Source: Gemmatimonadota bacterium
GTDB lineage: Bacteria > Gemmatimonadota > Gemmatimonadetes > Palauibacterales > Palauibacteraceae
DNA length: 64,000 nt
Reading direction: 5' to 3'
Assembly: GCA_039588275.1 (NCBI GenBank)
Contig: JBDHAC010000016.1
Coordinates: 1-64,000 of the forward strand
In this document: piece by piece, positions 1 to 64,000 of the stretch
Position numbering within the stretch: the stretch's first letter is position 1
How the letters are laid out: each line of letters starts with the position of its first letter
The notes under the pieces: model-generated
Told to the model about the DNA's origin: nothing
The model's database searches: none
What the model saw: only the letters and a program-made list of their open reading frames with translations
Translations under genes and position numbers: made by a program

Positions 1-484
1 CGGCGAAGCTCGACCCGCCCGCCGGCGCGGTGATCGTCGCCGCCGGCCGGTTATTCGTGATCGGGACGGTGATCGGGTGCACGTCGACGCCCCCGTCGGA
101 GTCCACGACGCTGAGCGTGATCGTGTGCATGCCGATCGACAGCCCGCTGGTGGTCACCGATTCGCCGGTGCCGAGCTCGCCATCCAGGTCCGACGTCCAC
201 CGCAACGAGGTGCCCGACAACGCACCGTCCTCGGAATCCGTCCCCGTTCCCGTGAACGTCACGGGCGTCCCTGCGGGGAAGCTCGACCCACCCGCCGGTG
301 ACGTGATCGTCGCCGTTGGCCGGTTGTTCGGGATCGCCGCCGGGGTGGGCTGGACGGGCTCGGCGGTGGGTGGGCGGACGGGCTCGCCGCGGGTCGGGCC
401 GGCCTCGGGTGGAGGCGGAAGAAGCCGGCATCCCTGCGCCGAAACGGCCGCCAGGATGAGCAGACCGATCAGCGCGCGTTTCAA
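1..484 (-). CDS. Lipoprotein with tandem PKD/Ig-like repeats (partial, runs off left edge)
   Basis: Manual translation from TTG at 484: MKRALIGLLILAAVSAQGC (lipobox), Pro-rich linker, then NNRPTATITSPAGGSSFPAGTPVTFTGTGTDSEDGALSGTSLRWTSDLDGELGTG..HTITLSVVDSDG. A second repeat starts 273 nt later. Not in the ORF track. Confidence 0.8.
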   Translation of the reverse strand, partial: MKRALIGLLILAAVSAQGCRLLPPPPEAGPTRGEPVRPPTAEPVQPTPAAIPNNRPTATITSPAGGSSFPAGTPVTFTGTGTDSEDGALSGTSLRWTSDLDGELGTGESVTTSGLSIGMHTITLSVVDSDGGVDVHPITVPITNNRPAATITAPAGGSSFA

Positions 485-612
485 GGCTTGCCGAGAGGTT
501 CGCCCTCCGACTTCGATCGCTCCCGTCGGGCCGCCGTCGTGAGGATGAAGGCGAGACCTCCCCACACGAACCCCGTCACGAGGACCATCACGATGATGCC
601 GGTGGTCGTCAC
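481..612 (-). CDS. 43-aa single-TM protein resembling the MetS-type small subunit of NSS amino-acid transporters
   Basis: Manual translation MTTTGIIVMVLVTGFVWGGLAFILTTAARRERSKSEGEPLGKP*. Start and stop overlap both neighbours (GTGA, TTGA). WGGL motif followed by a basic tail. Confidence 0.7.
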   Translation of the reverse strand: MTTTGIIVMVLVTGFVWGGLAFILTTAARRERSKSEGEPLGKP

Positions 613-1193
613 TCTGCTCTTCCTTCCAGTCCGAGTTCGCCCGAGATGCCCTGCATGGCCTCGATCACGAGTCCGATGTGCTCGGTCAGATCCTCACCGA
701 GCTCCTCGCAGGTCTCACGCATCTCCTCGCGGGATACCGCGGCGGCGAACGCCTTGTCCTTCAACTTCTTCTTCACCGATTTCGGCTTCATACCGACGAT
801 ACCGGTCGGTCGGACCAGCGCACAGGCAACGATGAAGCCCGTGAGGTCATCGACCGCACGTAGCGTCTTGGCCATCAGGGTGTGCGCCTCCACGCCGGTG
901 TAAGCGGCATGCGCGAGGATCGCATCGCAAACCTCCTCGTCGACGCCGCGCTCGCGCAGGATCGCTACCCCCGTCGTCGGGTGCTCGTGGTCGGGCCGGC
1001 GATCGTCGTTGGGCCACCGCTCGTAGTCGAAGTCGTGCAGCAGGCCCGTGATGCCCCACATGTCGGCGTCCTCGGCATACTTGTCGGCGTAGGCGCGCAT
1101 CGCCGCCTCGACCGCGTACATATGCCGCCGAAGGTTCGTGCTCTCCGTGTATTCGTGAACGAGGGACACGGCCTCGTCGCGGGTCGGAATCAT
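609..1193 (-). CDS. HD-superfamily hydrolase
   Basis: LRRHM..GLLHDFDYE..H..ILAH..VDDLTGFI pattern; start taken at MIPTRDEA. Confidence 0.85.
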   Translation of the reverse strand: MIPTRDEAVSLVHEYTESTNLRRHMYAVEAAMRAYADKYAEDADMWGITGLLHDFDYERWPNDDRRPDHEHPTTGVAILRERGVDEEVCDAILAHAAYTGVEAHTLMAKTLRAVDDLTGFIVACALVRPTGIVGMKPKSVKKKLKDKAFAAAVSREEMRETCEELGEDLTEHIGLVIEAMQGISGELGLEGRAE

Positions 1194-1254
1194 CTCGCTT
1201 CGCTCTCCTGTCTGCGCTCCAGGGCCGGCCATCCTCCGGCACGCCCATCTCCCA

Positions 1255-1701
1255 TCATAACCCTCGCAAGGCTGCGAGCATGCTGTCGGGCTGCACGACG
1301 CTGAGCATCAACGCGTAGCCCTCCGTCGTCGGGATATAGACCACGCGCCCCGGGTCTGTCACGTAAAGCAGCGCCTTCTGCCGGTTGCGAAGCCGATACC
1401 AGCCCGAGCGGTAGCCGGGCAGGCCGGTGCCGAACGTCCGGAAGCGAGGCCGCAGACCCTCCTCCCGCCCGAGGTCCAACACCCGGGCCTCGTCAAGGCG
1501 GAGCTGCTCGATCGGGATGGTCCGTCGATAGAGGTCGCCCGCGATGCGCAGTCCATCCGGCGAGACCTCGAACCGCGTACTTCTGGCAGAGTACGCGACG
1601 TACGCGAGCAGCGCGAGCACCGCCGCGAGCAGCAGCACGGCAGCCGCGAGAAAGAGCAACGAGCGGCCGGGAGCGGGAATCATCGGGAACACCTGCGTCA
1701 T
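1255..1701 (-). CDS. Membrane-anchored bacterial PH-domain protein
   Basis: N-terminal TM helix; RTFGTGLPGYRSGWYRLRN..KALLYVT motif typical of bacterial PH-domain proteins. Confidence 0.7.
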   Translation of the reverse strand: MTQVFPMIPAPGRSLLFLAAAVLLLAAVLALLAYVAYSARSTRFEVSPDGLRIAGDLYRRTIPIEQLRLDEARVLDLGREEGLRPRFRTFGTGLPGYRSGWYRLRNRQKALLYVTDPGRVVYIPTTEGYALMLSVVQPDSMLAALRGL

Positions 1702-2930
1702 CTCTTCCTCCTGTCGGCGAGCAGCGCGGCGCGCGTGACGGTCCCCGAGCCGAACCGGTCCGCCAGCGCATCGACAGCCGTCGCCACGCGGGAATCGACG
1801 TCTGGTTGCCCCGTGGTGTCGCCGGTGGCCTGTTCGGTGCCGAGGACATCCTGCTCGAACAACGCCAGCTGGCGCTCTCCCACCGGCTCGAGGCCCGACG
1901 CGGTCACCCCGATCAGGCGTACCCGGCGGTCCGGGCGATCCGCCCGGTGGAACAGGTCACGGGCGACCGGCCAGATTCGCTCCGTCGTGTCGACCGCGCG
2001 CGAGAGGGTCCGCTGTCGGGTCACCGTCTCGAACCCGTCCCATCTCAGCTTCATGTGCACCGTTCGACCCGCCAGGCCTCGATGCCGGAGCCCGCTCCCC
2101 ACGCTCTCGCACAGCCGGAGCAGCGTGCGCTCCACCTTCTCGCGGTCTTCGAGGTCGTGGTCGAAGGTGATCTCGTGCCCCAACGACTTTCGTCCCGGGC
2201 TCGATACGCGCCGGTGGTCGATCCCGTTCGCCAGGTCGTGAAACCGTCTCCCGAAGGCGCTCCCGAAGGCGGCCTCGAGGAGGTCTCGCTCCATGCGCGC
2301 CACGTCACCGATGGTCTGTACGCCCAGCTGCTGGAAGCGCTCCTGGGCTCTGGCCCCGGCGCCCCAAAGGCGGGCGATCTCGAGCGGGGCGAGGAACTCC
2401 GCCTCCTGCCCGGCCGGCACGACCACGAGTCCGTCGGGCTTCTCGAGGTCGCTCGCCACCTTGGCGACGTACTTGCTCGCCGCCACGCCGACGGAAGCGG
2501 TGAGCCGCTCTCGCGCCCGGATGTCGCGCTTGATCGAGGCCGCGATCTGGGGCCCATCCCCGAACAGAGCCCGGCTGGCGGTCACGTCGAGGAACGCCTC
2601 ATCGAGGGACAGGGGCTCGACGCGGTCCGTGTAGCCGCGAAAGATGTCGAAGACGTGCTTCGAAACCTCTCCATACAGCGACATTCGCGGGCGTACGTAG
2701 GCGGCGTCGGGACAGCGACGGTATGCCTCGGAGATCGGCATCGCGGACCGGACACCGGACCGGCGAGCTTCGTAGCTGGCGGTGGCAACGACACCGCGGC
2801 CTCGCCCACCCCTGGGATCGGCGCCGACCACGACCGGACGTCCGGCGAGCGACGGATCTTCGCGCACCTCGACCGCGGCGTAAAAGGCGTCCATGTCGAC
2901 GTGCAGGATGGTTCGCGGCGGCGCGCTCAT
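1698..2930 (-). CDS. dinB: DNA polymerase IV (Y family)
   Basis: ILHVDMDAFYAAVE, ASYEAR, SLDEAFLD, AKVASDLEKPDG motifs; ATG at 2930 overlaps the upstream stop. Confidence 0.95.
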   Translation of the reverse strand: MSAPPRTILHVDMDAFYAAVEVREDPSLAGRPVVVGADPRGGRGRGVVATASYEARRSGVRSAMPISEAYRRCPDAAYVRPRMSLYGEVSKHVFDIFRGYTDRVEPLSLDEAFLDVTASRALFGDGPQIAASIKRDIRARERLTASVGVAASKYVAKVASDLEKPDGLVVVPAGQEAEFLAPLEIARLWGAGARAQERFQQLGVQTIGDVARMERDLLEAAFGSAFGRRFHDLANGIDHRRVSSPGRKSLGHEITFDHDLEDREKVERTLLRLCESVGSGLRHRGLAGRTVHMKLRWDGFETVTRQRTLSRAVDTTERIWPVARDLFHRADRPDRRVRLIGVTASGLEPVGERQLALFEQDVLGTEQATGDTTGQPDVDSRVATAVDALADRFGSGTVTRAALLADRRKR

Positions 2931-3763
2931 TCGACGGGCAGCGCCCCGCCGCTGTCGCGCTCGTCGACGATACGACGAACCCTGCCCGGCGTGTCGCTCA
3001 CCAGTCCGTTCACGCCCCAGTCGAGCAACCGACGCATGTCGGACGTGCGGTTCACGGTCCACACGAACACCCCGATGCCATCTGCATGCGCCCGGCGCAC
3101 GAATCCACGCGTGACGACCCGGATCGGTCCTCTCTTCTCGGGCACCATGGCGGCGTCCACGGTCGGCACGTTGAGCCGCCCGAGTCCGATCTTTCCGAGG
3201 AGCACATACCCACGGAGCTCGTCCTGGTATGCGCACCGCCACCGCGCGTGGCGGCCGGCCGGATCGACCCGATCCCGATCGAACCCGCCCACCAGGATTC
3301 GCTCGTGCTCGGGGTGGCTCTCGAGCCACTCACCCATCGCGTGCCCGGCCCTCGCCGATTTGATCTCGGCCACCACCGGCAGGCCCGCGACCGTTTGGAG
3401 AACCTCCTCGAGGGTCGGCACCCGCGTCCCACCTCCGCGGAACGGGAACGTCTGCCCGTCGTCCGGCGTGAAGCGGTACCCCGCGTCGAACTGCCGGAGC
3501 TCTTCGAGCGTCAGCGACTCGACGTCGCCCGTCCCGTCGGTGGTCCGATTCAGCGTGTCGTCGTGGATGACGATCAGGCGCCCGCAGCTGCTGCAATGCA
3601 GGTCCAACTCGACGGCGTCGGCGCCCACCTCGACGGCGTGCTGGAAGGAGGGAAGGGTGTTCTCGGGCGCTACGGCGGCGGCCCCCCGATGGCCGATGAC
3701 CCGGATGGGCGAGGCCGGTCCGAACAGGTCATCGGGGTACGCCGAGGCGCGATCATCGGGCAT
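2927..3763 (-). CDS. Glycerophosphodiester phosphodiesterase
   Basis: IGHRGA..PENTLPSF, ELDLH, IHDDTLNRTT, EIK, VWTVN, GLVSD motifs. Confidence 0.92.
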   Translation of the reverse strand: MPDDRASAYPDDLFGPASPIRVIGHRGAAAVAPENTLPSFQHAVEVGADAVELDLHCSSCGRLIVIHDDTLNRTTDGTGDVESLTLEELRQFDAGYRFTPDDGQTFPFRGGGTRVPTLEEVLQTVAGLPVVAEIKSARAGHAMGEWLESHPEHERILVGGFDRDRVDPAGRHARWRCAYQDELRGYVLLGKIGLGRLNVPTVDAAMVPEKRGPIRVVTRGFVRRAHADGIGVFVWTVNRTSDMRRLLDWGVNGLVSDTPGRVRRIVDERDSGGALPVE

Positions 3764-3778
3764 GCGCGCACATTCGCG

Positions 3779-3855
3779 CCGGGGCGCGGGCGCGGCAAGC
3801 ACCGGGGGAGGGACGCGGCAAGCACCGGGGCGCGGGCGCGGCAAGCGCCGGGGAG
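3779..3855. repeat. Intergenic 23-bp tandem repeat, about 3.3 copies
   Basis: ccggggcgcgggcgcggcaagca / ccgggggagggacgcggcaagca / ccggggcgcgggcgcggcaagcg / ccggggag. Confidence 0.85.
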
Positions 3856-3856
3856 C

Positions 3857-5455
3857 CTACCCCGAGTACAGGTGGAGGATCTTCCCGGATCCCGTCCGAA
3901 TCGGGGCCCGCCGCTCCACCCGGAGCACCCGCCCTCCCCGCCACTGGAGCTCCATGAGACGCTCGCCGCTATCGCCGCCCCCGATCGCCGTCAGGAACGC
4001 GTCCGACACCTCGGCCGGGTCGAGGGGCCCGACGTCGGGGTGGACGAACAGCCGAACGCTGGGCCTGATGGCCACGCCGTCGGGATCCTCCACCAGCTGG
4101 TAGTCCATGGCGGTCCCGCCGAACCGGGTGGGCAGCACCTCCTCCAGCACGCGGATCACATCCACGTCCAGGAACTGGATGCCGCCGGCGGTGAGCTTCT
4201 CGAAGCTCCGGATGCGGTGGATGTGCGTGTGCCAGCCGAATCGCTCCATCGGGCAACCGCATTCGCGACGGGAAAGCTCCGCTTGATCGCCCATCGATAC
4301 GTTGAGCATGACGATCGGGGCGGACCGAAGAAGCGATGTGAGCAGGATCGCGGTCGGCGGCAGATCCGCTTCGTTCCCCGGGCCCGCCTGGATGATCGCG
4401 TGACGGTCGTGGAAGAAATGCTGATCATCGGGCGCATCCGGCTGACGGCACGCGAAGGCGATGATGTCGGTCTCCGTGGCGCCGAAGCGGGGCAGTGGGT
4501 GCGCGCCGGCGTCCTCGATCGCCCTCCGCCGAGCCGCCGTGGTCGGCTCGCCCCCCGCCGTGAACCGAGCTCCCGAGATGTCGACGCCCGCCCTCGTCGC
4601 GGCTTCGCAGACGAGGACCGCCGAGCTCGCGAAGGTCCACACGTGAGGGATGTCCCCGCGCGCCAGGACATGGTGCGCCCAGCGGACGATCGGCATCGGA
4701 TCATCGAGCGTCGCGAGCGTCGCCAGCGGGAGGGGCACCCCGGACATCAGGCTGCTGAGGCGCATGGCCCGGGCTCCCAGCCGATAGCGCGGGTGCAAGC
4801 CCGGCTCGCTCAGCGAGACGGGCGTGAACCAACGCTCCGGAGGACTCCCGCCCTTCGCGAACTCGAGCGGGTTCGTGACCGAAGTTCCTCCCGGCACCCC
4901 CCAATGCGCGTGCGTCCACCCCGCTCCGTCGTGCGCGTCCAACGACAGGTGCGTGTTGATCGCGTGATCCCGGATGAACGCGAGATCGATGGGGACCGCG
5001 GTGGGCGCTCCCCGCGACCCGCTGCTCTCCGACAGGCCGTGGACGACCGCGTCGGGCCGAATCAAGTCGGCCTGGTCGACGGTGAACGCGAGGCTGCCCC
5101 GCCGCACCGGTGTCCTCCCCTTGAATTCCGCGCAGCTCAGATACACGCCGTCCGCGAACAGTCGGGCGAGGGCACCCTCCAATCCCTCCGAGCGCACGAG
5201 CTCCGCCAGGTCCCCCGGCTCACAACCGGCGTGCTCCACAAGCCGGCGGTACGGGCTGTCGTGCCTCTCGAAGATCCAGCGCCTCGCGAGCGTCAGGAAG
5301 CGCGCCTCCCGCTCCGCGAGCCGCCGGGAGAGGGTCTCTCGCGCCTCGGCGAATCCGAAGGGAGTCCGGAGGAAGCGAGGGAGGCTCGCGAGTAGGCGCA
5401 GGCCGATGCGTAGGTCCGAGATCGACCATCGTGCCAATCGTCGACTGGCTGACAT
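3857..5455 (-). CDS. Uncharacterised PaaK/GH3-like adenylate-forming protein (paralog of 61953-63548)
   Basis: SSGSRG loop, GGEP, FGATE, LNVSMGD..CGC..IRSFEKL, DYQLVE, C-terminal TGSGK. Confidence 0.6.
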   Translation of the reverse strand: MSASRRLARWSISDLRIGLRLLASLPRFLRTPFGFAEARETLSRRLAEREARFLTLARRWIFERHDSPYRRLVEHAGCEPGDLAELVRSEGLEGALARLFADGVYLSCAEFKGRTPVRRGSLAFTVDQADLIRPDAVVHGLSESSGSRGAPTAVPIDLAFIRDHAINTHLSLDAHDGAGWTHAHWGVPGGTSVTNPLEFAKGGSPPERWFTPVSLSEPGLHPRYRLGARAMRLSSLMSGVPLPLATLATLDDPMPIVRWAHHVLARGDIPHVWTFASSAVLVCEAATRAGVDISGARFTAGGEPTTAARRRAIEDAGAHPLPRFGATETDIIAFACRQPDAPDDQHFFHDRHAIIQAGPGNEADLPPTAILLTSLLRSAPIVMLNVSMGDQAELSRRECGCPMERFGWHTHIHRIRSFEKLTAGGIQFLDVDVIRVLEEVLPTRFGGTAMDYQLVEDPDGVAIRPSVRLFVHPDVGPLDPAEVSDAFLTAIGGGDSGERLMELQWRGGRVLRVERRAPIRTGSGKILHLYSG

Positions 5456-5494
5456 GCGCGGAGGGTGGCGGTCGGATCGCGTCGCCGCGGCCGC

Positions 5495-6871
5495 CTACCC
5501 GGCTGCGGGAGCGGGAGCGGACGGCGGCGCGGGCTCGGTCGGCGGCGCGGGCTCGGTCGGCGCGGGCTCAGTCACCATCTCCGTCTGCCGCCGCCCCAGC
5601 CAGTATCCGATCAACAGCCACAAACCGGCGATCGGGACGGTCGCAAAGGCGATCCCCGCCATCCCGATGCCGAGCGCGCCCAGGCCCGCATACGACCACG
5701 CGCCGATCTGGTCTCCACCGCGATACACGAACGTGTCGATCAGCGCCTTGGCCTTGTACTTGTCCTCGCGGCTGACGACGGTGTACAGCGTCTCCCTCGT
5801 TGGCCGCGCCACGGCGAAGTTCCCCGCCCGCCGCAGGACCTGGAACACGACGATCGCGATCGCTGCCGGCCAGAATCCGAGCACCGTGAACCCGACGACG
5901 CACAGTGCCGGAAGCAGCGTGAGCGTGACCGCCACACCCAGCCATTTGATGATCCGTCCCGTCAGGAAGATCTGGGTGACGATCGTCAGGGCGTTGGTGG
6001 CGACATCGATGAGCGCGAAGAACGAGGTACGATCCCCGCGGTCGGCGATCCGGTCCGCGATCTCCGCCTGCTGGAAGTAAAGCACGGTGGCGATGATGGT
6101 GTAGGCCAGCATGTAGACGCAGATGCCGAGCAGGTACGGCGACCGCGCTACGTGCGCGACACCCGACCACATGCTCCCGCCGATCGGCTCCTCCTGACTC
6201 CCTCCGAGCCCCTTCGAGCGACGCAGGGTCTCGAAGTGACGCGACAGCCTGCGGACGATCTGCACACCGACCTCGAGCAAGACCACGGAGATGAGCATCA
6301 GGTTCGCGGCGGATGTGGATTGGGCCAGGATGCCGGTGACCGATCCGCCGACCACCGCGCCCAGCGTGCCGCCCACGGCGATGAACCCGAACAGCCGCTT
6401 GCTCTGCTCGGTCCGGAAGGCATCCGCCATGAACGCCCAGAAGACCGAGACCACGAAGAGGTTGAAGACGCTGACCCACCAATAGAAAGCGCGGCCCACC
6501 CAAAGTTGATCGCTCCCGGTCGTCGCCCTCAGCAGGAGGAAGAAGACGACCAGGTTGAGCATGAAGAAGCGGTAGGTGATCGAGACGAATCCCACCCGGG
6601 AGAAGCGCCCGACCAGCGCCGCGAAGGGTGGGTTCACCAGCAACATCAAGACGAGGGTGCCGGTGAACATCCAGGGGAGATTCCGCACGCCGCCGGCCAC
6701 GGCCATCTCGTCGCGGATGGGCCGCAAGACATAGTAGGCGGACAGCACGCAGAAGAAATACGCGGCCGAGAGAACGAGCGCCCGGACCTCGTCCTCGCGT
6801 ACCTCGATGAACCGCTGAAGCGTGCGTGTGAGGGCGCCGGGTGGCCGCGCCACGGAACCCGGGCTACTCAT
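5495..6871 (-). CDS. NTT/TLC-like (AAA family) MFS transporter
   Basis: YYVLRPIRDEM, SVFNLFVVSVFW, KRLFGFIAVGG, RPTRETLYTVV..KYKAKALIDTFVYRGGD; about 12 TM helices. Confidence 0.85.
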   Translation of the reverse strand: MSSPGSVARPPGALTRTLQRFIEVREDEVRALVLSAAYFFCVLSAYYVLRPIRDEMAVAGGVRNLPWMFTGTLVLMLLVNPPFAALVGRFSRVGFVSITYRFFMLNLVVFFLLLRATTGSDQLWVGRAFYWWVSVFNLFVVSVFWAFMADAFRTEQSKRLFGFIAVGGTLGAVVGGSVTGILAQSTSAANLMLISVVLLEVGVQIVRRLSRHFETLRRSKGLGGSQEEPIGGSMWSGVAHVARSPYLLGICVYMLAYTIIATVLYFQQAEIADRIADRGDRTSFFALIDVATNALTIVTQIFLTGRIIKWLGVAVTLTLLPALCVVGFTVLGFWPAAIAIVVFQVLRRAGNFAVARPTRETLYTVVSREDKYKAKALIDTFVYRGGDQIGAWSYAGLGALGIGMAGIAFATVPIAGLWLLIGYWLGRRQTEMVTEPAPTEPAPPTEPAPPSAPAPAAG

Positions 6872-6894
6872 GCCGGCTCAAGCCCGGCTTCCTC

Positions 6895-7455
6895 TCAGTG
6901 GTCGTCCTCCTTCTGCATATCGTCCGCCGCTTTCCCGAGCGCTTCGCCCAGCTCCTTCATCCCTTCGGCCACACCCTCCATCACCTCGCCCATGGCGCCC
7001 CGCAGCGTGTCAGCGATCCCCCGGACCAACTCCGCGGTCGAGGCTCCGATCACGGCTCGAACCATCCGGCTGCCGGTGCCCTCGACGTCGACCTTCCAGG
7101 CCCCGGCGTCCTCGATGAGCACGGTCTCGAACGAGATGTCGAGCTCCCACTCTCCCGAGGTCGTGACGCGGGTCTCGACGAGCGCCTTGCCGTCTTCGCT
7201 GCGCGCGTCTCCAAGCTCATAGCTGTCGATCGAGGATTCGTGTTCCAGCTTGAGCGAGGAGCTCTCGGACTCGATCGAATACGCTCGAGCCGTTTCGACG
7301 TCACCGTCCTGAACCGCCGCCCAGAAGCGATCCGCGACGGCCTCGGGGCTTTCCGTCCCGGCACATGCCGCCACGAATCCGGCCGCGCCCAACAGGTACA
7401 ACACGCGTATGGCCCGTGGCGCGGCATTGGCACGCCTCGTCGTCCTCGTCCTCAT
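6895..7455 (-). CDS. Hypothetical lipoprotein (NTF2-like body plus Met/Glu/Gly-rich helical tail); paralog of 19294-19836
   Basis: AGGAGG RBS before ATG 7455; VAAC lipobox; SPEAVADRFWAAV...WKVD. Confidence 0.7.
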   Translation of the reverse strand: MRTRTTRRANAAPRAIRVLYLLGAAGFVAACAGTESPEAVADRFWAAVQDGDVETARAYSIESESSSLKLEHESSIDSYELGDARSEDGKALVETRVTTSGEWELDISFETVLIEDAGAWKVDVEGTGSRMVRAVIGASTAELVRGIADTLRGAMGEVMEGVAEGMKELGEALGKAADDMQKEDDH

Positions 7456-7659
7456 TGGTCCTCCTATGTCGTCTATCGGCGCGACCATCCGGTTCGAGCC
7501 ACGCCGCCATTCGCTCCATTCAAAGCTCACATGGGGCCACGGCTATCCGCGGCTACCCGATCGGGCCCCGACCCCTCGGGACCCTCCTGTATGATAAAGG
7601 GCGATAGGGTCAGGGTTGTCCGACCACGTTCGAACGATGTCGCCCTCCGCGCGAGCGGT

Positions 7660-8553
7660 TCACCCGCCCCCGGTCAGACCGGAGAGATGGAGGTGGCTGG
7701 CCCGGATCGAAGCCTCGGGGTCTACAGGCTCGTCGTGCTCCACGAAGTAATGGGCCAGGCCGGCCTGCTCCGAGCGGGCGAAGATGCCGGGAAAGTCGAT
7801 CTCTCCCGCTCCGACGTCCACCATCTCGCCATCCGCCGTTCGATCCTTCACATGGCACAGTCGGAATCGGCCGGGGTGTGCCTCGAAATACGCCAGAGGA
7901 TCTTCGCCGCCGTGGATGATCCAGAAGAGGTCGAGCTCGATTGCCACCAGGTCCGGGTCCGTGCGCGCGAGCAATACGTCGAACGGCGCTTCGCCGTCGA
8001 GGCGCTCGAACTCGAACGCGTGGTTGTGATAACCGAACTGGGTGTCGGCGGCACGGCAGGCCTGACCGAACCGGTTCATCTCGTCGGCGAGTCGGCGGTA
8101 GTCATCGAGTGATTCGCGCTCTCGGGCTGGGAGCGAGGGGAGGACGACGTATCGATGTCCGAGCGCCGCCGCCTCGTCGAGAATCTCCGGAAGCCGGTCG
8201 CGGAGCGGCCCCAGACCCACGTGAGTCGAGGGCGCCGTGAGCCCCAGGCGGTCCAGGACGGCCCTCAGCTCGGTCGGCGAACGGTCGAAGTAGCCGGCGA
8301 ACTCCACCTCGTGGTAACCCACGCCGGCTACCATCTCGAGAGTGCGCTCGACATCCTCCGCCATCAGGGAGCGAACCGTGTAGAGCTGTAACCCGATCCG
8401 GTCGAGCAGACCGGATTCCCCGTTGCGGGCGGTGGAACCGGGCCGCCTGCCCTCGGACTCCTGGCGTGCGTCGCTACGAGTACACGCCCCGGGCACGAGG
8501 GCGTACACCCCCAGCGCCGCGAGCGAACGTTCCATGAATGATCTTCTATCCAT
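7660..8553 (-). CDS. Tat-exported sugar phosphate isomerase/epimerase (xylose-isomerase-like TIM barrel)
   Basis: MDRRSFM Tat motif; IGLQLYTVR, YHNHAFEF, ELDLFW, HVKD, FVEHD. Confidence 0.9.
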   Translation of the reverse strand: MDRRSFMERSLAALGVYALVPGACTRSDARQESEGRRPGSTARNGESGLLDRIGLQLYTVRSLMAEDVERTLEMVAGVGYHEVEFAGYFDRSPTELRAVLDRLGLTAPSTHVGLGPLRDRLPEILDEAAALGHRYVVLPSLPARERESLDDYRRLADEMNRFGQACRAADTQFGYHNHAFEFERLDGEAPFDVLLARTDPDLVAIELDLFWIIHGGEDPLAYFEAHPGRFRLCHVKDRTADGEMVDVGAGEIDFPGIFARSEQAGLAHYFVEHDEPVDPEASIRASHLHLSGLTGGG

Positions 8554-8651
8554 GCCCCGAATATGGCTGTGAGGGTGATTGCGGGGCCAGCGTGGGGCTC
8601 CGGATATTGGCTCCGTCCACCCGACGGCCGGTCCGCCACAGGAGGAGAAAC

Positions 8652-9257
8652 GTGAAGCGACGCCGTGCCCTGCGCGTGCTCGGAGGCGCTGCCTCGATTC
8701 CTCTGCTCCCCTCTGCCGCGTTGGCCGAGGTCCTGGTCTTCGGTCAGCGGGCGCGCGCCGCGACCGCCGGTTTCCCGCGCTCCGATCCGTGGCGCCCCCG
8801 CACGCTCGACGCGCAGCAGGATCGCACGGTCACGGCCATCGCCGAGGTGATTCTTCCGGAGACCGACACACCGGGCGCCACTGCCGCGCGGGTGAACGAG
8901 TTCGTGGATCTGATCCTGACGGACTGGTTCGCGGAGGAGGAGCGAGATCGCTTCCTGGCCGGACTCGAGGATGTCGATGTACGGACGCGCCACCACTTCG
9001 GCGTGGATTTCGTCGAGTCCTCGGCCGAGCAGCGGATCGCGACCGTCGCGGCCATGGACGCCGAGGTCGAAGCGCTGCAGACCGCAGAGGACGCGGGCGA
9101 AGCCTCGGAGCACTTCTTCTATCAGATGAAACGGCTCACACTGGCGGGCTTCTTCACGTCCGAGGTCGGGATGAACCTGCTGGGTTACGAGATCGTCCCC
9201 GGGGCCTTCGAGGGGTGCGTGCTCCTCGACCCATACGCGGGAGGGGGTGGGTCATGA
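8652..9257 (+). CDS. Gluconate 2-dehydrogenase subunit 3 family protein (Tat)
   Basis: GGAGGAG RBS, GTG start, KRRRALRVLG; ILPETDTPGA..V..FVD; FF..KRLTLAGFFTSEVG. Confidence 0.88.
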   Translation: MKRRRALRVLGGAASIPLLPSAALAEVLVFGQRARAATAGFPRSDPWRPRTLDAQQDRTVTAIAEVILPETDTPGATAARVNEFVDLILTDWFAEEERDRFLAGLEDVDVRTRHHFGVDFVESSAEQRIATVAAMDAEVEALQTAEDAGEASEHFFYQMKRLTLAGFFTSEVGMNLLGYEIVPGAFEGCVLLDPYAGGGGS

Positions 9258-11011
9258 GCCGCCGCCCGGACCGCACCACGCGCGAGAGGCCCGCTCAGCG
9301 CACCGGGTCCGCCGCGCCCTATGCCCGTCGCCGGCATGAGTACGACGCGATCGTAGTCGGATCGGGCATCACCGGAGGGTGGGCCGCGAAGGAGCTCACC
9401 GAGGCCGGCATGCGAACGCTGGTTCTCGAGGCGGGCCCGATGATCGTGCCGGAGCGCGACTACGTGGAGCACATCCCCCCCTATCAGATGCCCTTCCGCG
9501 GCTGGGGGGACCGTCGCGCCCTGGATGCGGAGCAACCGGTCCAGAAGGAGTGCTATGCGTGCGACGAGCTCGGGCGAAAGTTCTTCGTAAACGACAACGA
9601 GAACCCCTACACACACGACGACGACAAACCGTTCCTGTGGATCCGCGGTCGTCAGGTTGGCGGGCGGTCGATCATGTGGGCGCGACAGTCCTACCGGCTG
9701 AGCGACATCGATTTCGAGGCGAACCTGAAGGATAGGGTCGCCGTTGATTGGCCTATCCGGTATGCGGATCTGGCTCCCTGGTACGACAAGGTGGAGGAGT
9801 TCATCGGCGTGAGCGGGCGCGCCGAGGGATTGCCCCAACTGCCCGACGGCCGATTCCTGCCACCCATGGAGATGACGTGCGTGGAAGAGGTCGTGCGCGA
9901 CGCGATCGCGCGTCACTTCGGGCAGAGACGCCGGATGACCATCGGACGATCCGCCGTACTCACGCGCGCCCACAACGGCCGCGGAGAGTGTCATTACTGC
10001 GGCCCGTGCCACCTCGGCTGCGTCACGCGCAGCTACTTCAGCTCGCTGAGCGCCACGCTTCCCGCCGCCGAGGCGACCGGACGGATGACGCTCCGTCCGG
10101 ACAGCGTCGTGCACAGCGTCATCTGGGATCCGAGCGTGGGGCGGGCGACGGGGGTGCGGGTGATCGACCGCGAGACGCGCGAGCCGCTGGAGTTCTTCGG
10201 TCGGATCGTCTTTCTCGCGGCCTCCGCGCTCGAATCCACGCGCATCCTGCTCAACTCGACCTCGGCTGACTTTCCCGAGGGGCTGGGGAACTCGAGCGGC
10301 GTCCTCGGTCACTTCCTGATGGATCACACCATGAGTGCGGGGGCTACGGCGACCTTCGAGGGGTGGGAGGCCTACACGTACACCGGAGAGCGCCCCAACG
10401 GCATCTATATCCCGCGTTTCCGAAACGTCACCGAAGCCTCGGGCGATTTCCTGCGCGGCTATGGGTACCAGGGCTGGCCCTCACGCGAGGACTGGTCGCG
10501 GGGGATAGAGGAGCCGGGCTTCGGAGCGGACTTCAAGGAGCGGCTCACCAGGCCCGGGCCCTGGCGCATGGAGCTGGGCGCGTTCGGCGAGTGTCTGCCG
10601 CGCCACGGGAACTACGTAGCGCTTGACCCCACGGTGGAGGACGCGTGGGGAATCCCCGTGCTCAGGATCAACTGCGACTGGGGAGACGACGAACGGGTCA
10701 TGATGCGGGACGCAGCCGAGCGTGCGGCGGAGATGCTGGAGGCGGCCGGTGGCGTGGACGTGGAGATGTCGAGCGAGATCACCGCGCCCGGGCTCACGAT
10801 CCACGAAATGGGGACCGCCCGGATGGGGCGCGATCCGGAGACCTCCGTGGTGAACGGCTTCAACCAGGCCTGGGACGTCAGGAACCTGTTCGTCGTGGAT
10901 GGCGCCGCGATGACCTCATCGGCGTGCCAGAACCCGTCGCTCACCTACATGGCGCTCACCGCGCGGGCGTGTGACTACGCGGTGAGAGCGAGTCGAGCCG
11001 GAGATCTCTGA
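9254..11011 (+). CDS. GMC-family FAD oxidoreductase (glycoside 3-dehydrogenase-like)
   Basis: YDAIVVGSGITGGWAAKELTE, GGRSIMWARQSYR, CHYCGPCHLGC, HEMGTARMG, CQNPSLTYMALTARA; ATGA overlap with subunit 3. Confidence 0.92.
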   Translation: MSRRPDRTTRERPAQRTGSAAPYARRRHEYDAIVVGSGITGGWAAKELTEAGMRTLVLEAGPMIVPERDYVEHIPPYQMPFRGWGDRRALDAEQPVQKECYACDELGRKFFVNDNENPYTHDDDKPFLWIRGRQVGGRSIMWARQSYRLSDIDFEANLKDRVAVDWPIRYADLAPWYDKVEEFIGVSGRAEGLPQLPDGRFLPPMEMTCVEEVVRDAIARHFGQRRRMTIGRSAVLTRAHNGRGECHYCGPCHLGCVTRSYFSSLSATLPAAEATGRMTLRPDSVVHSVIWDPSVGRATGVRVIDRETREPLEFFGRIVFLAASALESTRILLNSTSADFPEGLGNSSGVLGHFLMDHTMSAGATATFEGWEAYTYTGERPNGIYIPRFRNVTEASGDFLRGYGYQGWPSREDWSRGIEEPGFGADFKERLTRPGPWRMELGAFGECLPRHGNYVALDPTVEDAWGIPVLRINCDWGDDERVMMRDAAERAAEMLEAAGGVDVEMSSEITAPGLTIHEMGTARMGRDPETSVVNGFNQAWDVRNLFVVDGAAMTSSACQNPSLTYMALTARACDYAVRASRAGDL

Positions 11012-11053
11012 GTCGACTACCGAACAAACACCGAAAGTCGTACGTTTGGCGGC

Positions 11054-12094
11054 ATGGTACGCGCACTGCTGCTCGCCGACACGCATCTGGGCTTCGACCT
11101 GCCCGCCCAGCCGCGTGTGCAGCGCCGCCGGCGGGGCCATGACTTCTTCGCCAACTACGAGCGCGCGCTAGCTCCCGCGCTCTCGGGGGAGGTCGATCTG
11201 GTGGTGCATGGGGGCGACGTCCTGCATCGCGCCCGCGTGCCGACGACTCTGGTGTACCAGGCCTTCGAGCCGCTGAAGCGCGTCGCCGGCGCGGGCGTGC
11301 CGGTGTTCGTCGTCCTCGGGAACCACGAGCGCTCACGCCTGCCACACGCGCGGTTCGCCGCGCACCACCGGATCCACCTGTTCGACCGGCCACGCTCGTT
11401 CACGCTCGAGGTCCGCGGAATCCGTCTCCGGCTGGCGGGCTTCCCATACGAGCACCGCGGGATACGAGGCCGCTTTCACTCGGTCCTGGGCGCTACGGAA
11501 TGGCGGGACGAACCCGCCGACGTCCGGGTGCTTTGCATGCACCAGTGTGTGGATGGCGCGACGGTGGGGCCTTCGGACTTCACGTTTCGCGATGCGCCGG
11601 ATGTCATCCGCGGTCGGGACCTTCCCTCCGCGTTCGCCGCGGTCTTTTCCGGCCACATACACCGGCACCAGGTACTCGGCGCCGATCTTCGGGGTCGTCC
11701 CCTGGCGGCGCCCGTGCTCTACCCCGGCTCGATCGAGCGGACATCCATCGCCGAGAAGGACGAGCCGAAGGGCTACATGCTGGTGGATCTGGAACTGGGT
11801 TCGGCCGACTCCGGCGCCGGCCGGGTAGGCGCATGGTCGTTCAAGGAGCTCCCGGCCCGGCCCATGCTCGTGCACGAGATCGAGGCTGGCGCCGACGGAA
11901 TCGAGGCCAGGATCCGTCGCATCATCAACGATGCCCCGTCCGATGCGATCGTCCGGCTCCGCGTGCGCGGCCGCGTAGGACCGAAGGCCATGCAGGTGTT
12001 GGCCGCCGGGAACCTGCGCGCGATGGCACTGCCTACAATGAACATCGATGCGGTGCTCGTGGACGACGGTTGGAGACGCAGGCCTACTGCGTGA
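11054..12094 (+). CDS. Metallophosphoesterase, SbcD/Mre11-like nuclease
   Basis: DTHLG, GGDV, GNHE, HQ, GHIH, YPGSIER..E..KGY motifs. Confidence 0.85.
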   Translation: MVRALLLADTHLGFDLPAQPRVQRRRRGHDFFANYERALAPALSGEVDLVVHGGDVLHRARVPTTLVYQAFEPLKRVAGAGVPVFVVLGNHERSRLPHARFAAHHRIHLFDRPRSFTLEVRGIRLRLAGFPYEHRGIRGRFHSVLGATEWRDEPADVRVLCMHQCVDGATVGPSDFTFRDAPDVIRGRDLPSAFAAVFSGHIHRHQVLGADLRGRPLAAPVLYPGSIERTSIAEKDEPKGYMLVDLELGSADSGAGRVGAWSFKELPARPMLVHEIEAGADGIEARIRRIINDAPSDAIVRLRVRGRVGPKAMQVLAAGNLRAMALPTMNIDAVLVDDGWRRRPTA

Positions 12095-12521
12095 GCGAGA
12101 GTGCGGCGAACAGACGGGCCTCGGTCTGCGAGACGATCCATAACGCGACCGACTCGGTGCGGCCTTCCTCGAAGTCCGACTTCACTGTGTCGCGGACGGC
12201 CTCCGCGATGGTCGCACCCGGCGGCCACCCCGCCGTGACGAGGCTCACCAGCCGGTCGGGATCTGCTTCGTTGGGGTGCGCGTCCAGGTATTCCTCTCCC
12301 AGCCGTGCCACGACGTTCGCGTCGAGGCTGTCGTGAAACCGCTGGAGGAGCGCATCCTGGTCGGCCGTCCAGCCCGAATAAGAGCTCTGGAGCAGATCCC
12401 GCCAGGTCGCGCCGCTCAGCGGCCGGGCGGCGGCAGCGCCACCGAGAGCGGCAAGCAGAACGAGCGCGCGCCGCCGCGAGATTCGCTGCTTCAGGACGTC
12501 ACGCTGGTCATAATCCACCAT
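12084..12521 (-). CDS. Hypothetical protein with Tat-like signal, probable partner of the adjacent GMC enzyme
   Basis: ISRRRALVLLAALGGAAAA; 6 bp downstream of the GMC gene on the same strand. Confidence 0.65.
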   Translation of the reverse strand: MVDYDQRDVLKQRISRRRALVLLAALGGAAAARPLSGATWRDLLQSSYSGWTADQDALLQRFHDSLDANVVARLGEEYLDAHPNEADPDRLVSLVTAGWPPGATIAEAVRDTVKSDFEEGRTESVALWIVSQTEARLFAALSLTQ

Positions 12522-12527
12522 CGCCCT

Positions 12528-14078
12528 TTAGCCCCCCAGCTCTCGTTTCAGTAGATCCGATAGCCGCATTGCGAGGGCGAGAATCGTGAGCGTTGGGTTC
12601 GCGATGCCACCCGTTGGGAAGACTGAGCTCCCCGCAATGAACAGGTTCGAGATCCCGTGCACACGGCAATCCGGATCCACGACGCCCTGCCTGGGGCTTG
12701 CGCTCATCCGCGTCGTTCCCATGTGATGTCGGCTCGTATTGAACCGGGAAAGGAAGTCTACAGGACGCCCGGACCACTCGAGCCGGCCGGTTCCGGTCCG
12801 TCCGAGCTCCCGACCGAAGAAACGGATCGATCGTTCCATCCCGTCGTAGTCTCCGTCGGAGTGCACCCACGCCAAGTTCACCCGTCGCTGACCGAGCGGG
12901 TCACGTTCCGCCTCGAGCGATACGCGGCTGTCGGGATTCGGCGTCTGCTCGGACATGAAGTAGACGGGCAGGTATCGCCCCCTCAGATGAGCATCACCCG
13001 CCGGGAGCATGGACAGTCCGCGATCGATGAGCGCGGCAGCTCCGATGACGGCACGCGCCGGCCCACGAACCTCGCGGCCCAGGGGGAAGAAGGTGACTGT
13101 AAAGTTCGGTAGCTCATGTTCGCGCTGGGCGCCACCCGTCGTCGCGAGCACGCCCCACACCCTGGCGCGATCGCGGCTGGAGTACAGATCGAGCGACTCC
13201 GGCCCGCGCGAGAAAAAGACGGCCGTCCCCGCGCCGGCCCGCGTCATGCGAAGTGTCACGTGTCCGGCGAAGTAGCGACCGACCAGTCCGTTCCCGTTAC
13301 CGAGACCCTCGCGGTGGACGCCATTGGAGCCTAGAAGCAACCGGACGTTTTCGATTCCCCCCGTCGCCAGCACGTAGGCGGAGCCCTTCGCCGTATGTCG
13401 CTTGCCGTTCAGACACGCGACCTGGACCCTGTCGATCCGGGTCCCATCGGGCCGCGCCGTGATGTCGACGACGTTCGCGTGCAAATAGACGCGCACATTC
13501 GCGGCGCCGAGGATCGAGTCCTTGAACCGGTCATACGCGTCCCCGCCAACGGATCCAGTGACCGGTGTATGCAGCCTCGGAACGGTGGTGAGGTTCGCAT
13601 CGTCCGCGATGTTCAGAGGTGGCCGCCCGGGATCGCGAGGCAGCGAGATGTCGAAGTCGAAGCGTGGCATCTCGAGCAAGTCGCACGTGCGATCGTAAAA
13701 GGAGTCGAGGTCCTCGCGCGAGAAGGGCCAGCCGCTGTCCGGGACCCACTCGCGACGCTCGAAATCGATAGACCGAAGTGGAGCGCACTTCCCGCCCCAC
13801 AGATTCCCGGACCCACCGTACGCCCGCAGACGCGAGGTCGTGAGGTACTCGTCCATCGGCCGAGCCTGCCCGAGCGGGTCCATCATGCTCGCGGACCCCG
13901 CGTACAGTGCCTGTGTTTCCGGCTCCGAGCCTCGTCCCCCGGCTTCGAGGACACAGACGCTGCGGCCCGCGCCCAAGAACTCGTGGGCAATCGTGATGCC
14001 GGCCAGCCCGCCGCCGATGATGATCAGGTCGGCCGTGATCTCGCTCCCGTCGGGGAGCTCTGCCGCGTCGATGAGCAT
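12528..14078 (-). CDS. GMC-family FAD oxidoreductase
   Basis: DLIIIGGGLAG, GGSGNLWGG, HHMGTTRM, ANPTLTILALA; GGAGG RBS before MLIDA. Confidence 0.9.
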   Translation of the reverse strand: MLIDAAELPDGSEITADLIIIGGGLAGITIAHEFLGAGRSVCVLEAGGRGSEPETQALYAGSASMMDPLGQARPMDEYLTTSRLRAYGGSGNLWGGKCAPLRSIDFERREWVPDSGWPFSREDLDSFYDRTCDLLEMPRFDFDISLPRDPGRPPLNIADDANLTTVPRLHTPVTGSVGGDAYDRFKDSILGAANVRVYLHANVVDITARPDGTRIDRVQVACLNGKRHTAKGSAYVLATGGIENVRLLLGSNGVHREGLGNGNGLVGRYFAGHVTLRMTRAGAGTAVFFSRGPESLDLYSSRDRARVWGVLATTGGAQREHELPNFTVTFFPLGREVRGPARAVIGAAALIDRGLSMLPAGDAHLRGRYLPVYFMSEQTPNPDSRVSLEAERDPLGQRRVNLAWVHSDGDYDGMERSIRFFGRELGRTGTGRLEWSGRPVDFLSRFNTSRHHMGTTRMSASPRQGVVDPDCRVHGISNLFIAGSSVFPTGGIANPTLTILALAMRLSDLLKRELGG

Positions 14079-14151
14079 CCCGCGCGATCCTCCGTGTTGG
14101 CTGAAGAAGAAGTCTACGCCGGCACAACGCTGAAGGGTCCAGCAGAACGGT

Positions 14152-14982
14152 TCAGATGTTTGGAAATCGAGATGCTGAGGGCACCTCACCGCGCATGTGA
14201 ACGATCTGGTGCTTGATCTCGGCATCGAGCTCGACCAGCGCGTCGGCAAGAGTCGTGTCGTTCTCGATCACGAGCTGAATCCAGTCGACCTCGGGGGGTG
14301 CGAACACTCTGACGCCCTCCAGCAGCGCCCGGGCGGCGCCGAGGGTCTGCGCGCGAAACGGGAAACAACCGGGGTACTCGGGGTTGAAGCGCGCGACAGC
14401 GACAGGCTTCTCACCGCTCCTTACGCGTAACAGCACCTGATCCTCGAGCCGGCGTAGCCTGGCGAGCAGCCCTCCGGGCAGCTCGAACGCCGCCTCCAGC
14501 TCGGCATCCTCCCCCGGTTCGATGGACGCCACGTCGTCACCGTCCTCGAGAAGCGGGAGTCGATCGACCTCGTCCCAGGGGAGGCGCAAGACGGTCGTTC
14601 GGTAGGCGATCTCCATCCCACAGCGTCGGTAGAGGGCGATCGCGGTTCGGTTGTCGTGCAGCACGTTGAGACACCACTCGCGGCACCCCGCGTCGCGCAG
14701 CCGCGCCGCGATCGTCTCCATCGCGAGCCGTCCGAGACCCCGGCGACGCGCCTCCGGGGCGACCACCAGGTGACGCACATACCCGATGGACTCGAGGGTC
14801 TGCGCGTAGACGTAGGCGCACACGACACCGCCCCGCTCGAGCATGATCGTGTCGGGCATCAGAGCGACGGCCCAGCGCTCCGCGGACGGGATCGGATCGT
14901 CCACGCCGAGCTCGGACACGAGCCGCACGAAGTGCTCGTAGTCCTCGGCGCGCGCGGGACGAGCACGGGTCGCCTTGCTCAC
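14152..14982 (-). CDS. GNAT-family N-acetyltransferase
   Basis: LVVAPEARRRGLGR and NRTAIALYRRCG acetyl-CoA motifs. Confidence 0.85.
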   Translation of the reverse strand: MSKATRARPARAEDYEHFVRLVSELGVDDPIPSAERWAVALMPDTIMLERGGVVCAYVYAQTLESIGYVRHLVVAPEARRRGLGRLAMETIAARLRDAGCREWCLNVLHDNRTAIALYRRCGMEIAYRTTVLRLPWDEVDRLPLLEDGDDVASIEPGEDAELEAAFELPGGLLARLRRLEDQVLLRVRSGEKPVAVARFNPEYPGCFPFRAQTLGAARALLEGVRVFAPPEVDWIQLVIENDTTLADALVELDAEIKHQIVHMRGEVPSASRFPNI

Positions 14983-15013
14983 AAGCTTCGCCCCAGGAGT
15001 CCCGGGCCCGGCC

Positions 15014-16318
15014 TCAACCGTGTCGCGAGGCCGTCATCGCATCGACCACGCGCTCGACTTCCTCCATCGTATTGTAGATGTGCGGGCACAGACGGATGCC
15101 TTCGAACTCGCCACCTCGCAGCGCGCAACCGATGCGGTGCTCATCGTAAAGCCGGCGATACAGCGCCGGGTGATCAGCGCCGGGAATCCGCACCACCACG
15201 ACGCCCGCCCGACGATCCGCCTCGTCGGACGTAAGGAACTCCACGCCGGGGATCCGCTCGCGAGCCACCTCGCGAATTCGGGTCTCCAGCGCGCGGACGC
15301 GCTCCTCGATCAACCCCGCCCCGATCGCCTCGTGGAAACGCACGGCCGTGCCGACCGCGGAGACGGCGGCATCGTCGCGTTGACCGAGGTTGTCGAACTT
15401 GCGGGCCCCACCCTCCAGCGCGCCCGCCCACCCCACGCCGACGTCGCTGGCCCACAGCTCCGGGATCCTCTCCTCACGCACGTAGAGCACCCCGGCTTCC
15501 TTCGGGCCCACGAACCATTTGTGGGCGCTGCCCGTGTAGAAATCACACCCCATCGCATGCAGATCGACCTGGAGCGCCCCGAAGCTCTGGGCGCCGTCCA
15601 CCAACGTCAGGATCCCGGCGTCGCTCGCGAGCCGGCAGAGATCTTTCGCGGGCAGCGCTACACCGGAGACGTTCGAGATGTGACTGAACGCGAGGACCCG
15701 CGTCCGGTCGGTGATCGCGCCCTCGAATGCCGCGATCAGCTCTTCAGCGGTCGCCGCGGCGGGTGGGGTCGACACGCGACGGACCGTGAAACCCCACCGC
15801 TCGGCGCGGACGTCCCACGAGATGTTGTTGGTGGGGTGGTTCTCGTCCCAGATCACGACTTCGTCGCCCGCCCCGAGGTCGAGACCGTTCAAGACCGTGT
15901 TGTTTCCCTCGGATGTGTTGCGGGGGATGGCGATCTCGTCCGGCGACGCGCCCAGATAGGATGCCAGGGCTGCACGCGACTGCTCCCGGAGGTCGCCGAA
16001 CTTGGCGCGATTCTGAAACGACGCGTCCGCATCTACATCCCGAGTGAGCCGGAATACCGCCTCCTGCACCGGGTAGGGGGATGGACACAGGTTCGCCGCG
16101 TTCATCAGAATCAACCCCGGCGCGAGCGGGAACTGCTCCTTGACCAGCTCCCAGAAGGGCTCGTTCTCGATCGCACCGTGCGGAGGCGGGGGGAGCGATC
16201 GGGCCGGTGCATCGGGGATCGCCGTGACAGCGGCTCGCAAGGCGGACGGCGCCGCCAGGGCCCCGGCCGCCCCACCCATCGCGTGTTTCAGAAATCGCCG
16301 CCGGCTGGACGCATGCAT
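15014..16318 (-). CDS. Tat-exported class V PLP-dependent enzyme (isopenicillin N epimerase/cysteine desulfurase-like)
   Basis: SRRRFLK Tat motif; RNTSEG, VDGAQSFG, GSAHKWFVGP (PLP Lys); AGGAGG RBS. Confidence 0.9.
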   Translation of the reverse strand: MHASSRRRFLKHAMGGAAGALAAPSALRAAVTAIPDAPARSLPPPPHGAIENEPFWELVKEQFPLAPGLILMNAANLCPSPYPVQEAVFRLTRDVDADASFQNRAKFGDLREQSRAALASYLGASPDEIAIPRNTSEGNNTVLNGLDLGAGDEVVIWDENHPTNNISWDVRAERWGFTVRRVSTPPAAATAEELIAAFEGAITDRTRVLAFSHISNVSGVALPAKDLCRLASDAGILTLVDGAQSFGALQVDLHAMGCDFYTGSAHKWFVGPKEAGVLYVREERIPELWASDVGVGWAGALEGGARKFDNLGQRDDAAVSAVGTAVRFHEAIGAGLIEERVRALETRIREVARERIPGVEFLTSDEADRRAGVVVVRIPGADHPALYRRLYDEHRIGCALRGGEFEGIRLCPHIYNTMEEVERVVDAMTASRHG

Positions 16319-16482
16319 CGAGACCTCCTGGGTCGCGGAGGGGAGTGGTACGACTCGCGACGGCAAGTTGAGGCCGGCGGATTCCGCGACACAAGGCGAC
16401 GAGCCCGGCTCTGTACCTCCGGCCACCGGGGACGCATGTTGAATCCGTTGTAAGCCGCGTCGTCTTTGCCCCCGGAGGCACC

Positions 16483-18588
16483 ATGTTTCGATCGACCGTA
16501 CGGGCTCACCGCGCATTCCACGGCGCCACCTTGGCTGTCCCGATGTTGGCCGCCGCTTCGGCCCTGGCCGTCGCCCCCGGTCTGAGCGCTCAGACACTCG
16601 ACTCGGAAGCCCGGCTGATGGTGGCCGACTGGCTCGACTGGGAGCGGGTCAGCGACCCGCGGGTCTCGCCGGACGGGTCGCAGGTGGTGTACACGCGGCG
16701 CTGGGTGGACAAGCTCAACGACAACTGGGAGTCATCGATCTGGATCGTGCGCGCAGACGGTTCCCGGAATCGACACCTGATCGACGGTTCGTCGCCGCGT
16801 TGGTCGCCGGACGGAACCCGGCTCGCGTTCGTGAACCGGGACGCGGATGGGAACTCGCAGATCTTCATCCGCTGGATGGACGCGGAGGGGGCGGTGTCTC
16901 AGGTCACCCGCCTCACCGAGAGCCCGTCCGACCTGGCGTGGTCACCGGATGGAACGCGCCTCGCGTTCCGTATGCGGGTCCCCGCCGAGGAGCGCACATC
17001 GGACAATTGGAGCATCAAGCTCCCGAGGCCCGAGGGTGCGAACTGGACGAAGGACCCGCGCATCGTGGAACGCCTCGTCTATCGGCAGGACCGGCAAGGC
17101 TATCTGGAGGAGAGCTTCCAGCAGATCTTCCTCGTCCCCGCTGAAGGTGGGACTCCCCGGCAGCTGACCAGGGGCGACTACAATCACGGCTCGCCCACCT
17201 GGAGTCCGGACGGGAGCAGCCTGCTGTTCAGCGGGCTCCTGGTCGATGACGCGGTTTACCGCTGGGCCGAGAGCGAGATCTACCGGCTCGATGTCCAGAC
17301 CCGCTCGATCGCGCAGGTCACGAGCCGCAAGGGACCCGATCGTCGCCCCGTGCCCTCGCCGGATGGCCGCTTCATCGCGTACGTCGGCTACGATACCACG
17401 AGCATGGATTACATCGAATCGACGCTCTACGTGATGGACGCCGACGGGTCGAACCCGCGTCCGCTGACGGCCCAGATGGACCGCACGCCGGGTGCCCTCT
17501 TCTGGGCGCCGAACGGGCGCGGCGTGTACTTCAACGTGCGCGCCGACGGATACGCCAACGTCTTCTACGCGTCCCTCGATGGGGAGTTGGCTCCGGTCTC
17601 GGAAGGTCAGCAGCTCCTCGCGCTCAACGACGTCAACCGCGCCGGCCTGGCGGTCGGCCTGCGGACCGACGCCTACGAGCCAGGCGATGTGATCGCTTTC
17701 TCGTTGAACCGTCCGCTCGAGACCACCCGACTCACTCGAGTGAACGCGGATGTGCTGGAGGGCAAACAGCTCGGCGAGGTCGAAGAGGTGTGGTACGAGT
17801 CGTTCGATGGCCTTCCGATCCACGGGTGGGTGATCAAGCCCCCCGGCTTCGATCCGACGCACCGGTATCCGCTCATGCTGGTCATCCACGGCGGACCGCA
17901 CGGCATGTACACGGGCGGATTCAACTTCGGGTGGCAGGAGCACGCGGCGAACGGGTACGTGGTGCTGTACACCAATCCTCGCGGAAGCTCCGGATACGGG
18001 AGCGAGTTCGGCAACGCGATCCAGTACGCCTATCCCGGGGATGACTACCACGATCTGATGGCGGGCGTGGACGAGGTCATCTCACGCGGGTACGTGGACG
18101 AAGACAACATGTTCGTGTACGGGTGCTCGGGCGGCGGGGTGCTCACCGCGTGGGTCGTGGGGCACACCGACCGCTTCCGCGCCGCATCATCCAACTGTCC
18201 GGTGATCAACTGGTTCAGCTTCGTCGGGCAGGTGGACGGAAACTACCTCCGCTGGTACGCGGACTTCGAGAAGTTTCCCTGGGAAGATCCGAGCGAGCAC
18301 ATCCGACGCTCCCCCCTCATGCACGTCGGGAACGTGACGACACCCACGATGCTGATGACGGGCGTGCTGGATATGCGCACCCCGATGTCGCAGACCGAGC
18401 AGTTCTACCAGGCGCTCAAGGCACAGCGTAAACCGACCGCCATGATCCGATTCGAGGGCGAGTGGCACGGGACCTCGAGGGTGCCGTCCAACTTCCTCCG
18501 GACTCAGCTCTACTTGAGGAAGTGGTTCGAGCGCTGGGGCACTCACGACGACGACCGGGTAGCAGAAGCTGCCGACCAGGAAGGTTGA
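16483..18588 (+). CDS. Secreted S9-family peptidase
   Basis: Signal peptide, WSPDG propeller repeats, HGGPH, GCSGGG nucleophile elbow, D.RTP, EWHG. Confidence 0.92.
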   Translation: MFRSTVRAHRAFHGATLAVPMLAAASALAVAPGLSAQTLDSEARLMVADWLDWERVSDPRVSPDGSQVVYTRRWVDKLNDNWESSIWIVRADGSRNRHLIDGSSPRWSPDGTRLAFVNRDADGNSQIFIRWMDAEGAVSQVTRLTESPSDLAWSPDGTRLAFRMRVPAEERTSDNWSIKLPRPEGANWTKDPRIVERLVYRQDRQGYLEESFQQIFLVPAEGGTPRQLTRGDYNHGSPTWSPDGSSLLFSGLLVDDAVYRWAESEIYRLDVQTRSIAQVTSRKGPDRRPVPSPDGRFIAYVGYDTTSMDYIESTLYVMDADGSNPRPLTAQMDRTPGALFWAPNGRGVYFNVRADGYANVFYASLDGELAPVSEGQQLLALNDVNRAGLAVGLRTDAYEPGDVIAFSLNRPLETTRLTRVNADVLEGKQLGEVEEVWYESFDGLPIHGWVIKPPGFDPTHRYPLMLVIHGGPHGMYTGGFNFGWQEHAANGYVVLYTNPRGSSGYGSEFGNAIQYAYPGDDYHDLMAGVDEVISRGYVDEDNMFVYGCSGGGVLTAWVVGHTDRFRAASSNCPVINWFSFVGQVDGNYLRWYADFEKFPWEDPSEHIRRSPLMHVGNVTTPTMLMTGVLDMRTPMSQTEQFYQALKAQRKPTAMIRFEGEWHGTSRVPSNFLRTQLYLRKWFERWGTHDDDRVAEAADQEG

Positions 18589-18605
18589 GAAGAGGGGGGT
18601 GTAGC

Positions 18606-19160
18606 GTGCGTTTCACAAAGGCGCTGGCCGCGGCTGTACTCGTGTCGGGGTGCGCCAGCGGATCGTCCATCTCCACGAGGTCACCGGAACCGACGGGCCC
18701 GCCGACGCGCGAAGTGTACACCGGCGACGGTGCCCACGTGATGCTGGCTCCCACCATCGCCTCCGTGGAGACCGAATTCGGTGCTCCTGCCCAGGACGTC
18801 TGGGAGGCCGCGAAGGCCGCGTACGAAGAGCTCGGGATCGAGGTCACGTATTCGCAGCCCGGCAGCCATGTGGGCAACCGACAGTTCCGGGTACGCCGCC
18901 GGCTGGCCGATACTCGGCTGTCGCGGTACCTGCGGTGTGGTGTCGACATCGCCGGACGGCCGATGGCTGACAGCTACACGGTGACGCTCAACGTCGTCAG
19001 CGAGGTTGTTCGCACCACGGACCTTCAGTCCCGCATGCTCACGACGCTGTCGGCGACGGCGCTCAAGCCGGGTGGCACGAGCACCGATCCCGTCGTGTGT
19101 GTGAGCAAAGGCCTGCTGGAAGAACAGATCGCCGATCTGGTGGCGGCGGGCGTTCACTAG
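18606..19160 (+). CDS. Hypothetical lipoprotein
   Basis: GTG start, VLVSGC lipobox, SRYLRCG and CVSKGLLE. Confidence 0.7.
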   Translation: MRFTKALAAAVLVSGCASGSSISTRSPEPTGPPTREVYTGDGAHVMLAPTIASVETEFGAPAQDVWEAAKAAYEELGIEVTYSQPGSHVGNRQFRVRRRLADTRLSRYLRCGVDIAGRPMADSYTVTLNVVSEVVRTTDLQSRMLTTLSATALKPGGTSTDPVVCVSKGLLEEQIADLVAAGVH

Positions 19161-19293
19161 ACCTGATAGGCAGCGCTTACCGTCGGAAAGCGAGCCCCGG
19201 CCGGGGCGCGCCGCCCGTAGATGTGGCAGGCCGCTGGGGCTCTTCAGCGGCCTGCTCGGAGGCTGGGATTAGCGGGTTGCGGAAACGCTCCGG

Positions 19294-19836
19294 CTAGCGG
19301 TGATCGTCGGAGCCTGATCCGGCGTCCTTCGCCGCATCTCCCATGGCTTCGCCGAGCTCCTTCATGCCCTCGGCCATCCCCTCGGCCACGCCCTCCATCG
19401 CATCCTTCATGCCCTCGGCCATGGCCTCGCCGAGCTCCTGCATCGAGACGCCGAGCACGGACTTCATCATCCGGCTACCGGTTTCCTCGAGGTCCACGAG
19501 CCATTGGCCATCGCGCTTCACGAGGGCCGTCTCGAACTCGAGATCGAGGGTGCGCTCCTCCGTCACCGCGGTCATCCGGGTCTCGACGGAGGCCTGGTCA
19601 CCATCGATGACGGTCTCACCGATCTGGAGGCCCTCCATCACCGTGTTGTCGTCGTCGAAGTTCATCGACATGCCCTCGGCCTCGATGGAAAGGGCGAGGA
19701 CGGTCTCCTGGTCGCGCTGCTCCACGGCCTGCCAGAAGCGTTCAGCCACGCTTTCGGGCGCTTCGCCACTGGAGCACGCGGTCACGCCGAGCATCGCCAT
19801 GACGACGAACCCGCTCAACATCCGTATCCCTCTCAT
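19294..19836 (-). CDS. Hypothetical lipoprotein; paralog of 6895-7455
   Basis: AGGAGG RBS; VTAC lipobox; PESVAERFWQAV..WLVD; MAEGMKELGEA repeats. Confidence 0.75.
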   Translation of the reverse strand: MRGIRMLSGFVVMAMLGVTACSSGEAPESVAERFWQAVEQRDQETVLALSIEAEGMSMNFDDDNTVMEGLQIGETVIDGDQASVETRMTAVTEERTLDLEFETALVKRDGQWLVDLEETGSRMMKSVLGVSMQELGEAMAEGMKDAMEGVAEGMAEGMKELGEAMGDAAKDAGSGSDDHR

Positions 19837-19968
19837 CCTCAACCTCCTAATCCCTTGATTCCTGGCGCCTTAGAACCCGGGGGACGAGCCCGGTCCCGGC
19901 TCCATCGAGCAAACCTGATACCAGCGGGCGGGAGACGAGCGCTCATCCCTATGACTGCGGGCCGCCCA

Positions 19969-22900
19969 TCAGATTCGAAACGTGTCCTCCGCCAACACGC
20001 GGTCGAGGGTCGTCACGAGATGGTCCGCATCCGCGTCGGAAAAGACGAGGGGTGGCTTGATCTTGATCACGTTGTGATCCGGGCCATCGGTCGACAGGAG
20101 GATGCCGCGCTGCCTCATCCGCTCGACGGCGAGCGCGGCATGTCGGGGAGCGGGTTGGCGGGTCTCGCGGTCCCGGACGAGCTCGATGCCCAGGAAGAGC
20201 CCCTTTCCCCGCACGTCACCGATTACGGAGTGCGCTTTGACGAGCCCCGTGAGCTCATCGGCGAGGTGCGCGCCCACCCGGCCGGCCCGCTTCTGAAGGT
20301 CTTCGTCACGGATCACGTCCAACACGGCGAGCGCTGCGGCGCACGAGACGGGGTTGCCGCCGAACGTGTTGAAGTACTCCATGCCGGTGTCGAAAGAGGC
20401 CGCGATCTCGGGCGTCGTGACGACGGCGCCGATCGGGTGGCCGTTTCCGATGGGCTTGCCCAGGGTGACGATGTCCGGGACGACTCCCTGTGTCTCGAAC
20501 GCCCAGAAGTGGGATCCTACGCGGCCAAAGCCGACCTGGACCTCATCCGCGATGCACACGCCACCCGCCCCGCGCACGCCGTCGAACGACGCCGCCAGGT
20601 AACCGGCGGGGAGCGGGATCTGTCCCCCACACCCGAGGAGTGACTCGCACACGAACCCCGCGAGCCCGCGACCGGCGAGCTCCTCCGCCGCCTCGCGCAC
20701 ATGCGCCGCGTACCGATGCGCGGCTTCGGGGTCGTTGCCCCGGTACCGACCGCGGTATAGGTCGGGCATCGGAACGACGCGCACGTGCGGTGCAGCGCCC
20801 TCCCCACCGGGGCCATCGAACTTGTAGGGGCTGATCTCGACGAGCGCGCGCGTGTTCCCGTGGTATGCGCCCTCGACGACGATCACCTGATCGCCACCCG
20901 TGTGAGCCCGCGCCATGCGGAGAGCGAGCTCGTTCGCCTCGCTCCCCGAGCACACGAAGAAGCAGACGCGAAGCGGATCGGGGAGCAGCTCGGTCAAGCG
21001 CTCGCCGTACCGCAGAATCTGCTCGTGCAGGTACCGGGTGTTCGTGTTGAGCACCGCGGCCTGTCGTCGGATCGCGTCCACTACGCGTGGATGGCTGTGG
21101 CCGACGTGCGCCACGTTGTTGACGCAGTCGAGGAAGGGCTGGCCATCGGTGTCGTACAGGTACGAGCCGCGGCCCCGAACGATGTGGAGCGGCTCGCGGT
21201 ACGAGAGGCTCAACGAGGGGCCCAGCTGCCGCGCACGCGCATGGATCAGAGTCGCCGGGGATGCGGGACGGGGGGCACGGGTGGGTCGGGGGATGCCGAG
21301 GAGCGCGTTCGGATCCGGACTCAGCGAGAGCCACACCTCTCGTTGGCTCGGAGCGGCCACGCCGGGGAAGGTCCCGCGGTAGTCCAGGAGGTCGGCGATG
21401 AGCTGGAAATGCAGGTGTGGGGGCCAGTCCCCGTTCACCGGACGATCGCCCATGTACCCGACGACCTCGCCCGACTCGAACCGCTTTCCTTCGGACAGCC
21501 CCTCGAGGGAGTCACGCGACAGGTGGCCATACAGGGTCCAGAAGCGCAGCGGCCCGGTCGCGGAATCGACACCCGCCTCGCCGGTCGAACCCCGGATCTC
21601 CGAATCGTCGACCTCGTGCTCGAGGATGATCGTCGGGCCGTAGTCGAGCCGGTCGGCGTTGTCGGCGAAGCTGTGAACGACACCCGGGAGCGGTGCGTAC
21701 ACCGGCGAGCCCGGTGGCTGAAACAGGTCGAGTCCGATGTGAACGGTCCGCCACTCGGGGCGCGCGTCGGCTTCGGTTCTGAACGCTTCACTCGTATAGC
21801 ACCAACGGACTTCGTCGTACCGGCCGATGCCGAGGTCCGCTCCGGCGTCCTCCAGTCGTCGAAACACAGCCCGCGCCCACGCCTCCATGTCACCCGGCGC
21901 GTCGGTCCCGCCGGCCTCCGCGCTCGCCACGCTCAGATCGAAGGCGATCGGCTCGGGGCCATCAGGCTCAGTCTTCACGACAGGCAGGGCGATGTCTCGT
22001 CCCGCGGGCAGCCAGGCCGACAGCCGAGCGCCGGCGGGGCATGGGTCGAAGCCGCATGCGTCGCGCAGCCGATACGAAGCCAGATCGGGTCCGGGCTCGG
22101 CCTCGAAGCGTCGCAGCAGCTCCCAGGCCGCCTTCTGACTGACGAGCAGGTATTCGTTGGTGGGCTCATGCTCCGCGCGTACGGCCGATACGACGACGCT
22201 CAGGCACAGCCGCAGACGAACGAGGTCGAAGAGCGCATCGATCTCGGGCTCGCGCAGGGGATACGCGGTGTGATACCCTCGCGCGATGCGTGCGCACACA
22301 CCGACCGGATCACTCGACCGCATGGCGGCATACGCGCACGCCACGGCCAGCTCGGCCACCGTCCACGAGTGCACCATGTCACCGAAGTCGATCAGGCCGC
22401 TGATACGAGGGGCCATCGCCTCGTCGGTGCCGGGGACCACGGAACGCAGGAGGAGGTTCGCGTCGTTCGCGTCATTGTGGATCACGCTGGCGCGGAGCTC
22501 TCCGAGGCGTGGAACGGTACGCGCCTCGTAGCGATCGAGGCAGCGGGAAACCAGCTCCCGGCGCTCCACGTCATCGATGGCGGCCAGGTGCTCGCGGGTC
22601 AGCCCTGCGCCCCCGGCGAGGTCCCACACCAGCTTTCGATCCGCCTCCGGGTGCGTGAACGTATCCAGGGCTTTGTCGAGCGCGCCGAGGAAGTGCCCCA
22701 GCTCGGCGAGGAGATCGGGCGAGCGCACGCGCTGCGCGAGGGGTCTCCCCGGAACGTAGGTGAGAAGCCGTACGAGGTGGGTCTCACCTGCGGGAGAGGC
22801 GACGGTGGCGATCGGCTGATCGGCCTCCGTAGGTCGCGCGATGGGGAAGTGATACGGCAGCCCGGCGCCCGAGAGGTGCTCCAACGCGCATAGCTGCAGG

Positions 22901-23109
22901 TCGAGAATCTCGCGGCGCTCGGCCGCGTTCGCGATCTTGAGGACGAAGCGTTGATCTGCTTCATCCACGAGGAAGAAATTCTGGTCGCGTTCGCTCGGGA
23001 GCTCCTGCGCGATGGCCTTCAGGCCCCAGAGCTCCCCCGCGATCCGACTCGCGTCGTCTGCGTCGAACCGTGGCCGGCGCGCGGCTACGGAAGCGGCCAG
23101 TGTCTCCAT
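19969..23109 (-). CDS. Fusion: APH-like kinase + M23-like domain + class III PLP enzyme (hydroxylysine kinase/phospho-lyase-like)
   Basis: [22 protein letters not shown] (kinase); HIGLD, LYGHL, HLHFQ (M23); [26 protein letters not shown] (class III). Confidence 0.9.
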
Positions 23110-23133
23110 GTCCCAAGAAGCTCTAGGGTCGGG

Positions 23134-23764
23134 ATGCGCGAAGTCAATGGAGCCCTGTTGTTCGCGGTCGTGCTCGTGGGGTCGGTGCTCACGACCGCCG
23201 GTTCCCTCGCGTTCTCACGTCTACGGGCGACCGCCCAATCGTGGGCAGCTGCCGTCGCGGTCCTCGCCTATGCAGCGCTTCTCGTGTTTCGGCCGGCCGG
23301 TCTCGTGTCGAGCAACGCCGCGGTCCTCGCGGTCTCCATCGCCGCCGGCACGCGGCTCGGCCGAGGGCTGCGGAGTCGCGGGGCGCTGCTCGCGTTCGCG
23401 ATCACGGCTTCCGTCATCGACATCGTCTCTTTCACCACGGGTCCGACGCGCTGGCTCCTGGGTCGTGGCGGGGGCTCGGCCTGGGAAGGCATCCGTTACC
23501 TGGCCGTCTCGCTGCCGCTGACCGATGGCATCGTCCCGGTGGTGGGGGTAGGCGATCTATTCGTCCTGGCGCTGTTGTTCACGGGACTGCGCGGGCTGGG
23601 CGTACCCTTCTTTCACGAGTGCGTGCGCCCTCTCGGCCGGGCTGCTCGCGGCTCTCGCGGTCGGGCTGGCCGCGGGCGGCGCCTTCGGCATCCCCTTCAT
23701 GGCGGCCGCCGCGTGGCTGTGCCCGTGGATGAGCCCTCGCTCGCGGGCGCAGACCAGGCCGTGA
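23134..23764 (+). pseudogene. Multi-TM GxGD-type (presenilin-like) membrane protein with an apparent +1 frameshift near 23611
   Basis: VIDIVSF and VGVGDL motifs. In-frame text turns Arg/Gly-rich after ..VPFF, while the +1 frame continues hydrophobic: TSACALSAGLLAALAVGLAAGGAFGIPFMAAAAWLCPW to TGA at 23762-23764. May be a sequencing error. Confidence 0.6.
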
Positions 23765-23876
23765 AGTCGAGCTGATGGTCCCGATTCTCACCGCGCTTGC
23801 CGGCATCCCCGGGCGCCGTCTATCGTCAGGGCATCCCCACACGGACTACGCAGTCCCGCTTCCGGAGTCGATAGCC

Positions 23877-26369
23877 ATGATGAGCACGCAAGTATCCAGA
23901 CGCCCGCTGCGCGCCGCCGCCGCGAGCCTCCTGTTCGTTTTCGCATGCTTTCTTCTGACCGCCGTCCCCGCGTTGGCCCAGGAACCGTACCAGATGCCGC
24001 CACCCGAGCTGGCCGCGCTGGTGGACGCGCCGATAACCCCTTCGGTGAGCCTGAGCCCGGATGGCTCGGTCCTCTTGCTCATGGAGCGCCCGAGCTTGCC
24101 CGGCATCGCCGAGGTATCCGCCCCGGAGCTGCGGCTGGCGGGCCTGCGGATCAACCCACGCACGAACGGGCCCAGTCGATCCCGGCCCTTCTCGAACCTG
24201 GCGCTGCGGACGTTGGATGGGCAGGAACGCCCGATCGTCGGTCTGCCGCCGGAGGCACGGATCCGTAACGTGCACTGGTCTCCCGACGGGAGTCACTTCG
24301 CCTTCACCGTGGACCGCGACGAGCGGATCGAGATGTGGGTCGGCAACGTAGGCAACGCTCGCGCGTGGCGGTTGTTGGACGCCGCCGTCAACGACGCGTA
24401 CTACGGCAGCGCGTACGAGTGGGTCTCCGACGGCCGCACGCTGGTGGTGCGCACGGTCCCCGACGGCCGAGGGCCCGCTCCCGAAGCCCCGCGCGTCCCG
24501 ATAGGACCCGTCATTCAGGAGACCACCGGCGAGGCGGCGCCCGCGCGGACCTATCAGGATCTGCTGGCGAACGCCCACGACGAGGCGCTCTTCGAGCACC
24601 TCGTGACGACGCAGCTCGTGCGCGTCGATCTGGATGGCCAGGTCGCCCAGCTGGGCGAGCAGATGCTCGTGCGAGACGCGAGTCCCTCACCGGATGGCCG
24701 CTATCTGCTCGTCGAGGCGTCCCACCGGCCGTTCTCGTACCTGGTGCCCGGCAGTCGCTTCCCGAATCGGATCACGGTCCTGGATCTGGACGGGAATCTC
24801 GTGAAGGAGATCGTGGACCTGCCGCTGGCCGAGAACGTGCCGACGGCGTTCGGGTCCGTGCCGACGGGGATCCGCTCGATCGGCTGGCGGGCGGATGAGC
24901 CCGCGACCCTGTACTGGGTGGAGGCGCTGGATGGAGGGGACGCACACGCGGAGGCCGACGAGCGCGACCGCGTGTTCACCCTGGACGCCCCCTTCGAGGG
25001 CGAGCCCGTGGCGATCGCGACGCTCCCGCTCCGCTACGCCGGTATCTCCTGGGCCGAAGAGGGATTCGCGCTGCTGAGCGAGCGCTGGTGGTCCACGCGG
25101 CAGACCCGCGTGTACGTCGTGAATCCCGACATGCCTTCCGAGCCGCGCGTCCTGTTCGATCGCTCATACGAGGACCGGTACAACGATCCCGGCCGCCCGC
25201 TCACCCGCCCGACGGAGCACGGCACGAACGTGATCATGACCGCGGACGACGGGGGAGCGGTCTTCCTTACCGGACAGGGCGCTTCACCCGAGGGTAATCG
25301 TCCGTTCCTGCGCCGGCTCACACTCGAGAGCGGCGAGCTCGAGGAGCTCTTCCGCTCGGAGGCTCCGTACTACGAGCTCCCCATAACGCTGATCGACGAC
25401 GAGGGATCGAAGCTGCTCACGCGGCGCGAGACGAACACCGACCCGCCCAACTTCTACGTGCACGACCTGGAGTCGGGCGACATCACGGCGGTGACGGAGT
25501 TTCCGCACCCCTATCCGCACCTCGCCGACATCCAGAAGGAAGCCATCCAGTACGAGCGTGCGGACGGAGTCCCGCTGAGCGCCACCATCTACCTGCCAGC
25601 GGGATACGAGGCCGGGCGGGATGGCCCGCTCCCGGCGTTCGTGTGGGCTTATCCGCGCGAGTTCAAGAGTCTGGACGCGGCCGGCCAGCGCACGGACTCG
25701 CCCCACCAGTTCAAGAGCGTCAGTTATTGGGGCGCGATACCGTACGTGACGCGCGGGTACGCGGTGATCAACAACGCCTCGATGCCGGTCGTGGGCGAGG
25801 GCGAAGCGGAGCCCAACGACACCTTCCGCGAGCAGTTGGTGGCGAACGCACAGGCCGCGATCGATGAGGGAGTTCGACGCGGGGTCGTGGATCCCGAGCG
25901 GGTAGCGATCGGCGGACACTCGTACGGAGCGTTCATGACCGGCAACCTGCTCGCGCATTCCGATCTGTTCCGCGCCGGCATCGCGCGCAGCGGGGCCTAT
26001 AACCGGACGCTTACGCCGTTCGGGTTCCAGGCGGAGGAGCGGCTCTTTTGGGAGTCGCCCGAGACCTACTTCTACATGTCTCCCTTCATGCACGCGGAGA
26101 AGGTGAACGAGCCGATCCTGCTGATTCACGGGGAGGCGGACAACAACTCGGGCACCTTCCCGATCCAGAGTCGGCGTTACTACGCGGCATTGAAGGGTCT
26201 CGGGGCGACCGCGCGGCTCGTCATGTTGCCGCACGAGAGCCACGGGTATGTGGCCCGCGAGTCGCTCCTGCACATGCTGTGGGAGACGGATCGCTGGCTG
26301 GAGACGCACGTGAAGAACGCGCCTCCAAGGGAGGAGAAACGGGTGACCGCAGCCGGATCAGGCAGCTGA
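23877..26369 (+). CDS. Secreted S9-family peptidase (glutamyl endopeptidase-like)
   Basis: Signal peptide; RTYQDLL, WAYPREF, GGHSYGAFM, DNNSGTFP, ESHGY. Confidence 0.92.
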   Translation: MMSTQVSRRPLRAAAASLLFVFACFLLTAVPALAQEPYQMPPPELAALVDAPITPSVSLSPDGSVLLLMERPSLPGIAEVSAPELRLAGLRINPRTNGPSRSRPFSNLALRTLDGQERPIVGLPPEARIRNVHWSPDGSHFAFTVDRDERIEMWVGNVGNARAWRLLDAAVNDAYYGSAYEWVSDGRTLVVRTVPDGRGPAPEAPRVPIGPVIQETTGEAAPARTYQDLLANAHDEALFEHLVTTQLVRVDLDGQVAQLGEQMLVRDASPSPDGRYLLVEASHRPFSYLVPGSRFPNRITVLDLDGNLVKEIVDLPLAENVPTAFGSVPTGIRSIGWRADEPATLYWVEALDGGDAHAEADERDRVFTLDAPFEGEPVAIATLPLRYAGISWAEEGFALLSERWWSTRQTRVYVVNPDMPSEPRVLFDRSYEDRYNDPGRPLTRPTEHGTNVIMTADDGGAVFLTGQGASPEGNRPFLRRLTLESGELEELFRSEAPYYELPITLIDDEGSKLLTRRETNTDPPNFYVHDLESGDITAVTEFPHPYPHLADIQKEAIQYERADGVPLSATIYLPAGYEAGRDGPLPAFVWAYPREFKSLDAAGQRTDSPHQFKSVSYWGAIPYVTRGYAVINNASMPVVGEGEAEPNDTFREQLVANAQAAIDEGVRRGVVDPERVAIGGHSYGAFMTGNLLAHSDLFRAGIARSGAYNRTLTPFGFQAEERLFWESPETYFYMSPFMHAEKVNEPILLIHGEADNNSGTFPIQSRRYYAALKGLGATARLVMLPHESHGYVARESLLHMLWETDRWLETHVKNAPPREEKRVTAAGSGS

Positions 26370-26395
26370 CGGCCGACCCACGCCGCCTCCACGGT

Positions 26396-26437
26396 GAGCC
26401 CCGCGGTCGCCCCTCCGGCGGCTGCGGGGCTTCTTTC
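26396..26437 (+). terminator. Putative intrinsic terminator
   Basis: gagccccgcggtcgcc-ctcc-ggcggctgcggggctt followed by ctttct, 27 nt after the peptidase stop. Confidence 0.65.
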
Positions 26438-26446
26438 TGATCGTCC

Positions 26447-26475
26447 TTGGCGACGTCCTCGTGGGGGGCTATCCT
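26447..26475 (+). promoter_or_regulatory. Putative sigma70 promoter for glyQS
   Basis: TTGGCG-17 nt-TATCCT. Confidence 0.5.
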
Positions 26476-26486
26476 TTTTGCCCCGC

Positions 26487-26519
26487 GCCGGAGCCGATTC
26501 CTCGGCTCCGGCTTTGTTT
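26487..26519 (+). terminator. Terminator-like hairpin in the glyQS leader
   Basis: Perfect 11-bp stem gccggagccga/tcggctccggc, loop ttcc, then tttgttt. Confidence 0.5.
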
Positions 26520-26580
26520 GCGAGGCGGGACAGAGCGACGTGAGACCCGGACCCGGCAGGCTGCTAGAACCGCGTCACCG

Positions 26581-28005
26581 ATGACTCCGAAGGCGATGAC
26601 TCCCGACGCCGAGACCGAAGACCAGAACGAGGCCGCAGAGGCCACCACACACCCGCCCGATCTCATGGAGAAGCTCGTCTCCCTGTGCAAGCGGCGAGGG
26701 TTCATCTACCAATCCTCCGAGATCTACGGTGGGCTCGGATCCGTGTACGACTACGGCCCGCTCGGCGTCGAGCTGAAGGAGCACGTTCGAGCCGCCTGGT
26801 GGGAGGAGATGGTCTACCGCCACGAGGAGATCGTGGGGATCGACGCGGGGATTCTGATGCACCCCGAAGTCTGGGTGGCCAGCGGTCACGTGGGTGGCTT
26901 CTCGGATCCTCTCGTCGAATGCCGCAACTGTCACCGGCGCTTCAGAGCCGACGAGTTGGAGGCGATCGCCGCGGGCCAGCCCGAGGAGCAGCAGTGCCCC
27001 GTGTGCGGCAAGACCGGCGAGTTCACCGAGCCCCGACAGTTCAACCTCATGTTCAAGACGTTCATGGGGCCGGTCGAGGACGACGCCGCGGTGGTCTACC
27101 TGCGCCCCGAGACCGCGCAGGGGATCTACGTCAATTTCAGGAACGTGCTCGACAGCGCGCGCGGGAAGATCCCGTTCGGGATCGCCCAGGTCGGGAAGGC
27201 GTTCCGAAACGAGATCACCACAGGGAACTTCGTCTTTCGGACGCGCGAGTTCGAGCAAATGGAGATGCAGTTCTTCGTAAAGCCCGGCACCGATGAGGAG
27301 TGGTTCGAAACGTGGAAGGAGCGCCGCATGGCGTGGGTCGAATCGCTCGGCATCCGACGCGAGCGGCTGAGGTTTCACGAGCATGGCCCGGATGAGCTGG
27401 CGCATTACGCGAAGACGGCATTCGACATCGAGTACCGGTTCCCGTTTGGATGGCAAGAGTTCGAGGGGATCCACAATCGCACCGATTTCGATCTCGCGGC
27501 ACACCAGACGCACACCGGCAAGAAGCTGGAGTACTTCGACCCCGCTTCCGGGGATCGTTTCGTCCCGTACGTCATCGAGACCTCGGCGGGTCTGAACCGG
27601 ACGATGCTCGTCGTCCTGGCGGACGCCTACCACGAGGAGGAAGTGGCCGGCGAGGCCCGGGTCGTTCTGCGGCTGCTGCCCCGTCTGGCGCCGATCAAAG
27701 CGGCGGTCTTCCCGCTCGTGAAGAAGGACGGGATGCCGGAGATCGCGGCCAATATCGCGTCCGAGCTGCGCGGGAAGCTCAACGTGTTCTACGACGCCGC
27801 GGGCTCGATCGGGCGCCGATACCGCCGGCAGGATGAGGCCGGTACGCCGTTCTGCCTTACGGTCGACGGCCAGACTCTGGAGGACGAGACCGTCACCGTG
27901 CGGGATCGAGACACGCTCGAGCAGGTGCGCGCGCCGATCGCCGGTGTGGAGACCTACCTCATGGACGCCCTGCAGCGCTCGCCGAGGGGCGCCACGGCGG
28001 CCTGA
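26581..28005 (+). CDS. glyQS: Glycine--tRNA ligase, homodimeric (alpha2) type
   Basis: SLCKRRGF, YDYGPLG, YLRPETAQG, FRNEIT, FRTREFEQME, IGRRYRRQDE. Confidence 0.96.
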   Translation: MTPKAMTPDAETEDQNEAAEATTHPPDLMEKLVSLCKRRGFIYQSSEIYGGLGSVYDYGPLGVELKEHVRAAWWEEMVYRHEEIVGIDAGILMHPEVWVASGHVGGFSDPLVECRNCHRRFRADELEAIAAGQPEEQQCPVCGKTGEFTEPRQFNLMFKTFMGPVEDDAAVVYLRPETAQGIYVNFRNVLDSARGKIPFGIAQVGKAFRNEITTGNFVFRTREFEQMEMQFFVKPGTDEEWFETWKERRMAWVESLGIRRERLRFHEHGPDELAHYAKTAFDIEYRFPFGWQEFEGIHNRTDFDLAAHQTHTGKKLEYFDPASGDRFVPYVIETSAGLNRTMLVVLADAYHEEEVAGEARVVLRLLPRLAPIKAAVFPLVKKDGMPEIAANIASELRGKLNVFYDAAGSIGRRYRRQDEAGTPFCLTVDGQTLEDETVTVRDRDTLEQVRAPIAGVETYLMDALQRSPRGATAA

Positions 28006-28034
28006 GGGGCTGGGTCTGAAGGTCTGTTCGGATC

Positions 28035-29528
28035 ATGTCTCTGGGCATAGCGGAGATCCGCGACACGGCAGAGCGCCTCAAAGGGGCGATCGCCGCCGAG
28101 CGGTACGAGACCAAGGCGGGGCTGAAGGAGCGTTCGGCCTTCGGCCCGCTATACGATGACCACAGACTCCTGCGGGAGCCCGAGGTCCTCCCAGCGCTCC
28201 AGCGGGGCCTCGCCGAGGCCACGGGCGATGATCGCCGTCGACTCGGTTGGCTCCTTTGCTGGGTGTCGGATCAGCGTGTCGAGGCTGAGCTCGCCCCGCT
28301 CGAAGACCAGCTCCGCGCCTGGGAAACGAGTGCCACGGTCCGCCTCGGACCGAGCCTTCTCCCCTTGCGGCGTGTGCCGGCGCGAGTCGCGCAAACCGCG
28401 GATCGCCTTGAGCGGCTAGCCTGGAACGACGCCAGGAACCACCGGCTCGAGGATGCGGCCGCCCTCCAGTTGGACATTCTCTACCGCGAGCGGGAAGCAG
28501 TCGCCGAGCTGGGATTCGGCGACTACATAGAGGCGCGCGAGCGCCTGGCCGGGTTCAACATTCGGGGGCTGGGCCGGGAGGCGGTGCGGATCCTCTCGCA
28601 CACGGAGGACGTCTACCGGGAGCACCTGCGCTTCCACGCACGCACACACCTCACGATCGATCCCGAGGACGCCGCACGCCCCGATCTGCTCTGGCTGCGC
28701 CGAATGTCGTGGCTGGCCGATCGATTCGGGCTCCCATCCATCCTCGCCGCGATCCAAAGCGATTTGGCGGAGCTGGGCCTGCCGCTGGAGGCGAACGGCA
28801 AGGTCCAGCTGGATCTGGACATCCGGCCGCTCAAGGTGAGCGAATCCTTCAGCGTCGGACTTCAGGTGCCGGGCCGGGTCGTGCTGGTCGCCCCTCGCGT
28901 CGGTGGGTGGGGCGATTGCGAATCGCTACTGCACGAGGTCGGGCACGTCCTGCACTTTGCCTATACGGGCGCGCGACTACCATTCGAGTATCGGGCCCTG
29001 GGTGACACGTCTGTGACCGAGACGTTCGCCCTGCTGTTCGAGCTGCTGGTGCTGGAGGTGGGGTGGGCGGAACGAATCACCGGCATGGAAGGCCCGGAGC
29101 TCGCGGAATACCGACGCCTCGCCGCGTTCCTCAAGCTCTGTCGACTGCGGCTCCACGCGGCCCGGCTTCTGTACGAGCTCGAGCTCGCAAATGCCGAGCG
29201 CCCGGGTCAGATGGCACCCCGTTACGCCGAGCTGGTTGGCGGGGCGACCGGCTTCGCCCACGACGAACGCACGTATTTGGAGGACGTGCGGCGCGGCTTC
29301 TGGGTGGCCAGACAGCTCCGGGGCTGGATGCTGGTCGCCATCCTGCGCCGCGTGTTACGCGACCGGTTCGATGAGGATTGGTACCGGAACCCGGCCGCAG
29401 GATCGTTTCTGGGCGAGATCCTGTCCGCCGGTCAGCGGGAGGACTCGGGTCAGCTCGCCATGCAGCTCGGGGCCGACAGACTGACCGCCCATCCGCTGCT
29501 GGACAGCGTGTCTGAATGGCTGGACTGA
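28035..29528 (+). CDS. M3/gluzincin-like metallopeptidase-fold protein
   Basis: HEVGH plus a downstream TETFALLFE third-ligand helix. Confidence 0.65.
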   Translation: MSLGIAEIRDTAERLKGAIAAERYETKAGLKERSAFGPLYDDHRLLREPEVLPALQRGLAEATGDDRRRLGWLLCWVSDQRVEAELAPLEDQLRAWETSATVRLGPSLLPLRRVPARVAQTADRLERLAWNDARNHRLEDAAALQLDILYREREAVAELGFGDYIEARERLAGFNIRGLGREAVRILSHTEDVYREHLRFHARTHLTIDPEDAARPDLLWLRRMSWLADRFGLPSILAAIQSDLAELGLPLEANGKVQLDLDIRPLKVSESFSVGLQVPGRVVLVAPRVGGWGDCESLLHEVGHVLHFAYTGARLPFEYRALGDTSVTETFALLFELLVLEVGWAERITGMEGPELAEYRRLAAFLKLCRLRLHAARLLYELELANAERPGQMAPRYAELVGGATGFAHDERTYLEDVRRGFWVARQLRGWMLVAILRRVLRDRFDEDWYRNPAAGSFLGEILSAGQREDSGQLAMQLGADRLTAHPLLDSVSEWLD

Positions 29529-30526
29529 GGCGCTTCGCGGCGGGAGTCGCCGCCGGTGTAGCCGCCGTCGCCTACGCCAGGGCCATACTCCGAAGGAACG
29601 CCTCGCTCGAGCGGCCACCCGTACGAGGTTCAGAAGGCCGGTTGCTCTCCGAACGCCGATTCCGCTATTCGGATGGCGAGGAGGTATCGGTCATCGATGC
29701 GGGCCAGGGTCGAACGATCCTCTGGGTACCCGGCGCGGATGGTCCGAAGGAGACATTCCGCTACCAGCTTCCCGAGTTCGCCCGGGCGTACAGAGTGGTG
29801 GCAGCGGATCTCCGGACGCGAATCACCCCGGAGCACGAGTTTCCCCGGCTCACCGACGATGTGAACGAGTTGATCGAAGGTCTCGAGACCGGACCTGTCG
29901 TCCTGGTCGGACAGAGCCTGGGCTCCGCGATCGCGATGCGATTTGCCTTTCGATACCCTGAGCGTGTGCTCGGTCTGGTGCTGACGAATCCGCTCGCCCG
30001 GGTCTCGTACGAGCATCTCGGGTTCAACCGCGTGGCCCTGGTACCGTTCGCGAGGCTCTCGACCCGGTACCTGCCCACCGCCGCGAGCCGGGCGTTGGCC
30101 GGGCTCTGGTCGCGCCTGCGTGTATGGATCTTCGACGACTCGCCCGGCCGCGACAAGCTGATCGATTACGCCCTGTACACCGGCCCCCGAACGACCCCGG
30201 CCAGCGTGTCGGAGGCGCGCGTCGATTTGCTCAAGGGTCTGGATCTGCACCCCGAGCTGAGCTCGATCACAGCACCGACGCTCGTGGTGAAGGGTCCCGA
30301 GGACGTGTACGTTCCCGTGGAATGGGCGCTCGCGATCGCCGAAGCGATCCCGCATGCGCAGTACGTAACGATCCCCGGCACCGGCCACATGTCGCACATC
30401 TCGATGCCCGGTGCCTTCAATCACGTGGTCGAACGCTGGCTCGACGAGGTCATCGTCCCGCCGGCGCGCGCGACGTTGTCCGACGACTCCGACGAATCCG
30501 CAGCTGCCGAGGGGGGAAGCGAATGA
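29516..30526 (+). CDS. Alpha/beta hydrolase
   Basis: GQSLG nucleophile elbow, G..D, TGHMSH. Confidence 0.88.
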   Translation: MAGLRRFAAGVAAGVAAVAYARAILRRNASLERPPVRGSEGRLLSERRFRYSDGEEVSVIDAGQGRTILWVPGADGPKETFRYQLPEFARAYRVVAADLRTRITPEHEFPRLTDDVNELIEGLETGPVVLVGQSLGSAIAMRFAFRYPERVLGLVLTNPLARVSYEHLGFNRVALVPFARLSTRYLPTAASRALAGLWSRLRVWIFDDSPGRDKLIDYALYTGPRTTPASVSEARVDLLKGLDLHPELSSITAPTLVVKGPEDVYVPVEWALAIAEAIPHAQYVTIPGTGHMSHISMPGAFNHVVERWLDEVIVPPARATLSDDSDESAAAEGGSE

Positions 30527-32007
30527 CGAGACCGGCCTTCTCGTCTCGATCGGCCACCATGCTCGCAATGCTGGGGATGGCGGTGGGAACCGGCAACATC
30601 TGGCGTTTCCCTCGCGTTGCGGCATCGAATGGCGGGGGGTCGTTCCTCGTCGCGTGGGTGGTCTTCCTCCTCCTGTGGTCGGTGCCCCTGATCCTGGTGG
30701 AGTTCGGGGCGGGCAAGGAGACGCGCCGCGGCCCCCTCGGTGCGTTCCGCCAGCTCGCCGGCCCGAGCCACACATGGATGGGTGCGTGGATCGCGTTCGT
30801 GGCCACCGCGATCATGTTCTACTACTCGGTGGTCATGGGGTGGACGATCCGTTACCTGATCGGTTCGGTCGCCGCCTCGGTTCCGATGACCTCGGTCGAC
30901 GCCGCGAACGCCTACTGGACCGGGTACATCGGATCGCCGTGGGCGGTCGCCACACACGCCCTCGCCATGGTCCTCGGAGTCGGAGTCGTCCTGCGCGGCG
31001 TGAAGGGGATCGAGAGCGCGGCGCGCGTCCTGATCCCCAGCCTCTTGTTGCTGGTCATCGTGCTAGCGATCCGGGCCGTCACGCTCGACGGTGCGAGCAG
31101 AGGTCTCGCGTTCCTGTTCACCCCCGATTGGGGCGACCTGCTGTCAGCTCGCATCTGGTTGGAGGCGCTGACGCAGAACGCGTGGGACACGGGTGCCGGC
31201 TGGGGACTGATCACCGCTTACGCGGTGTACCTGCGTAAGCGCGAGGACACTACGCTCAACGCGTTCCTGCTCGGCTTCGGGAACAACTCGGTCTCGCTGC
31301 TGGCGGGCATCATGGTCTTGTGCACCGTGTTCGCGATCATGCCCGCGGCCGCCGACCAGATCGTAGGGGCAGGCAACGAGGGACTGACCTTCATCTGGGT
31401 GCCCCAACTGTTCGGCCGGATGCCCGGCGGCTCGGTGTTCATGGTGCTCTTCTTCCTGGCGCTGGTGTTCGCCGCGTGGAGCAGCCTGATCGCGATGATC
31501 GAGCTCGCCTCGCGCGTGCTCGTGGACGCCGGGATCACGCGCCGAAAGGCTGTCCTGGTCGTGGGCAGCCTCGGCTTCCTGCTCGGGCTCCCCTCCGCGA
31601 TCTGGATCGACGTCTTCCGCAATCAGGATTGGGTGTGGGGCGTCGGGCTGATGGTCGCGGGCTTCTTCTACGCCCACATGACCTATCGCTACGGCGTCGA
31701 CCGCTTCCGGCGGAAGCTGGTCAACAGCAAGGGCTCGGATATCCGTATCGGGCGCTGGTTCAACGTGGCAATGCGGCTCGTCGCGATCGAGGCGATCGTG
31801 CTGACCGTATGGGGGCTGTGGCAGGCGATCGACCTGGAGGATCTACGTGCATCGTTCACGCTCTTCTCGACGTTCAACGTGGGCACGGTGCTCATCCAAT
31901 GGGCGATCGCGCTGACGGCGTTCCTGCTTCTGAACCGATGGCTCTCGCGCCGCGCGGCCGGAGCGGCCTCCGAGGGTGAGGATACCGATCGCCCCGTCGT
32001 TCTCTAG
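30523..32007 (+). CDS. Sodium-dependent transporter, NSS family
   Basis: AVGTGNIWRFP, NGGGSFL, FYYSVVMGW, GLTFIWVP. Confidence 0.93.
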   Translation: MTRPAFSSRSATMLAMLGMAVGTGNIWRFPRVAASNGGGSFLVAWVVFLLLWSVPLILVEFGAGKETRRGPLGAFRQLAGPSHTWMGAWIAFVATAIMFYYSVVMGWTIRYLIGSVAASVPMTSVDAANAYWTGYIGSPWAVATHALAMVLGVGVVLRGVKGIESAARVLIPSLLLLVIVLAIRAVTLDGASRGLAFLFTPDWGDLLSARIWLEALTQNAWDTGAGWGLITAYAVYLRKREDTTLNAFLLGFGNNSVSLLAGIMVLCTVFAIMPAAADQIVGAGNEGLTFIWVPQLFGRMPGGSVFMVLFFLALVFAAWSSLIAMIELASRVLVDAGITRRKAVLVVGSLGFLLGLPSAIWIDVFRNQDWVWGVGLMVAGFFYAHMTYRYGVDRFRRKLVNSKGSDIRIGRWFNVAMRLVAIEAIVLTVWGLWQAIDLEDLRASFTLFSTFNVGTVLIQWAIALTAFLLLNRWLSRRAAGAASEGEDTDRPVVL

Positions 32008-32049
32008 CGGCCCGACGGGGTTTGTCAGCGGCCTGCTGATGGAGATGGC

Positions 32050-32556
32050 ATGGCGGTGAATCCGGAGGGATTTCGGACGGTCCTCTCGCACCTGGCGGCA
32101 GGCGTGGTGATCGTGACGACGCGCGATGCCGATGGCGAGCCGCACGGGATGACGGCGACGGCCGTGTGCTCGGTGTCGCTGGAGCCGCCGCTGGTGATGG
32201 CCTGTCTGAATCAGGACGCGGCCACTCACACCGCCGTGGCGCAGTCAGGCTTCTTCGCGCTCAACCTCCTGTCCGCATCCGAACAGGCGCTCGCGCGCCA
32301 CTTCGCGACCCAGAACCGGAAGAAGTTCGCGGAGCTCTCCGTAGAATCCGGCGAGACGGGAGCACCGGTCCTCGAGGGCGCGCTCGCGTACTGCGATTGC
32401 TCGGTCGTCCGCTCCGTTCCCGCCGGCGATCACACGATCTTCATCGGTCGAGTGATCGCAGCCGAGGTCGGGGTGGAACTGCAACGGGATCACTCGGCGG
32501 GGCCTCTGCTGTATTACAGGGGGCGCTATGGGGCGATCGACACCGGGGCCGACTAG
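32050..32556 (+). CDS. Flavin reductase family protein
   Basis: GMTATAVCSVSLEPPL, AGDHTIFIG, PLLYYRGRY. Confidence 0.92.
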   Translation: MAVNPEGFRTVLSHLAAGVVIVTTRDADGEPHGMTATAVCSVSLEPPLVMACLNQDAATHTAVAQSGFFALNLLSASEQALARHFATQNRKKFAELSVESGETGAPVLEGALAYCDCSVVRSVPAGDHTIFIGRVIAAEVGVELQRDHSAGPLLYYRGRYGAIDTGAD

Positions 32557-32578
32557 ACCTGCTAAACCGCGAGGATCA

Positions 32579-33280
32579 TTGCTGCTCGACGAGTTCGAAC
32601 GCACGGCGGGCCGTATGTGGGACGAGATCCCGCCCCGACTGCGCGAGGGCATCGAGGCCCTGTCGGTCGAGGCACGAACGGTCCCTCACCCGAGCTTCGA
32701 GGGCGTATTCACGCTCGGAGAGTGTCTGACGGACAGCTGGCCGAGCGGCTTCGGCGGCGACGGTGAGACTCGCTCCCTGCTCGTCCTTTACCACGGGTCC
32801 TTTACCGAGCTGGCGGACCGCGACGCGACCTTCGATTGGGACGGCGAGCTGTGGGAGACGATCCTCCACGAGCTCCTGCACCATCGAGAGGCCGCGGCCG
32901 GGGAAAATGGTCTGGATGAGTTCGACTGGGCCGAGGAGCAGAACCGGCTGCGGCTGGCGGGTCGACCGTTCGACCCGTCCTTTTATCGAGCCGTGCCTGC
33001 CGCCTCGGACGGCGTGACACGGCTGGACTCGGAGCTGTTCCTCGAGACTACGATCCCGCCCCGGGCTCAGGAGGCTCGGTTCGGCTGGCGAGGTCGAGCC
33101 TACTCCGTCCGGGTTCCAGAGGACGCGGGGCAGGCGTTCGTGGAGGTGGTGAATCTGGCAGGCGGCCGCCTGTGTCTCGTCGTGCAGCGGAAGCGGCGAT
33201 GGTGGCAAAGGTGGGGTGGGGGGCGACCCGGTCCGCCGCGGGAGCTGCGCCGCAGGGCGCTCCCGGTTCCGGCCGCTTGA
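32579..33280 (+). CDS. Zincin-like metallopeptidase domain protein
   Basis: LYHGSF..WETILHELLHH; TTG start after GAGGA. Confidence 0.7.
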   Translation: MLLDEFERTAGRMWDEIPPRLREGIEALSVEARTVPHPSFEGVFTLGECLTDSWPSGFGGDGETRSLLVLYHGSFTELADRDATFDWDGELWETILHELLHHREAAAGENGLDEFDWAEEQNRLRLAGRPFDPSFYRAVPAASDGVTRLDSELFLETTIPPRAQEARFGWRGRAYSVRVPEDAGQAFVEVVNLAGGRLCLVVQRKRRWWQRWGGGRPGPPRELRRRALPVPAA

Positions 33281-33298
33281 GGACCTGAGGAGAATCGT

Positions 33299-34453
33299 TT
33301 GCTGGGTGGATTCAGCATAGGCCGCTGGTTTGGATTCCCGATCCGGATCGACTACTCGTGGTTCCTGATCGCGGCGCTCGTCGTGTGGACATTCAGCGTG
33401 CACGAGTTCCCCCGGCAACTTCCCGGGTACAGCGAGTCTCTCTATTTCGGGATGGGAATCTCGGCGGCCGGGCTGTTCTTCCTGTCGGTCCTGTTGCACG
33501 AGCTGTCGCACTCGCTCGTGGCGCGCGCCCGCGGCATCCCCGTCGAGAGCATCACCTTGTTCATCTTCGGCGGGATCGCCCAGGCGCGCGAAGAGGCGAA
33601 ACGGCCCAAGGACGAGTTCCTGCTCACGATCGCCGGTCCGCTGTGCAGCGTCGCGCTTGCGGCCGGGTTCTACGCGCTGGCTCGGCTCGCCGATGGAGCC
33701 GGCTGGCCGGCCCCGGTGGAGACGGTGGCGAGCTTCCTGGCGCTGCTCAACTTCGTGCTCGCCGTATTCAATATGATCCCCGGCTTCCCGCTCGATGGCG
33801 GTCGGATCTTCCGCTCGATCGTGTGGGCGGTTACGGGCGACCTGGAGCGAGCGACACGCTGGGCCACCTGGGGTGGTCGTGCCTTCGGATATCTCCTGAT
33901 CCTGTTCGGTTTCGTTCAGCTGGCGTTCGGTTTCCTGCTCCCGGGTCTGTGGTCGGCGTTCATCGGGTGGTTCCTCTCGAACGCGGCCTCCTCCAGCTAT
34001 CGTCAGTTCACCCTCCGGCAGATGCTCTCGAGAATCCCGGTTTCGCGCGTGATGGCGACCGAGCCGGCCGTGATTCCACCACACCTGACGGTCAAGCGTC
34101 TGATCGATGATTACCTGGTGCGCAGACCGGAAAGCGCGTTTCCCGTCGTGCTGGACGGCTCCGTCCTCGGAATCGTCGGTGTGCGCGACGCGACGGCGGT
34201 TCCAAAGCAGAAGCGGGAGACCACGAGGGTCGATCAGATCATGCGGCCGACGTACGAGCTTCACACCGCGCGTCGCGACCAACCGCTCGACGAAGTCGTG
34301 ACCGGATTGGATCCCGGGGACGAGCCCAGCATCCTGGTGCTCGAGAACGGCCACCTGGTGGGGCTCCTGAACCTGGGAGATCTCGGCCAGTGGGTCCGGC
34401 GTCTACGGCGTTTGGGGTTGGACGAGGCGGGCGAAGTGGGGTCGCGGGCGTGA
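33299..34453 (+). CDS. Site-2 protease (M50) with CBS pair
   Basis: HELSH, LFIFGG, AGP, FNMIPGFPLDGG; C-terminal CBS domains. Confidence 0.93.
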   Translation: MLGGFSIGRWFGFPIRIDYSWFLIAALVVWTFSVHEFPRQLPGYSESLYFGMGISAAGLFFLSVLLHELSHSLVARARGIPVESITLFIFGGIAQAREEAKRPKDEFLLTIAGPLCSVALAAGFYALARLADGAGWPAPVETVASFLALLNFVLAVFNMIPGFPLDGGRIFRSIVWAVTGDLERATRWATWGGRAFGYLLILFGFVQLAFGFLLPGLWSAFIGWFLSNAASSSYRQFTLRQMLSRIPVSRVMATEPAVIPPHLTVKRLIDDYLVRRPESAFPVVLDGSVLGIVGVRDATAVPKQKRETTRVDQIMRPTYELHTARRDQPLDEVVTGLDPGDEPSILVLENGHLVGLLNLGDLGQWVRRLRRLGLDEAGEVGSRA

Positions 34454-35127
34454 CCGGGGCGAAGCCGGCCCCGCGCCCTCGGACGACCGCCGCGCGGAGC
34501 GAGCTGGCCGAGAGACTCTCGCCGATCCTCGCGGACCTCTATCCGGACCTGAAGATCTCCCTCGACTGGACCAATCCGCTCGAGCTCATCGTCGCGACTA
34601 TCCTCTCGGCTCAATGCACGGACGAACGTGTAAACCGGGTCACGGCGGACCTGTTCAAAGGCTACCAGACGCCGCAGGACTACGCGGAAGTGGACCGGGA
34701 GGAGCTCGAGGAGGCCATCCGCCCGACCGGTTTCTACCGGAACAAGGCCAAGAGCCTTCAAGGGATGGCGGCCCGCGTCGTGGACGAGTTCGATGGCGAG
34801 GTCCCGCGGACCATGGAGGAGCTCCTCACGCTCCCCGGCGTGGCGCGGAAGACCGCCAACGTCGTCCTCAGCAACGCGTTCGGCACCCACGTGGGCGTGG
34901 TGGTCGACACGCACGTGAAGCGCGTGGCCAACCGACTGGGACTGACGGACGAGACCGATCCGGTCAAGGTGGAGCGCGACCTGATGGAGGTCCTGCCCGA
35001 TGACGAGTGGCACCCGTTCGCGTGGCGCCTGATCCTGCACGGACGAACCGTGTGCAAGTCCCGGCGCCCCGCGTGCGCGGATTGCCCCGTGCGCGAGCTG
35101 TGCCCGAGCGCCGGCCAGTTCGACTGA
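34450..35127 (+). CDS. nth: Endonuclease III
   Basis: LSAQCTDERVN, LPGVARKTANVV, VDTHV, C-x6-C-x2-C-x5-C. Confidence 0.95.
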   Translation: MTGAKPAPRPRTTAARSELAERLSPILADLYPDLKISLDWTNPLELIVATILSAQCTDERVNRVTADLFKGYQTPQDYAEVDREELEEAIRPTGFYRNKAKSLQGMAARVVDEFDGEVPRTMEELLTLPGVARKTANVVLSNAFGTHVGVVVDTHVKRVANRLGLTDETDPVKVERDLMEVLPDDEWHPFAWRLILHGRTVCKSRRPACADCPVRELCPSAGQFD

Positions 35128-36242
35128 AGGAAGAGATCCGCCGGGCAGGCCTCGAGCTGGGGTTTGCCCAGGTCGGATTCGCCCCGGCGGAGCGCCCCCT
35201 GCACGCCGACGAGTATCTCCGGTGGTTGGACCGCGGGTGGCACGGTGACATGGCCTACATGCGTCGCGCGGACTCCGTGCGCCGGCGCCTTGACCCCCGC
35301 GAGGCGCTCACCGGTTGCCGCACCCTGATCCTGGTGAGCCTGTTGTACGGGCCCGGCGCCGGGGCGTCGCCAGCGCGGTCGGTCGAGCGTCCCACTCACG
35401 AGGCCGACTCGAATCCGAGCGACGAGCACACGGCCGCACGCGCCGTGACCGCGCGGTACGCGCGCGGACGTGACTACCACGACGTCTTCGAAGAGCGCCT
35501 GGCTCTACTCGCAGACCGGGTCGCGGCCCTCGCGCCCGACTCCGCGTGCAAGACGTACGTCGACTACGGTCCGGTTCTGGAGCGCGACCACGCGCAGCGG
35601 GCCGGGCTCGGATGGATCGGCAAGAACACCATGCTTATCCACCCCGAGCTGGGCTCTTATCTGTTGCTGGGCGAGCTGCTCACGACGCTTGACCTGCCGC
35701 CCGACGCTCCGTTCGGCGCGGATCGATGTGGCACCTGCGAGCGTTGCATCCCCGCGTGCCCCACGGGTGCGATACGAGGGCCCCGGGAGCTGGACGCGCG
35801 GCTGTGCATCTCCTATCTGACGATCGAGCTTCGCGGATCCATCCCGGTCGAGCTTCGCGCGGCGATCGGCGACCGCGTGTTCGGGTGCGACATCTGTCAG
35901 GAGGTATGTCCCTGGAACAACGACGCGCCGACCCTCACCCCGACCGAGTCGGGCCTGGCCCTCGAGCCGGGTCGCCCCGCCCCGCCCGAGGCGATGGTCC
36001 GCTGGGCCGAGGAGATCGCGGCTCTCGACGACGCCCAGTTCAGGGAGCGATACCGCGGCACCGCTTTCGCCCGACCGGGTCGAGACGGAATGTTGCGAAA
36101 CCTCGCGGTCGGGCTCGGAAACGTGGGGGGGCTCGGGTCCGAAGCGATCCTGAACCGCCTGGCTGCGGATGATTCCGCACTCGTACGCGAGCACGCCGAG
36201 TGGGCGCTGAAGAGACTCGGCGCTAAGCCATCCGGGAACTAG
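35100..36242 (+). CDS. queG: tRNA epoxyqueuosine(34) reductase (start approximate)
   Basis: RYARGRDYH, GLGWIGKN, CGTCERCIPACPTGA, CISYLTIE, GCDICQEVCPWN. Confidence 0.93.
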   Translation: MPERRPVRLKEEIRRAGLELGFAQVGFAPAERPLHADEYLRWLDRGWHGDMAYMRRADSVRRRLDPREALTGCRTLILVSLLYGPGAGASPARSVERPTHEADSNPSDEHTAARAVTARYARGRDYHDVFEERLALLADRVAALAPDSACKTYVDYGPVLERDHAQRAGLGWIGKNTMLIHPELGSYLLLGELLTTLDLPPDAPFGADRCGTCERCIPACPTGAIRGPRELDARLCISYLTIELRGSIPVELRAAIGDRVFGCDICQEVCPWNNDAPTLTPTESGLALEPGRPAPPEAMVRWAEEIAALDDAQFRERYRGTAFARPGRDGMLRNLAVGLGNVGGLGSEAILNRLAADDSALVREHAEWALKRLGAKPSGN

Positions 36243-36266
36243 TCGACACCGGCCCGGCCCCCATTC

Positions 36267-37349
36267 TCAGCTGAGCCAGCCCTTCCTCCACATGAACCAC
36301 AGGAACCCGCCCGCGACCAGCAGCATGATGAGCAGCGCGAAGGGATAACCGACCGTCCAGCCGAGCTCGGGCATGTTCCAGCGGGAAGCGTCCGGGTCGA
36401 AGTTCATGCCGTACAGCCCCGCGATGAAGCTGAGCGGGATGAAGATCGACGCGATGATCGTGAGGACCTTCATCACCTCGTTCATCCGGTTGCTGACGAC
36501 GGACAGGTATATGGACATCAGGTCCGAGCTCAATTCTCGGTAGGCCTCGGCCAGCTCGGTGATGCGGACCGCGTGGTCGTACACGTCGCGCAGGAACAGC
36601 TCGGTCTGCGACGTGATGAGGTCCGAACCGCCTCTGAGCAACGCGTTGACGGCATCGCGGTGTGGGCCCACCACCTTGCGCAATCCCAGGAGCGTGCGCC
36701 GGATCGAGTGGATCCGGGCGGCCGTGTCCGGAGAGGGGTCGGCGAGCACCTCCTCCTCGAGCGTCTCCAGGTGGTTCCCTATTCGATCCAGAACGGGGAA
36801 GTAGGAGTCGACCACCGCATCGAGCACTGCGTACGCGAGATAGTCCGGCCCCCCGTTGCGCATCCGCGCTCCCCCCAAACGGATCCGCTCGCGCACGGGA
36901 TCGAAGTGATCCCCCTGACCTTCCTGGAACGTGAGCACGAACCCACGACCCAGGATGATGGAGATCTGTTCGGTATTCGGCGGATCGCCCGTCGGCATCC
37001 GAGCGATCGCGAACAGGTATTCGCTGTACGGCTCCACCTTGGCGCGTTGGTGCACGTTAGAGATGTCCTCGAGCGCCAAAGGGTGCAGTTGGAAGACGTC
37101 TCCGACGGCCTGCAGGCTCTCGGCGTGTCCGACCCCGTGCACGTTCACCCACAGCACCGGCGCCTGGCCCAGCAGGGGACGCAGCTCCGCGGGATCAGAC
37201 ACCTCGAGCTCATCCAGCCGCTCCGGACCGTAGGCGATCACCTGAATCTCCGATGGGGGGGCATCGGGATCCGTCGTCAGGGTGCCGGGCCGCGTCCCGG
37301 GCGCGGAGTACCGACCCACCCGCAATCTCGACCGTTTCTTGTGGCTCAT
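36267..37349 (-). CDS. corA: Magnesium/cobalt transporter
   Basis: LHPLALED, MNEVMKVLT, YGMNF, MPEL. Confidence 0.95.
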   Translation of the reverse strand: MSHKKRSRLRVGRYSAPGTRPGTLTTDPDAPPSEIQVIAYGPERLDELEVSDPAELRPLLGQAPVLWVNVHGVGHAESLQAVGDVFQLHPLALEDISNVHQRAKVEPYSEYLFAIARMPTGDPPNTEQISIILGRGFVLTFQEGQGDHFDPVRERIRLGGARMRNGGPDYLAYAVLDAVVDSYFPVLDRIGNHLETLEEEVLADPSPDTAARIHSIRRTLLGLRKVVGPHRDAVNALLRGGSDLITSQTELFLRDVYDHAVRITELAEAYRELSSDLMSIYLSVVSNRMNEVMKVLTIIASIFIPLSFIAGLYGMNFDPDASRWNMPELGWTVGYPFALLIMLLVAGGFLWFMWRKGWLS

Positions 37350-37402
37350 GCGACTTCTCCGTGCGGATCTGGCCGGGTGCTGGACAGAGGTGACCGCGGC
37401 GC

Positions 37403-38371
37403 TCAGCCGTCTCGGGGCTTGGACGCCGACGCTCGGCCACCGCGCGGCGTGCGCATCGCGTCCACGACCTCGTCATCCAGGTGCAGGTCCAGCTGTGGGA
37501 ACGCGATCGTGATCCCCGCGTCCTTGAGCGCCCACCAGATCGCCTCGTGCAGGTCGGAGTTACGCCTGAGGCGGTTCCATGGATCCTCGTACCAGACGGA
37601 GACCTCCCAGTCGACCGAGGAGTTCCCGAACGCCTTCATGAACACCACGGGTTGTTTGGCATGCGATCGCCACTTGAGCCCGGCGGCTGTCTCCTCCAAC
37701 GTTCGCCGGACGAGCGCCATGTCGGAGTCGTACGTGACCCCGACCGGCACGCGGAGTCTCGCGAGAGGATCGCGCAGGGTGAAGTTCTTCACGATCGATT
37801 GCGCGAGGTGGGAGCTCGGGATGATGAGGTCCTCCTCGTTCAAGCTGCGCCCGATCGTGGCGCGGATCCCCATCTCCTTGATCTCGACGAACTGACCCTC
37901 CACCTCGAGGATGTCGCCCGGCTTGATGCTACGCTCGAGCAGCAGGATGACCCCAGAAATGAAGTTGGCGGTCATGTTCTGCATCGCGAAGCCGAGCGCC
38001 ACGGCGAACAACGCACCAGCGGCGAACAGCGCGGTGAGCCGGACGCCGAGCGTGTGCAACGCCACGAGAAGTCCGGTCACGAGGATGGAGTACTGGATCA
38101 GCCGGATCGTGACCCGGAGATTCCCGCGATTCAACGCGTCGCTCTGACGCTGAACCACGAGCCGTTCCACGGCACGCCGCACGAATCGGCTGATGATCAA
38201 GGCCACCAGGAAGACGCCGAGCGCCGTGATCAGCGTAGCCAGGGTGATGGGGGTCCCGGAGATCTCGAACAGCGGCTCTCGCAGCAGGCGTGAGGCGCCA
38301 GCCTGCTGTCCGGTCAAAGGGCCGGGAATGCCGTGGAGAATCGCGAGCGCCAACCCGATGGCGGATCTCAT
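37403..38371 (-). CDS. MscS-family mechanosensitive channel
   Basis: ALGFAMQN..NFISG..LLERSIKPGD, IAFPQLDLH. Confidence 0.9.
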   Translation of the reverse strand: MRSAIGLALAILHGIPGPLTGQQAGASRLLREPLFEISGTPITLATLITALGVFLVALIISRFVRRAVERLVVQRQSDALNRGNLRVTIRLIQYSILVTGLLVALHTLGVRLTALFAAGALFAVALGFAMQNMTANFISGVILLLERSIKPGDILEVEGQFVEIKEMGIRATIGRSLNEEDLIIPSSHLAQSIVKNFTLRDPLARLRVPVGVTYDSDMALVRRTLEETAAGLKWRSHAKQPVVFMKAFGNSSVDWEVSVWYEDPWNRLRRNSDLHEAIWWALKDAGITIAFPQLDLHLDDEVVDAMRTPRGGRASASKPRDG

Positions 38372-38633
38372 CTTCGTCCATCCTGTGACATTCGGACTCG
38401 ACTCCCTTCTCTCGCCGTGCCGGAAGCCCGGCGCAAAGTAGTCTCGGTGCCGGCCACGTGGGAGGGCAACTCTACGCAATGTGTAGCGGAGTTGGGGGAC
38501 GAACTCACACCCGTCGCCCAAGGACGCTCGGCGGGTTACCCTATGCCGCGCGAGCGCCGCGGGCCGTGACCCGTGATATCGAGCCCCCGTCCAACGTCGC
38601 GGGCGCCAACCCGACGGGAGTGACGACCCACCG

Positions 38634-40856
38634 ATGAACGAGCCTTCGGTTCGCCCCAGCCCGGGCGGCCCAGCGATGGGGCACGGCTTCGGCACCGCGC
38701 CCGTGTTCCTGGCGAGCATCAGCACGATCCTCGGGGCGATCATGTTCCTGCGGTTCGGCTACGCCGTGGGTCACGTCGGGCTCGGGGGCGCGCTGCTGAT
38801 CGTGCTCCTGGGGCACATGGTCACGATCCCCACCGCCCTCGCCATCGCGGAGATCGCGACCAACCGACGCGTCGAGGGTGGCGGCGAATACTTCATCATC
38901 TCCCGTTCGTTCGGAATCTCCATCGGTGGCACGATCGGGATCGCGCTCTTTCTGTCGCAGGCGCTGTCAGTCGCCTTCTACATGATCGCGTTCGCTGAAT
39001 CGTTCCGGCCCCTGGCAGCGAGCTGGGGCCTCCCGTTCGACCCCCGGACCGTGTCGCTTCCTGGCCTTGCCGCCCTGCTGGCGCTGATGCTGACGCGTGG
39101 GGCTCAGCTCGGAGTGAAGGCTCTCTGGGTCGTGGTCGCAGTCCTCGCGGTATCGCTCGGCTTCTTCGCACTCGGGGGAACGCCGGCGGGCGTCGACGTC
39201 GGTGCGCCCCCGCCGGTGGGATTCCGGCCCGACCCCTTCATCATGGTATTCGCGATCGTGTTCCCGGCCTTCACCGGGATGACCGCCGGGGTCGGTCTGT
39301 CGGGCGATCTTGAAAATCCGCGCCGCTCGATCCCGCTCGGCGTTCTCTCAGCCACGATCACGGGGATGGCCATGTACGTGTTCATCCTCTGGAAGCTCGC
39401 AACCTCCACCTCCCAGGAAATGCTGGTCACAGACCAGCTGGTGATGAGCCGGATCGCCATATGGGGACCGATCATCCCGATCGGACTCGCGTGCGCGACC
39501 CTCTCTTCGGCGATCGGGTCCATCCTGGTGGCGCCGCGCACACTGCAGGCCCTCGCCGCCGATCGGGTCGTCGTCGTGCCCGGCGTCACCGAGTTCCTGG
39601 CCGCCGGCAGGGGAAAAGAGAACGAACCCCGAAACGGGACCATCGTTACGGCGGCCCTCGCGTTCGCGATCGCCGTGTTCGGCAACGTCGACTTCGTAGC
39701 CCGGCTCATATCGATGTTCTTCATGGTCACGTACGGCTCGCTGTGCGCGATCAGCTTCCTGGAGCACTTTGCGGCGCGTCCGAGTTATCGTCCGAGCTTC
39801 CGCTCGAAGTGGTACGTGAGCCTGTTCGGCGCGATCGTATGCGTCCTCCTCATGTTTCAGATGGATCCGCTCTACGCGATCCTGGCCATCGTCGTCATGA
39901 CCGGGGTCTACTACCTGATCCAGCGCAAGCAGGAATACGCGAACGATCTGTCGACCATCTTCTTCAGCGTCATGACACAGGCGACGCGCAACCTGCAGAT
40001 CCGGTTGCAGAAGATGCCGCTGGCGGACTGGCGGCCCAGCGTGGTCATGATTACCGGGCGGACCTTCGACCGCTCGGCTCCGAAGCAGCTCCTCAAGTGG
40101 CTTTGCTACCGCTACGGGTTCGGAACCTATTTGCACTACATCCGGGGTTTGCTCAACGCGGAGACCTATGCGCAGAGCCGCGACGTCCTGGGCCGCATGA
40201 TTCGCGAGACGGAGCAAGCCGAAAGCGGCATCTACGTCGATACGATGATCAGCCCCTCCATGCGGTCGGCTCTAGCTCAAACGCTGCAGGCACCGGGCGT
40301 GAGCGGAATGGAGAACAATACGATCGCATTCGAATTCTCCGTCCATGACGGCGTAGAGGTGTTGGAGGAGGTCCAGGAGGGAATCCTGCTGGCGACCACC
40401 GCTCGCATGAACAGCATCGTGTTACGACACGGCGACCATCATTTCGGGAACCGAGCCGAGATCCACGTGTGGCTCATGTGGCATGATTACATGAACGCGA
40501 ACCTGATGGTGCTCCTGGCCTACATCATCCTCGGCCACCCCGACTGGCGGCGGGCGGAGCTCAGCATCTTTGCGGCCTACCCCGACCGTGAAGTCGCGGA
40601 GCGCCGCGCTCAGCTGCGTGAGATGATACTGGCTGGGCGCATCCCGGTGGCGGAGAAGAACGTCCGCATTATCCCGACGAGCGCACAGACCGACGTCGGG
40701 AGACTCGTGGAAGCCCAGTCGGCCGGAGCCGACCTCGTGTTGCTCGGCTTCACCGATGAGAGACTGCGGCACCGGGGGCTGGAGCTTCTGCAGCGCTATC
40801 CCGGGCTGAAGGAAACGCTATGGGTCGCGGCGGCAGAGACGATCGAGATGGAGTAG
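38634..40856 (+). CDS. APC-superfamily permease, cation-chloride cotransporter (SLC12)-like
   Basis: TILGAIMFLR, GGGEYFIISRSFG, FPAFTGMTAG..SGDL, WRPS, large cytosolic C-terminal domain. Confidence 0.85.
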   Translation: MNEPSVRPSPGGPAMGHGFGTAPVFLASISTILGAIMFLRFGYAVGHVGLGGALLIVLLGHMVTIPTALAIAEIATNRRVEGGGEYFIISRSFGISIGGTIGIALFLSQALSVAFYMIAFAESFRPLAASWGLPFDPRTVSLPGLAALLALMLTRGAQLGVKALWVVVAVLAVSLGFFALGGTPAGVDVGAPPPVGFRPDPFIMVFAIVFPAFTGMTAGVGLSGDLENPRRSIPLGVLSATITGMAMYVFILWKLATSTSQEMLVTDQLVMSRIAIWGPIIPIGLACATLSSAIGSILVAPRTLQALAADRVVVVPGVTEFLAAGRGKENEPRNGTIVTAALAFAIAVFGNVDFVARLISMFFMVTYGSLCAISFLEHFAARPSYRPSFRSKWYVSLFGAIVCVLLMFQMDPLYAILAIVVMTGVYYLIQRKQEYANDLSTIFFSVMTQATRNLQIRLQKMPLADWRPSVVMITGRTFDRSAPKQLLKWLCYRYGFGTYLHYIRGLLNAETYAQSRDVLGRMIRETEQAESGIYVDTMISPSMRSALAQTLQAPGVSGMENNTIAFEFSVHDGVEVLEEVQEGILLATTARMNSIVLRHGDHHFGNRAEIHVWLMWHDYMNANLMVLLAYIILGHPDWRRAELSIFAAYPDREVAERRAQLREMILAGRIPVAEKNVRIIPTSAQTDVGRLVEAQSAGADLVLLGFTDERLRHRGLELLQRYPGLKETLWVAAAETIEME

Positions 40857-40890
40857 AGTCGCTACGGAGAACCTGAGTCGGAGATCCTGA

Positions 40891-42192
40891 ATGGAATTCA
40901 CCAGAGCCGTCCTGCCCGGCTTGATCTGGATCGCAGCCGCGATGCTCGTCATGCTCGCGCGGGCGCTCATGCGCCGAAGCGGCGTGCCGCACAGCCGGGC
41001 GCGGCTGCTGCTTGGCGGGATGTGGGTCGTGGGGCTGATCGCGGTGATAGCGGCGGTCCCCGGTCCGGCCCGAGACACCCTGGTGGGCTCTGCGCGGGCC
41101 TTCGTGCGGCCGGTGCTGGTCGCCGTGATCTTCGTCGCTCTCCTCATGGGGGTGCGGAGGCCGCTGGAGCGGTGGAGCCGACGCCGGTATCAATACAACC
41201 TCCTCTTCGCCGGCCTCGGCTTCGCGGGCTTGATCGCCGTCATCCTGGCGATCCCCCCGCCGGCCGAGGGCGGGACCGACATCCGTCCCGACCTTCTCAC
41301 GTTCACCGGGATCATCCTGGGCGCCGCCGTCACGCTGGCCTCCACGACGCTCGTCGCGAACGCGATGGCGGGGTTCATGCTCCGCGTGATCCGAGGCTTC
41401 AACTTCGGCGACTATCTTCGGGTGGGAGAGTACTTCGGGAAGGTCTCGGAGCGCGGGATCTTCCACATCGAGATCCAGACAGAGTCCAGCGATCTCGTCA
41501 CTCTGCCAAACGTGTACCTCGTGCAGAATCCGGTGACCGTGATCGGGTCGCCGGATCCGGACGGAAGGGGCTCGTGCACCTGGGTCTCGGCCGACGTCTC
41601 GCTCGGGTACGATGTCGACCGCACGAGGGTCGCCGAGTTGCTCAAAGCGGCGGCTGACAACGCCGAGCTCGAGTCGCCCTGGGTCCGAATCATGGAGCTG
41701 GGCGACTTCTCGGTCACCTACCGGGTCACGGCCAAGCTGCCCGATGTGAAGGGGCCCAGCGCCGCGAACTCCAAGCGGATACTCACCGCGCCGGCTCAGC
41801 TTCGCGCCGAGATGATGGATGCCCTGCACGAGGGCGATGTCGAGATCGTCTCGCCGACCTTCATGAACACCCGGGCCTACCCCCAGGGGACGAGGTTCAT
41901 GTCGAAGACCACCCGGCCGATGGCCGCCGCAGCGCCTTCGGACGCTGATGAGGTGGATCCGGACGTGTTCGCCAAGGCGGACAAGGTCGAGCAGATCGAG
42001 CTGGAACGGGAGGAGCTCACGAGCGAGATCGAGGCGGTGAAGGAACGTGTGAAGGAGGCGGAGGACGACGGGCACGCCAAGCAGGAGGCGGAGCAGACCC
42101 TCGGTGAGCTCGAGACCAAGGCGAAGGAGCTGGATGAGAAGCTCGAGGATCCCGATTCGGTCGTGGACCCCGATTCGGACTTGGAGGATTGA
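40891..42192 (+). CDS. MscS-family protein with acidic coiled-coil C-terminus
   Basis: ANAMAG..FNFGDYLRVG..GKVSERG..VTLPN, EIVSP. Confidence 0.8.
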   Translation: MEFTRAVLPGLIWIAAAMLVMLARALMRRSGVPHSRARLLLGGMWVVGLIAVIAAVPGPARDTLVGSARAFVRPVLVAVIFVALLMGVRRPLERWSRRRYQYNLLFAGLGFAGLIAVILAIPPPAEGGTDIRPDLLTFTGIILGAAVTLASTTLVANAMAGFMLRVIRGFNFGDYLRVGEYFGKVSERGIFHIEIQTESSDLVTLPNVYLVQNPVTVIGSPDPDGRGSCTWVSADVSLGYDVDRTRVAELLKAAADNAELESPWVRIMELGDFSVTYRVTAKLPDVKGPSAANSKRILTAPAQLRAEMMDALHEGDVEIVSPTFMNTRAYPQGTRFMSKTTRPMAAAAPSDADEVDPDVFAKADKVEQIELEREELTSEIEAVKERVKEAEDDGHAKQEAEQTLGELETKAKELDEKLEDPDSVVDPDSDLED

Positions 42193-42435
42193 GCAAGACG
42201 GGTACCGGTAAGACTCCGCACTCGCCGGGAACTCCTCGACTCCTGAGTCCACGAAGCCACTGAGGTGGCGGCGCGGCACACTGCGGCTCGGTATTCTGTG
42301 GGCAGGAATGCCTAAGATTCGCTATATTATGAAGATAAGCTCTTGGAAGAGGCGATGAGGGGTGCATCGGTGGCAGAACGACCGGCACGTGTGACTCGCG
42401 CCATTCGAACGACCATTTGAGACGCGAGCGAACCG

Positions 42436-43569
42436 ATGCCCGGCTACTCGATACTTGCCGAACCCTGGTGGGTCCCCGTCCTGTTCGTGGTCGTGATGGG
42501 CCACATCACGAACATCTGCAACACCCTCTACCTGCACAGATGCGCCACACACGGTGGCGTGAAGTTTCACCCGGTGGTCGAGCACGCGATGCGGTTCTGG
42601 CTGTGGCTGACCTCCGGGATCGTGACCAAGGAGTGGGTGGCCGTGCACCGTAAGCATCACGCCCACGCCGACCGCGAGGGCGATCCCCACTCACCCGCGG
42701 TTGTCGGACTACCCGGGATTCTGTTCGCAGGGCTCTTCTTTTATCAGAAGGCCGCGAACGACCCGGAGACGCTGGAGAAATACGGCAAGGGGTGCCCCGA
42801 CGATTGGGTGGAGCGGAAGATCTACACGGGCCAGCGGTCGAGGGGCATCCAGCTCATGCTGCTGCTCGATCTCTTCCTGTTCGGAGTCGTCACCGGTCTC
42901 ATCGTATGGGTCGCCATGGTGATCTGGGTCCCGATCATGGGGAACATCATCAACGGGTTGGGGCACGCCGCCGGATACCGGAACTTCGCGACTCGGGATG
43001 AGAGCCATAACCTCTACCCCTGGGGGATCTGGATCCTCGGGGAGGAGCTCCACAACAACCACCATGCCGACCCGCGTTCGGCCAAGTTCAAGGCCCGGTG
43101 GTGGGAATTCGACATCGGCTGGATGTACATCCGGATTCTGTCCGCGCTGCGGCTCGCCAAGGTCGTATACGCGCGCACGCTGAACGCGAGGGAGTTCGCC
43201 GCCAAGTACTACACGGACAAAGTCTCTGGACCGGTCCGGGAGCGCCTGGAGCGGGCTACGGAGCGCTTGGAGCACGCCAAGGCCGGCTTCGAACGCGCGA
43301 AGGTCGAGGCGAAGGCACGGATCCGGCGGACGAAGGAGGAAGCCAAGCTCGAGGTGCAGCAAGCGCGCCGGGAGGCGAGGGCCAAAGCCGGCCGGTTCCG
43401 CTCCGAAGCCAGGGCCGAGCTCGCGCAAAAGCGCATCCGGGCCAGGGCCAGGATCGCCCGGGCCCGAGAAGAGGCAGGCGCCGAGCTGCGCGCCGCCCGC
43501 TCCCGGCTTGATAAGGCACGCGCGGATGCGCGCGCGACCTTCAAGGCCCTCGAGCCGCTCTCCGACTAG
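42436..43569 (+). CDS. Membrane fatty-acid (delta-9-like) desaturase with C-terminal helical extension
   Basis: His boxes HRCATH, HRKHH, HNNHH; GDPHSP; WEFDIGW. Confidence 0.92.
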   Translation: MPGYSILAEPWWVPVLFVVVMGHITNICNTLYLHRCATHGGVKFHPVVEHAMRFWLWLTSGIVTKEWVAVHRKHHAHADREGDPHSPAVVGLPGILFAGLFFYQKAANDPETLEKYGKGCPDDWVERKIYTGQRSRGIQLMLLLDLFLFGVVTGLIVWVAMVIWVPIMGNIINGLGHAAGYRNFATRDESHNLYPWGIWILGEELHNNHHADPRSAKFKARWWEFDIGWMYIRILSALRLAKVVYARTLNAREFAAKYYTDKVSGPVRERLERATERLEHAKAGFERAKVEAKARIRRTKEEAKLEVQQARREARAKAGRFRSEARAELAQKRIRARARIARAREEAGAELRAARSRLDKARADARATFKALEPLSD

Positions 43570-43584
43570 GCTCCGGCTGTCGGC

Positions 43585-44565
43585 TCAGCCCTCCTGCTCG
43601 TCCGAGTCGGGCGCCTCGGCCTCGAGCCGTTCGAAGGCTTCGACCTCCTCGGCCGTGGGCAGCGACGGCTGGGCACCGGCCCGCGTCACGGTAAGCGCCG
43701 CGACCCGGGTCGCGTAGCGGGCGGCGTAGACCACCGATTCACCTCTACCCAGACCGACGGCCAGGGCAGCGCTGAAGGCGTCACCAGCAGCCGTCGAATC
43801 GACGGACTGGACGCGGACCCCCGGCAAGTGCGTCTGCTCCTCCGCCCCTTCCACCAGGGCGCCGTTCTCACCCAGAGTGACGACTACGTCCGTTGGCCCC
43901 GCGGCTCGCAGGGCTCTCGCGGCGACGCGGGCTTCCTCCACTCCCCCGACCGGTCGTCCTGCCAGCATCGCAGCCTCGCCCTGATTGGGGGTCAGTACGT
44001 CGACGGCCGCGAGGAGCTCGGAGTCGAGCGGGCTGGCGGGGGCCGGGTTCAGGATGACGCGGGCTCCCGCGTCCCGCGCCATGCAGGCGGTGTAGCGGAC
44101 CACGTTCAGAGGGATCTCGAGCTGGAGCAGAAGCACGTCCGCCTCCCGAATCGCGTCGGCGGCACGATCGACCTGGCGCTCATCCAGACGAGCGTTGGCG
44201 CCCGGGGCGACGGCGATCGCGTTCTCGCCGGCGTCGTTCACCACGATGAACGCAACACCGGACGCGGCCTCCGCATCGCGCTCTACCAGCCGTACGTCGA
44301 TCATCTCGCGCTCGAGGGCCTGCACCGCCGCGTCACCGAAATTATCCGTCCCCACGCGGCCCACGAACGTCACGCTCGCCCCGAGACGCGCGGCGGCCAC
44401 CGCCTGATTCGCACCCTTGCCGCCCGCCGCCGTCATGAAGGAGGTGCCGAGAACCGTCTCGCCAGGGGCCGGAATGGCGGGTGCGCGGACCACCAGGTCC
44501 GTGTTCGAGCTTCCGACGACCACGATCCGGAGTCGATCGGCCCCGGCGCTCTCCGACGCACTCAT
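43585..44565 (-). CDS. rbsK: Ribokinase
   Basis: GGKGANQAVAAARLG, LLQLEIP, LNPAPA, DSTAAGDAF. Confidence 0.93.
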   Translation of the reverse strand: MSASESAGADRLRIVVVGSSNTDLVVRAPAIPAPGETVLGTSFMTAAGGKGANQAVAAARLGASVTFVGRVGTDNFGDAAVQALEREMIDVRLVERDAEAASGVAFIVVNDAGENAIAVAPGANARLDERQVDRAADAIREADVLLLQLEIPLNVVRYTACMARDAGARVILNPAPASPLDSELLAAVDVLTPNQGEAAMLAGRPVGGVEEARVAARALRAAGPTDVVVTLGENGALVEGAEEQTHLPGVRVQSVDSTAAGDAFSAALAVGLGRGESVVYAARYATRVAALTVTRAGAQPSLPTAEEVEAFERLEAEAPDSDEQEG

Positions 44566-45578
44566 CGGGCTTCTGCTCCGTAGGCTCCGGCCTCGGTGCC
44601 AGTCTTCGTATCGGCCCGGAGAACCGAGTACAGCATCTCCTTGAAGGCCGGCACATCGATCTCCCAGCAGATCGTCGCGTTCGGAGCACGCGCCGCCAGC
44701 GCCCCCCACACCGGCTCGTTGTGGGGCTCATCGGCCACATCCAGCTGGTCGACCACCGTCATGCCGCGCGTGAGCGGGCTCTCGGTCTCCACCTGGACCC
44801 GGTGCGCGCTCCGGCGGGTGCAGATCGAAGAGTCCAGCGCGATCGCCATCGCGACCGGATCGGGCAATCCGAGCCCCGGATCACCGGACTGCCGACGGTT
44901 CGCCTCCACCGCGGTCGAATTGCAGTCAATGGCGAAGTGGGCCAGCGGTGTGTCGAAGCCCTTCACGTTGGCCATCTCGTCGTCGGTCAGGTTGGCTTCG
45001 CCTCTGCACAACTCCCACCCCACCATCTCGATCGGCAGACCTGACTCGAACACGATGCGAGCGGCTTCCGGGTCTACCCAGAGGTTGAATTCGGCCGCGG
45101 GCGTGATGTTGCCGATGGTGCAGGCCGCCCCGCCCATGATCACGCAGCGGCTCACTCGCTCGGTGACCGCGGGCTCGCGCTGCAGGGCGAGTGCGACGTT
45201 GGTGAGCGGACCCAGGGTCACGAGCACGATGCCGGGGTTCGCCTCGATGGTGGCGATCAACGCGTCGGTGGCGACTCCGTCCGCCGGTGCGATTTGCGGA
45301 GCGGGGTACCCGCGGTCGCCGAGACCGTCCACGCCGTGAAAGAACTCGGCGGTCTCCAGCTCTCGCGCCAGCGGTTTGGGCGCCCCGACGTGCACGGGGA
45401 CATCGGTCCCGCACAGCTCGACCGTGTACAGCGCGTTCCGCACCGCCTGTTCGAGCGGCACGTTGCCGGCCACCACCGTGATGCCCTCCACGCTGACGTG
45501 GGGTGAACGGAGCGCCATGATGAGCGCGACGGCGTCATCCGACGCGGTATCCGTGTCGATCAGGATCGGCGCAGGCAT
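44562..45578 (-). CDS. Inosine/uridine-preferring nucleoside hydrolase
   Basis: IDTDTASDDAVA, HGVDGLG, LGPLTN, AEFNLWVDPEAA. Confidence 0.93.
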   Translation of the reverse strand: MPAPILIDTDTASDDAVALIMALRSPHVSVEGITVVAGNVPLEQAVRNALYTVELCGTDVPVHVGAPKPLARELETAEFFHGVDGLGDRGYPAPQIAPADGVATDALIATIEANPGIVLVTLGPLTNVALALQREPAVTERVSRCVIMGGAACTIGNITPAAEFNLWVDPEAARIVFESGLPIEMVGWELCRGEANLTDDEMANVKGFDTPLAHFAIDCNSTAVEANRRQSGDPGLGLPDPVAMAIALDSSICTRRSAHRVQVETESPLTRGMTVVDQLDVADEPHNEPVWGALAARAPNATICWEIDVPAFKEMLYSVLRADTKTGTEAGAYGAEAR

Positions 45579-45654
45579 TGTCCCGTTGTTTCGGCCTCAG
45601 GGCCCCCTTCGGTACCGTCGGCCCCTGTGGCGGCTGACCGCTCCCCCGGCCTTG

Positions 45655-45717
45655 CAGCTACGTCTCGTGGCGGCCTGACAGCTACGTCTCGTGGCGGCCT
45701 GACAGCTACGTCTCGTG
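45655..45717. repeat. 24-bp tandem repeat (2.6 copies) containing the ketosynthase stop codon
   Basis: cagctacgtctcgtggcggcctga twice, plus cagctacgtctcgtg. Confidence 0.9.
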
Positions 45718-46953
45718 ACGACGGAGCAGCAACGAGGCGTTGATGCCGCCGAATCCGAACGAGTTGGTGAGGGCGTACTCCGCCTGAAAGGCCTCGCCCC
45801 CCTCAGGCACGAACCGAAGATCACATCCCTCACCTGGTGACACGAGGTTCAGCGAAGGCGGCAGCCAATCCTGGTCGAGGGCGAGGAAGACGATCGCCGC
45901 CTCGATCGCGCCGGATGCCCCGAGCGCGTGTCCGTAGTACGCCTTCGTGCCGCTCACGCGCAGCTCCGGAGCGCGGTCCTCGAACACGGAGCGAATCGCC
46001 CCCGCCTCGGTGGAGTCGTTCAGCGGCGTCGACGAGCCATGAGCGTTCACGTAATCCACCGGGGACGTGCCGACGGCGGCGTCGTCGAGGGCCAGCCGCA
46101 TGGCGCGCGCCGCCTGCTGGCCACCCGGCAACGGCGCGGTCATGTGGTACGCGTCGCTCGTGGTCCCGAACCCGCACACCTCGCCGTAGATGCGGGCGTC
46201 GCGCTGGAGCGCTCGCCCGAGCTCCTCGAGGACCAGGACGCACGCGCCCTCACCCATGACGAAGCCGTCCCGCCCCTCGTCGAACGGTCGACAGGCTCGA
46301 TCCGGTTCCTCGTTGTGCGTGGACATCGCCCGGATCACCGCGAAGGCTCCGAACGTCAGCGGTGCGATAGGCGCCTCGCTGCCGCCGCAGATGGCTACGT
46401 CCGCCCCACCAGAACGAATCAGCTGGAAACCGTGACCGATCGCCAGCGCTCCGGACGCACAACTCATCGCATTGGTGGAATTCGGTCCGGTGAAGCCGTA
46501 CTCGATCGCGATGTTGCAGCTGGCGGCGCCCCCGTACACCGAAAGGGCCAGGGTGGGGTTGATCCCGCGCAGGCCGCTCGTGACGAACTTGCCGTGCTGC
46601 TCCTCGGCGTATCCGATGCCGCCGAGCGCGCTCCCCATCTGGACCGCGACCCGGTCCGAATCGGGCTCCGCCGGATCCAGGCCGGCATCCTCGAGCGCCA
46701 TCGAGCACGAGGAGAGAGCCAGGGCGCTGTACCGGTCGACCCGACGCGCGCGCTTCACCCCGAGACGGGCCTCGGGCTGAAAACCCGCAATCTCGGCGGC
46801 GATCCGCGTGCGATACGCCGAGGCGTCGAAGCGGGCCACCGGACCCACGCCCGAGCGCTCCTCCCGCAAGCCCTTCCACAGGCCGGCGACCCCCTCGCCG
46901 ACCGGGGTGACACAGCCGATCCCGGTCACGGCGACGCGCCTACCCCCGCTCAC
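45706..46953 (-). CDS. Beta-ketoacyl-ACP synthase (FabF/type II PKS KS-like)
   Basis: VAVTGIG, MSCASG (Cys), NAHGSST and GHALGASG (His, His), NSFGFGG; GTG start overlaps the cyclase stop. Confidence 0.92.
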   Translation of the reverse strand: MSGGRRVAVTGIGCVTPVGEGVAGLWKGLREERSGVGPVARFDASAYRTRIAAEIAGFQPEARLGVKRARRVDRYSALALSSCSMALEDAGLDPAEPDSDRVAVQMGSALGGIGYAEEQHGKFVTSGLRGINPTLALSVYGGAASCNIAIEYGFTGPNSTNAMSCASGALAIGHGFQLIRSGGADVAICGGSEAPIAPLTFGAFAVIRAMSTHNEEPDRACRPFDEGRDGFVMGEGACVLVLEELGRALQRDARIYGEVCGFGTTSDAYHMTAPLPGGQQAARAMRLALDDAAVGTSPVDYVNAHGSSTPLNDSTEAGAIRSVFEDRAPELRVSGTKAYYGHALGASGAIEAAIVFLALDQDWLPPSLNLVSPGEGCDLRFVPEGGEAFQAEYALTNSFGFGGINASLLLRRHET

Positions 46954-47459
46954 GGGCGTACCCCCGGAGTCAGCCGCTCGCCGTCGTGCCCATTCCTCGC
47001 CTCGACGGCCCGCTTGATGCCGGCGAGCGTGCGCCCCGCCACCACGTGGATGAACCGAGGTCCGATCACAGCACGTGCGGCAAAGGCGCCGATCAGAGGC
47101 CACCGGGGTCCATCCCATTCGTGCAGGATCGTGATGTGTGTTCCTCCCCCGCGCTCCTCGAGCTTCCACAGGACGTCCATGCGGGTCGTGATCCCGTCCA
47201 CGTGCCGATACCGGACCTCGGCCTCGTCGAGATGCGTGACCATCTCCGACTCCCACCAGATCGGATAGGGGAGTCGGCCGAAGTGACGGTACGCCTCCAT
47301 GCGCACGCGCCCCCGGCCTGGCCCGTCCTTGCGGGTGAAGAACACCCGCCGGTAGTGCGGTAGGATCACCGGCCAGGACTCCACGTCCGAGGCGGCGCGC
47401 ACGCAGTCTCCCAGCGGCGCGTGGACAAGGACCTCGTTGTGGGTTCGCATGAGCGGCAT
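46950..47459 (-). CDS. SRPBCC/START-fold polyketide cyclase/aromatase-like protein
   Basis: RTHNEVLVHAP..DVESWP..Y resembles the N-terminus of TcmN-type cyclases. Confidence 0.8.
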   Translation of the reverse strand: MPLMRTHNEVLVHAPLGDCVRAASDVESWPVILPHYRRVFFTRKDGPGRGRVRMEAYRHFGRLPYPIWWESEMVTHLDEAEVRYRHVDGITTRMDVLWKLEERGGGTHITILHEWDGPRWPLIGAFAARAVIGPRFIHVVAGRTLAGIKRAVEARNGHDGERLTPGVRP

Positions 47460-47496
47460 GTGCGCTCTCTCGTCTTTCTCGTCTGGTCGGTCGCCG

Positions 47497-48786
47497 TCAG
47501 GTCTGTGCGTACGCCTCAGGCCCGGCGGGGGTGCCCGTCCGCCCCTCCCCGGATGAGCTCCGTAGGGCGTTCAACCAGGCCTTGGGCCGGGTCAGGGTGG
47601 ACGGGGGGAGGCGATCCCCGGCGACATCCACCAGCAACGACGCCAGGCCATCGTACGCCGCCAGGACGCGCGCACTCCCGCCCATCACGCGGGGGCGGGC
47701 GATCACGGCGTCGATCAACCGCTGGACGCGTCGCGACGGGACGAGTGAGCGGTCCACATCTCGTTCGTAGCGTGTCAGCCACCCTGCCTCGAGCTCGGGC
47801 GACTCCAGAATGCCCAGGATCGCCGCCGCGGCCAGGCGCGCTCCGTCAAGCGCGCGGAAGATCCCCTGTCCCGTGAACGGATCGAAGTAACCGGCGGCAT
47901 CGCCTACCAGCAACGCCCCCGGGGCGGTCCGCCGGATCGGCGTCACCTCGAAGGGGCCCGTCACCTCCGGGTTACCGACGAGGCTGGCTCCCTCGATCAG
48001 CGCTCGCGCACCGTACCGGCCGATCGCGCCGTCGAAGAACCCCTCCCGATCCCGTGCGATGGCGGGCGCGCTGAGAGCGGGCAACACGAGCGTGATGTTG
48101 CAGCGTCGGCCGCCGATGGGAGCGTACCCGAGAACGCCATCGCCCGAGATTCGGAGCTCGCCCAGAGGCGCGTTCACGGGGGCGTCGGCGAAGCGACCCA
48201 CCAGCGCAAGCCGGCGGCGGGGTCCTAGCCGAACGCCACCCAGCAGCCGTGCCACCCGCGAGCGGAGTCCGTCCGCGCCCACGATCACGGACGCGGTGTG
48301 CCTCTCTACCTCGCCGTCGGGTCCCCGGGCGCGCACGCCCGTCACCCTGCCGTCCCGTTCAAGCAGGCCGAAGACCCGTCTTCGCGGCAGGAACCCGGCG
48401 CCGGCCTCACGAGCGGCACCGAGCAGCAGGGCGTCGAATTCAGCGCGCGCGATCGCGAACCCATGGGCCGGCGTCTCCTCTTCGGGAACGGCGTAACGAC
48501 CCTCGAACCAGGTGCCGTCTGGTGCCCGTATTCGCCACCCCGAGATCTCGGCGGCTCCGGCCGCGCGCACCGCGCCCGACACCCCCATCTCCTCCAGGAT
48601 GGGTGTTGCGCCGGGGCTGATCGTGTCCCCACACGGCTTGGAGCGCGGAAAGTCTCGTGCGTCGAGCATGCGGGTCGCGATGCCCGAGCTGGCGAGCCGC
48701 CAGGCCAGCGAGCTTCCCGCCGGTCCGGCGCCGACGATCAGCACGTCCGGTCGGTCGAGGGGCGCTCCGGTCGCCGGCAGTATCAC
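47497..48786 (-). CDS. FAD-dependent oxidoreductase (geranylgeranyl reductase-like)
   Basis: DVLIVGAGPAG, FPRSKPCGD, GADGLRS, LVGDAAGYFDPFTGQGI. Confidence 0.88.
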   Translation of the reverse strand: MILPATGAPLDRPDVLIVGAGPAGSSLAWRLASSGIATRMLDARDFPRSKPCGDTISPGATPILEEMGVSGAVRAAGAAEISGWRIRAPDGTWFEGRYAVPEEETPAHGFAIARAEFDALLLGAAREAGAGFLPRRRVFGLLERDGRVTGVRARGPDGEVERHTASVIVGADGLRSRVARLLGGVRLGPRRRLALVGRFADAPVNAPLGELRISGDGVLGYAPIGGRRCNITLVLPALSAPAIARDREGFFDGAIGRYGARALIEGASLVGNPEVTGPFEVTPIRRTAPGALLVGDAAGYFDPFTGQGIFRALDGARLAAAAILGILESPELEAGWLTRYERDVDRSLVPSRRVQRLIDAVIARPRVMGGSARVLAAYDGLASLLVDVAGDRLPPSTLTRPKAWLNALRSSSGEGRTGTPAGPEAYAQT

Positions 48787-49631
48787 GCCCGCACCCCCCG
48801 GAGCGCCCAGCGAAGCGGGCTGCGCTCGAGCACCACGCCCGGACAGCCGGCCTCTGCGGCCAGGCTGGACGCCTCCCTCGGCGTGAAGCTCCGCAATACC
48901 GAAACGGGGGCGTCGGCCCGCGGGAGGCGTCGCCCGCGCCAGACCGTCTCCGCGAGGGCGCGCATCAGCGCGTAGCTGGCGCGCGACCGTCGGAGGTCGG
49001 TGACCGCCCACCCGATCCTCGAAACGCGCGCCAGCTCGGCCACGAAGGTCCGCGCCGCGGCCTCCTCGAAGTGGTGCAGGGTGGTCGTCGAGAGCGCGAC
49101 ATCAACGGCACCATCAGCGAAGGGCAGCGCGACGCCGTCCAGCCGCACGAAGGAGAAGCGGTGCGGGGGTTCCCCGCCGGCGTCTCGGTCTCTGCGGGCG
49201 TCTCGGTCTCTGCGGGCGTCTCGGTCTCCACGGACGTCTCGGTCTCGGTGGTCGTGTCGGTCTCGGTGCGCGTGTCGGAGAATCCGCTCCCGGCACAACC
49301 GGAGCGTGGCGTCGTGCCGGTCGGCGAGGATGAAGCTGGGCGACCAACCGGCGCGGCGAAGTCTTCCCATCAGCGTGATGGCGACGTCACCTCCTCCCGC
49401 CCCGACATCCAGCAGTCGCACCGCCCCGGGGCGTCGACCGGCGAGGAGCAGGTGCACCTGTCGGCGGGCCAGACGCGCGCCCCCGAGGTACCGGTTCACC
49501 CGTCCCAACGTGGTCAGTGCCTCCGCGAGTTCCCGCCGATCGCAGTCGCGAGCGTCCATCAGCTCGGGCAGCCGGTGTGGCGGTACACGCTCGGCAGCGC
49601 TCGGTCGGTTGTGGCGCGCATCCTCTGGCAC
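48783..49631 (-). CDS. SAM-dependent methyltransferase with internal repeat insertion (start approximate)
   Basis: ELMD..VNRYLGG, LDVGAGGGD, LHHF, DLRRS, DAPVSV.RSF. Confidence 0.85.
   Translation of the reverse strand: MPEDARHNRPSAAERVPPHRLPELMDARDCDRRELAEALTTLGRVNRYLGGARLARRQVHLLLAGRRPGAVRLLDVGAGGGDVAITLMGRLRRAGWSPSFILADRHDATLRLCRERILRHAHRDRHDHRDRDVRGDRDARRDRDARRDRDAGGEPPHRFSFVRLDGVALPFADGAVDVALSTTTLHHFEEAAARTFVAELARVSRIGWAVTDLRRSRASYALMRALAETVWRGRRLPRADAPVSVLRSFTPREASSLAAEAGCPGVVLERSPLRWALRGVRA
49179..49268. repeat. 18-bp tandem repeat, 5 copies, inside the methyltransferase
   Basis: ggcgtctcggtctctgcg units degenerating to gtcgtgtcggtctcggtg; encodes RDRDAR-like units. Confidence 0.9.
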
Positions 49632-49663
49632 GTCGGCTCGCGAACACTCCTTCCTCTTGGTGT

Positions 49664-49701
49664 GCACCCGGTTCAGCCGCACCCGGTTCAGCCGCACCCG
49701 G
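49664..49701. repeat. 15-bp tandem repeat, 2.5 copies
   Basis: gcacccggttcagcc twice, plus gcacccgg. Confidence 0.85.
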
Positions 49702-49719
49702 CGCCCGGGGTGACTTCAC

Positions 49720-49795
49720 AGGCGCCCGGGACTCGGGATAGCTGCCGGGTGTCCAGCCCCGAAGGTGGCTCCCGCCCGCGTTTCACCAGACGCCC
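49720..49795 (-). ncRNA. Candidate structured leader RNA
   Basis: Closing stem gggcgucugg/ccgggcgccu, internal cUUCGg hairpin, segment ACCCGGCAGCUAUCCCG. Confidence 0.3.
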
Positions 49796-49877
49796 ACGTT
49801 TGTCGGAGCCGGGGCGGCAAGTCAACCGACGAGCCTCCTCGTACCTCTGGATAGAGGGCTGCAGGACCTCGGCGGGC

Positions 49878-49905
49878 TTGACGTCGGCACGGATCGCGCT
49901 ATCTT
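49878..49905 (+). promoter_or_regulatory. Putative sigma70 promoter of the MCO-ZIP operon
   Basis: TTGACG-16 nt-TATCTT. Confidence 0.6.
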
Positions 49906-49917
49906 GGGACTGTAATT

Positions 49918-49933
49918 TTTAGTCTTGGCTAAA
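49918..49933. promoter_or_regulatory. Palindromic operator, DtxR/MntR-family-like
   Basis: TTTAG-tcttgg-CTAAA in an AT-rich patch 12 nt downstream of the -10 box. Confidence 0.6.
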
Positions 49934-50022
49934 CTTCTCTGTGCGGGCCGAGCGACGCCCTCGCAGAGCGCCCGGTCCCGCAGCGGGATCGGGTTGCGTG
50001 CATTGGGGTCGGATCGAACCGA

Positions 50023-51186
50023 ATGAAGGACGTGCCGAGCAGCGACGACAGAGGGCGGAGACGTCCCGAGAAGATGAGCCGAAGGGATTGGCTCAGGCTC
50101 GGCGCCGCAGGGGTGGCGGGTATGTCCGGGGCCACGGTCCTGCAACTCGCCGCACGGAGCCGGGCCGCCGCGGCCATGAGCGAGGCCGGGATCCCGGTTC
50201 CGCAGCAGCACTCCCCCGACGATGGACACCTGCACGCCCTCAGGCGCCCGAACGGTGCCTCCGGCGAGAGCCAGCTAAGCATGAGCGTGGTCGGGGACAC
50301 GGCGCCGAGCGGGCCGGACGCCCTCGACCCCGGAGCGTTCCTGACCGAGTTCGACTTCGGCGAGATCTCGAGGCGCGCTGATGGCCGGACCGTGCGCGAA
50401 TGGGAGGTCGTCGCGGTAGACCGCGAGATCGAGGTGGCGCCGGGCGTGTGGTTCCCCGCGTGGACCTACAACGGACGCGTTCCGGGGCCGACCTTCCGTT
50501 GCACGGAGGGCGACATCCTGCGGGTTCGCTTCCAGAACGCGGGCTCGCACCCGCACACGATCCACTTCCACGGCACACACCCGCCGGAGATGGACGGCGT
50601 CGAGCCGATCGTCGCGCCGGGAGAGCAGTTCACTTACGAGTTCGAGGCGAAGCCCTTCGGGCTGCACCTGTATCACTGCCACACCATCCCCCTCAAACGG
50701 CATATCCACAAAGGCCTGTACGGCGCGTTCATCGTGGATCCACCCGAGGGACGCCCGCCGGCACGCGAGATGGTGATGGTGATGAACGGGTTCGATACGA
50801 ACTTCGATGGTGACAACGAGGTCTACGCGGTCAACACGGCCGCGTTCTATCACCAGACCCACCCGATCCAGGTCGGGGTGGGCGACCTGTGCCGCGTCTA
50901 CCTCGTGAACCTGACGGAATTCGACCTGGTCAACTCGTTCCACCTGCATGCCGGGATGTTCCGCGTCTACCGAACCGGAACACGGCTCGATCACTACGAG
51001 CTCACCGACACGATCATGGCGTGTCAGGGGGAGAGACACGTGCTGGAGTTCGAGCTCGAGCACCCCGGGTTGCACATGTTCCACGCCCACCAGAGCGAGT
51101 TCGCGGAGCTGGGTTGGATGGGGTTCTTCGACGCCGTGCCGCTGCTGGCAGCCGACGAGGGCGTCCCGGTACACCGCTATGGCTGA
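50023..51186 (+). CDS. Tat-exported two-domain multicopper oxidase (alternative start 50074)
   Basis: SRRDWLR; HTIHFHG, YHCH..HIHKGLYG, FHLH, FHAHQ. Confidence 0.9.
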   Translation: MKDVPSSDDRGRRRPEKMSRRDWLRLGAAGVAGMSGATVLQLAARSRAAAAMSEAGIPVPQQHSPDDGHLHALRRPNGASGESQLSMSVVGDTAPSGPDALDPGAFLTEFDFGEISRRADGRTVREWEVVAVDREIEVAPGVWFPAWTYNGRVPGPTFRCTEGDILRVRFQNAGSHPHTIHFHGTHPPEMDGVEPIVAPGEQFTYEFEAKPFGLHLYHCHTIPLKRHIHKGLYGAFIVDPPEGRPPAREMVMVMNGFDTNFDGDNEVYAVNTAAFYHQTHPIQVGVGDLCRVYLVNLTEFDLVNSFHLHAGMFRVYRTGTRLDHYELTDTIMACQGERHVLEFELEHPGLHMFHAHQSEFAELGWMGFFDAVPLLAADEGVPVHRYG

Positions 51187-52372
51187 TCAGAGCGGAGAGC
51201 GCGCCGGAGCGGGCCGCCGCTGGCTGCTCGGGCTCCTCCCGCTGGTCCTGCTCGCGGGTCTGATCGCCGCGTTCCTCCAGGTGGACCCCACGAGCGTCCT
51301 GCGCGCCGCGTTTCCCCCCGTGGAGGAGCTCACCATCGAGCGCGTTACGTTGCCCGAGCCCGGCCGCATGCAGGTCCACGTCGTGAACGGCGGCCCGGAC
51401 CCCGTCACCGTCGCGCAAGTGCAGGTCGACGAGGCCTACTGGCGCTTCGAGATGGAGGGCGACCGCACGATCCCGCGCCTCGGCCGCGCGACGCTCGAGC
51501 TACACTACCCCTGGGTAGAGGGAGAGCCGCACCAGATCGCGCTCCTCACATCGACCGGGCTCACGTTCACGCACGAGATCGCGGTCGCGACCGTTACCCC
51601 GCAGCCCAACGCACGCTATCTGGGCACGTTCGCGCTCCTGGGCCTGTACGCTGGCGTGATCCCGGTCATCCTGGGGCTTCTGTGGTATCCGTTCCTGCGC
51701 CAGATCGACCGGAAATGGATCCACTTCTTCCTGAGCCTCACGATCGGGTTGCTCGTATTCCTGGCGGTCGACGCGCTCGACGAGGCGTTCGAGGTGTCGG
51801 AGGCCGTGCCCGGAGCGTTTCAGGGTGTCGGGCTCATCGCGCTCGGTGTCGCGGGTGCGCTGCTTGCCCTACGCGCGCTGGCCGGTGCCCGGGCGAGCTC
51901 CGATTCCGGGAACCGTCACCCCGCTCTCACCGTTGCGTACCTGATCGCGATCGGAATCGGGCTGCACAACCTGGGTGAGGGGCTCGCGATCGGTGCCGCC
52001 TACTCGATCGGCGAGATCGCCCTGGGAAGCTTCCTGGTGATCGGGTTCGCCCTTCACAACACGACGGAAGGCCTGGCGATCGTGGCGCCCATGGCCAGCG
52101 AGAGGCCACCCTTGTGGCACCTCGGTGCCCTCGGGGCGATCGCGGGGATCCCGACGATCCTGGGAGCGTGGATAGGGGGATTCTCCTATTCGCCGATGGC
52201 CGCGACGCTGTTTCTGGCGCTCGGGGCGGGGGCGATTCTCCAGGTCGTGATCGAGGTGGGCAGGCTGATTCAGCGGGGCCAGCCTGAAGGCGTGTTCGCC
52301 CCTTTGAATGCGCTAGGGCTGGCGCTCGGGCTCCTGGTCATGTACGGCACGGCGTTGCTGGTCGTGGCCTAG
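51179..52372 (+). CDS. ZIP-family metal transporter with N-terminal extracytoplasmic domain
   Basis: HNLGEG and HNTTEG motifs; start overlaps the MCO 3' end. Confidence 0.9.
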   Translation: MADQSGERAGAGRRWLLGLLPLVLLAGLIAAFLQVDPTSVLRAAFPPVEELTIERVTLPEPGRMQVHVVNGGPDPVTVAQVQVDEAYWRFEMEGDRTIPRLGRATLELHYPWVEGEPHQIALLTSTGLTFTHEIAVATVTPQPNARYLGTFALLGLYAGVIPVILGLLWYPFLRQIDRKWIHFFLSLTIGLLVFLAVDALDEAFEVSEAVPGAFQGVGLIALGVAGALLALRALAGARASSDSGNRHPALTVAYLIAIGIGLHNLGEGLAIGAAYSIGEIALGSFLVIGFALHNTTEGLAIVAPMASERPPLWHLGALGAIAGIPTILGAWIGGFSYSPMAATLFLALGAGAILQVVIEVGRLIQRGQPEGVFAPLNALGLALGLLVMYGTALLVVA

Positions 52373-52429
52373 GCGCGGGGCCGGAGACGGCCCGGGGCTC
52401 AGGGAGGCCACCGCGAAAGAGAAGCAGGC

Positions 52430-52457
52430 AGCCGCCCCTCGTGGGCGGCTTTTTGTT
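52430..52457 (+). terminator. Intrinsic terminator
   Basis: agccgccc-ctcgt-gggcggct followed by ttttgtt. Confidence 0.75.
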
Positions 52458-52525
52458 GCCATCGAGGCATGGTCCACATGGGCCCTGCCCGAGAATACAT
52501 TGTGAGAGAACAGAGGAGTGAAGAG

Positions 52526-52951
52526 ATGAATAGAGGACTGAATCCCGGACTGGGACTTGCGATCCTGCGAGTCGCGCTGGGCGTGACCTTCATCGCGCAC
52601 GGACTGCCGAAGCTGACCGGCGGCATCGACATGACAGCGGGCATGTTCGAGGGGCTCGGCATACCGGCTCCCGCCCTGGCGGCGTGGCTCGTGGCGCTGC
52701 TGGAGACGGTCGGCGGGCTGTCGCTCATCGTCGGGTTCCTGGCGACGCCCGCCGCGCTCCTGCTGATAGGTCACATGGCACTCGGGATCATCCTGGTGCA
52801 CGCGGGGAATGGGTGGTACGTGATCGAGCGGGGTCAGGGTGGAGTGGAGTTCAGCGTGGTGCTGATCGCTTCGCTCCTGATGCTGGTGTTCGGTGGGGCC
52901 GGGACCGCCTCTCTCGATGGCAAGCGCAACCAGGAAGTCGTGACGGCATGA
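52526..52951 (+). CDS. DoxX-family membrane protein
   Basis: LRVALG..FIAHG..KL, ETVGG, VH..GW..GVEF. Confidence 0.9.
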   Translation: MNRGLNPGLGLAILRVALGVTFIAHGLPKLTGGIDMTAGMFEGLGIPAPALAAWLVALLETVGGLSLIVGFLATPAALLLIGHMALGIILVHAGNGWYVIERGQGGVEFSVVLIASLLMLVFGGAGTASLDGKRNQEVVTA

Positions 52952-53409
52952 TCGACGGAGGCCGGATCGTCCGCGGGTTGATCGAGGAGCGCGAAGCGGG
53001 AGCCTCGCGCGATCACCTGCTGCGGGAGTCCGTGCAGCAGATCCAGGCCGCCGAGGAGCATTACGACTGGGTGGGCATCTACCTGCTGGAGGACGACGTC
53101 CTGGTGCTGCACAGCTACATCGGGAAAGCCACCGACCACACGCGCATCCCGGTGGGGCAGGGCGTGTGTGGTACCGCCGTGGCGGAAGCCCGGGACATCA
53201 ACGTCCCCGACGTGCACGCCATATCCAACTACCTGGCGTGCAGCCTCGAGACGGTGTCCGAGCTGGTCGTCCTGATCCGCGACCCCGATTCGGGGGAGAT
53301 CTTCGGCCAGCTGGACCTCGACTCCGACCGGCGGAACGCCTTCACAGAGCGTGACGAGCGCGAGTTGAAGGTGGTCGCGGACTGGTTAGCGGGGCTGTTC
53401 GCGAGCTAG
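52948..53409 (+). CDS. GAF-domain protein (free methionine-R-sulfoxide reductase-like)
   Basis: WVGIY, IPVGQGVCGTA, VPDV..YLACS..SELVV, LDLDS. Confidence 0.8.
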   Translation: MIDGGRIVRGLIEEREAGASRDHLLRESVQQIQAAEEHYDWVGIYLLEDDVLVLHSYIGKATDHTRIPVGQGVCGTAVAEARDINVPDVHAISNYLACSLETVSELVVLIRDPDSGEIFGQLDLDSDRRNAFTERDERELKVVADWLAGLFAS

Positions 53410-53502
53410 GCCGCGCGAGCGGAGTTCGATCGCGGACCGCCTGGATTGGCGAGAGCGCCACAGCATTTGCGGACAAAGAAGGTCCCTAGACGCCTCAATA
53501 TT

Positions 53503-53556
53503 GTAGGGGATTTCCCCCACAAGGGGGGATCTGGGGCTTGTGGGGAAATCCCCTAC
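53503..53556. repeat. Inverted doublet of a GTAG-led palindrome (REP doublet-like)
   Basis: gtaggggatttcccccacaag-13 nt-cttgtggggaaatcccctac between convergent genes. Confidence 0.7.
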
Positions 53557-53631
53557 TCCCGGGAGCGTCCGATTTCGGATTTGCCACAGCGCCCGCCACC
53601 GCCGGTGAGACGTTTCTTGCGGCCTCCGCCG

Positions 53632-54285
53632 CTATGCCCGCGCACGCCACCGCTTCCACACCTCGGGGATCGCTTTCACGGCGTACAGCCCGAGGACGAC
53701 GCCGACACTCGCGACCAGAATCCAGGCGGGAATCGGGAGCGTCGCCCCTAACAGGGCGAGCAGGAAGTACCGGGGGAACTTCGACACGATGATCGTCCCG
53801 ATGTACTTCCACAGCGGGTAGTGGATAGAGAAGCTCAGGAACTTGAAGGGGAAGAACGGGACGGGTAGCAGCCCGGCCGCCGTCAACGTGACGAACGGCC
53901 AGCGCATGAAGTACTGCGTGGCCAGCTTGTAGAATCTCTTCTCCTTGTAGCCCTGGATCCCCTGCAGATTGACCACGGGCACGAACACCGCATAGTCCAG
54001 CAACCCCGCCGCCACCGTGCCCAGCGTGGCCGCGGTGGCCGTGATCCACAGGTTCCCGAACTTCCCGAATAGGATGAGCACGGGCTCGTGCGGAAAGATC
54101 GTGATCGCCGTATTCGAGGGGATGCAGTAGAACGCCAGGTAGTAGTAGCTGCTCGACTGGAAGTCCCGGAACAGAAGGACCGCGGTCACCAGCCCCAACA
54201 CCACCATCAGGCTCCCGGCGATCCAAACGCGAGGTCCCAGCCGCGCGTATACCCTCTCGTCGCCTGCGTCGGGTTGCACGGTCAC
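53632..54285 (-). CDS. DedA/VTT-like membrane protein
   Basis: IFPHEP, ATLGTVAAG..DY, LLPVPFFPFK, SKFPRY; GTGA overlap with the MarC gene. Confidence 0.7.
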   Translation of the reverse strand: MTVQPDAGDERVYARLGPRVWIAGSLMVVLGLVTAVLLFRDFQSSSYYYLAFYCIPSNTAITIFPHEPVLILFGKFGNLWITATAATLGTVAAGLLDYAVFVPVVNLQGIQGYKEKRFYKLATQYFMRWPFVTLTAAGLLPVPFFPFKFLSFSIHYPLWKYIGTIIVSKFPRYFLLALLGATLPIPAWILVASVGVVLGLYAVKAIPEVWKRWRARA

Positions 54286-54923
54286 CGGGGCGAGAGCACG
54301 CCGGGCGCAGCCCCGAGGAAGAACTCCTGGATCCCGGAGAGCCCCATCTGAAAACCGACCGCGATTAGGATCAGACCGAAGAAGCGCTCGAAGACGCGGA
54401 TCACCCGTCGGTGCATGCGCTCGGAGAGCGAGCCGGCCCCCAGCAAGAGGACCAGCACGACGACCGAGCTGACCGCCACCGCGGCCAGCGTCCCGACGGG
54501 GAGCCCGAGCTGCCCCGGCTCCCCGAGGGCGAGGGTGATGGTGGCCGTGATGGACGCGGGTCCCGCGATGAGGGGCATCACCAGCGGAACCCATAGGTGA
54601 TCCTCGATGTCGCCGGGGGCGTCGCTGACCGACGTGAGCCCGGTCCCACTTCCCCTCAGCATCTCGAGGCCGGCGAGGATCACGACCAGTCCGCCCGCGG
54701 CCCGGAAGGCGGCGAAGCTCACGTTGAACAGCTCGAGAATGCGAGCTCCGGCGATCGCCGAGACCGCGAGCACGGCGCACACTCCAAACGCCACCTTGGC
54801 GGCCGCTTGCCGCCGCTTGGCCGGCGATATACCCGCGGTCGCCGCCAGGAAGAACGGAAACTCCGCGAGCGGATTCGTGAGGGCGACCAATGCCGCCGTC
54901 GAATAGAGGATCTGGTCGAGCAT
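54282..54923 (-). CDS. MarC-family membrane protein
   Basis: NPLA..F, FRAAGG, VPLVMPLIAGPASI, RFFGLIL. Confidence 0.9.
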   Translation of the reverse strand: MLDQILYSTAALVALTNPLAEFPFFLAATAGISPAKRRQAAAKVAFGVCAVLAVSAIAGARILELFNVSFAAFRAAGGLVVILAGLEMLRGSGTGLTSVSDAPGDIEDHLWVPLVMPLIAGPASITATITLALGEPGQLGLPVGTLAAVAVSSVVVLVLLLGAGSLSERMHRRVIRVFERFFGLILIAVGFQMGLSGIQEFFLGAAPGVLSPR

Positions 54924-54984
54924 GTGCTTATGCGCTTCCCGTCGAGCTACCGGCCTGCGGGCGGGCCAAGAGCCTGCCGCCGGT

Positions 54985-57930
54985 CTACGAGCCCGCCGCC
55001 TCCTGCGCGACGGTCTCCTCTTCCTCTGAAGGTCGCTCGGGCCATCCGGCACGCAGGTCGTTCCAGTGGAGCATCGTGTTGAACACGAGCGCGTGACTGC
55101 CGGAGGTCTCGAGGCGCCAGAACGGGTTGGTGGCGAACAACACGACGTGCCCCTCACCCACAGGCACGTCGACCACCGCAGGGGTGCCCGCGATCTCGCT
55201 CTCGCCTCGCAGCATACCGCTCATCAGCACGTCTTCCTCGGCGAAGCGCACCACGACGCGCGGCACCTCCTTCTCCCACGTCTCGTCCTTGAGCCAATCA
55301 GGCACCGCGTTGCTCCCCAGCCCGTCGTCAACCTCGAACACCGGTCGCTGGTTGAAGTAGGAGGCGAACGACTCGGGGTATCCGTACGCGATGGGGCTGG
55401 CGTCGTCGTGTACCACCGTCTTGAGCACGGTGCCGCGCGCCGTCAGCTGCCTGGTCGTCTCGATGCTCACGCGTCGGGTGAGCGCCATGTCGATGGGGAG
55501 CGCGGTCGTCGCACCCGCGGTGAGGAAGACGCCCCCGCGCCGGAGAAAATCGCGCAGGTGCACGAGGCCCTCGAACCCCATGCCCCGGCGCATGTCGTCG
55601 GTTTCGTCGATGAGACCGAGAGACGGATACTCCGGCGAGCTCTGCCACGGGATCGCCGGACCGGCCTCCGTGGTCCCCTGCACGAGCGCACGCGGGTTGG
55701 CCCGACTCCCCGGCATGATCACCACGTCGTACGCCGACAGGTCGTCGGTCCGAAGATCCTGTTCGGAGAGGTACGTGTACGGGATTCCACGCCGGTCGAA
55801 GACGAGCCGCCACCACCCCGCGTCCTGCGGTGTCGAGACCCACGTATGGACGAGTGCCACGCGCGGCACGTCCAGATCGTGCGTGGCCACGTCGGGTCGC
55901 GAGGCTACGCCGCGGATCATGATGCCGAGGTCCGACGCAGCGGCGTCGAGCCGCTCTGCCAGATCTTCCGGGTTTCCGGCGGCGGGAATCACGAAGCTCC
56001 CGGCTGCGTAGGTTCGCCCGTCTGCCTCGAACGAGCCCTCGGCGGCCTCCATGGCCACATCCGCCAACCGGAAGCGCAGGACCGTGACCTGGTCATCGGT
56101 CGAGTTCTCGACCAGATAGAAGGGGCTGCCGGCTGCGACCAACGCGCCACCCAACACCACCGGCTGCTCGAGCGGCTGCACCGCCGCCTCCAGGATGGAC
56201 GGATCGGCCACGGCGTGCGCCTCGACGTCGTGCAGGTACGGAAGTGTCCACCCCGTGTCGTCGTACGGCGGGGTCGCATCCGCCGGGAAGTTCTGCTTCG
56301 CGAGCAGGATCTGGACGAGGTTCCGGTATGGCTGATCCATGCGGATCACGTACGCCCCGCGCGAGGCCGAACCGCCACCGCCGGCGCCCACTTCGTCCGC
56401 ACTTGCCTCGGCTCCCTCGCTGCCCGCGGCGTCCGCGCTGGCCCCGGCTTCCCCGCTCGCCTCCGCGTCGGTCGTTCCGTCGCTCCAGCTCAGGTCCTCG
56501 TCGGCGATGTGGACCTCGATCCCCTGCATGTGGAGGAGGTTGGCGAGGTCGGCTGCCGCGTTCATCCGCCGCTGATCGTGCGGGATCACCCACGCATAAG
56601 GTGCCTCGCTCCGCCCGCGCTCGACCGCGCGCTTACCACGCAGGTAGAAGTTCTCGAGGAACTCGTCCCCGTGGTCGGCCACGTACTTGAGCGCGACCAG
56701 GACGCCCGACTGCATGTAGTTCGTGTTGTTCCGCAGTGACCAGACCACCTTCTCCAAGGGCGGGTTCGGCCGGTACCACTGGCGCGAGGTCGCGCGCGCG
56801 GGCAGCTCGCGCTCGCGGGTATCCGCTCCCCTGTTCCCAAGCGTCTCGTAGAAGCGCCCGATCGAGTTGCGGGTGTTCGCGATCCACATGAGATAGTTGG
56901 CGGCCCACCCCGTGTAGAACGCGTGCGTCCACACACCCGGCATTCCCCGTTTCGTGAGCTCGGTCACCTCCTCGTGCGCCAGGTTGTGCCACTCGTCGAT
57001 CGTCAGCGCGTCGAGCTGCTCGTTGTAGGGTCCCGAGCCGGTGGAGGTGTACAGGAAGTAGCCCGACTCGTGCAGGTCGTGCATCACGGTCGGCTTCCAA
57101 TGCAGGTAGGCGTTCAGGATGTTGCGGGTGAGCGCGAGCCCGAAGCCGTTCCCATCCCGGTTGTTGTCGTGCGCGACGTACTTCCCCCAGTAGCGTAGAG
57201 AGGGGCCCACGCCATCGTTGGCCTTCCGGTAGCGGTACGTGTCCACCATGCGGTCACGGCCGTCGGGCTCGGTGGCCGGGACGATGATCGTGATGGCGTT
57301 CTCACGGATCGAGCGGATGAACGGCGTCTCTTCCACCGCGAGCCGGTAGGCGAGCTCCATGACCATCTCGGGCGGGCCCGTCTCGGGCGAGTGCAGTCCG
57401 GCGGTGATGTAATAGACTGGCTTCGCGCCGCCGATGATCTGCCTTGCGTCGTCGTCCGAGAGAGAGCGCGGGTCCGCGAGCCGGTTGAGGGCCGTCCGGT
57501 ATCTCTCGAGGCTCGCGACAGTCGCCTCGTCAGCGATCACGACCTCGATCATCTCCCGGTCCTCTTCCGTCCGTCCGATGGAGTGCACCTCCACGCGCGG
57601 AGACACGGCCGCCAGCGCGCGCATGTAGCCGTAAATCTCCTCGGTGGAGTGGAGGATATCCGGAGCCCCGATGACCGTCCCGAAATGCTGCAGCGGCGAA
57701 GGCACCGTCTCGGACACGGGCAGGTGATCCACCAGCTCGTTCAGGAACCGCTCGTCGGTCGTGTACTCGCGGATCTTCTCCGCGTAGGCTTCGTCGTTTC
57801 GCTGCTGCGCCAGCGCGGCCGGGGCGGTACCAGCCCCCACGAACCCCAGCACCAGGCAAAGCCCGAGAGCGTGACCGTTGATGCGAGAACCGAGCAGACT
57901 GCCTGTGACGAAAGCAGGTCGCGTACGCAT
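54985..57930 (-). CDS. Secreted M14-family zinc carboxypeptidase-like protein
   Basis: Signal peptide; HSPE, PDG, HDNNRD, HDLHE. Confidence 0.88.
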   Translation of the reverse strand: MRTRPAFVTGSLLGSRINGHALGLCLVLGFVGAGTAPAALAQQRNDEAYAEKIREYTTDERFLNELVDHLPVSETVPSPLQHFGTVIGAPDILHSTEEIYGYMRALAAVSPRVEVHSIGRTEEDREMIEVVIADEATVASLERYRTALNRLADPRSLSDDDARQIIGGAKPVYYITAGLHSPETGPPEMVMELAYRLAVEETPFIRSIRENAITIIVPATEPDGRDRMVDTYRYRKANDGVGPSLRYWGKYVAHDNNRDGNGFGLALTRNILNAYLHWKPTVMHDLHESGYFLYTSTGSGPYNEQLDALTIDEWHNLAHEEVTELTKRGMPGVWTHAFYTGWAANYLMWIANTRNSIGRFYETLGNRGADTRERELPARATSRQWYRPNPPLEKVVWSLRNNTNYMQSGVLVALKYVADHGDEFLENFYLRGKRAVERGRSEAPYAWVIPHDQRRMNAAADLANLLHMQGIEVHIADEDLSWSDGTTDAEASGEAGASADAAGSEGAEASADEVGAGGGGSASRGAYVIRMDQPYRNLVQILLAKQNFPADATPPYDDTGWTLPYLHDVEAHAVADPSILEAAVQPLEQPVVLGGALVAAGSPFYLVENSTDDQVTVLRFRLADVAMEAAEGSFEADGRTYAAGSFVIPAAGNPEDLAERLDAAASDLGIMIRGVASRPDVATHDLDVPRVALVHTWVSTPQDAGWWRLVFDRRGIPYTYLSEQDLRTDDLSAYDVVIMPGSRANPRALVQGTTEAGPAIPWQSSPEYPSLGLIDETDDMRRGMGFEGLVHLRDFLRRGGVFLTAGATTALPIDMALTRRVSIETTRQLTARGTVLKTVVHDDASPIAYGYPESFASYFNQRPVFEVDDGLGSNAVPDWLKDETWEKEVPRVVVRFAEEDVLMSGMLRGESEIAGTPAVVDVPVGEGHVVLFATNPFWRLETSGSHALVFNTMLHWNDLRAGWPERPSEEEETVAQEAAGS

Positions 57931-58057
57931 GGAACCTCCGGGTGGGGGTGGCAAGATCGACCCAATGTAGATTTACTCGGTGGAAGGCTACAAGCTGGAA
58001 GTCGGGCGAGGGCCACGAAGCCGATGTCGGTACGGGCCGGAAGCGGGGCGTGAACGC

Positions 58058-58981
58058 ATGATCAACCGATTCGCGAACCCTGGCGAGCGCTTCGAAGCCG
58101 CCGTAGAGGCCGTCATCGGCGGAGACGCGGAGATGCTGCGGGCACTCCTGCACGAGGACCCCTCGCTCGCGACGGCCCGCTCCACCCGCGAGCACCGGGC
58201 GACGCTGCTCCACTATGTCGCCGCGAACGGGGTCGAGGACGAGCGTCAACGAACGCCCTCGAACGCCGTCGAGATCGCTCGCATGATCGTCGACGCCGGG
58301 GCCGACCCGAACGCGACGGCCGAGTTCTACGGTGGTGGCCCCGGCTCCACGGCGCTCGTGGCGCTGGTCTCGAGCGGGCACCCGTACGACGCCGGAGTGC
58401 AGGAAGAGCTGGTGGAAGTCTTCTGCAGGGCGCCCGAGGTACTCCCCGACGGCATCGAGGCGGATGGCTATCCGATGGCCACCGCGTTCGCCTTCTACTA
58501 TCCAGGGGCGGCCGCGGCGCTGGCTCGTTCCGGTGCGGCCGTGGACAACATCGTCCACGCCGCCGGGCTCGGGCGGCTCGACCTGGTGGCGGGCTTCCTG
58601 GCTGACTCGGCGACTTCCGGCGAGCCCGGGCTACGAGCGGACCACGGCCCTTACCGCGGCTGCTACGACTTCCAGCTCGACGACCCGAAGGCCATCCTCG
58701 AGCTGGCGCTCGTGTACGCGGCTCTGGGCGGGCATCTGGAGGTCGTCGAATTCCTTCACGCCCGAGGTGTGGACCTGAGCGCGGGACCTCACTCGAACGA
58801 GACCGGGCTCCACCTGGCCGCGTTCCGCGACCACATGGACGTGGTCCGGTACCTGGTCGAGAACGGAGCCGATACGGCGGTACGAGACAGGCGCTGGAAC
58901 TCGTATCCGTTGGGGTGGGCGATCGCCGGACGTAACTTCGCCGTCCGCGACTACCTGATGGAGCACACGCCGATCGATTGA
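58058..58981 (+). CDS. Ankyrin-repeat protein
   Basis: TLLHYVA, GADPNA, GHLEVVEFL, TGLHLAA..VVRYLVENGAD. Confidence 0.88.
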   Translation: MINRFANPGERFEAAVEAVIGGDAEMLRALLHEDPSLATARSTREHRATLLHYVAANGVEDERQRTPSNAVEIARMIVDAGADPNATAEFYGGGPGSTALVALVSSGHPYDAGVQEELVEVFCRAPEVLPDGIEADGYPMATAFAFYYPGAAAALARSGAAVDNIVHAAGLGRLDLVAGFLADSATSGEPGLRADHGPYRGCYDFQLDDPKAILELALVYAALGGHLEVVEFLHARGVDLSAGPHSNETGLHLAAFRDHMDVVRYLVENGADTAVRDRRWNSYPLGWAIAGRNFAVRDYLMEHTPID

Positions 58982-59098
58982 GGCTGCAGTCCAAGGCCGG
59001 CCAGGCCCTGTGGCGCCGCACTCCAAGGCCGGCCGCGCCCCGCGGCTCCGCTTGTCAGGGTAGACCGCGCATGGCGCCCCTCCCGTCGCCAGGACCCA

Positions 59099-59590
59099 TC
59101 ACTCTGTGCCGCGATGGCGGCGGAGCCGTCTCTCTGCAAACGCGGCCGCGACGTCGGGCCACACCATCCAGTATTCGCTCAAGTCGACAGCACCGTGGCG
59201 GGCATAGAATGCCCGTGCGGTTGCGTTGTCCGGTTCCACATCAACGCAGATTCGCGACGCTTTTTCCTCGGCAAACCAGGAGGCCAGCAGGGCCAGCAGC
59301 TCCCTGGCGATCCCCTTCCTTCGATGCTCCGGGACCACGTAGAGGTATTGCAGCTCGCCGTCACAGTCGTAGCGTCGCGTGAGGTGACCCCCGATGTAGC
59401 CGATGACCGAGTCCTCTTCCAGGCAGACGAACATGACTCGGGGTTCGAGGGCGTGTTGCGGGTGGTGCTCACACGCCAGGTATAGGGCCATGCGTGGGTC
59501 CGCGGGTCCGGCGCGGGGATCCTCGACCCGACAGCGCACCATCTGGGGAACGTCGGCCAGCGTGCCCTGTCGGTAGCTGACGGCGCTCAT
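59099..59590 (-). CDS. GNAT-family N-acetyltransferase
   Basis: LYVVPEHRRKGIA, N..ARAFYARHG. Confidence 0.88.
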   Translation of the reverse strand: MSAVSYRQGTLADVPQMVRCRVEDPRAGPADPRMALYLACEHHPQHALEPRVMFVCLEEDSVIGYIGGHLTRRYDCDGELQYLYVVPEHRRKGIARELLALLASWFAEEKASRICVDVEPDNATARAFYARHGAVDLSEYWMVWPDVAAAFAERRLRRHRGTE

Positions 59591-59762
59591 CTCTTACTCA
59601 TCAACGACGTAACGCCACAGCCAACCGAGCATGGCCTCCGCACTCCCGTCCGCGATACAAGGCCTGTCGCCTGGTTTTCATGTGCATCCGATGTCGACAC
59701 ATGCTTCCTCGTTTTGGCGGCACGCAGTCTAGACGGCTCGTCGCGGCGTCTTCGGGGACCGG

Positions 59763-61073
59763 CTAGCGCGACGGCCCCCCAGCGGTTCGCAGCGCCCTGA
59801 ACAGAGCACCCATCCATTGCAGAATCATCCACAGGACCGTCACTGCCAGTCCCACTCCCGCCAGCACCATGACGAGCGGGAACACCTCCAACAACGGCGA
59901 GGGATCCGGTGCCGATGCACCCAGGTAGCGGGCCCAGCCGACCGCCGCGCCGCGCGCCAGGTAGGAGAGCAGGAAGACGAGCAGGAAGAGGTTGATCAGC
60001 GGGATCGCGACCCGGAAGCGACGTCGGCCGATCGTGGGATGATCGGGGCCCAACACCTCCTCGAGGAGGCACGTGAGCGCCGCCCACAGGATCATCGAGT
60101 CGATCCCGATCATGGCCCCCATCGAGTGAGCCACCACGACGTGCGTCCCGTGGATCAGCGCGTTCAGCGGCGGGATGGCGATGGCGATCGCGATGACGAG
60201 CATCAAGAAGGTCCACAACGTGCCCGACCGAATGAGGCGATCCGCGACGGGCCGGTCCGCCGAGCGCGTCTTCCGCATCATGCGGATCAGATCCAGGAAC
60301 ACCTTCGCCAGAATGATCGTCTCCAGCATGCTTACGACGAAGCTCACCCAGTGGATCCAGGGGCTTTGAGGCAGGTGGTAGGTGTGGTGGCCGTAGTTGG
60401 TGAACGTGTTCAGCAGGCCGATGAAGAAGAGGGCGAACGCCGTACGGGAGTGGGCATACCGCTCACTCCCGCTGATACACGCCGCGATGTACATGAGCGA
60501 GCCGTACGCGAGCAGATTGAACGAGCCCACCAGGGTGCCGGCGGATTTCCACTGGATCGCCAGATCGCGAAGCGGCCGCTCGCTTACGAAGTCGAGCAGA
60601 TAAAGGTGACCTTCGGTGTAGGTGACGAGGAAGAATGGGATCCCGACCGACCACATGTACACGTAGGCCGGCTTCCCCCTCAGGCGGCAATCGCCCCGCC
60701 CGAAGAAATTCCACACGAATAGGATCCACCCGGCCACGATCAGCCCTGCGAAGACCGGGTGGTACCCGAGATACTCCCTGCCCGAGAACCGTCCGCCGAG
60801 CAGGGTGACGACGATCCCGGCCCCGGCGGCCGTCCACAGGCCGACGTGCCAGGCGATGCGGCGCCGCACGGCGGGCGAGAACGGCCCGAACGTCCGGTAC
60901 AGGTACAGGTAGACGATCGCCACCCCGCCAAGAAACACCCAGGCGAAGGCGGAGGTCGCGTGGATGGGACGCGTGACGGCGCACGCGGCCAGGGCCAGAA
61001 GCGCGAGCCACGCGAGCGGGCGGACTTCCGCTCGGGCGCGTCCCGGCCTCGGGGCGGCGTTGCTCGAGCTCAT
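59763..61073 (-). CDS. Divergent heme-copper oxidase superfamily subunit I (NorB-like)
   Basis: RPIH, GREY, GHH, SMLE, N..HGT....AHSM; many TM helices; ATGA overlap with the cytochrome c gene. Confidence 0.85.
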   Translation of the reverse strand: MSSSNAAPRPGRARAEVRPLAWLALLALAACAVTRPIHATSAFAWVFLGGVAIVYLYLYRTFGPFSPAVRRRIAWHVGLWTAAGAGIVVTLLGGRFSGREYLGYHPVFAGLIVAGWILFVWNFFGRGDCRLRGKPAYVYMWSVGIPFFLVTYTEGHLYLLDFVSERPLRDLAIQWKSAGTLVGSFNLLAYGSLMYIAACISGSERYAHSRTAFALFFIGLLNTFTNYGHHTYHLPQSPWIHWVSFVVSMLETIILAKVFLDLIRMMRKTRSADRPVADRLIRSGTLWTFLMLVIAIAIAIPPLNALIHGTHVVVAHSMGAMIGIDSMILWAALTCLLEEVLGPDHPTIGRRRFRVAIPLINLFLLVFLLSYLARGAAVGWARYLGASAPDPSPLLEVFPLVMVLAGVGLAVTVLWMILQWMGALFRALRTAGGPSR

Positions 61074-61852
61074 CGGTACTCGAACCAGGGCACGGTGCTC
61101 CAGGAGAAGTCTTCGTGCTCCAGAAGCGAGTCGTTGAGCCGTACAAGCTCGGACCGGTTCGACGAGATCCACTCCAGATAGGCAGTGAGCCCCTGAACTT
61201 CCTCGTCGGTCAACTCGAATGGCGGCATGTTCCTGAGTCCGGCATCCAGCACGGCCCTGAGCGCCGGAACCGAGCGGTCGATCGAGCTCCGCGACAGATC
61301 GGGCGCCCGCATCTGACCGTCCATGAACGGCACGTGACAGGCGCCGCACCCGCGCGCGGTCCACACCTCGAGTCCGCGTCGGGCGGTCGCGTCCATGACC
61401 CCGCCGCCCTCTCGAGCCCACTCGTCCGCGATGCGCTCGAAGTGTGCGATCGGCGACACACCCTCGATGGTGGCGAGCGGCGTGGGTTGGGATTGTCCGG
61501 TTCGGTTGACGGCTCGGAGGAAGGCCAGGACCGCCTCCTGATCGGCTGCGGGCATCCGGAACGCCGGCATTTGGCGTGCGCCATCGTCGAGGACCGCGCG
61601 GAACTCAGCGTCCGGCGTCGCCTCCGTGACCCGGTTCGTGAGATCGGGTCCCAAGAAGCCACCGAATCCGTAGATTTGGTGGCACGCCTGGCAGTTGTTG
61701 CCGCGCCACACGGCCAGCCCGCGTCGTTCGAGATCCGTCAGTGGCGGGTCTGACACACGCCGCGGGAAATCCGTGTAGGCCACTACCGAGAGACCGATAT
61801 AGGCCACCACCAGACCTGCGAGGATAGCCTCGCAACGGGCGGGTTTTCTCAC
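61070..61852 (-). CDS. Membrane-anchored di-heme cytochrome c (NorC-like; start approximate)
   Basis: TM anchor; CQACHQIYGFGGFLGPDLTN..MP; second domain CGACH..APDLS..MP. Confidence 0.88.
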   Translation of the reverse strand: MRKPARCEAILAGLVVAYIGLSVVAYTDFPRRVSDPPLTDLERRGLAVWRGNNCQACHQIYGFGGFLGPDLTNRVTEATPDAEFRAVLDDGARQMPAFRMPAADQEAVLAFLRAVNRTGQSQPTPLATIEGVSPIAHFERIADEWAREGGGVMDATARRGLEVWTARGCGACHVPFMDGQMRAPDLSRSSIDRSVPALRAVLDAGLRNMPPFELTDEEVQGLTAYLEWISSNRSELVRLNDSLLEHEDFSWSTVPWFEYR

Positions 61853-61952
61853 TGCGGGTTGGAGATACTGTGAGCCAAGGCGTGACCCCCATGAGTCGGA
61901 AGCTGGGGAATCTAGTGCCGGCGGGAGAAGGGCTTCAAGAAGGCGGTGCATC

Positions 61953-63548
61953 GTGCCGACCCTGAGTCAGCTCCGCATGTACCGACGCTTTCTGTTCGGG
62001 CTCCGGGACTTCATGCGGGAGAGGAGCACGCTGGAAGAGGTTCAGGCCGGCGTTCGAGACCGCCTGGCGCGACGGGAGGACAACCTCCTCCGTGTCGCCG
62101 AACGGGGCTTGTTCGGCCACCCGAAGAGCCCTTATCTGCCGTTGTTTCGTCACGCCGGTTGTGAGCTGGGCGATTTCAAGGCGCTGGTACGGGCGAGCGG
62201 GGTCGATGGGGCGCTTCGGACGCTCAGGGAGGCGGGCGTCTACTTTACGTTTGAAGAGATCAAAGGCAGAGAACCGGTCGTGCGGGGTGGCCGGGAGATT
62301 GCCGTGGACCCCTCCGACTTCGACAACCCCCACCTGAGCCGCTACTACCAACGGGCGAGCGGGGGCACAACCGGACCCGCAACCCGGGTGTCGACCGATC
62401 TAGAGCACCTGTCCCGCGAGGCGTGGCATCGGATGCTGGTTCTGGATGCGCATGGAGTGCTGGGAGCCCCGTACGCGATCTGGCGGCCGGAGCTCCCCGG
62501 AAGCGGTCTGAATGCGGTGCTGCGGGCGGCCCACATCGGCTACCCGGCCTGGAGGTGGTTCACACCGTTGATTCCGGGTGACCTGAAGCCGCCTCTCCGG
62601 TTTCGTCTCGCGAACACCGCGACCGTCGCGTTGGGGCGGGCGTTCGGAGGCACCATCCCGTGGCCGGAACCGGTGGCTCTTCATGAAGCGGGACGGATCG
62701 CACGGTGGGTCGCCGGGATGGTGAGCGAGCATGGTCGAGCGCTGCTCAACACGACGGTAAGCAATGGGCTGAGAGTGGGGTTGGCGGCACGCGATGCCGG
62801 GCTCGATCTGACCGGCGCGAAATTCATGATCGCCGGGGAGCCCGCTACACGGGCGAAGGTGGACGGGATCAGGGCGACCGGAGCGACCCACTACACCGAT
62901 TACGGGATGGCCGAAGCCGGACGCCTCGGGCTGGGCTGCGTGAGGCCGGTCGGCGAGAACGACGTTCATGTCCTGACGGATGCGTACGCGGTGGTCGCAT
63001 TCCGGCGCGAAGTCCCGCTCGCCGGAGAGATCGTGACGTCCTTCCACATGACCTCGATCTCCCCCGCCACTCCGAAGCTCCTCCTGAACGTAGAGTTCGA
63101 CGACTTCGGCATCGCGGAGGAGCGTGAGTGCGGGTGCCCGCTGGGGGAGCTCGGACTGACCCTGCACCTGCGCGACATCAGGAGCTTCGGCAAGCTGGTG
63201 GGGGAGGGGGTCTCTCTGGTGGGCAGCGATATGATCCGGATTCTGGAGGAGGTGCTCCCGGCTCGCTTCGGAGGCAGCGCTCTCGACTACCAGCTCGCGG
63301 AGGAGGAGGATGCCGCCGGATTCACACGCCTCGCGCTGGTCATCAGCCCGCGGGTGGACGTCGACGATGAGGAGGCCGTGATCGACGCCATGCTCGAGGC
63401 GCTTGCCCGAACGGACCTCGCCGCGGACGTGGCGCGGGCGTTCTGGGAGCGGGCCGACACGTTCGTCGTGCGCCGCGAGGAGCCGTTCGTGACGGCACGA
63501 GGGAAGCAGATGCCGCTTCGACGGGCGACCCCCGGCCTCGCCCGGTGA
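61953..63548 (+). CDS. Uncharacterised PaaK/GH3-like adenylate-forming protein (paralog of 3857-5455)
   Basis: SGGTTG, AGEP, YGMAE, LNVEFDD..CGC..IRSFGKL, DYQLAE, TARGK. Confidence 0.6.
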   Translation: MPTLSQLRMYRRFLFGLRDFMRERSTLEEVQAGVRDRLARREDNLLRVAERGLFGHPKSPYLPLFRHAGCELGDFKALVRASGVDGALRTLREAGVYFTFEEIKGREPVVRGGREIAVDPSDFDNPHLSRYYQRASGGTTGPATRVSTDLEHLSREAWHRMLVLDAHGVLGAPYAIWRPELPGSGLNAVLRAAHIGYPAWRWFTPLIPGDLKPPLRFRLANTATVALGRAFGGTIPWPEPVALHEAGRIARWVAGMVSEHGRALLNTTVSNGLRVGLAARDAGLDLTGAKFMIAGEPATRAKVDGIRATGATHYTDYGMAEAGRLGLGCVRPVGENDVHVLTDAYAVVAFRREVPLAGEIVTSFHMTSISPATPKLLLNVEFDDFGIAEERECGCPLGELGLTLHLRDIRSFGKLVGEGVSLVGSDMIRILEEVLPARFGGSALDYQLAEEEDAAGFTRLALVISPRVDVDDEEAVIDAMLEALARTDLAADVARAFWERADTFVVRREEPFVTARGKQMPLRRATPGLAR

Positions 63549-64000
63549 CCGGGGTCACGCCTGACGTGGGGAAACTGCAGCTTGTCCCGCGTCGCGAGGC
63601 GCTCCGGCGGCTGCTGACCCTGTGTGGAGCTCCGCTCATGGCTCGCCGGCCGATGCGGCGAGCGCCGGCAGCCCCGGTTGCGTGTGCCGACCTCGAGGGA
63701 AGCAGGATCCGCTGGGTCGTGGGCTATACGCCGGGGGGCGGCTACGATGCCTACTCGCGCCTGATCGAGCCCTTTCTGGAGGGTGAGCTGGCGGCCGAGA
63801 TCTTCGTCGACAACGTGCCTGGGGCGGGCGGGATCGTCGGTGCGCGCACACTCGCCGACGCCCCCGCCGACGGGCGGACCCTGGGCCTCTTCGACGGGTC
63901 GGCGCTCCTCATGGCGAACCGTCGGGGGATCGCGCACGCCCCCGCCGTCGGTGAGGACCTCGTTCCGCTGGGGCGTGTAGCGCGGCTTCGGCCGATCCTG
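63545..64000 (+). CDS. Tripartite tricarboxylate transporter substrate-binding protein (Bug/TctC), partial
   Basis: Manual translation from GTG 63545: IRWVVGYTPGGGYDAYSRL..VDNVPGAGGIVG..APADGRTLG. Not in the ORF track. Confidence 0.85.
   Translation, partial: MTGVTPDVGKLQLVPRREALRRLLTLCGAPLMARRPMRRAPAAPVACADLEGSRIRWVVGYTPGGGYDAYSRLIEPFLEGELAAEIFVDNVPGAGGIVGARTLADAPADGRTLGLFDGSALLMANRRGIAHAPAVGEDLVPLGRVARLRPIL

Follow-up and report, generated by a model that had tools for sequence, protein, structure and literature searches.

Loss of the FeB ligands inactivates cNOR and qNOR, and Glu135 of cNOR is a ligand of Ca2+. In cNOR (NorCB; P. aeruginosa 3O0R, Roseobacter denitrificans 4XYD), an FeB site (HxxxE plus HH) is combined with a bis-His low-spin haem b (HxH). 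According to the available sections of Murali et al. (2024, PNAS, PMC11214002), FeB has three His and one Glu in all characterised cNOR and qNOR, and a cross-link Tyr is the criterion for O2 reduction. C-family cbb3 oxidases (CcoN, 3MK7) have this residue in helix VII, at Tyr251, and a CuB with three His, one of them at the His207 position. The same sections of Murali et al. describe several putative groups. They include nNOR, which is related to the B family and has a His/Met low-spin haem, NOD, a putative NO dismutase that is derived from NOR and nests within qNOR, and 'N2O red' (N2Ored), a heme-copper oxidoreductase family counted in 293 GTDB genomes, marked as uncharacterised, that lacks an active-site Tyr and has cNOR and the C family as its relatives.

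The window, a stretch of 64,000 nucleotides, carries two minus-strand genes in the norC-norB order of cNOR, with the cytochrome c subunit upstream. The NorC-like subunit II gene (61070-61852; 260 aa from GTG, an inferred start codon) and the NorB/CcoN-like subunit I gene (59763-61073; 436 aa as assembled) share 4 nt (ATGA). The reading frames lie where a preliminary description of the window had placed them, and all motifs cited in that description (RPIH, GREY, GHHTYH, SMLE, HGT, AHSM) are present. No sigma-70 promoter was matched at the locus, nor was an FNR-like box found there with a simple pattern. The products of the two overlapping genes likely form one complex. A cytochrome c gene lies upstream of subunit I on the same strand in 81/81 loci. 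In the Bacteroidota-type set, whose loci are mostly short, such a gene adjoins subunit I in 67 of 80, and in four representatives of the family the two are fused.

Subunit II consists of an N-terminal membrane helix and two class I cytochrome c domains (PF13442/PF00034, two stretches). In the homolog alignment, haem c site 1 is CQACH (residues 54-58, 61679-61693) and site 2 is CGACH (residues 169-173, 61334-61348); their likely distal ligands are Met95 (61568-61570) and Met209 (61226-61228), each found in 119/120 rows, all on the minus strand. Two CxxCH motifs are present in 119/120 aligned rows, and the first one at residue 54 agrees with the modal N-terminal length among homologs. The domains are 36% identical to each other, which marks the two-domain form as an internal duplication. 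The second CxxCH had been pointed out as a departure from NorC. It is present, but it does not define the family, as the subunit II of the Bacteroidota-type 'N2O red' clade is monohaem (67/67). Nor is a dihaem subunit II a unique trait, a possibility that we rejected because a canonical Eleftheria cNOR, encoded with norQD, has two CxxCH as well.

We mapped subunit I onto P. aeruginosa NorB with two independent alignments, the family HMM against 3o0r_B and a MAFFT alignment with four cNOR, two qNOR and two CcoN. An hhalign run of the family against one qNOR had a poor register in helices VI and X and was set aside. The equivalents of Arg57, His60, Glu135, Asp198, His258/259, Ser277, Glu280, His339 and His347 are kept. 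All features are on the minus strand: RPIH (35-38, 60960-60971; 117/117 rows with a residue there) holds Arg35 (Arg57) and, on helix II, the low-spin haem b ligand His38 (His60), and GREY (98-101, 60771-60782) holds Glu100 (Glu135), with Gly103 at the Glu138 position. The end of helix VII (Asn222-His233, 60375-60410) has the pair His229/His230 (His258/His259) and conserved Asn222 and Asn226, SMLE (248-251, 60321-60332) has Ser248 and Glu251 (Ser277 and Glu280), and helix X (His308-Met318, 60120-60152; HGT 308-310, AHSM 315-318) has His308 (His339) and the high-spin haem ligand His316 (His347).

What has changed is the metal site. In the rebuilt helix VI (Asp170-Gly191, 60501-60566, minus strand), which includes QWKSAGTLVGSFN (residues 174-186), Gly179 takes the place of the FeB ligand His207, a one-residue gap falls in the Glu211 column and Asn186 replaces Glu215. 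Trp175, Lys176, Gly179, Gly183, Asn186 and Tyr190 lie on one helical face. Because subunit I is free of His between residues 156 and 208 and of Glu between 165 and 204, no register shift recovers HxxxE. In helix X, both alignments put Met318 at His349, so that the motif reads HSM instead of HxH, and Met318 is likely the second ligand of the low-spin haem, giving His/Met ligation as in nNOR. Thus the losses in helix VI and the change from AHGH to AHSM, both first noted by eye, hold under proper alignment, and neither the FeB site nor the bis-His haem of cNOR can be recovered. Four of the six invariant His of the heme-copper superfamily are kept (38, 229, 230, 316).

Two other His were considered as replacement ligands and rejected. 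The extra His that the preliminary description noted after the pair, His233, is present in 121/121 members of the close clade but in only 30/81 diverse members. His181, which accounts for 10, among those listed, of the 11 close homologs with His or Glu in helix VI, is on the opposite face of the helix.

Subunit I matches PF00115 (60.9 bits against a cut-off of 34.8, E 1.3e-16). As a single-sequence query it matched no NCBIfam family and no PDB entry; PDB structures were reached by the family profile only. The model of an intact homolog with 94% identity (pLDDT 94) has 12 long membrane helices and predicts a NorB/CcoN-type COX1 fold, that is, subunit I of the heme-copper superfamily. Across cNOR and cbb3 structures the match has Z 37-39 and rmsd about 3 over 423-441 residues. 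The best hits are tied, with cNOR at Z 39.2 (rmsd 2.9, 425 aligned; TM-score 0.80 to 3o0r; Z 37.3 for the second cNOR) and cbb3 at Z 38.9 (rmsd 3.0, 439 aligned); qNOR (about 32) and the A family (about 30) are lower. Subunit I also shares RPxH, D-x3-QW and a cytochrome c partner with cbb3. However, it differs from cbb3 in the His/Met low-spin haem, in Gly179 at the CuB ligand His207 and in Thr223, not Tyr, at the cross-link position, nor does helix VI have a Tyr at H+4.

Subunit I is, by its sequence, a member of the putative 'N2O red' family. It is 69% identical over 395 aa to MAG71575.1, the one of the 11 Dataset S4 references for this family with which membership was compared; both fall in one subclade (SH-aLRT 95, quick tree), and MAG71575.1 has the same QWK..G, GHHTYH, SMLE and AHSM motifs. 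As published, the family resembles the window copy in its missing active-site Tyr and its relation to cNOR and the C family. In addition, SZUA-318, scored N2Ored = 1 in Dataset S6, is among the loci examined here. In a quick, midpoint-rooted IQ-TREE analysis with few outgroups and SH-aLRT support only, the family stands as a branch of its own, separate from cNOR, qNOR and CcoN (SH-aLRT 99). The earlier suspicion of a proposed divergent family was therefore correct. The suggestion of NO dismutation found no support: like subunit I, NOD is a NOR-derived enzyme with an altered site, but it is a qNOR offshoot (PMC11214002, as far as its available text goes), whereas the two-subunit 'N2O red' pair has a cytochrome c partner and falls outside cNOR plus qNOR in our tree, which contains no NOD sequence. 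We found no biochemistry on the family in the literature, and the accessible parts of PMC12569097 and PMC10390337 contain nothing on it. The family is widespread, with at least 593 relatives among the 600 pattern matches listed in species genomes; no member was found on a plasmid.

Could subunit I be a regular cNOR that was aligned wrongly, or a pseudo-NOR in decay? Many homologs are publicly annotated as 'nitric oxide reductase subunit B', and the window copy carries a private deletion (see below). However, helix VI lacks any His or Glu and the substitutions are not private to this genome: Gly179 and Asn186 are found in 121/121 aligned close homologs, and Met318 in 120/120 close homologs with a residue there and in 77/81 diverse members. 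With dN/dS against genus mates of 0.065-0.088, subunit I is under purifying selection and the rebuilt site is not a product of decay. Together with the separate branch in the tree, this refutes an ordinary or decaying NOR at the family level and makes it a very remote prospect overall, and it bears out the view of a non-canonical heme-copper enzyme with a conserved rebuilt site.

The deletion is in-frame and removes 84 bp (28 aa) at 60971..60972 (minus strand), directly before RPIH. Lost with it are the latter half of helix I and the loop preceding Arg35/His38, so that half of one helix of the 12-helix fold is missing from the window copy. The spacer here is 8 aa, compared with 34-37 aa in 114/114 other rows with both anchors, and the seven other members of its 90% cluster are 463-474 aa long. 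Both genus mates are intact across helix I, and the deletion is private to one assembly. A contig from run X1 is identical to the window over 60971-61140 and then reads on into the missing segment; run X3 gave only short, dissimilar pieces. A tblastn search found the missing residues nowhere else in the genome (best E 0.061), and there is no flanking repeat beyond one shared base. It may be a mutation or an assembly error. The 28 residues are likely needed and, if the deletion is real, the window copy is likely impaired; a model of the window copy folded from its single sequence (pLDDT 52.5) is uninformative on this effect. The deletion makes the window copy a poor test subject. It goes unmentioned in the preliminary description.

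Among 81 diverse members, the pocket comes in two versions, Lys176/Gly179/Glu251 and His176/Asp179/Ala251, that covary almost perfectly, which points to a functional pocket. The covarying pair and the private helix I deletion are new observations, as are three reported below: the Rrf2, RIC and nos neighbours of the Bacteroidota-type relatives, the NosZ of the organism from which the family label stems, and the scarcity of nosZ among carriers in the host family. The second subclade has Asp at the His207 position, and it resembles gNOR, a putative B-family-related group with Asp for an active-site His (PMC11214002, in the sections available), in having an Asp-for-His exchange. A whole polar face is under near-absolute constraint (Lys176, Asn186, Tyr190, Asn222/226, His229/230, Glu251). 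A purely non-catalytic role on the NorBC scaffold, whether as a transmembrane electron conduit or as a gas-binding sensor or buffer, perhaps in the service of NosZ or of redox balance, would agree with the dismantled second-metal site and with the nos clusters that adjoin the family in some loci. We consider it improbable, as the constraint exceeds what a wire needs, nosZ is missing from most carriers in the host family, and no conserved signalling domain or partner was found across the loci.

Our leading, still tentative reading, held at somewhat below even chances, is that the pair removes nitric oxide. Electrons would pass from a periplasmic donor through the two His/Met c haems to the low-spin haem b (His38/Met318), whose potential is likely raised by this ligation, and on to the high-spin haem b3 (His316). 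The canonical FeB of three His and one Glu could not be built in the rebuilt site, and as characterised cNOR and qNOR depend on it, NO would have to be reduced by another mechanism. The predicted distal pocket would keep His229 and His230 and be lined by Lys176, Asn186, Asn226 and Glu251, with glycines at the positions of His207 and Gly212. Either there would be no second metal, and an N-oxide bound to the haem would receive its protons from Lys176 and Glu251, or the two His, together with Lys176 or solvent, would hold a metal of low coordination. As the cross-link Tyr is missing, O2 reduction by four electrons is unlikely.

Gene neighbours speak for this reading, as does the His/Met low-spin haem that the putative nNOR family also has. 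In the 80 Bacteroidota-type loci we found a 3-Cys Rrf2 regulator in 34 (the motif is present in 39/39 proteins), the Fe-S repair protein RIC in 20 (TIGR03652 over cut-off), hemerythrin in 11 and Crp/Fnr in 8, which we counted as a link to NO. The Rrf2 neighbour scored below the NsrR cut-off. Rrf2, RIC or nosZ occurs in 24 of the 30 such loci of at least 15 kb, but islands of Rrf2, RIC and nos genes mark anoxic N-oxide metabolism generally and leave NO and N2O undistinguished. In the window's own clade no neighbours of these types were found, and across the loci there was no recurring neighbour of the norQ/norD type and no other cco gene conserved beside subunit I.

In the host genome, which is 85.8% complete, no norQ (PF08406) was found, as in the window; a Thermus cNOR stretch likewise shows neither norQ nor norD. 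The earlier remark that no nitrite reductase gene accompanies the pair is true of the window but not of the genome, which has a cd1 nitrite reductase (nirS) on contig C15. It also encodes an eNOR-type enzyme, as does a genus mate with nirS (G349). Two further candidates were discarded: a TAT multicopper protein in the window (50023-51186) is below the NirK cut-off (95.7 against 296.3 bits), and extra molybdopterin enzymes on contig C62, considered as Nar/Nap, look alternative-complex-III-type by inspection. In the host phylum only 3/22 carriers have nirS or nirK, and in three single-contig genomes we found only two A-family oxidases and the 'N2O red' family, with no nir or nosZ. As most carriers are without nitrite reductase, the pair would not belong to the denitrification chain of its host cell; it would rather act outside it as a stand-alone N-oxide sink under low oxygen. 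Many carriers, the host included, already have another NOR (about 20 of the first 53 carriers of Dataset S6 have cNOR, qNOR, eNOR or sNOR, counted by eye in a sorted table), and this counts against NO removal. Minor NO reductase activity is reported for a 'cNor' of Cloacibacterium CB-01 in the part of PMC11168931 available, but we did not count it as evidence on this family.

The pair could instead be a NosZ-independent N2O reductase, a backup or substitute for the copper enzyme NosZ, as proposed in the available text of Murali et al. (PMC11214002); we regard this as possible, though rather unlikely. The high-potential haem chain would deliver two electrons to N2O in an open pocket, and Lys176 would protonate the leaving oxygen. 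Neither the host genome nor its genus mate has a detectable nosZ, and no clade III L-NosZ was over cut-off, so that the pair would complete the pathway in both. In the host family nosZ is found in 3/34 carriers against 34/65 non-carriers, in genus g2 in 1/29 against 2/6, and in the host phylum in 3/22 against 114/279. This under-representation in the family fits N2O reduction better, but the Fisher values (p 2e-5 for the family, 0.012 for the phylum) are naive and were not counted, as kin are not independent. The exclusion vanishes at the genus level (3/4 carrier genera against 13/16 others, p = 1), and the pattern rests on two genera. Also in favour of N2O reduction, nosZ lies beside the family in 11 of the 80 Bacteroidota-type loci, nine times with nosL/D/Y. 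Against it, nosZ is present in 15/45 carriers outside the host phylum (genome completeness is not given) and in two of the four reference organisms that we located in Dataset S8. N2O binds haem iron very weakly, and we know of no haem N2O reductase. Flexibacter canadensis is presumably the organism now named Solitalea canadensis, which encodes nosD and nosZ besides the 'N2O red' family. The family label cites two papers on Flexibacter canadensis (PMC11214002, available sections), and NosZ could explain the activity behind it. Thus, the different chemistry first suggested for the locus agrees with a published guess on N2O, on which the evidence is mixed.

The specific form of a haem-based N2O reductase, with a pocket of two His and a Lys reaching across a Gly at the metal-His site, and with His/Asp in the sister subclade, we likewise hold at low odds. 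If true, it would be a third class of N2O-destroying enzyme, denitrification would be completed in nosZ-less genomes such as the host with its nirS and eNOR, and the helix VI His of the superfamily would be dispensable.

Other small-molecule redox chemistry is unlikely: it could be oxidative, from NO or hydroxylamine to cytochrome c and on to the aerobic chain, or two-electron chemistry with peroxide, O2 or nitrite. The all-His/Met haem chain is likely high-potential and would suit electron export, an O2 reductase of the A or C family is present in each of the first 53 Dataset S6 carriers, and the second pocket type suggests that the chemistry is not uniform across the family. Helix VI is ungapped against CcoN in the HMM alignment, and QW and RPxH are common to both, but MAFFT places a one-residue gap there too. 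The missing cross-link Tyr speaks against such chemistry, and no neighbour gene names another substrate.

Whether the family makes, destroys or ignores N2O affects greenhouse-gas models. The automatic names 'nitric oxide reductase subunit B' and 'cbb3 subunit I' lead to genomes being scored for NO reduction or microaerobic respiration because of a protein unable to build either canonical site. With the residue map (Lys176, Gly179, Asn186, Asn226, Glu251, Met318 and the His/Asp subclade), the question of function becomes directly testable. Cultured carriers of the family exist.

Subunit II (61070–61852, reverse strand) is a 260 aa cytochrome c that carries two CxxCH motifs behind a single hydrophobic N-terminal helix, and its gene overlaps by four bases with that of subunit I (59763–61073, reverse strand), a membrane protein of 436 aa. 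Pfam places two cytochrome c stretches in the former and COX1 in the latter (E 1.3e-16); searched as a single sequence, subunit I gave no NCBIfam family and no PDB match. The motifs cited in the preliminary description were all found in the two ORFs. We assign subunit I by similarity to the family named 'N2O red' by Murali et al. 2024, because a homolog with 69% identity over 395 residues (P0010) carries the accession MAG71575.1, one of the 11 'N2Ored' references in their Dataset S4 (PMC11214002). Our literature search, with most subscription journals outside its reach, found no biochemical study of the 'N2O red' family. The pair is a new member of a known, apparently untested family, and its subunit I carries a deletion of its own. 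The active site may already be described in the figures, SI Appendix, alignment or tree of that source; what is added here is a residue-level map and two pocket types.

The map was drawn with a family profile of 126 members, comprising 51 closer homologs and 75 of the 81 full-length rows of a diverse set (six rows, apparently frameshifted or degenerate, were excluded). It reached eight PDB sequences, including the cNORs 4xyd (E 2.6e-26) and 3o0r (E 3.9e-21), five cbb3 subunits I (E 1.6e-20 to 1.7e-13) and the qNOR 3ayf. Relative to P. aeruginosa NorB (numbers after the equals sign), Arg35 = Arg57, His38 = His60, Glu100 = Glu135 and Asp170 = Asp198. Within helix VI, Lys176 = Trp204, Gly179 = His207 and Asn186 = Glu215, with a one-residue gap at Glu211. 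Further on, His229/230 = His258/259, His233 = Trp262 and Ser248/Glu251 = Ser277/Glu280, followed in the helix X region by His308 = His339, His316 = His347 and Met318 = His349. Thr223 occupies the position of the CcoN cross-link Tyr. The register was identical in a MAFFT alignment with four cNOR, two qNOR and two CcoN sequences. Both alignments bear out what had been read by eye, namely the loss of the His207, Glu211 and Glu215 equivalents (HxxxE is not recovered) and AHSM in place of AHGH. Since subunit I has no His at 157–207 and no Glu at 166–203, the ligand loss does not depend on gap placement.

Gln174, Trp175, Gly179, Asn186, His229, His230, His233 and Glu251 are invariant in an alignment of 121 rows (best 120 of 402 matched proteins), where position 176 is Lys in 112 and Arg in 9, and His316 and Met318 occur in 120/120 rows having a residue there. 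The diverse set comprised 152 proteins (150 listed among 283 representatives, plus P0010 and P0003, an intact 94%-identical homolog); removal of fragments and fusions left 81 rows of 395–560 aa. Here Asn186 is kept in 76, His229 in 80, His230 in 78, Met318 in 77 and His233 in 30. The Met of AHSM is a family trait; QWKS holds for Gln174 and Trp175 among close relatives, with Lys or Arg at position 176 (His in part of the diverse set), and the extra His of GHHTYH is constant among close relatives but not in the diverse set. Compared with two genus mates, subunit I gives dN/dS values of 0.065 and 0.071, and subunit II one of 0.088. The substitutions are therefore not private to this genome, and the pair, judged by its sequence, is not decaying. 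With the ligands replaced, the replacements fixed in homologs and purifying selection evident, we regard an ordinary or decayed cNOR as highly improbable.

On a helical wheel, the helix VI face of His207 comprises Trp175, Lys176, Gly179, Gly183, Asn186 and Tyr190. Positions 176/179/251 covary, being Lys/Gly/Glu in 58/81 rows and His/Asp/Ala in 16/81. A quick tree separates the His/Asp type as a subclade (SH-aLRT 100), and one of its branches divides the 45 family rows from cNOR, qNOR and CcoN (SH-aLRT 99). This deep sister subclade (a subset of P0252–P0299, and P0431) has His176/Asp179, Ala for Glu251 and often a third His after the pair (GHHH), possibly another set of ligands; its members include one named from a Gammaproteobacterium. 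Family members P0168, P0180, P0218 and P0222 have one or three C-terminal fused cytochrome c domains, the trihaem fusions resembling those of the CcoN-CcoO type. The AlphaFold2 model of P0003 (pLDDT 94) has an unbroken helix VI. Among its structural neighbours, cNOR (Z 39.2, rmsd 2.9 over 425 residues) ties with cbb3 (Z 38.9, rmsd 3.0 over 439) for first place, ahead of qNOR (Z about 32) and the A-family oxidases (Z about 30). We infer the pocket geometry from alignment and helical wheel.

Among the eight members of its 90% cluster, only the window's copy is as short as 436 aa. Its spacer from helix I to RPIH has 8 residues versus 34–37 in 114/114 other rows, and the missing 84 bases are present in both genus mates. 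A 239-base contig of sequencing run X1 (depth 2.8; loose end translated by eye) is identical over 60971–61140 and then runs into the missing segment, so an intact allele exists in a near-identical population. The deletion takes out half of a membrane helix together with the loop preceding haem ligand His38, and would likely disturb folding; it is either a mutation or an assembly error.

A cytochrome c gene lies beside subunit I in 81/81 loci (the window and the best 80 of at least 593 genome matches), with two CxxCH in 73 and the others partly cut or split. The two CxxCH domains noted in the NorC-like subunit recur in 119/120 aligned rows from the protein search, as do Met95 and Met209 in 119. 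Two CxxCH also occur in the NorC of an Eleftheria terrae plasmid whose canonical cNOR operon includes norQD (L190:502–1374). No other neighbour family recurs in more than 21 of the 81 loci, and by inspection no nir, nos or norQD was recognised among recurring neighbours. Downstream of subunit I lies a GNAT acetyltransferase gene (59099–59590, reverse strand), matched in genus mate locus L193 and absent from L194. Divergent from the pair, a 531 aa protein without Pfam or NCBIfam match (61953–63548, forward strand) is followed up to C16:66693 by TctC-like genes and by genes for what are probably membrane proteins of a tripartite transporter, with synteny kept in genus mates.

In the Bacteroidota-type clade (labelled from P0423; best 80 of 548 metagenome matches), the partner cytochrome is monohaem in 67/67. 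Neighbours in these 80 loci include a 3-Cys Rrf2 (34), a QueD-like gene (22), RIC (20), a tryptophanase-like lyase (16), hemerythrin (11), clade II nosZ (11, with nosL/D/Y in 9) and Crp/Fnr (8). In the 30 loci that span 15 kb or more, Rrf2 occurs in 17, RIC in 11, nosZ in 9 and at least one of the three in 24; at 70% clustering, nosZ is found in 8/42 clusters. These neighbours link the family with N-oxide metabolism at low oxygen but do not single out a substrate. Three further recurring neighbours had no family over cut-off: a 605 aa soluble protein (L132:1859–3673, 18 loci), a 421 aa membrane protein (L102:12285–13547, 14 loci) and a 431 aa membrane protein, part of which is weakly COX1-like (L126:4642–5934, 9 loci).

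The data establish family, fold, pairing, ligand loss and selection, whereas haem ligation, metal content, reaction direction and substrate are inferred. On these we tentatively favour a haem b/b3 enzyme that lacks the canonical FeB, draws electrons from cytochrome c and would act as a sink for N-oxides, with NO the likeliest substrate. N2O reduction, as the published label has it, seems unlikely to us. In its favour, within the host phylum (likely Gemmatimonadota, judging by the nearest named loci) nosZ occurs in 3/22 family carriers (22/301 genomes) versus 114/279 others; nirS or nirK occurs in 3/22 carriers. In the host family (99 genomes) nosZ is found in 3/34 carriers versus 34/65 non-carriers, but 32/34 carriers fall in two genera, and by genus the figures are 3/4 versus 13/16. 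Elsewhere, 15/45 carriers from other phyla (45 searched of the best 80 genome loci), including the reference lineage UBA2161, have nosZ. The label stands on weak ground: Solitalea canadensis, the organism behind it, has nosZ, nosD, qNOR and nirK besides this family in the Murali et al. 2024 dataset (PMC11214002), and its membrane-bound activity, the subject of papers from 1990 and 1992, may be that of NosZ itself. In three single-contig genomes of g2, a genus of the host family, a member of the 'N2O red' family accompanies two A-family oxidases, and neither nir nor nosZ was found. Other or oxidative chemistry, to which no neighbouring gene points, is rather improbable; a non-catalytic role, conceivable with the FeB ligands gone but set against the near-invariant polar face of the pocket, is quite improbable.

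The host genome (85.8% complete) encodes an A-family oxidase, a B-family oxidase, an eNOR-type enzyme and nirS; nosZ, clade III L-NosZ, NirK and norQ were not found in it. The norQ missing from the window was not found elsewhere in this assembly either; the nitrite reductase gene nirS lies on C15. The eNOR-type enzyme has Gln at H+4, given as diagnostic of eNOR in PMC8756737. The cd1 nitrite reductase (L010:430–2664; C15, about 20210–22441) has two CxxCH, with an extra N-terminal cytochrome c domain ahead of the usual one; PMC8756737 describes a C1-C2-NirS architecture as unique to Chloroflexi and reports it from a genome that, like this one, also encodes eNOR. The eNOR-type operon (L002, C60:7567–9105) and the B-family oxidase lie ~12 kb apart on C60, the oxidase gene being split across contig ends (L003/L004, C60:20842 to contig end; C49); in genus mate G349 the two lie on a single contig. 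A TAT-type two-domain multicopper protein in the window (50023–52372, forward strand) falls below the NirK cut-off, and the gene after it, within the same interval, encodes a membrane protein that by eye looks like a ZIP-like metal transporter. By inspection, C62:3650–18523 holds a tandem pair of alternative-complex-III-like modules, made up of a tetrahaem cytochrome, a molybdopterin-fold/Fe-S subunit and membrane subunits, and C13 has another molybdopterin-fold gene like theirs. In 5/5 genomes searched, the gene of a molybdopterin enzyme (L214, C6:115144–116412; L211–L213, L215) contains a single in-frame TGA, and its product is likely a selenocysteine formate dehydrogenase.
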